20,000 nucleotides of DNA, from the IMG/VR virus record IMGVR_UViG_2718218115_000003. One strand, 5' to 3'. The stretch comes from an uncultured virus (IMG/VR IMGVR_UViG_2718218115_000003). Taxonomy: Duplodnaviria; Heunggongvirae; Uroviricota; Caudoviricetes. This document shows positions 1-20,000 of the stretch, one piece after another. The position numbers and the translations under genes are program-made. The first letter of the stretch is position 1. Each line of letters opens with the position of its first letter. The notes beneath the pieces are model-generated. The model saw nothing but the letters and a program-made list of their open reading frames with translations, was not told the origin of the DNA and did no database searches.

Positions 1-533
1 TTGATGGAATGGAGCAAGCCATTGATCAACGTGTTGCTAATGCAATTATTGATGCAGCAAATACAATTTTATCTGCAAAGCAAAATGATCAAGATATTGT
101 TGAGTTTGTAAAGCAGCAAGGGCTTTTTGAGGATCTAGGAGAAGGTGTTGCTGAGCTCGCCGTATTTCTCGCCAAGAATAGCCGCAGTTCAAAAAAAATG
201 AGTATGTTATTTAAAGCTTTAGCTGAATTTGCAGAGAAACAAGCTTTAGATAGCAGCAATGTAGGATTGTTTGGTGAACCTGAACCAGTAAGTGTAAAAG
301 ATGCTATCCAATATGCACAACAAGTGCTTGGTGATGATTTCATTAGTGTGCAAATGTACGATTCATTGGTTGATTCCAGCAGTTCAAGTAGCCCTAAAAT
401 AATTCGATTAACGAAAGAGGGAGCTGAACGTTTCCACAGTGCTTTGAAAGCTAAAATTGATCAAAGTAATGACAAAGAAAATCATGAAGGGAACAAAATT
501 AATGACATTCTTTTCGAAGAATTAGATGTTTAG
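1..533 (+). CDS. C-terminal part of a phage polyvalent/DdrB-like virion protein (5' end lies outside the window)
   Basis: The frame is open from the window edge (gat gga atg...) to TAG at 531-533. The helical, acidic sequence with 'NSRSSKKM...LFGEPEP' resembles the tail of DdrB-like ParB domains of large polyvalent proteins (recognition from memory). It sits directly upstream of a DarB-like gene. Confidence 0.5.
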   Translation, partial: DGMEQAIDQRVANAIIDAANTILSAKQNDQDIVEFVKQQGLFEDLGEGVAELAVFLAKNSRSSKKMSMLFKALAEFAEKQALDSSNVGLFGEPEPVSVKDAIQYAQQVLGDDFISVQMYDSLVDSSSSSSPKIIRLTKEGAERFHSALKAKIDQSNDKENHEGNKINDILFEELDV

Positions 534-536
534 ATC

Positions 537-579
537 TGGAACCTACTAAAAATTAGATACTTACGATCATTCAACATAG
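537..579 (+). promoter_or_regulatory. putative phage late-promoter motif, copy 1 (TGGAAC-N10-TTA-N20-ATAG)
   Basis: TGGAAC at 537-542 and ATAG at 576-579. The same 33-nt spacing recurs at 5019-5061 and 6859-6901, each time just upstream of a gene block. Confidence 0.6.
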
Positions 580-600
580 GAATGTAAAGTTCCTATGTTG
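572..600 (+). repeat. 11-bp perfect inverted repeat abutting the RBS of the helicase-MTase gene
   Basis: CAACATAGGAA (572-582), 7-nt loop, TTCCTATGTTG (590-600), then AGGGA and ATG at 609. Confidence 0.8.
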
Positions 601-608
601 AGGGATAT

Positions 609-3600
609 ATGTCCATTTTAAAGCTCAAACCAATCACTAAAGACACAGTATTGGTTGCGATTTATTACATGATTGATTTCATGCATTATCAGAGCAATAT
701 TGCTCGATTTTTCCTTCTTATAATCCATAAGCAAATAGAACTTAACTTGTCTGTAGCAAAGCAAGCTTTAGCTTTTGCCCGTCAAGAAAGTGACTTTCCA
801 AAATTGGATGAAGTTATTGAAGTCTTATATAACGAGGCTATCAAAAACATTGATGAATCAGTTATCCAACACCTTAATAATAGTTCCAGAAATGTTATTG
901 AACAGCTAGAGACTATTGTCAGTCTTTTTGCTTGCGATAAAGAGCTAAAGGCTTACACCACTAAAAAGAATAAAACATTACAGGTTATTGGTCTTAAAGG
1001 CATCAAATTAACCAAAGCTAAAGAGTTTGACCCCTATGCCTTTTATTATCAGGGTGAAATTCTTGTACGCTCAAAACATCTTAAAGCTATTCCAGACTCT
1101 CTTCTTTCAGAAGATCAGCAACTTGTAAAAGGATTATTCTTACATGTATCAAATACCAATTCAGATGTGGAATCAGTTGGCGAATTTCGTCTCAGATCCA
1201 GAGGACCAATTGTTTCTACAACTGGATCAGGAAATGATGAATTTGAGGCTTCAGAAGCAATCAGAAATGATGGAGAAATTGGGGTACTCCGAGACAGTAA
1301 TTCTGGCTTATCAAAAAGTAATGATGCAAGTTTATCTAGCGTCCGAAATCCAAGAAATGAATCTTCAGATGGAAATAGTAGAGCCAGTACTAACCGGATT
1401 AACAGCAGCGGAGGCGGTGAACTATCTGGTAAGAGATCATCTCTTAAACGAGCAAGAGATCGATCAATTGTACAATCTGCTAAATCAGTTAGAGCTGCCA
1501 TAGATGAAAAGCTAGAAGCTCAATTAAAAGCAGATAATGTAGAAACAATTTGGAGCGATGCTTCAAATATTGACGCAGCTTTGCCATATCTGCAACTGGC
1601 ACAACGTGGTGATGTTTTAAAAACTGAAAAGCGGTTAATTGAGGAAAATAAGAAGGGTATTCTTTTTACTAACGGCACTGGTACAGGTAAAACCTTTACT
1701 GGGCTTGGAGTGGCAAAGCGTTTTATTAATGCTGGTCTCAAGAATATTTTGATTGTTACCTTGAATGATAAGATTGCAAATGACTTTGTAAAAAGCTCAA
1801 GTCCGTTGAATATCAAAGCTTACAAATTAAAAAGTATTAAAGATAACGGCGGTGATGAACACACAGTCGTGGTCACAACCTTTGCTAATTTTGGACAAAA
1901 TAAAAGTTTAGTTCACAAACATTGGGACCTGATATTAATTGATGAGGCACATACTCTATCGCAATCATCCGATGGTAAAGCAACTGCAGCATTAAACAAA
2001 CTAAGAGCATTAACCGGGCATTTGCATGGTTTTAGTGAATGGTTTGAAGATAAATTTGCTGATCAGATGCCAATTGAAGAGCTCGATGAAGATGGTAAAG
2101 AAACAGAACAATACCTAAGTGCTTATAACAAAATGCAGATCCTTCGAAATGAACAACGAAAGATCTGGAATTTGAATTGGAAACACCAGAAAAGTAAGGT
2201 CAAAGTTGTTTTCTTATCTGCTACGCCATTTAGTTATCACTTTTCACTTGATTGGGCGGAAGGCTATTTATTTGATTATATGTCTCCTTCAGTATCTGTT
2301 GATGACCAAGGTAATTTAGCTGAAGGCTTTAGTAAGGCTCGAGAGCACTTCTATATGGGAAATCTTGGATATCGAAAGCGATATGGTAAGTTGACGCGAC
2401 CAGAAGCAAAGGTGGATACAGGTGTACTTGAAAGACAGTTCGCCGAAAATCTTAAAAACACTGGTGCTATGTCTGGGCGGGATTTAGAAGTAAATTTTGA
2501 CTATGATCGTAAATTCATTCTAATTGGCTCTCGTGTTGGTGAACTTATTGATGAAGGTTTAACTTATCTTCGCAATGGTTATAAAGAAATAGAAGGGCAC
2601 AAAACACGAACTTTTGAAGAATGGGCTGCTCAAACTGGTAAACCAACAACAGGCTGGGGACGTCATGCCTCTATGCAAGAATATGATCGGCTATTCACTG
2701 GCAACCGATTTAAAAACATATACGAAATTATTGCAAAACGCTTTGATTACTTAGCAAGACGCCTTTTGTTAGAAGCTATTAAAGCTGAAGCTTGTGTTGA
2801 TATGGTGAAAAAGCACTTAGCATTAGGTCGTAAAGTAGTAATTTTTCATGACTATAACGAGGGCGGTGGTTTTGCACCTTTCTTGATTAGTAAGCTTGAT
2901 ATCGAAAAATATGAAAGCCCACTTAGAGAAGATATTGAGCTTGAATATAATGCATTCAAAGAAAATAGACCGGATCTAGTAAATCTCAATCTTGATTATG
3001 ATTCACCTGTTGAAACTTTAAAGAATGCATTTCCTAATGCTCTTTTATTTAATGGCCGTCTTTCAAAGCAACAACGTGAAACTAATGTAGCGTTATTTAA
3101 TACTGATGATAGCGGGCACGATATTCTCATTCTGCAGTCAGATGCTGGTTCTACTGGGATTAGCTTGCATGATACAACTGGTAAACACCAGCGAGTACTC
3201 ATTAATATTGGTCAACCAACAAAGCCAGCCAAGTTGAGACAGACGGAAGGGCGTATCTATCGAACCGGACAAGCATCAAATGCTATTCAGAGATACTTGA
3301 CTACTGGTACTGCATGGGAACGGGCTGCATTTGCAGACACGATTGCTGGACGCGCAGAAACAGTAGATAACTTTGCAAAAGGTGCTGATGCTGTAGTAAG
3401 TATCAAAGAAGCGTTAATTCAGGCTTATGAAGAAGCTAAATATGAAGAGCCAAGTCTAAATGATGGTATTGGCGGTAAAGCATATGATGAAGAAAATGCC
3501 CGTATTGCTAAGTTAACCCCATTTGATCAAGCACTAACATTCTACTATGCCAAAGGCAAACGTTCTGAAAGTCGTAATAACCGCGAAGGTAAGGAATGGT

Positions 3601-4439
3601 ATGCAACGCCTGAACCTCTAGGATTCAAAATGATTGAATGGGCAGGGGTACACACTGGCGATTCTGTGCTTGAGCCTAGTGCTGGTGATGGAGCTATTGG
3701 TCGTTTTGTTCCGCAGGATGTAGAGTTGACAATGATTGAACCGACTGAGTCTTTAGCTAGTCGTGCTCAAATGGCAAATACAGGTGCTAAAGTAATTGTT
3801 GATACATTCGAATCTTTAGAATCATTAAATAAGTACCATGCGATTGTGATGAATCCGCCATTTGGTCATGCTGGCACTTTGGCAATTCAACATATCAAGA
3901 AGGCTTTTGGTCATCTTTATGATGGTGGTCGGATTGTGGCCTTGGTACCACGTGGTTCGATGGATTCTAAAGTGGACGAATTTATTGATAGTACACCTGG
4001 TGCAATTCTGACAGCTGAAATCTGGTTGCCTCAATCGACCTTTAAAAATGCTGGTACCGCCGTTTCAACTCGTATCATCATTATTGAAAAACATGCAGGC
4101 TCTAATGATGTTCCAAAAACACGAGAATTAGACTTCACGCACCTTACAAGTGTAGAGGATCTATTTTCAGAAATTCGTGATATCGCAATGCCTCCTAGAA
4201 AACTACGTATTGATGAGCAGCTTGCTAAGTACGAACTTTATGTCAGAACTGAACGTAGTAAGTATGTTTTCAATGGTGACGGCGTTGATAAACCTCAGAT
4301 CAAGAATATCATGCTCAAATTCTGGGGTTCGGAAGTGAATGAGTTTGATGAAATTGTTATGCCTTATAATAAGTCTGCAGAAATCATCAAGAAGATTGAT
4401 GAATTTGAGCAAGAGAATGGCACTAGTCTAGCAGCTTAG
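609..4439 (+). CDS. DarB-like polyvalent protein: SF2 (strawberry-notch-like) helicase fused to a C-terminal N6-adenine DNA methyltransferase
   Basis: Helicase motifs: Walker A NGTGTGKT, Walker B DEAH, motif III SAT, STGISLHD and QTEGRIYRTGQ. MTase motifs from about 3590: WYATP, SAM-binding VLEPSAGDG, catalytic MNPPF. SD GAGGGA precedes the ATG. Confidence 0.85.
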   Translation: MSILKLKPITKDTVLVAIYYMIDFMHYQSNIARFFLLIIHKQIELNLSVAKQALAFARQESDFPKLDEVIEVLYNEAIKNIDESVIQHLNNSSRNVIEQLETIVSLFACDKELKAYTTKKNKTLQVIGLKGIKLTKAKEFDPYAFYYQGEILVRSKHLKAIPDSLLSEDQQLVKGLFLHVSNTNSDVESVGEFRLRSRGPIVSTTGSGNDEFEASEAIRNDGEIGVLRDSNSGLSKSNDASLSSVRNPRNESSDGNSRASTNRINSSGGGELSGKRSSLKRARDRSIVQSAKSVRAAIDEKLEAQLKADNVETIWSDASNIDAALPYLQLAQRGDVLKTEKRLIEENKKGILFTNGTGTGKTFTGLGVAKRFINAGLKNILIVTLNDKIANDFVKSSSPLNIKAYKLKSIKDNGGDEHTVVVTTFANFGQNKSLVHKHWDLILIDEAHTLSQSSDGKATAALNKLRALTGHLHGFSEWFEDKFADQMPIEELDEDGKETEQYLSAYNKMQILRNEQRKIWNLNWKHQKSKVKVVFLSATPFSYHFSLDWAEGYLFDYMSPSVSVDDQGNLAEGFSKAREHFYMGNLGYRKRYGKLTRPEAKVDTGVLERQFAENLKNTGAMSGRDLEVNFDYDRKFILIGSRVGELIDEGLTYLRNGYKEIEGHKTRTFEEWAAQTGKPTTGWGRHASMQEYDRLFTGNRFKNIYEIIAKRFDYLARRLLLEAIKAEACVDMVKKHLALGRKVVIFHDYNEGGGFAPFLISKLDIEKYESPLREDIELEYNAFKENRPDLVNLNLDYDSPVETLKNAFPNALLFNGRLSKQQRETNVALFNTDDSGHDILILQSDAGSTGISLHDTTGKHQRVLINIGQPTKPAKLRQTEGRIYRTGQASNAIQRYLTTGTAWERAAFADTIAGRAETVDNFAKGADAVVSIKEALIQAYEEAKYEEPSLNDGIGGKAYDEENARIAKLTPFDQALTFYYAKGKRSESRNNREGKEWYATPEPLGFKMIEWAGVHTGDSVLEPSAGDGAIGRFVPQDVELTMIEPTESLASRAQMANTGAKVIVDTFESLESLNKYHAIVMNPPFGHAGTLAIQHIKKAFGHLYDGGRIVALVPRGSMDSKVDEFIDSTPGAILTAEIWLPQSTFKNAGTAVSTRIIIIEKHAGSNDVPKTRELDFTHLTSVEDLFSEIRDIAMPPRKLRIDEQLAKYELYVRTERSKYVFNGDGVDKPQIKNIMLKFWGSEVNEFDEIVMPYNKSAEIIKKIDEFEQENGTSLAA
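1144..1503 (+). CDS. overprinted 119-aa acidic helical protein nested in the +1 frame of the helicase-MTase gene
   Basis: AAAGGA at 1128-1133, 10 nt before ATG 1144. The product is L/Q/E/M-rich and protein-like. It coincides with an S/R/G/N-rich low-complexity linker in the host frame. Confidence 0.6.
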   Translation: MYQIPIQMWNQLANFVSDPEDQLFLQLDQEMMNLRLQKQSEMMEKLGYSETVILAYQKVMMQVYLASEIQEMNLQMEIVEPVLTGLTAAEAVNYLVRDHLLNEQEIDQLYNLLNQLELP

Positions 4440-4458
4440 AAATCTTTTAAATATTTAA

Positions 4459-4490
4459 AAAAGAGGTATAAGAAAACTTATACCTCTTTT
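4459..4490 (+). terminator. rho-independent terminator, probably bidirectional
   Basis: AAAAGAGGTATAAG-aaaa-CTTATACCTCTTTT, a 14-bp stem 20 nt after the helicase stop. Confidence 0.85.
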
Positions 4491-4564
4491 GTATTGTTTA
4501 CATTTTAAATAGAATAACTTTATTATATTAAGATTCATTAATTTATTATATTTAAAGGAAAAAT

Positions 4565-5014
4565 ATGAAATTTGAAGAGTTAAAGAATTTATTAGCTAAT
4601 ACGGGCTTTTATAAGGTTGAAAATGCTGAAACATATGTAGCATTAGACGATATTGATTTGAAATTTCATTTAATAAATGAGACTCAAGTTGCCGATGATA
4701 GTCGTGATCGCACTATTTCAGCGATTAAAAATGCCTTTAGACAGGATATGCATAGTTTTAAAATCAGTGTTTTTCAATTAAATATTACTTATAATGGGGA
4801 GCTAGTTCAAAGTTTTGATATTCATAAAATTTCTGGTTTTGAATCATATACTGATGACAAATTAATTGAATTATACTTCCCAATTCAAAATGGTAAACTT
4901 ATATATACGCCGATTCCTGAAGATGATATTTTCAGACGAGCGATCATTCGTAATTTAAATTCTAAACAAGCTTTTGAAATACTTTCAGAGTCTTTCAGTC
5001 CATCAATTATTTAA
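4565..5014 (+). CDS. hypothetical protein, AT-rich moron
   Basis: 149-aa ORF with SD AAAGGA. Candidate sigma70 promoter TTTACA (4497-4502)-18 nt-TATTAT (4521-4526). Bracketed by terminators. Confidence 0.75.
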   Translation: MKFEELKNLLANTGFYKVENAETYVALDDIDLKFHLINETQVADDSRDRTISAIKNAFRQDMHSFKISVFQLNITYNGELVQSFDIHKISGFESYTDDKLIELYFPIQNGKLIYTPIPEDDIFRRAIIRNLNSKQAFEILSESFSPSII

Positions 5015-5018
5015 TATC

Positions 5019-5061
5019 TGGAACTAGCAATTCGTTAATAAAGTGAATTGCTAAATAATAG
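5019..5061 (+). promoter_or_regulatory. putative phage late-promoter motif, copy 2
   Basis: TGGAAC 5019-5024, TTA 5035-5037, ATAG 5058-5061. Confidence 0.6.
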
Positions 5062-5088
5062 TCCTATCTTTTATGGTAGGGCTTTTTT
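5060..5088 (+). terminator. terminator-like hairpin that also contains the RBS of the 5089 gene
   Basis: AGTCCTATC-ttttat-GGTAGGGCT (with G:U pairs) followed by a T run directly before ATG 5089. Confidence 0.55.
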
Positions 5089-5901
5089 ATGTCCAAAGCT
5101 TTAGCTTATGCACCAGCTGTCAATACAGCTAAAACAAAGTTGCCCAGTACTGAATCAGATCCTTTCTATGGCTCAATTTCAAAGCATAAATATGCTGAAT
5201 TTTCACTTTGTGATAAAGATGGTAACCCAGTAGCATCACCAGTTATTCGTGCTTTGTTGACAGACGGCGACAAAAGTATTGAGAGTCAATGGCAAACTCC
5301 ATTTGAAAATAGCAATCCAGAACTAAAGATGCCTATGTTGATGGCTAACTTGCAAACTGGGCAAATGCTTCAAGCTGCAGCTACTCTAGGAGAAAACTCA
5401 CCCTTTATTTCTGCATTAAGCGATATGGCATCAGGACCTTTAGCAACGGCTGAAAATGCGCTTAAGAGCGTTGAAGGGCGAACTAATTTAACCAAAGTAA
5501 ATACAACTCAAGTATTCCTTTCAACATCATCAGTACGTCTTAATTTATCAATCTTTTTCTTGGCCTTTAGTGATGCAAAATCCGAAGTTGAAGACAAGAT
5601 CATGCAGTTGGAGGCTTGGAGCGTACCAGTATCATTATCTTCTGAGTCTACACTGCAGAATGTTGTCAATGATTCAAATACTACTTTAGAAGGCTTGTTT
5701 TCAGGTGTCATTCCACCGTTTGTATCTCTTACTACTCACGGCAAAACTTATAAGCCTTTCATTATTGAAAGCGTTTCCGCGCCAATTGTCGCGCCCATTG
5801 ATGAAAAGGGGAACCGGTTAAGTTTGGCCGTCAATATTAGTTTGTTGAGTCGAACTGCATGGGATTCGAAAGATATTTACTCATTGTATGGAGTCAAATA
5901 A
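5089..5901 (+). CDS. phage morphogenesis protein (putative tail-tube initiator/baseplate protein)
   Basis: 270-aa ORF with beta-rich C-terminal pattern (PPFVSL...FIIESVS..V.ISL) like contractile-tail tube-fold proteins. Late-gene context. Function is inferred. Confidence 0.55.
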   Translation: MSKALAYAPAVNTAKTKLPSTESDPFYGSISKHKYAEFSLCDKDGNPVASPVIRALLTDGDKSIESQWQTPFENSNPELKMPMLMANLQTGQMLQAAATLGENSPFISALSDMASGPLATAENALKSVEGRTNLTKVNTTQVFLSTSSVRLNLSIFFLAFSDAKSEVEDKIMQLEAWSVPVSLSSESTLQNVVNDSNTTLEGLFSGVIPPFVSLTTHGKTYKPFIIESVSAPIVAPIDEKGNRLSLAVNISLLSRTAWDSKDIYSLYGVK

Positions 5902-6596
5902 TGATTACATTTGATCCGGTGCCAATAGGCGATAGTACTTTTCAAATGCATGAATTAAGTTTTGAGCAATGTCTTAAAATTTCGATCATTGCCCCGAATT
6001 TAAATGAAAAAAGACTTTCAGCCTTTGTGAAGTCAGTTTTAGATAATGTGGATCCTTTACTTTTAACAATTCAAGAGCGGTATTTATTGCTGCTTAAGTA
6101 TCTTGAGAAACAAAGTAATACTATGTTGGAGGTGAACACTGACTGGTCTAAAGTTTTCCTTCAATCAGAAAATAATTGGAAAACTGAAACTACGCAAAAT
6201 GGAATTACGGTTAGACAGCTTATTGGAATGGAAGCGGAGTTCTTAGAGGCAAATTGTAAGAATGTCGCTGAATGGATTGCCTGCATGATGGCTTTTCAGT
6301 TGAGTTATTCTAATCATGAGCACTTAGCTTTATTACCGGATAGAACAAATCCTAAATTATTTGAAGAACGATTTAAGCAGCGGCTAGATTTTATTAAGAA
6401 AATGCCAGCTAGTGATTTTGATTTGTGCTATCAAGACTTTAATAATTTAAACAATGAGTTATTTACTCATTTACGGTTAAGCGTTGATAACCACGGTATT
6501 TTAGTGGAAAGAGGTGCAGATGACGCGCCTGCACGATTTCGCACCGCTTCCATCTTTACAGGAATCATCAAAGAGTTGGACCGATCTTTTGCTTGA
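5901..6596 (+). CDS. putative baseplate hub/tail assembly chaperone (T4 gp26/gp51-like position and pattern)
   Basis: Start reassigned to ATG 5901 (TAATG overlap with the upstream stop; SD GGAG at 5890-5893). 231 aa. Function is inferred. Confidence 0.55.
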   Translation: MITFDPVPIGDSTFQMHELSFEQCLKISIIAPNLNEKRLSAFVKSVLDNVDPLLLTIQERYLLLLKYLEKQSNTMLEVNTDWSKVFLQSENNWKTETTQNGITVRQLIGMEAEFLEANCKNVAEWIACMMAFQLSYSNHEHLALLPDRTNPKLFEERFKQRLDFIKKMPASDFDLCYQDFNNLNNELFTHLRLSVDNHGILVERGADDAPARFRTASIFTGIIKELDRSFA

Positions 6597-6807
6597 GACA
6601 GCAAGTAGTATTTCTGAAAACTGCCCAATGCCTTTATCGGATGCATTAAAAATGCCTTTGAGTTTTGAAAGTACTTACTTCAATTCATCAGCATGGGAAA
6701 ACCGCAAGAAGTATTTAGAAAATGAAATTGAACGTCATAACGTATTCTTAAAATTAGGTCAAGAAGTCATTAAGGGATTAAATGCCCTAGCAAGTAGAGG
6801 CCGATAG
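6514..6807 (+). CDS. small tail-assembly chaperone partner ORF (start uncertain; overlaps the previous gene in the +1 frame)
   Basis: 'MPLSDALKMPLSFE...ENRKKYLENE' resembles the 'S.SE...MP' pattern of the small ORFs that follow tail chaperones (P2 gpE'-type). Followed by a terminator. Confidence 0.5.
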   Translation: MQMTRLHDFAPLPSLQESSKSWTDLLLETASSISENCPMPLSDALKMPLSFESTYFNSSAWENRKKYLENEIERHNVFLKLGQEVIKGLNALASRGR

Positions 6808-6818
6808 TTTTCATGTAG

Positions 6819-6845
6819 AAAAGTCTGATTAATTTAGACTTTTTT
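6819..6845 (+). terminator. rho-independent terminator
   Basis: AAAAGTCT...AGACTTTT followed by a T run, after stop 6807. Confidence 0.7.
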
Positions 6846-6858
6846 CGTGCTTTGTATT

Positions 6859-6901
6859 TGGAACCATACTCTATTTAGAACAATAACACTTGCAAAAATA
6901 G
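6859..6901 (+). promoter_or_regulatory. putative phage late-promoter motif, copy 3 (lysis cassette)
   Basis: TGGAAC 6859-6864, TTA 6875-6877, ATAG 6898-6901, 27 nt before the holin ATG. Confidence 0.6.
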
Positions 6902-6928
6902 CTCCAAATGAAACGTGGGGAATAGGTC

Positions 6929-7216
6929 ATGTCTGATCATCAGGCAATTGAAGTCACAGTCACAACTTTTGCTAATAAAACTACCTTCTGGAGTGGTTTA
7001 GCAAGCGCATTTGGTTCTTTAACTTCAATTAATTGGTTGAGCTATACAGGTGCAATAGTGGCTGTTGTTGGCCTATTCATAAGTTTCATTTTTCAGTGGA
7101 GACGTGACCGCAGAGAACGTAAAGAAAGTGAATTACGTGAAAAAGAAAGCGAATTACGAATCAAAGCTTTAGAAGCTCTAGAGCAAGATAATTTACGAAA
7201 GAGGAAAGATGAATGA
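6929..7216 (+). CDS. putative holin
   Basis: 95 aa with hydrophobic segment(s) ending AIVAVVGLFISFIFQW and a highly charged tail (RRDRRERKESELREKESELR). ATGA overlap with the endolysin gene. Confidence 0.75.
   Translation: MSDHQAIEVTVTTFANKTTFWSGLASAFGSLTSINWLSYTGAIVAVVGLFISFIFQWRRDRRERKESELREKESELRIKALEALEQDNLRKRKDE
7121..7158 (+). repeat. 21-nt-period tandem repeat in the holin tail (KESELRE/KESELRI heptad)
   Basis: AAAGAAAGTGAATTACGTGAA followed by AAAGAAAGCGAATTACG. Confidence 0.8.
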
Positions 7217-7983
7217 AGTTAATTGAAAACAATGCTTGGCAGTATCTATCTGTTAAGTTACCCGCCGTAGGTGCATTCATCATGCTAATTTTATTGCCAG
7301 CACTACAATGGGGTGTTGATTATGAAGTTATTCCTGAAAAATATCATGCATTTGTTACTGGTACTTTGATGCTTGTTCTGTCATGGATTGGAAAGAAAAT
7401 TTCTCAACCACGACTTAATGGCCCGCAATTAACAGGCCAGTTAGTAGGGATCAATTCTTTATTGAATATCCCAACACCAACAAAGCCTGATGAATTAGCT
7501 TGGATTGCAGAAGCAAAAAAGCATCTTGGCCTTCAAGAAATACCTGGTAAACAGCATAACCCAACTATTTTAAAATGGCTCTCGGAGCTAAAGGCTTGGT
7601 GGGCTGACGATGAAACGGCTTGGTGTGGGACCTTCGTTGCACATTGCTTGAAATCAGCTGGAATTGCTTATCCTAAGCATTGGTACCGTGCATTGGATTA
7701 TGTGAATTATGGTACAAAATTAGCTAAACCCGCTTACGGTTGTGTAGCTATTAAAACTCGAAAGGGTGGTGGGCATGTTTGTTTTGTAGTTGGCCGTGAC
7801 AAAAAGTCTGGAAAGTTAGTATGCCTTGGAGGCAATCAGTCTAATAAAGTTTGTTATGCACTTTATAATGACTCTGACTTTCAAGAATTCAGATGGTATG
7901 GTCGTACAACTCAACCAGCTAGCAAACGTTACAACTTACCGCAATTAAGTGGCGTGACAGCAATTAGAGTTACTGAAGCATAA
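7213..7983 (+). CDS. endolysin, TIGR02594-like (NlpC/P60-CHAP fold), with an N-terminal two-TM holin-like domain
   Basis: WIAEAKKHLGLQEIPG, DDETAWCGTFV (catalytic Cys), GGGHVCFVVG (His) and LGGNQSN motifs. The N-terminal ~65 aa hold two hydrophobic helices. Confidence 0.85.
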   Translation: MKLIENNAWQYLSVKLPAVGAFIMLILLPALQWGVDYEVIPEKYHAFVTGTLMLVLSWIGKKISQPRLNGPQLTGQLVGINSLLNIPTPTKPDELAWIAEAKKHLGLQEIPGKQHNPTILKWLSELKAWWADDETAWCGTFVAHCLKSAGIAYPKHWYRALDYVNYGTKLAKPAYGCVAIKTRKGGGHVCFVVGRDKKSGKLVCLGGNQSNKVCYALYNDSDFQEFRWYGRTTQPASKRYNLPQLSGVTAIRVTEA

Positions 7984-8078
7984 TGAAGTTACTATTACTA
8001 AGCTTTCTTTTATGTGGCTGTACGGCACATACAATCAATAGCAATGTAAACGTATCTATTTGCGTTAAAGCACTTTAA
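7983..8078 (+). CDS. 31-aa lipoprotein (MKLLLLSFLLCGCTAHTINSNVNVSICVKAL), candidate minimal spanin/outer-membrane disruptor
   Basis: Not in the ORF track. TAATG coupling to the endolysin stop, signal peptide with lipobox L-C-G-C, and its stop runs straight into the terminator. Confidence 0.7.
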   Translation: MKLLLLSFLLCGCTAHTINSNVNVSICVKAL

Positions 8079-8106
8079 AAAAAGCCCTGAATATTCAGGG
8101 CTTTTT
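8079..8106. terminator. bidirectional terminator between convergent genes
   Basis: Perfect palindrome AAAAAGCCCTGAATATTCAGGGCTTTTT. Confidence 0.85.
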
Positions 8107-8108
8107 AA

Positions 8109-8528
8109 TTAATTATTTATTTCTGCATCGTAGACAGTTTGTAAAGAGGCTTTTAGAGCTTCATCATTTGTACTATCAATGAATTTCCTCATTTTCTCTT
8201 TGTATTCAAGGTGCCCAGCTTTATACTTTACAAGTAAGTATGAAAATTCAGCTTGCTTATAATTTGGGTCCTTCTTATTTTCTGGTTTGTTCAGCTCTAC
8301 TTTTAGAACCTCTGCCACATAGTCATAGCACCTATTAATCGAAGTGGCTTCTTTCCCTTGTAGTGAAAGTAACTGACATCTAAATGTAAGTCGTGCTGTG
8401 TCATTTGGTTTCTGTGCAAGCTGCTTATCATTTAAAGCATGCGCTTTATCATAGTCATTCAAAATCATATATATATTCATTTGAAGAAGCTCACGTTTTC
8501 GCTTATCCGTGATTTTATCGACCTCCGT
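8109..8528 (-). pseudogene. 5'-truncated TPR-like helical-repeat protein
   Basis: The frame stays open upstream of ATG 8480 (TEVDKITDKRKRELLQM...) and stops exactly at the IS junction. 'YDKAHALNDKQLAQKPND' is TPR-like. Confidence 0.6.
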
Positions 8529-8781
8529 CTAGGAAGAGCCCTTTGGAAAAAGTGGTCTGGTTATCATCGGCGAAGTTTGGTCGAAACCAAGATGCATTGC
8601 ATCAAATTATTAGGCGATAAACTCTACTCAAGGAATTTTGACAGCCAAGTGAATGAGATCCATGCACGTGTAGCCGTATTAAATAAATTTACAGAATTAG
8701 GCAGACCTCATACCCAAGTTGTAACCTAAATTTTAGCAACTTAGGAAAACTTTACCTTCAAAGGCTTTATGCAACAAAGCC
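8526..8781 (+). mobile_element. IS5-family (IS903 group) remnant: transposase C-terminus plus right inverted repeat
   Basis: RLGRALWKKWSGYHRRSLVETKMHCIKLLGDKL..R.FDSQVNEI (Y-x2-R-x3-E motif). The end CTTTATGCAACAAAGCC (to 8781) is the reverse complement of GGCTTTGTTGCAT. No left end is present. Confidence 0.9.
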
Positions 8782-8804
8782 TATATTTGGGTAAAAGTAA
8801 TAAA

Positions 8805-8828
8805 AAAAATCCTCAATTGAGGATTTTT
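8805..8828 (-). terminator. rho-independent terminator of the 8852-9550 gene
   Basis: Palindrome AAAAATCCTCAATTGAGGATTTTT. Confidence 0.75.
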
Positions 8829-8851
8829 AAAGCTTAGTATTTATAAAAATA

Positions 8852-9550
8852 CTATTTTACTTTTAAATTAATATATTGAGACATTTCAGAAGTTACTATA
8901 TCAAGTATTTCTTTATTAAATAGTTTTTCGGAATTCTTTAGATGATTTGTCATTGCATTTAATTCAAAAGCTGATTTTGATTGTGATAGGTCTCTTAGCA
9001 TTCCTCCAATACATCCTCTGTAATGTCGGATTCGATCTAAATCTAGATTAAGATCGGAGTCGAAGGTCTTTTCATAAATCTTTAAATCGATCAGAAATTG
9101 TTTATAGAGCTCTTCGCATTCATTGCGAAATATACTTCTTCTTTCTTCACATTCGTTAGGTATTTTTTCTGCCTGATCGATTAAATTTTTACTAATCTCT
9201 GGGAAGTTTTTTGAGTTCCATAAATGTTTTTGTGTCATTACATACTTATGATAATAATCAAGATAACTTACAAGTTTATATAAAGATGTTTGTGTATTTC
9301 TAGCAAGTTCAGATCTATTTAAGCCTGTTTGAGAATCTCTCCAATCATTAAATAAACTAGCTGCAATTATTGCTGCCCCAATAGTAGCTAAAGCTGAAAG
9401 TATGCTTACCATTAGGGACCAAGCTTCTTTTAATGGGTTATCAATTTGATTGTAGGAATATAACCAAAGAGTGAAAAAGAAAAATATGATACAAATGGAA
9501 GTAATCCAACCAATAGTATCTATTAATAAAACTTTAATTTTTTGATTCAT
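8852..9550 (-). CDS. hypothetical membrane protein (two N-terminal TM helices plus helical domain), moron
   Basis: 232 aa, AT-rich. Hydrophobic segments IGWITSICIIFFFFTLWLY and SLMVSILSALATIGAAIIAASLF. Confidence 0.75.
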   Translation of the reverse strand: MNQKIKVLLIDTIGWITSICIIFFFFTLWLYSYNQIDNPLKEAWSLMVSILSALATIGAAIIAASLFNDWRDSQTGLNRSELARNTQTSLYKLVSYLDYYHKYVMTQKHLWNSKNFPEISKNLIDQAEKIPNECEERRSIFRNECEELYKQFLIDLKIYEKTFDSDLNLDLDRIRHYRGCIGGMLRDLSQSKSAFELNAMTNHLKNSEKLFNKEILDIVTSEMSQYINLKVK

Positions 9551-9647
9551 AACTTTGAGTATTTCTGAGGTTAGCTTATTTTAGATAATCATAAATATTA
9601 ATCTAGTCGAATAAATGGAAATTTCATTTAAGTTTTTGATAGAAAAA

Positions 9648-9706
9648 TGAGCAAAAAATTGCTCAAAATTGATAAAATCCTTCGAAAGTGAGCAAAAAAT
9701 TGCTCA
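9648..9706. repeat. two identical 18-bp palindromic sites TGAGCAA-AAAA-TTGCTCA
   Basis: Copies at 9648-9665 and 9689-9706 (41-bp period). The second overlaps the umuC stop codon. Confidence 0.9.
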
Positions 9707-11002
9707 TTTAGTTATTAAAGGTAGTTCATCCCATTTAAATGGATTCTTAGTTAATTTGTCTCGTGACATTGACCAGTTGCGACCTGGTACATAACACGAA
9801 CTTATACCGAGTTTTTTCTTTCCGAATTTTGTGTGTACGTTCTCTAGTGTTTTCATCAATTGTTCTTTCTTTTCTATAGCTTCGAAATCTGTGAGCAGGT
9901 CATAAGTGTGACCTGTTTTGGGTTCTAGCCCAGTTAGTATCACACCGCACTTCTTATACTTAATACCTTCTTTAAAAATGTGAGATAGCATTTTTGTTGC
10001 AGCTTTTACGAAATCTAACGCACAATCTGTTGGTTGTGAAAATGAGCCGGTTATTGACTTGTTATAAAACGGTACATTTTCATCAAAAGGACTTGATTGA
10101 ACAAAAACAATAAGACAGCCGCATAATGATTCATCATCTCTCAATCTCTTACATGCTTCTTGTGCATGCATGGCTATTGCTTCTTGTAGGTCAATAAGTT
10201 CGGTAACTTTCGCACCAAAAGAACATGACTTAATAATTTGCTTTTTAGATGGCGGAGTGTCTTCAATTTCTAGGCAAGAGATGCCTTGTAGCTCGTTAAT
10301 AGTACGAGCCATAACAATAGAAAAGCGTTTTTGCATTTCACGTGGTTCAGCACAAGCTAGATCAAGCACTGTATTAATTCCCATGCTTTGCAACTTTTTT
10401 GCATGTTTACGGCCGACCCCCCAGACTTCACTCACATCTATTTGAGCAAAGTAATATTCTTTATTGCACGGATCCATGTTTACGAGATCGCAAACGCCGT
10501 TAAAGCCTTGATTTTTCTTAGCTATATGATTGGATATCTTTGCCTCCGTCTTGCTGCGACCAATACCTACGCACACGGGCAAACCAATCCATTTCCATAT
10601 TTTTAGGCGCATATCCTGAGCGACCTTTTCTAGGTCAAAATTTTTTTCATAAGCTGAAAAATCAACAAAACACTCATCTATTGAATATTTCTCAACTTCT
10701 TCATCAGTTACATACGATGCAAGAATCTTATGAAATCTGCGCGACATTTCAGCGTAAAGTTCATAATTGCTAGAGAGAACAATAACATTGTGTTTTTTTA
10801 CTATGTCTCTGATCTGGAATAATGGCACCCCCATTTTTATATTTAAATTTTTTGCTTCATTGCTGCGCGCAACGGCACATCCATCGTTATTTGACAAAAC
10901 GATGACTGGTTTATTGTTTAAACTTGGATTAAAGACTCGTTCACATGAGACGTACATGTTATTTACATCTATGAGAAAAAAGACTTTATCTTCATGTCTC
11001 AT
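9704..11002 (-). CDS. umuC: Y-family DNA polymerase V catalytic subunit
   Basis: [31 protein letters not shown] and C-terminal WSMSRDKLT. Start reassigned to ATG 11002 (ATGA overlap with the umuD stop). Confidence 0.95.
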
Positions 11003-11499
11003 GATTTTTTTCTTGTATTTTTTAGAATATAAGTAACTACACCCCAAATTATTAGTTCTTGCCCGTCATGAAGATGAATATCATCATAATCTGGGTTTTC
11101 AGCTTTTAACCAACGCTCATTTTCATCAATCATTAAGCGTTTAACAGTAAAATCATTATCTATAAGTGCAACAACAATATCGTTGTGTTTAGCATCAAGA
11201 CTACGATCAACAATCAACTCATCATCAATATCAATGCCAGCGTTAAGCATCGAAAGTGATGCCACTCTAACAATAAATGTTGCTTCTTCATTTTTAATTA
11301 GGTGCTCATTCATGTCGAGAGTTCGATCAACATAATCTTGAGCAGGAGAGGGAAAACCAGCTGAAACTTTTTCTATAGCTAAAGGTATTGAAAAAAAAGT
11401 AGTAGGTGAAACTAATTTTATGGATTCAACCTCACTCAATACCTTGCCAGCATTGAGATGTGGTTTAATTTCGATAATGGAATTGGGGATAATGCTCAT
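10999..11499 (-). CDS. umuD: DNA polymerase V accessory subunit (S24 peptidase)
   Basis: [11 protein letters not shown] autocleavage site, catalytic Ser (VASLSM) and Lys (FTVKRL). SD GGAG. Confidence 0.95.
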
Positions 11500-11507
11500 A
11501 GTTACTC

Positions 11508-11530
11508 CTTGATTTCGTTACATAATCAAG
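11508..11530 (-). promoter_or_regulatory. Acinetobacter UmuDAb-type SOS box
   Basis: Minus strand CTTGATTATGTAACGAAATCAAG = TTGA-N4-GTAAC-N4-TCAA, matching the A. baumannii UmuDAb palindrome as I recall it (TTGAAAATGTAACTTTTTCAA). Directly upstream of the umuD RBS. Confidence 0.75.
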
Positions 11531-11640
11531 ATGATATGCTAGAGCTTGGTTTAAATTCAAATTAAAAAAATTGTGCATAAATAATGACTAGTCATTACTT
11601 GTCGCGTTAGTTAGTGCATTTGGTCGGAAATTCAACGGTG

Positions 11641-12276
11641 CTAATTTGCACTTTTTTTTGGTTTTGGGAAGTAGTCTGCAGTAAATTCACCTAAGGGCAT
11701 TTCAAAGAAAAATTGATCTGCATCTTCTTTTTTGCAATTCAGCCAATCTTCTCGATACTCGTCAGGAATAACGATAATAGACCGCTTTTCATCTTCTGGC
11801 TTATGAAACTGTGACATAAAAGGGTGATTATCTGCATTAATAGTTAGCATTGACATTGATCTTACTTGCTGCCCATCAATCACAGTCGAATCATAAATAG
11901 CAGCTACTGTAAAAGGTAAGCCATCCTCTCGATAAATTCCCCATCTTTCCGCTTTACCATTCACATATCTCGGTTCATAGATCTTTTCGACTGGAATTAG
12001 TGCAAACTTACTTTTAGCCCACGCATGTCGAAAGCTAGGCTTTTTATCTACCGTCTCAGTGCGGGCATTGTATGTGTACTTTGAAAATTTTAAATCATGG
12101 TTCCAAGGTGGGATCATGCCGAACTTTACTTGCCGCCATTCAATGTGGCCATCATTCGAAAATATAAGAGGGCAGTCGTAACCCGGATAAACATCATTCT
12201 TATAGTCGAAGGTAGGTTCTAAGAGATCCAATAGATGTACCCGGTCTTTTGAAATTGGCTCATAATTAGCGCACAT
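11641..12276 (-). CDS. SOS response-associated peptidase (SRAP/YedK/HMCES family; abasic-site protection)
   Basis: N-terminal MCANY (Cys2), YNARTET, FRHAW, IYEP, and FHKPEDEKRS. Confidence 0.92.
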   Translation of the reverse strand: MCANYEPISKDRVHLLDLLEPTFDYKNDVYPGYDCPLIFSNDGHIEWRQVKFGMIPPWNHDLKFSKYTYNARTETVDKKPSFRHAWAKSKFALIPVEKIYEPRYVNGKAERWGIYREDGLPFTVAAIYDSTVIDGQQVRSMSMLTINADNHPFMSQFHKPEDEKRSIIVIPDEYREDWLNCKKEDADQFFFEMPLGEFTADYFPKPKKSAN

Positions 12277-12424
12277 GATTATTTCCTTATTATTTAGTTT
12301 TAGAATGACAATTTTAGAGAAAAGGTTTTATATAATTATGTATCGAGTTTTCAATAGAAAATTACACTGAATATTTTTTGAATAAGATATTAATATAATT
12401 TGCCTTTTGGGAAGAAATGTTAAA

Positions 12425-13090
12425 ATGAATTTATTGGAAGTTATAGCTAAAAATTGTGGATTGGCAGTGGTGGACTCCGTAACTTTAGGGCTAGGTTCAG
12501 CTGTAAAGAATTCCTTTTATGAAATTAAAGATCATGTAAGTCAATGTAATGATGCACTGTATCTAATGCAAATTAAAACATTTATTGAGACAATCGATTT
12601 AGATGAAGGGGAAGTGAAAGATTTTTTTAGCAAAAATCCAGATAACAATCGACTAGGAATTGAATTATTTAAAATTTTAGAAAGTACATACATAGAAAAG
12701 CAAGCAAATTTGTTAGCCATTAACTTTCAAAACTATTTACAGGGTAAGTATGATAAAAGCCAATTTAATAAGTATATAAATTTAATAAAAAAAATTGATG
12801 CACATATTTTTGAAGTAATTAATAATGACTTGCAGTATCCTGAAAGGCTCCGCGGACAATCCATACCTTGTGAAGGATTGCCAAAAGATGCCACTGATTA
12901 CAACAAATATTGGGAATTTGAAAATCTTTTAGTTAGTGACTTCAAAGATTTAGAAGTTGTAGGATTAATTGAGGAAGAAATAGAGGAAACTTCGGTTACA
13001 TACAGCTCAGTTGTAAGCCCTAAAATTAAGAGAAAGAGAACGCGTTTCTATCATAATTTTTATATTGACCTTTATAGTAAGCTAAAATAA
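12425..13090 (+). CDS. hypothetical protein, AT-rich moron (Abi-alpha/DUF4393-like pattern possible)
   Basis: Likely ATG at 12425. All-helical N-terminal region ('DALYLMQIKTFI...EKQANLLA..F..Y') plus a wHTH-like tail ('LEVVGLIEE'). Last gene before the att site. Confidence 0.7.
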   Translation: MNLLEVIAKNCGLAVVDSVTLGLGSAVKNSFYEIKDHVSQCNDALYLMQIKTFIETIDLDEGEVKDFFSKNPDNNRLGIELFKILESTYIEKQANLLAINFQNYLQGKYDKSQFNKYINLIKKIDAHIFEVINNDLQYPERLRGQSIPCEGLPKDATDYNKYWEFENLLVSDFKDLEVVGLIEEEIEETSVTYSSVVSPKIKRKRTRFYHNFYIDLYSKLK

Positions 13091-13191
13091 AAGTGGGAAG
13101 AGCCTAGAATTTTTCAAAATGAGTTCAACTCCTATAGTCGGACTTGAACAAAAAAGAAACTGTTGTTAATCATACTTAATCAAAATTAAAT

Positions 13192-13254
13192 GTTATACAT
13201 GAGTTATACCAGCATGTTATATGCCGAAAAAGCAATTATAAAATCAATTATTTA
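13192..13254. promoter_or_regulatory. prophage att arm: GTTATA(C) repeats and IHF site
   Basis: Three GTTATA copies within 13192-13222. AATCAATTATTTA (13242-13254) matches the IHF consensus WATCAANNNNTTR, just before the att core. Confidence 0.6.
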
Positions 13255-13262
13255 GGATTTTT

Positions 13263-13286
13263 GTTCAACTCCCGCCATCTCCACCA
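13263..13286 (+). mobile_element. att site: displaced 3' end of tmRNA (ssrA); attR of the prophage and left end of the next island
   Basis: GTTCAACTCCCGCCATCTCCACCA is the T-loop/acceptor/CCA end of gammaproteobacterial tmRNA (E. coli ...GTTCAACTCCCGCCAGCTCCACCA). No upstream tmRNA body. An integrase gene follows. Confidence 0.88.
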
Positions 13287-13329
13287 AGACATTAAATTTA
13301 TATGCTGTTACATAACGACATATAAAACT

Positions 13330-13364
13330 AAAAGGCTTGAACTGTAATGGTTTAAGCCTTTTTT
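13330..13364 (+). terminator. terminator downstream of the tmRNA fragment
   Basis: AAAAGGCTTGAAC...GTTTAAGCCTTTTTT. Confidence 0.75.
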
Positions 13365-13409
13365 ATGCCTATATATAACCAAACATAAATTTATATACCA
13401 TTGCCCGCC

Positions 13410-13460
13410 GTGTATCCCTGTGTGTATCCTTAAATAAAAATTGAAACGGTGGGGATACAA
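13410..13460. promoter_or_regulatory. putative integrase arm-type binding sites
   Basis: GTGTATCC twice in direct repeat (13410, 13422) and an inverted GGGATACA immediately before the integrase start. This is the usual P4-type layout. Confidence 0.6.
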
Positions 13461-13464
13461 AGAA

Positions 13465-14691
13465 ATGAAGCGTACAGAGATAAAGCGTCGTCCATTATCT
13501 GATACAGCACTAGCTAATCTTGAGCCTGAATCAAAGGAATACCGGGAACTGGACGGCAATGGTTTGTATTTTCGTGTCAAGCCCGATGGTAATAAGTCTT
13601 GGCAATTACGCTACAAAAAGCCTGATGGTAAATGGTCATGGTTAGGAATAGGTGGCTATCCTGAAATAGGTGGGCAATTGGCACGAAAGAAAGCACAAGA
13701 GTTAATTGCTGATATTGGTAAAGGTGAGAATCCAATCATCACTAAGCAAGAACGTAAGCGGAAAGAACTTGAAGATAACAATGCCACTTTTGAGGCACTG
13801 GCAAGGGAATGGTTAGATACCAAACAAAATAGATGGGTCGCAGATACGATGGTCCGAAACAAAGGGGCATTAGAAAAACATATATTCCCTGTTTTTGGTA
13901 AACGCCTATACACCACGATACGCCCGATTGAATGGATGAATCATTTAAAAGGGATACAACAAGAACATAAGATTTATGAGCAAGTAAACCGCATACGTGC
14001 TATGTGTCGAGATATTTACGACTATGCCAAAGTAACAGGACGTATTGATTACAACCCACTGGAGGGGCTGCATAAATTCTTAGAACAGGGCAAAAAAGAG
14101 AATATGGCTCATGTGGATGAAAAAGAATTACCGCAATTATTAAGGGCTATAGACAACTACCCAACACTTGATAGTCGCATCGGATTAAAGCTTTTATCTA
14201 TGCTGTTTTGCCGCCCTAGTGAATTGAGAGAGGCAACATGGGATGAGTTTGACCTAGAAAATTCTCTTTGGGAAATTCCTGAACACCGCATGAAAAAACG
14301 CCGTGAGCATATTATTCCGTTACCAACTCAAGCGGTGCAGTTATTAAATGAATTACGAGCTTTAAGTGGTAAATCAGAATACTTATTTCCTAGTCGGTCA
14401 AATAGCAATAAGCCTAAATCGGATACAGTATTTATTATGGCGTTACGGCGCTTGGGTTATGAGGGTAGACAGACACCGCACGGCTTTAGACATATCGCCA
14501 GTACCTTGCTTAACAACAAGGGTTTTGATGAAAGACATATTGAGGCGGCATTGGCGCATGTTAAAGATGGTGTGGCAGGGGTATATAACAAAGCTCAATA
14601 TCTGAATGATCGAAAGTACATTATGCAGTGGTACGCTGACCACTTAGAGCAATTGATGGATGATCAAATTATCCAATTTAAAAAAGCATGA
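13465..14691 (+). CDS. int: P4-family tyrosine integrase
   Basis: Arm-binding N-terminus (LSDTALANL...DGNGLYFRV...KSWQLRY...LGIGGYPEI). Catalytic residues R (CRPSE), K (RMKKRREH), HGFR, LAH and Y (GVYNKA). ATG at 13465. Confidence 0.95.
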   Translation: MKRTEIKRRPLSDTALANLEPESKEYRELDGNGLYFRVKPDGNKSWQLRYKKPDGKWSWLGIGGYPEIGGQLARKKAQELIADIGKGENPIITKQERKRKELEDNNATFEALAREWLDTKQNRWVADTMVRNKGALEKHIFPVFGKRLYTTIRPIEWMNHLKGIQQEHKIYEQVNRIRAMCRDIYDYAKVTGRIDYNPLEGLHKFLEQGKKENMAHVDEKELPQLLRAIDNYPTLDSRIGLKLLSMLFCRPSELREATWDEFDLENSLWEIPEHRMKKRREHIIPLPTQAVQLLNELRALSGKSEYLFPSRSNSNKPKSDTVFIMALRRLGYEGRQTPHGFRHIASTLLNNKGFDERHIEAALAHVKDGVAGVYNKAQYLNDRKYIMQWYADHLEQLMDDQIIQFKKA

Positions 14692-14707
14692 TGCCAGTTG
14701 AGATAAA

Positions 14708-14728
14708 AATGGCGGTAATACCGCCATT
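14708..14728. terminator. hairpin between the convergent int and LysM genes
   Basis: AATGGCGGTA-A-TACCGCCATT. Confidence 0.65.
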
Positions 14729-14781
14729 GTTTTGTGTCTGCATCAAGTCTGGTCAGGTGCAGTAAATCGACATGAGGCTAA

Positions 14782-15351
14782 TTAATAAGAATTAACAAAC
14801 TCATTGAACTTAACCACTTCCTTGTAAATATTTCTATTGCAGCTTGTCATAGGGTCATACTGTTTAAACATGCTTGGGTTGTTGCACGACATCGTTGCAA
14901 CGATTGCGTATGTGTCCTTCCCATACGGTTCTTTTGTGACTTCAACAACAATGTCGCCAGTAAATTCACGTGGAGCATAAGTCTCAATCAAAACATTGTT
15001 TGAGTTACTGATCTTGTAATCTGCATTTTTGCTTACCCACAAATGAGCAGCTTCCATCTTTGAGTCACATTCGGCTTTACTTTTACAAGTTGGTCGTGTT
15101 TTTGAAATCAAATTTACGTATTCTGCTTTAGTTAATGATTTTGGGATCAATAGTTTTTGTCCAACGTACACCTTCGATGAATTGGAAAGGTTGTTATCGG
15201 CTGCCAGCTTTGCCCATGTGGTCCCGTTACGCTTGGCTATATCATTTAATGATTCGCCCGGCTTCACGGTGTACTCGGTGAACAAGCTTTCCCCTTCAGC
15301 CATTGCATTTGTACCAATCAGAATTAAAGTAGCTAATAGAATTTTTTTCAT
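14782..15351 (-). CDS. secreted LysM peptidoglycan-binding domain protein
   Basis: Signal peptide MKKILLATLILIGTNAMA. LysM YTVKPGESLNDIAKRNGTTWAKLAADNNL...VYVGQKLLIP. C-terminal domain with four Cys. Confidence 0.88.
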   Translation of the reverse strand: MKKILLATLILIGTNAMAEGESLFTEYTVKPGESLNDIAKRNGTTWAKLAADNNLSNSSKVYVGQKLLIPKSLTKAEYVNLISKTRPTCKSKAECDSKMEAAHLWVSKNADYKISNSNNVLIETYAPREFTGDIVVEVTKEPYGKDTYAIVATMSCNNPSMFKQYDPMTSCNRNIYKEVVKFNEFVNSY

Positions 15352-15396
15352 GATTAATTACCTTTATATTGAGATTATGGAATATGTGAATGAAAT

Positions 15397-15417
15397 AATA
15401 CACTAAGTTGGTGTATT
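15397..15417. promoter_or_regulatory. putative operator between the divergent LysM and XRE genes
   Basis: AATACACTAA-G-TTGGTGTATT, an inverted repeat with 1 mismatch. Confidence 0.5.
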
Positions 15418-15442
15418 TGGTTGCATGCTTGATATTCTTGGC

Positions 15443-15673
15443 ATGCGTTCAATCCACAATCCCGCCTATCAAGCTCTGATCAAAGAAATAGTGAGCTACC
15501 GAAAGTCAAAAAATATGACTCAAGTCGAACTCGCTTCAAAATTAGATAAGCCTCAACAATATGTCGCTAAGGTAGAAAATTTAGATCGACGAATTGATGC
15601 TATTGAACTTAAACAATGGCTAAAGGCATTGAATGCCGATAGAGATTTTATGATCAAAATTTTGATTGATTAG
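15443..15673 (+). CDS. XRE-family HTH transcriptional regulator
   Basis: RKSKNMTQVELASKLDKPQQYVAKVENLDRRID. Likely start MRSIHNPAY at 15443 (alternative 15425). Confidence 0.9.
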   Translation: MRSIHNPAYQALIKEIVSYRKSKNMTQVELASKLDKPQQYVAKVENLDRRIDAIELKQWLKALNADRDFMIKILID

Positions 15674-15916
15674 TTGAAAAATAAAGTTAAATAAAAAAAG
15701 AACCTTTAACGTTTCCTTCTTTATTTCTAAAATCTATATCTCAAACTTCAATACTCCCTTTATAGGCAGTATTTTTTATAAATATCATAATGTTTATCTG
15801 TTTTTAATAGAACTCTAGGAGGCTCATCTTTATTTCTTATAAGAATAGATTCCTGCTTATGCTTAGCAACTCGTATATCATGAATAAAAATCGTATGATC
15901 CTTACAATTAATTTCA

Positions 15917-17638
15917 TTGCGGATTGTAGCATTCATCTCATTAATTATTGACTTGGCTGGTGGTAAACAGCCTATGGTTGATTTAGTGGATGATAATAAT
16001 AAAGTTGCCTTGATTTACACTGGTGAAATTTATAATTTTCAGGAATTACGTGCTGAGTTGATATCTCGTGGTCATGTTTTTAATACTAAAAGTGATACAG
16101 AGGTTGTCTTAAAGTCTTATGTTGAATGGGGAATAGATTTTGTAGATAAACTGAATGGAATGTACGCATTTGCGATCTGGGATGATCGTATTCGTAGTTT
16201 ATTTTTAGTTCGTGATCGTATGGGGGTTAAACCTCTGTATTATTACCCGACCGCAGATGGTGTTTTATTTGGATCTGAACCGAAAGCAATATTAGCAAAT
16301 GATCTGGCAAAATCTGTTGTAAAAGCGGATGGTTTACGTGAAATTTTTGAAATGGTGAAAACTCCAGAGCATGGAATTTTTCATGGGATGTATGAAGTCC
16401 GTCCAGGTCAATTTTTAAAAATTGACTCATCAGGTATTCAAAAATATCAATATTGGAAGCTAGAGGCAATTGAACATAGTGATGATTTAGAAACAACTAT
16501 AAGTACTACTCGTGATCTACTCGAAGATATTGTTTCGAAACAAATTGTATCTGATGTTCCATTATGTAGCTTACTTTCTGGAGGCTTAGATTCTTCCATC
16601 ATTACTTCTTTAGCTTCAAAAAAATTATTAAATGGTGGTCATGAAAATATCCGATCTTTTTCCGTAGATTTTGTGAATCATGGATCTGGTTTTGTAAGTG
16701 ATTCAGTACGTGGAACTCCGGACGCTCCTTTTGTTAAAGATCTTGTTGATATGATTGGATCATCTCATAAGGAAATTTTAATAGATAGTAAAGATATGGC
16801 AGATGGTCATTTAAGAGAAAAGATTATTCGTGCTTTAGACCTTCCTCCTGCATTTTGGGGAGATATGTGGCCATCTTTATATAAGCTTTTTGAAGAAGTA
16901 AAAAGAAATTCTACCGTTGCTTTATCAGGAGAGTCTGCAGACGAAGTTTTTGGTGGATATCGTTGGTTCCACGATCCTGAAGCGATTAATTCGACGACTT
17001 TTCCTTGGCTCACCTCGGTCACAGCAAAATATTTTGATGGAAAAACGTTATTTTCAAATGATCTTTTGAAAAAATTAGATCTGGATGATTTCGTTCAAGA
17101 TAGTTATTCACAAGCTTTGGCTGAATCCCCAATATTATCAAGTGAGAGTCTTGTTGATAAACGAATGCGTCAGATGAGTTATGTAAATTTAACTCGTTTT
17201 GTACAGACTTTGTTGGATCGTAAAGACCGAATGAGTATGGCTGTTGGGCTTGAAGTACGTGTACCGTTTTGTGATCATCGCTTAGTACAATATGCTTTTA
17301 ATATTCCGTGGCAAATGAAGTCTTTTGATGGTCGTGAAAAAAGTATTTTACGGGCTGCTACCAAAGATATTTTACCTGAATCAATCTCACAGCGTGTGAA
17401 AAGCCCTTATCCATCAACACAAGATCCATCATATGAAAAAGCATTAAGACAGGGTATTGAAGCAATTATAAATGACAGTAATGCTCCAGTTTACGGCTTG
17501 CTTGAAAAGCATAATGTAAATCAGCTTTTACAGAAAAATTTAGGTTCTTCTTCACCAATGTATGACCGTATGGGAATGGAATTAGCCATCGGTTTAAATA
17601 GTTGGTTAAAACAATACAGAGTGAGTGTAGAAATATAA
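15917..17638 (+). pseudogene. asnB: asparagine synthetase B-like (Ntn amidotransferase) gene lacking its first ~45 residues
   Basis: IIDLAGGKQPM, YTGEIYNF, SDTEVVL, RDRMGVKPLYY, LLSGGLDSS, LSGESADEVFGGY, DRMSMAVGLEVRVPFCD. No MCG start or HRGPD upstream; in-frame TGA at 15896-15898. Confidence 0.75.
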
Positions 17639-17675
17639 TAATTGCTTACCCTAAAATAGACTGACAGCCTTTTTT

Positions 17676-17704
17676 AACCGAGCTAAACATTAGCTCGGTT
17701 TTTT
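17676..17704 (+). terminator. rho-independent terminator
   Basis: AACCGAGCTAA-aca-TTAGCTCGGTT-TTTT. Confidence 0.85.
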
Positions 17705-18120
17705 CTCATTTCATCCATTTGATTTGATTAATGATTTTAAAATTATTGAAAGATATTCCTCTTTTAATTTTTATTAACAAAGTTATATTTTTTTTGCTTA
17801 TTGGCTTATAGAAAATAAGAAATATACCGCTATTGATGATTGGTCATTAGACTGGATAATTAATGTTTATATTGGTATTACTGTAGGTCTAATTTCCTTA
17901 ATGTCTTACACAAGGTAAAAGATATTGAAAAGCAGTTAGTGATTCCTAATGACTATATTACTGTGGAGCAAACTCAGAAGATCGATAAGTAAGGTTATTA
18001 TTCACTATTAATCAGCTAGCTTCCCCCCAAGGCCCCCGTGCCACAACAGAACTTTAATTTTTTGCGCTGATTTAAAGTCATCCACCATTGTGACACAGAG
18101 AAGGGAGCTAAGCCAAACGC

Positions 18121-18405
18121 TTAGCCCATGTCATTTTTATCGCACCGCCGCATCACACTAAAAAAAGTAGGGGCAAAGTCCTGTGGGAGAGCAGGACTTT
18201 GCAAACTGACATGTTCTAGGCGTTGCATGAGCTGAGGCGAATACACTTGTTCAAGCCGTTGGTATATACAGTCGCAACTGGCTTGGCTGTGCCCACCCGA
18301 CAGGCAAATTTTTTCAAACTCCTGCTGCGTGTGGAGGTCACAACCCGAAACGCTGTAATCGCCGACGACGAGGCCTAAAACCAAAATAGTTTTATAAAAT
18401 TTCAT
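18121..18405 (-). CDS. small Cys-rich exported/lipoprotein-like protein
   Basis: 94 aa. Signal-like N-terminus ending VSGC (but with an Asp in the h-region). Cys pattern C..C.C..C. Higher GC than its flanks. Confidence 0.6.
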   Translation of the reverse strand: MKFYKTILVLGLVVGDYSVSGCDLHTQQEFEKICLSGGHSQASCDCIYQRLEQVYSPQLMQRLEHVSLQSPALPQDFAPTFFSVMRRCDKNDMG

Positions 18406-18607
18406 ATTATTCTCGTGATGATTTGGGGATATCTCAATGAGAAAAAATAAACCGCTATATTTTAAGTTTTAAAATCATTTTTAAAGGCAATAGTTAACCC
18501 GCCTATAAAAGCAATAAAATAAAATGATTTAAATTTTAAAATAAAAATAATTTATAGATTTAAAACTTTAGATAATAGAAAACCCAAATTTTAAATAAAT
18601 AAAAAGT

Positions 18608-18643
18608 TTATAAGGGAGAGGGGATAAATATATATAGTGGCAT
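18608..18643 (-). CDS. 11-aa ORF MPLYIFIPSPL at the target-gene position of the C4 module
   Basis: SD AAGGAG (18650-18655, minus strand), 6 nt before ATG. TAA at 18608-18610. Confidence 0.35.
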   Translation of the reverse strand: MPLYIFIPSPL

Positions 18644-18700
18644 GGTCAACTCCTTAAAATGTATGGAGCTCTACCACCAGAAATCACCGTCAATTGATTA

Positions 18701-18780
18701 GGGTGGTAGAACGAAAGAGGGTTGACAGACCGGACATACAGAACCAGCACACCCGAAGGTGTCCCCCTTCCGCCCTACCG
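18701..18780 (-). ncRNA. C4-type antisense RNA (P1/P7 C4, P4 CI-like)
   Basis: Minus strand: closing stem GGTAGGGCG/CGTTCTACC followed by ACC; GAAGGGG/CCTCTTT stem; ACACC-TTCG-GGTGT tetraloop hairpin; GCTGG-TTCTGTATGT-CCGGT hairpin (b' loop); CTGTCAA bulge (a'). Confidence 0.8.
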
Positions 18781-18845
18781 CAGCGTGAGGGGGACGGTGG
18801 TTTTTACACAAAGATCTCCCCCTCAGAAGGAGCAAATCTGATGCG

Positions 18846-18868
18846 CTGTATGTATAGCGGTCTGTCAA
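18846..18868 (-). promoter_or_regulatory. C4 upstream target sites a1/b1
   Basis: Minus strand TTGACAGACCG and ACATACAG are exact complements of the C4 segments at 18722-18732 and 18734-18741. Confidence 0.75.
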
Positions 18869-18898
18869 AACCGACTGGCAATGTAGGCCAGCGGGACC

Positions 18899-18927
18899 AT
18901 AATAATCATAAGTTTTTAATAGGTCAA
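18899..18927 (-). promoter_or_regulatory. sigma70 promoter of the C4 operon
   Basis: Minus strand TTGACC-17 nt-TATTAT. Confidence 0.7.
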
Positions 18928-19175
18928 TTCAATTTAAATAAAATATTATAAAAATTTTAAATATAAATTTATATTTTAATTAAACTCAAAAGTTAATATA
19001 TTTAAAGCTGTAAATTAATAAATATAATAAAGCTAAACTAAACGTTTAGACTGCTCTTAAAATGTATATCGGTAATTAATAAATACACGGTGCTGGTCTT
19101 AGCCTTTAAGAGGCTTACCATGTATTTTTTCTATAAAAATGAGTATTCTATTTCGAAATTACAGGACTTGATGAT

Positions 19176-20000
19176 ATGAAAAGATTACTTTTATGTGGGG
19201 TAATAGCGTTTTGTACTACATTACATGCTAAAAATTTAACTTCAATTAATGACATCTATAAATTAAAAGATAAACAATTTGAAGAATGTGAGGTCAATGG
19301 TTTTAGTTTGCTTAAGTTAGATAAGGACTTAACGATTGGCCTTATTGCAAGGTTACATCCCTTTGGCGTTTTAAAACCTGGGGATTTTGATATGAGCGCT
19401 TGTCTAACAAAGAGAAATTTACAGGAAAATGTTATAACGACCTATTTTTGGCAAAAGAATCAAAAATTTGTAGGACAAAATCTTAAAAGTTATGTTGCCT
19501 ATGACAGTTCTAATAAAAATATCTTAGTTATTTTATTAGATAATGATTTAAACACTTATATCTTAGGTAACCGCGACCAATATCTTATCGATGCATTAAA
19601 GAACAGCAGAGACCCAAGTGATGTAGCTTTTAGTCGTATTAACTGGAGTTCTACTAGATCTTTTAGAGATCTTGGACCAAAAAATGTAATTCCTACTAAA
19701 GATGATCTACTTCAAATGCAGGAAGAAAAATACCAGATCGAAAAAAAAGATTTATTGTGTAAAGCTGGTTTTGAGATGGCTGAAAATATTATGAAAGCAC
19801 GTCAAGCTGGAGTGAGTAAAACAATGCAGTTAGACTCAAATGAGCAGAATCTTTATAGATATCCTGAGTACTCAAAATATAAAATGGATTTAATAAATAA
19901 GGCTTATGATGAACCCATTCATGAAAACTCTATAGATAAATATGCTGTTAGTAAGGGATTTGCCTATAAATCATTTTTTGAATGCAAAAAAAGAGTATAG
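19176..20000 (+). CDS. secreted hypothetical protein
   Basis: 274 aa, complete (TAG at 19998-20000). SD AGGA. Signal peptide MKRLLLCGVIAFCTTLHA. C-terminal helical domain bounded by Cys (C...IMKARQAGVS...AYDEP...EC). Confidence 0.8.
   Translation: MKRLLLCGVIAFCTTLHAKNLTSINDIYKLKDKQFEECEVNGFSLLKLDKDLTIGLIARLHPFGVLKPGDFDMSACLTKRNLQENVITTYFWQKNQKFVGQNLKSYVAYDSSNKNILVILLDNDLNTYILGNRDQYLIDALKNSRDPSDVAFSRINWSSTRSFRDLGPKNVIPTKDDLLQMQEEKYQIEKKDLLCKAGFEMAENIMKARQAGVSKTMQLDSNEQNLYRYPEYSKYKMDLINKAYDEPIHENSIDKYAVSKGFAYKSFFECKKRV

Follow-up and report, generated by a model that had tools for sequence, protein, structure and literature searches.

Evidence for a small +1-frame gene nested within the linker of a polyvalent helicase-methyltransferase of tailed phages

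Neither tailed phages nor bacteria are known to have many long out-of-frame overlaps which are demonstrably under selection, and reports of such overlaps have often been disputed. In phage lambda the small gene Rz1 is embedded, in the +1 frame, in the larger gene Rz and has start signals of its own, and the products of both genes cooperate. Phage phiX174 reads the same DNA in two frames (A/B/K and D/E), and where small viruses overprint their genes in this manner, one protein of the pair has a biased composition and is disordered. Two products can also be obtained from one region by frameshifting, as in the case of phage tail-assembly chaperones. In phage P1 the loading of Dar proteins into the capsid requires the small proteins Ulx and DdrA. 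Polyvalent proteins with a DNA methylase-helicase dyad were described by Iyer et al. 2017 (PMC5512222); the passages of that paper returned by a term search contain neither "overlap" nor "frameshift" and mention no nested gene.

The DNA analysed here (the window) is a stretch of 20,000 nucleotides from an uncultured virus of the Caudoviricetes (IMGVR_UViG_2718218115_000003). Positions 609..4439 of its + strand encode a protein of 1276 aa, further called the host protein, which consists of an N-terminal domain, a linker, an SF2/SNF2-type helicase and an N6-adenine-type methyltransferase. The helicase core (1629..3458, + strand, residues ~341-950) was recognised by Pfam as ResIII (46.5 bits, cut-off 22.5), which places it among SF2/SNF2 helicases, and as Helicase_C (27.6 bits, cut-off 23.5). 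The methyltransferase domain (3585..4103, + strand, residues ~993-1165) contains the NPPF motif and matches DNA methyltransferase families of PHROGs with E values down to 9e-24, in keeping with an N6-adenine methyltransferase; the Pfam MTS match of 18.1 bits lies under the cut-off of 23.0, and the similarity of this region to the methylase region of P1 DarB is weak (25% identity over 190 aa, pairwise E 4e-6). The host protein aligns with positions 1351-2628 of the 3925 positions of the phrog_10691 profile, its giant multidomain relatives of at least 3700 aa are annotated as DarB-like or PLxRFG, and the product of 609-4439 corresponds to a single part of a polyvalent phage protein (giant virion-type) that is split here. 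The preliminary description of this locus had called it a DarB-like helicase-methyltransferase. Both domains were indeed found, but they stand in the opposite order: in P1 DarB the methylase (145-290) precedes the helicase (833-1517), whereas in the window protein the helicase (341-950) precedes the methylase (993-1165), so the P1 architecture, with the methylase N-terminal to the helicase, does not apply to it. Genes of PmgG-like head morphogenesis, holin and lysozyme proteins (the last two at 6929-7983) are found in the neighbourhood, and it is this neighbourhood which suggests that the host enzyme may have a putative role in virion packaging or anti-restriction.

Wholly within 609-4439 there is a second, stop-free reading frame at 1144..1503 of the + strand, with its stop codon at 1501-1503. 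The coordinates place it in the +1 frame relative to the host ORF ((1144-609) mod 3 = 1), which agrees with what had been described before. The stop-free run is 124 codons long, while the next longest +1 runs within the host ORF have 60 and 53, and when the host protein was fixed and its codons were redrawn, the +1 frame was open in 1.8% of 5000 trials; in GC-rich relatives, simulation shows that the composition of the host protein alone leaves this frame open with a probability of up to 0.78. The product has 119 aa and 14 kDa, a pI of 4.05, a net charge of -13, no cysteine and no signal sequence, and it is modelled by AlphaFold2 as an all-helical protein of seven helices (pLDDT 90.2, pTM 0.82), the last of which comprises residues 103-117; an acidic, helical protein had been proposed earlier. 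On the strength of this confident model without a known relative, the fold looks new. No family was found in Pfam, PHROGs or PDB sequence profiles, and a Foldseek search of the model against PDB and BFVD gave noise-level matches only (E at least 0.43). Matches obtained with VIA-align (wide) were also at noise level, the best of them (Z 5.0) being to YpgQ; Ocr, ArdA and other known mimics were absent from both sets of noise-level matches. The nested sequence is present in the ESM Atlas with no usable neighbour, a blastn search of phage records with this region gave no match, and no description of this nested gene was found in full-text searches of PMC and bioRxiv.

The coding status of the nested frame can be judged from the variation of related sequences. 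The nested ATG and the open frame are kept in 41/41 close relatives. Among 27 close haplotypes, variable sites at host codon positions 1/2/3 number 22/12/65 in the segment 609-1143 and 31/14/5 in the segment 1144-1503, and in the segment 1509-1868 host codon position 3 is again dominant; host codon position 1 is nested codon position 3. In 139 unique homologous copies the differences per site follow the order of nested positions 3 > 1 > 2 in all four identity bins, for instance 0.144, 0.056 and 0.031, respectively, in the bin of 85-95% identity. When both translations of the same DNA from 7 phages were compared by BLASTP, the nested frame outscored the host frame in 21/21 pairs, and distant pairs gave 58-73 bits for the nested frame versus not more than 20 bits for the host frame. 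Amino-acid replacements in the nested protein are conservative across a GC content of 0.30 to 0.69, full-length HMM matches of the nested family occur in one frame only, and the third frame is open in 0/139 unique copies. Homologues which keep the host frame and lose the +1 frame, named beforehand as the result that would count against a gene, were looked for and the outcome was in favour of the gene, with the Shine-Dalgarno sequence and the ATG conserved. The pattern as a whole argues that purifying selection acts on the nested +1 frame, and 1144-1503 is almost certainly a real coding gene. The postulated dual-coding interval is also conserved far beyond Acinetobacter: the embedded frame was traced from Acinetobacter to Ruegeria and, additionally, in prophages of Negativicutes and Verrucomicrobia.

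The host frame behaves differently over the same DNA. A switch of its composition to serine, arginine, glycine and asparagine had been noticed in the preliminary description, and the counts agree: S+R+G+N make up 52% of host residues 179-299 (18% hydrophobic), compared to 15% of residues 1-178 (42% hydrophobic) and 23% of residues 300-1276 (31% hydrophobic). The S/R/G/N-rich linker proper (1152..1433, + strand, host residues 182-275) is predicted to be disordered, with pLDDT under 50 and without secondary structure, and is poorly conserved, as no similarity of the linker in the host frame was detected by BLASTP between distant phages. Host-frame similarity is confined to the 3' end of the overlap, where conserved columns are found. 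This doubly conserved end (1440..1505, + strand) encodes host residues ~278-299, lying over the last nested helix, and these form a predicted helix with the motif KR..RDRSIVQSAKS, which runs into the helicase (residues 159-190 of the modelled fragment). No stop interrupts the host frame across the interval in any of the 139 unique copies. When the nested protein was fixed and its codons were redrawn synonymously, the median probability of an open host frame was 0.0025 over 92 loci and was below 0.05 in 71 of them, and the natural linker was less hydrophobic than the redraws in 90/92 loci. Selection evidently keeps stops as well as hydrophobic residues out of the host frame, and it is mainly for these two properties that the linker is selected; most of the stretch is a poorly conserved tether. 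The earlier claim that both frames are constrained holds as regards the host frame being kept open (139/139), but the constraint is unequal, since the linker is poorly conserved and conservation in both frames is limited to its last ~22 residues. In 64/90 loci (p = 2e-8) the synonymous codon usage of the nested frame is closer to that of the remaining giant ORF than the usage of the linker frame is, which is suggestive as to the relative age of the two frames.

In order to be blind to the nested frame, the sampling of homologues was anchored on the helicase domain, and of the 338 viral and 127 genomic relatives the best 80 each were examined. Anchored in this way, a full-length nested homologue in the +1 frame was present in 6/6 phage genomes and in 80/80 viral contigs (the best 80 of 338), the latter with 0 host-frame stops. 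Among the bacterial genome loci (the best 80 of 127) a nested homologue was found in 65/80, in 64 cases in the +1 frame; 4 of the 80 loci are without upstream DNA, which leaves 76 assessable and gives 64/76 with a +1-frame homologue. Eleven bacterial helicase relatives have no nested HMM match, the majority being enzymes of Bacteroidota which stand alone and have ~850-910 aa; the small protein is hence not indispensable for the existence of the enzyme. Starting from the nested gene, a helicase HMM match was found downstream in the host frame in 30/30 loci, and the domain upstream of the nested gene varies among loci. Judged by these counts, the linkage between the nested gene and the helicase module is mutual, although physical linkage by itself is no proof of shared function.

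The nested family comprises 540 clusters at 50% identity and has neither a name nor a Pfam or PHROG family. The arrangement spans phages of about ten bacterial phyla and is carried by tailed phages and prophages of ~50-90 kb. It had been suspected that standard annotation would miss the gene, and this proved to be so, as 8/8 database records checked have the giant CDS as their sole annotation here. Some family members are longer and apparently in frame (P0225, P0202, P0179, P0172, P0230, P0146). Apparent in-frame fusions to domains of polyvalent proteins occur in the family, and in P0225 and P0202 an upstream domain of this kind comes first. When such long forms were sought in viral contigs, only the usual embedded arrangement was seen (17/17 loci inspected), and two metagenome scans for them found none.

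The overall best explanation, which we hold to be moderately probable, is that 1144-1503 carries two messages, the nested gene and the tether, and that the module has the small protein as its accessory partner. According to this explanation, the +1 frame would be translated into the seven-helix protein of 119 aa from its own Shine-Dalgarno sequence and ATG, located in an unstructured patch of a late mRNA, and the 0 frame of the same DNA would give a mostly disordered, hydrophilic tether linking the variable upstream part to the SNF2 helicase-N6 methyltransferase module of the polyvalent protein. The small gene would be the older reading, over which the tether was printed when neighbouring genes fused, and the overlap would ensure that the small gene travels with the helicase-methylase module. 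That the small protein acts as a partner of this module, for example as a chaperone of assembly or packaging or as a regulator, is proposed tentatively, as a possibility to be taken seriously. A more far-reaching version, possible but rather doubtful in our opinion, would see here a "gene within a tether" of ancient origin: giant injected proteins would have been assembled by reading through a small gene which already existed in another frame, and would thus obtain a tether together with a needed 14-kDa subunit for loading, control or release. As the same DNA would encode the tether and the subunit, the small gene could never be separated from its client.

It is also conceivable that the nested gene is real and its product acts independently against the bacterial host, for example by mimicking DNA through its acidity or by inhibiting a defence system in some other manner, with the location in the linker serving compactness or co-inheritance. 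All the evidence of coding status applies equally to such a protein, its gene neighbours an enzyme of anti-restriction type, and the protein of the window is strongly acidic (-13, pI 4.05), the family medians being a charge of -6 and a pI of 4.74. Nevertheless, acidity is not a conserved property, as the charge ranges from -15 to +5 and the pI reaches 9.6, the linkage to one module is strict in either sense (80/80 among the best 80 of 338 viral relatives, and 30/30), and some members are apparently in-frame fusions to polyvalent-protein domains. Linkage and fusions both fit a role in the polyvalent protein's own system better than an independent role, and we consider an independent inhibitor unlikely, though deserving of attention.

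The accessory-partner explanation presumes that the nested frame is entered at its own start, and the start region is in agreement with this. The Shine-Dalgarno-like AAAGGA reported earlier is present at 1128..1133 (+ strand), 10 nt before the nested ATG. An SD-like tetramer within -18..-4 was found in 122/139 unique homologous copies, compared with 17% of random windows, and ATG is present at the nested start in 124/139; in 13/139 the codon aligned with the first one is neither ATG nor GTG, and the start is perhaps offset there. Predicted mRNA structure is weakest at the nested start in 81/85 loci, the difference from other windows being 3.8 kcal/mol. This weakness may partly come from the conserved purine-rich sequence itself. 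The nested gene thus appears to possess its own translation-start signals. An internal sigma-70 promoter upstream of 1144 was sought, and no site was found on the + strand. As an alternative, the +1 frame could be reached by programmed frameshifting, with a truncated isoform of the upstream protein ending in the helical domain, and a few database proteins (P0225, P0202), in which a polyvalent domain is followed in frame by the helical one, lend this some support. However, a TAA stop in the nested frame, read from the sequence at 1126..1128 (+ strand), lies five codons upstream of the nested ATG in the window, and in 7/26 distant loci such a stop directly adjoins the ATG, so that a shift would need to fall within the N-terminal motif, which is the most conserved one. 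Met1 is, moreover, exactly the point from which conservation sets in, and there SD-like motifs and an unstructured start are enriched, and entry by frameshift is very improbable.

The antisense strand of the window also carries an open frame (1115..1501, - strand, 128 aa). It was rejected as a third gene, as antisense frames are open in just 51/139 copies and its second codon position falls on the most variable sites. With regard to transcription, contigs of one RNA library cover 607-2300, possibly owing to DNA carry-over, and 3 raw RNA runs contained 0 reads of the prophage and are hence uninformative on expression. That there is no +1 protein at all and the interval reflects a constraint on DNA or RNA or a low-complexity composition bias is the least credible reading, for although the RNA support consists of contigs only, the antisense frame is open in the window and host composition may suffice for openness in GC-rich relatives, such a reading predicts neither the 3 > 1 > 2 order of variation, nor conservative replacements over so wide a range of GC content, nor full-length HMM matches in a single frame together with a confident fold, and the antisense and third frames do not share the openness (51/139 and 0/139).

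The locus is an unusually clean and unusually old case of a nested-gene overlap, and a missing gene is to be added to every genome whose helicase-methylase module carries the nested frame. It offers a natural model of a folded protein and a disordered linker which share codons, it suggests that polyvalent proteins may grow by fusion across an intervening gene, and it points to a new component of a widespread counter-defence module, perhaps delivered with the virion. Such genes are systematically missed by single-frame gene callers and family libraries.

The arrangement resembles Rz/Rz1 in that the larger gene fully encloses a small one, which is read in the +1 frame from start signals of its own. 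Rz1, however, is an outer-membrane lipoprotein of the lysis cassette, whereas the nested product looks soluble and helical and is encoded in a helicase-methylase linker; here it is also the embedded frame which is better conserved and the host frame which is disordered, and the arrangement is spread over many bacterial phyla. An o-spanin of the Rz1 type was rejected as its identity, since the product has no cysteine and hence no lipobox, and the holin and lysozyme genes are located apart at 6929-7983. Overprinting of the phiX174 type shares with this locus the reading of two frames and one biased, disordered product, but the carriers here are tailed phages and prophages of ~50-90 kb, not tiny genomes, the family counts 540 clusters, and the younger of the two readings is, to judge by codon usage, probably the long one of the host and not the short gene. 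With Ocr and ArdA the window product has in common its small size, its acidity and an anti-restriction gene neighbourhood; the conserved strong negative charge of that type is not a feature of the family (-15 to +5). Polyvalent-protein dyads and P1 DarB resemble the host gene, which likewise joins an SF2/SNF2 helicase with an N6-type methylase; no match of the nested family was found in the first 50 kb of P1, darB included. Ulx and DdrA of P1, two small proteins whose genes adjoin darB or darA, have the annotation of accessory factors in anti-restriction. As sequence relatives they were rejected (hhalign probability 0.08% for Ulx and 0.06% for DdrA), and they are separate genes while the nested gene is embedded. 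By analogy, nevertheless, it is Ulx and DdrA that are favoured as the functional counterparts which the nested protein may have.

The small ORF at 1144-1503 (+ strand, +1 frame, 119 aa) lies entirely within a 1276-aa ORF (609-4439, + strand; the host ORF), and it is an ancient overlapping gene, missing from annotations and belonging to a new family, located in the +1 frame of a disordered tether before a phage helicase-methylase module. That it is a real coding gene can be regarded as very probable. The SD-like motif AAAGGA is found 10 nt 5' of its ATG, and the longest stop-free +1 run of the host ORF, 124 codons, is situated here (60 and 53 codons for the next-longest). Host residues 179-299 consist of 52% S+R+G+N and 18% hydrophobic residues, compared with 15% and 42% in the upstream flank and 23% and 31% in the downstream one. 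The preliminary description, in which a nested ORF with its own SD accompanied a host-frame switch to S/R/G/N-rich sequence, is confirmed by these coordinates, SD, composition and run length. An antisense ORF of 128 aa (1115-1501, - strand) is also open over the interval, three frames being open simultaneously, and was rejected as a gene. It is a by-product, because no more than 51 of 139 unique full-length copies of the interval have open antisense frames, and these inconsistently as to frame, and it looks like one also because the most variable sites coincide with its second codon position.

The host ORF encodes an SF2/SNF2-type helicase (residues ~341-950; Pfam ResIII 46.5 bits, Helicase_C 27.6 bits) and then a methyltransferase (residues ~993-1165; PHROG DNA methyltransferase families), and its whole length aligns to positions 1351-2628 of phrog_10691, a family of giant phage proteins with 3925 positions. 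A further polyvalent-protein piece at 3-533 matches positions 543-698 of phrog_5143; what related phages encode as one giant polyvalent protein (>3700 aa in Klebsiella phage ZX1) is represented in this prophage by separate ORFs. The neighbourhood is the end of an Acinetobacter prophage, where a PmgG-like head gene, a holin and a lysozyme are located, with a umuD/umuC-like pair of error-prone polymerase genes (9704-11499, - strand) and a tyrosine integrase (13441-14691) near it; the helicase segment of an Acinetobacter nosocomialis record is 100% identical to that of the window. The gap 3' of the helicase-methylase ORF (4440-4650) is very AT-rich (GC about 0.25) and is followed by a 149-aa ORF of an unknown PHROG.

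For the nested protein AlphaFold2 predicted seven helices (58-sequence alignment, pLDDT 90.2, pTM 0.82). No Pfam or PHROG family, no sequence relative in the PDB and no significant fold match (Foldseek E at least 0.43, best VIA Z 5.0) was found. Searched as a profile against 1.84 billion representatives, the family yielded 540 clusters with E of at most 0.001, of which 418 reached 1e-10 or better, and 122 of the top 150 matches are proteins of at most 160 aa. Where sources name members, the label is only "hypothetical protein", and in seven phage records and one plasmid record a giant CDS is the sole annotation over the match, so the expectation that standard annotation would miss the gene has been borne out. 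Full-text literature searches returned no description of it, nor was one found in passages of the polyvalent-protein paper PMC5512222 or of the papers on ZX1, Lastavirus and AP-20-A.

The helicase segment was used on its own as a tblastn query, blind to the nested frame, and retrieved eight phage records of six distinct phages (of Klebsiella, Serratia, Pseudomonas, two Vibrio and Ruegeria). In all six a +1-frame ORF of 119-130 aa terminates at the helicase beginning, opens with M-[YHF]-Q-[VA]-P-x-x-[VIQ]-W-N and has GAGG or AAGGA before its start. When both frames were compared on identical DNA, the nested one scored higher than the host one in all 21 pairs, with 58-73 bits against 20 or fewer between distant phages. 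It had been asked whether homologues lose the +1 frame. When the nested HMM was run over helicase-anchored loci, a full-length +1-frame match without host-frame stops was obtained in 80/80 viral contigs (best 80 of 338 relatives; 40 close, 40 at 39-62% identity), terminating -6 to +63 nt from the helicase match. Bacterial genomes gave a match in 65/80 loci (best 80 of 127 relatives), weak or fragmentary in two (L265, L250) and, in 64 of the 65, in the +1 frame without host stops. The remaining one, L222, is out of register through an apparent indel or frameshift in the giant ORF; its near-twin L214 is regular. Judged by record title, the positive loci include alpha-, beta- and gammaproteobacteria, Acidobacteriota, Verrucomicrobiota, Planctomycetota, Kiritimatiellia, Campylobacterota, Negativicutes, Desulfobacterota and some Bacteroidota. 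Four of the 15 loci without a match have upstream DNA of at most 153 nt; the 11 others, with upstream DNA and no HMM match, belong to ten Bacteroidota and a Thiotrichales MAG (L266). Most of these 11 are stand-alone helicase-methylases of ~850-910 aa lacking the linker, and in one, L270, the linker is long and contains a divergent candidate of weak score (E 0.007).

Reverse linkage was equally regular, a downstream host-frame helicase being present in 30/30 loci sampled via the nested motif, and the domain 5' of the linker varies among lineages. Because the linkage is strict both ways and the upstream domain variable, a role alongside the helicase-methylase module is our best guess, tentatively held. 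Four loci (L214, L222, L242, L238) carry an extra domain of 125-320 aa between nested gene and helicase, so that adjacency is not universal. Six metagenomic proteins of 280-413 aa (P0225, P0202, P0179, P0172, P0230, P0146) contain the nested-family domain in frame with a polyvalent-type domain upstream of it, a DarB-like PHROG domain, or a C-terminal domain of ~165 aa that is conserved but of unknown family. It follows a domain found upstream in the host frame of the nearest relatives (P0225, P0202), precedes the DarB-like domain (P0172, P0230) or accompanies polyvalent-protein domains (P0146). They represent either genuine versions without the overlap or frameshifts introduced in assembly; such fusions would be in keeping with a partner role. 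The chief competing reading is an independent anti-defence role, for example as a DNA mimic. The product had been described as an acidic helical protein, which holds for the protein of the window (charge -13, pI 4.05, seven predicted helices); the acidity does not extend to the whole family, whose charge ranges from -15 to +5. The host-frame linker from the same DNA (1143-1505) is basic, with pI 9.5.

Entry into the nested frame by frameshift is unlikely; in the window a TAA stands in the nested frame five codons 5' of the ATG. The start signals attributed to the window are family-wide: the aligned first position is ATG in 124 and GTG in 2 of the 139 copies, the start being perhaps offset in the other 13, and an SD-like tetramer occurs at -18..-4 in 122/139 (17% of random windows). 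Weak mRNA folding is the usual signature of initiation sites. In 81/85 loci the 40 nt at the nested start fold less stably, by ~3.8 kcal/mol, than the ORF's other windows; the dip is centred on the start, and the conserved sequence itself may contribute to it. No sigma-70-like promoter was found before the start on the + strand, and therefore the gene is presumably translated from the late mRNA by internal initiation. One RNA library gave contigs that span 607-2300 with no differences, and such contigs can show neither transcript nor frame; three raw RNA runs contained 0 reads of the prophage. In the assembly of RNA-library run X5 coverage begins at 607, two bases 5' of the host ORF start, with none over 300-606; this edge is only a hint of a transcript start, which contigs cannot show.

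A non-coding explanation of the +1-frame pattern is likewise unlikely. In 41 viral contigs (protein identity 92-100%) the ATG and open frame are always kept, one having its stop replaced and the ORF four codons longer. Among 27 haplotypes compared without gaps over 609-2400, variable sites at host codon positions 1/2/3 number 22/12/65 upstream, an ordinary coding pattern, and 31/14/5 inside 1144-1503; position 3 dominates once more in the four 90-nt bins of 1509-1868. A pooled figure for 1504-2400 was left out, as past 1869 an indel in some loci disrupts the comparison. Since nested position 3 falls on host position 1, the periodicity switches to the nested frame precisely over the nested ORF. 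When the 139 copies are compared pairwise, differences per site are most frequent at nested position 3, then 1, then 2, whichever of the four identity bins is taken. The host frame is stop-free in every copy, the third frame in none.

It had been proposed that both frames are constrained. With the nested protein fixed and synonymous codons redrawn by local usage in 92 dereplicated loci, the probability that the host frame stayed open had a median of 0.0025 (maximum 0.205; below 0.05 in 71/92). Real linkers are 11.1% hydrophobic, against 17.1% in redraws and 14.8% in stop-free redraws, and lie below the redraws in 90/92 loci. As redraws rarely stay open and are more hydrophobic, the host frame is selected for openness and hydrophilicity and not for a particular sequence. 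On the host-frame fragment AlphaFold2 gave host residues 182-275 a pLDDT <50 and no secondary structure between ordered flanks. The last ~22 overlap residues, where a host-frame helix (KR..RDRSIVQSAKS) is conserved above the final nested helix, are constrained in both frames. The proposal thus stands for this end and for openness and hydrophilicity, but not for specific sequence in the remainder.

In 64/90 loci the remainder of the giant ORF is matched more closely in synonymous codon usage by the nested frame than by the linker frame (Wilcoxon p = 2e-8). Together with the stronger nested conservation, the disordered host frame and the stand-alone enzymes without linker and nested gene, this suggests that the nested gene is older than the tether, which would have been overprinted on it once flanking genes fused. 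Nine Bacteroidota enzymes of ~850-910 aa (L227, L228, L233, L234, L244, L248, L255, L256, L259) lack linker and nested gene and start 25-45 codons 5' of the conserved helicase motif; they may represent the unfused state.

The label "DarB-like" given to the host protein can be kept only loosely: in phage P1 DarB the domain order is reversed and identity in the methylase region is 25%. The nested product could act as a loading or assembly chaperone, or as a regulator of the helicase-methylase module, by analogy with the small P1 Dar accessory proteins; sequence similarity to two of them, Ulx and DdrA, was not found. Another gene within a gene is annotated at the Dar-type locus of P1 itself (L195, 26577-26975), where iddB lies inside ddrB on the opposite strand. 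Embedded out-of-frame genes are a kind already known, and it is the nested family that is new.
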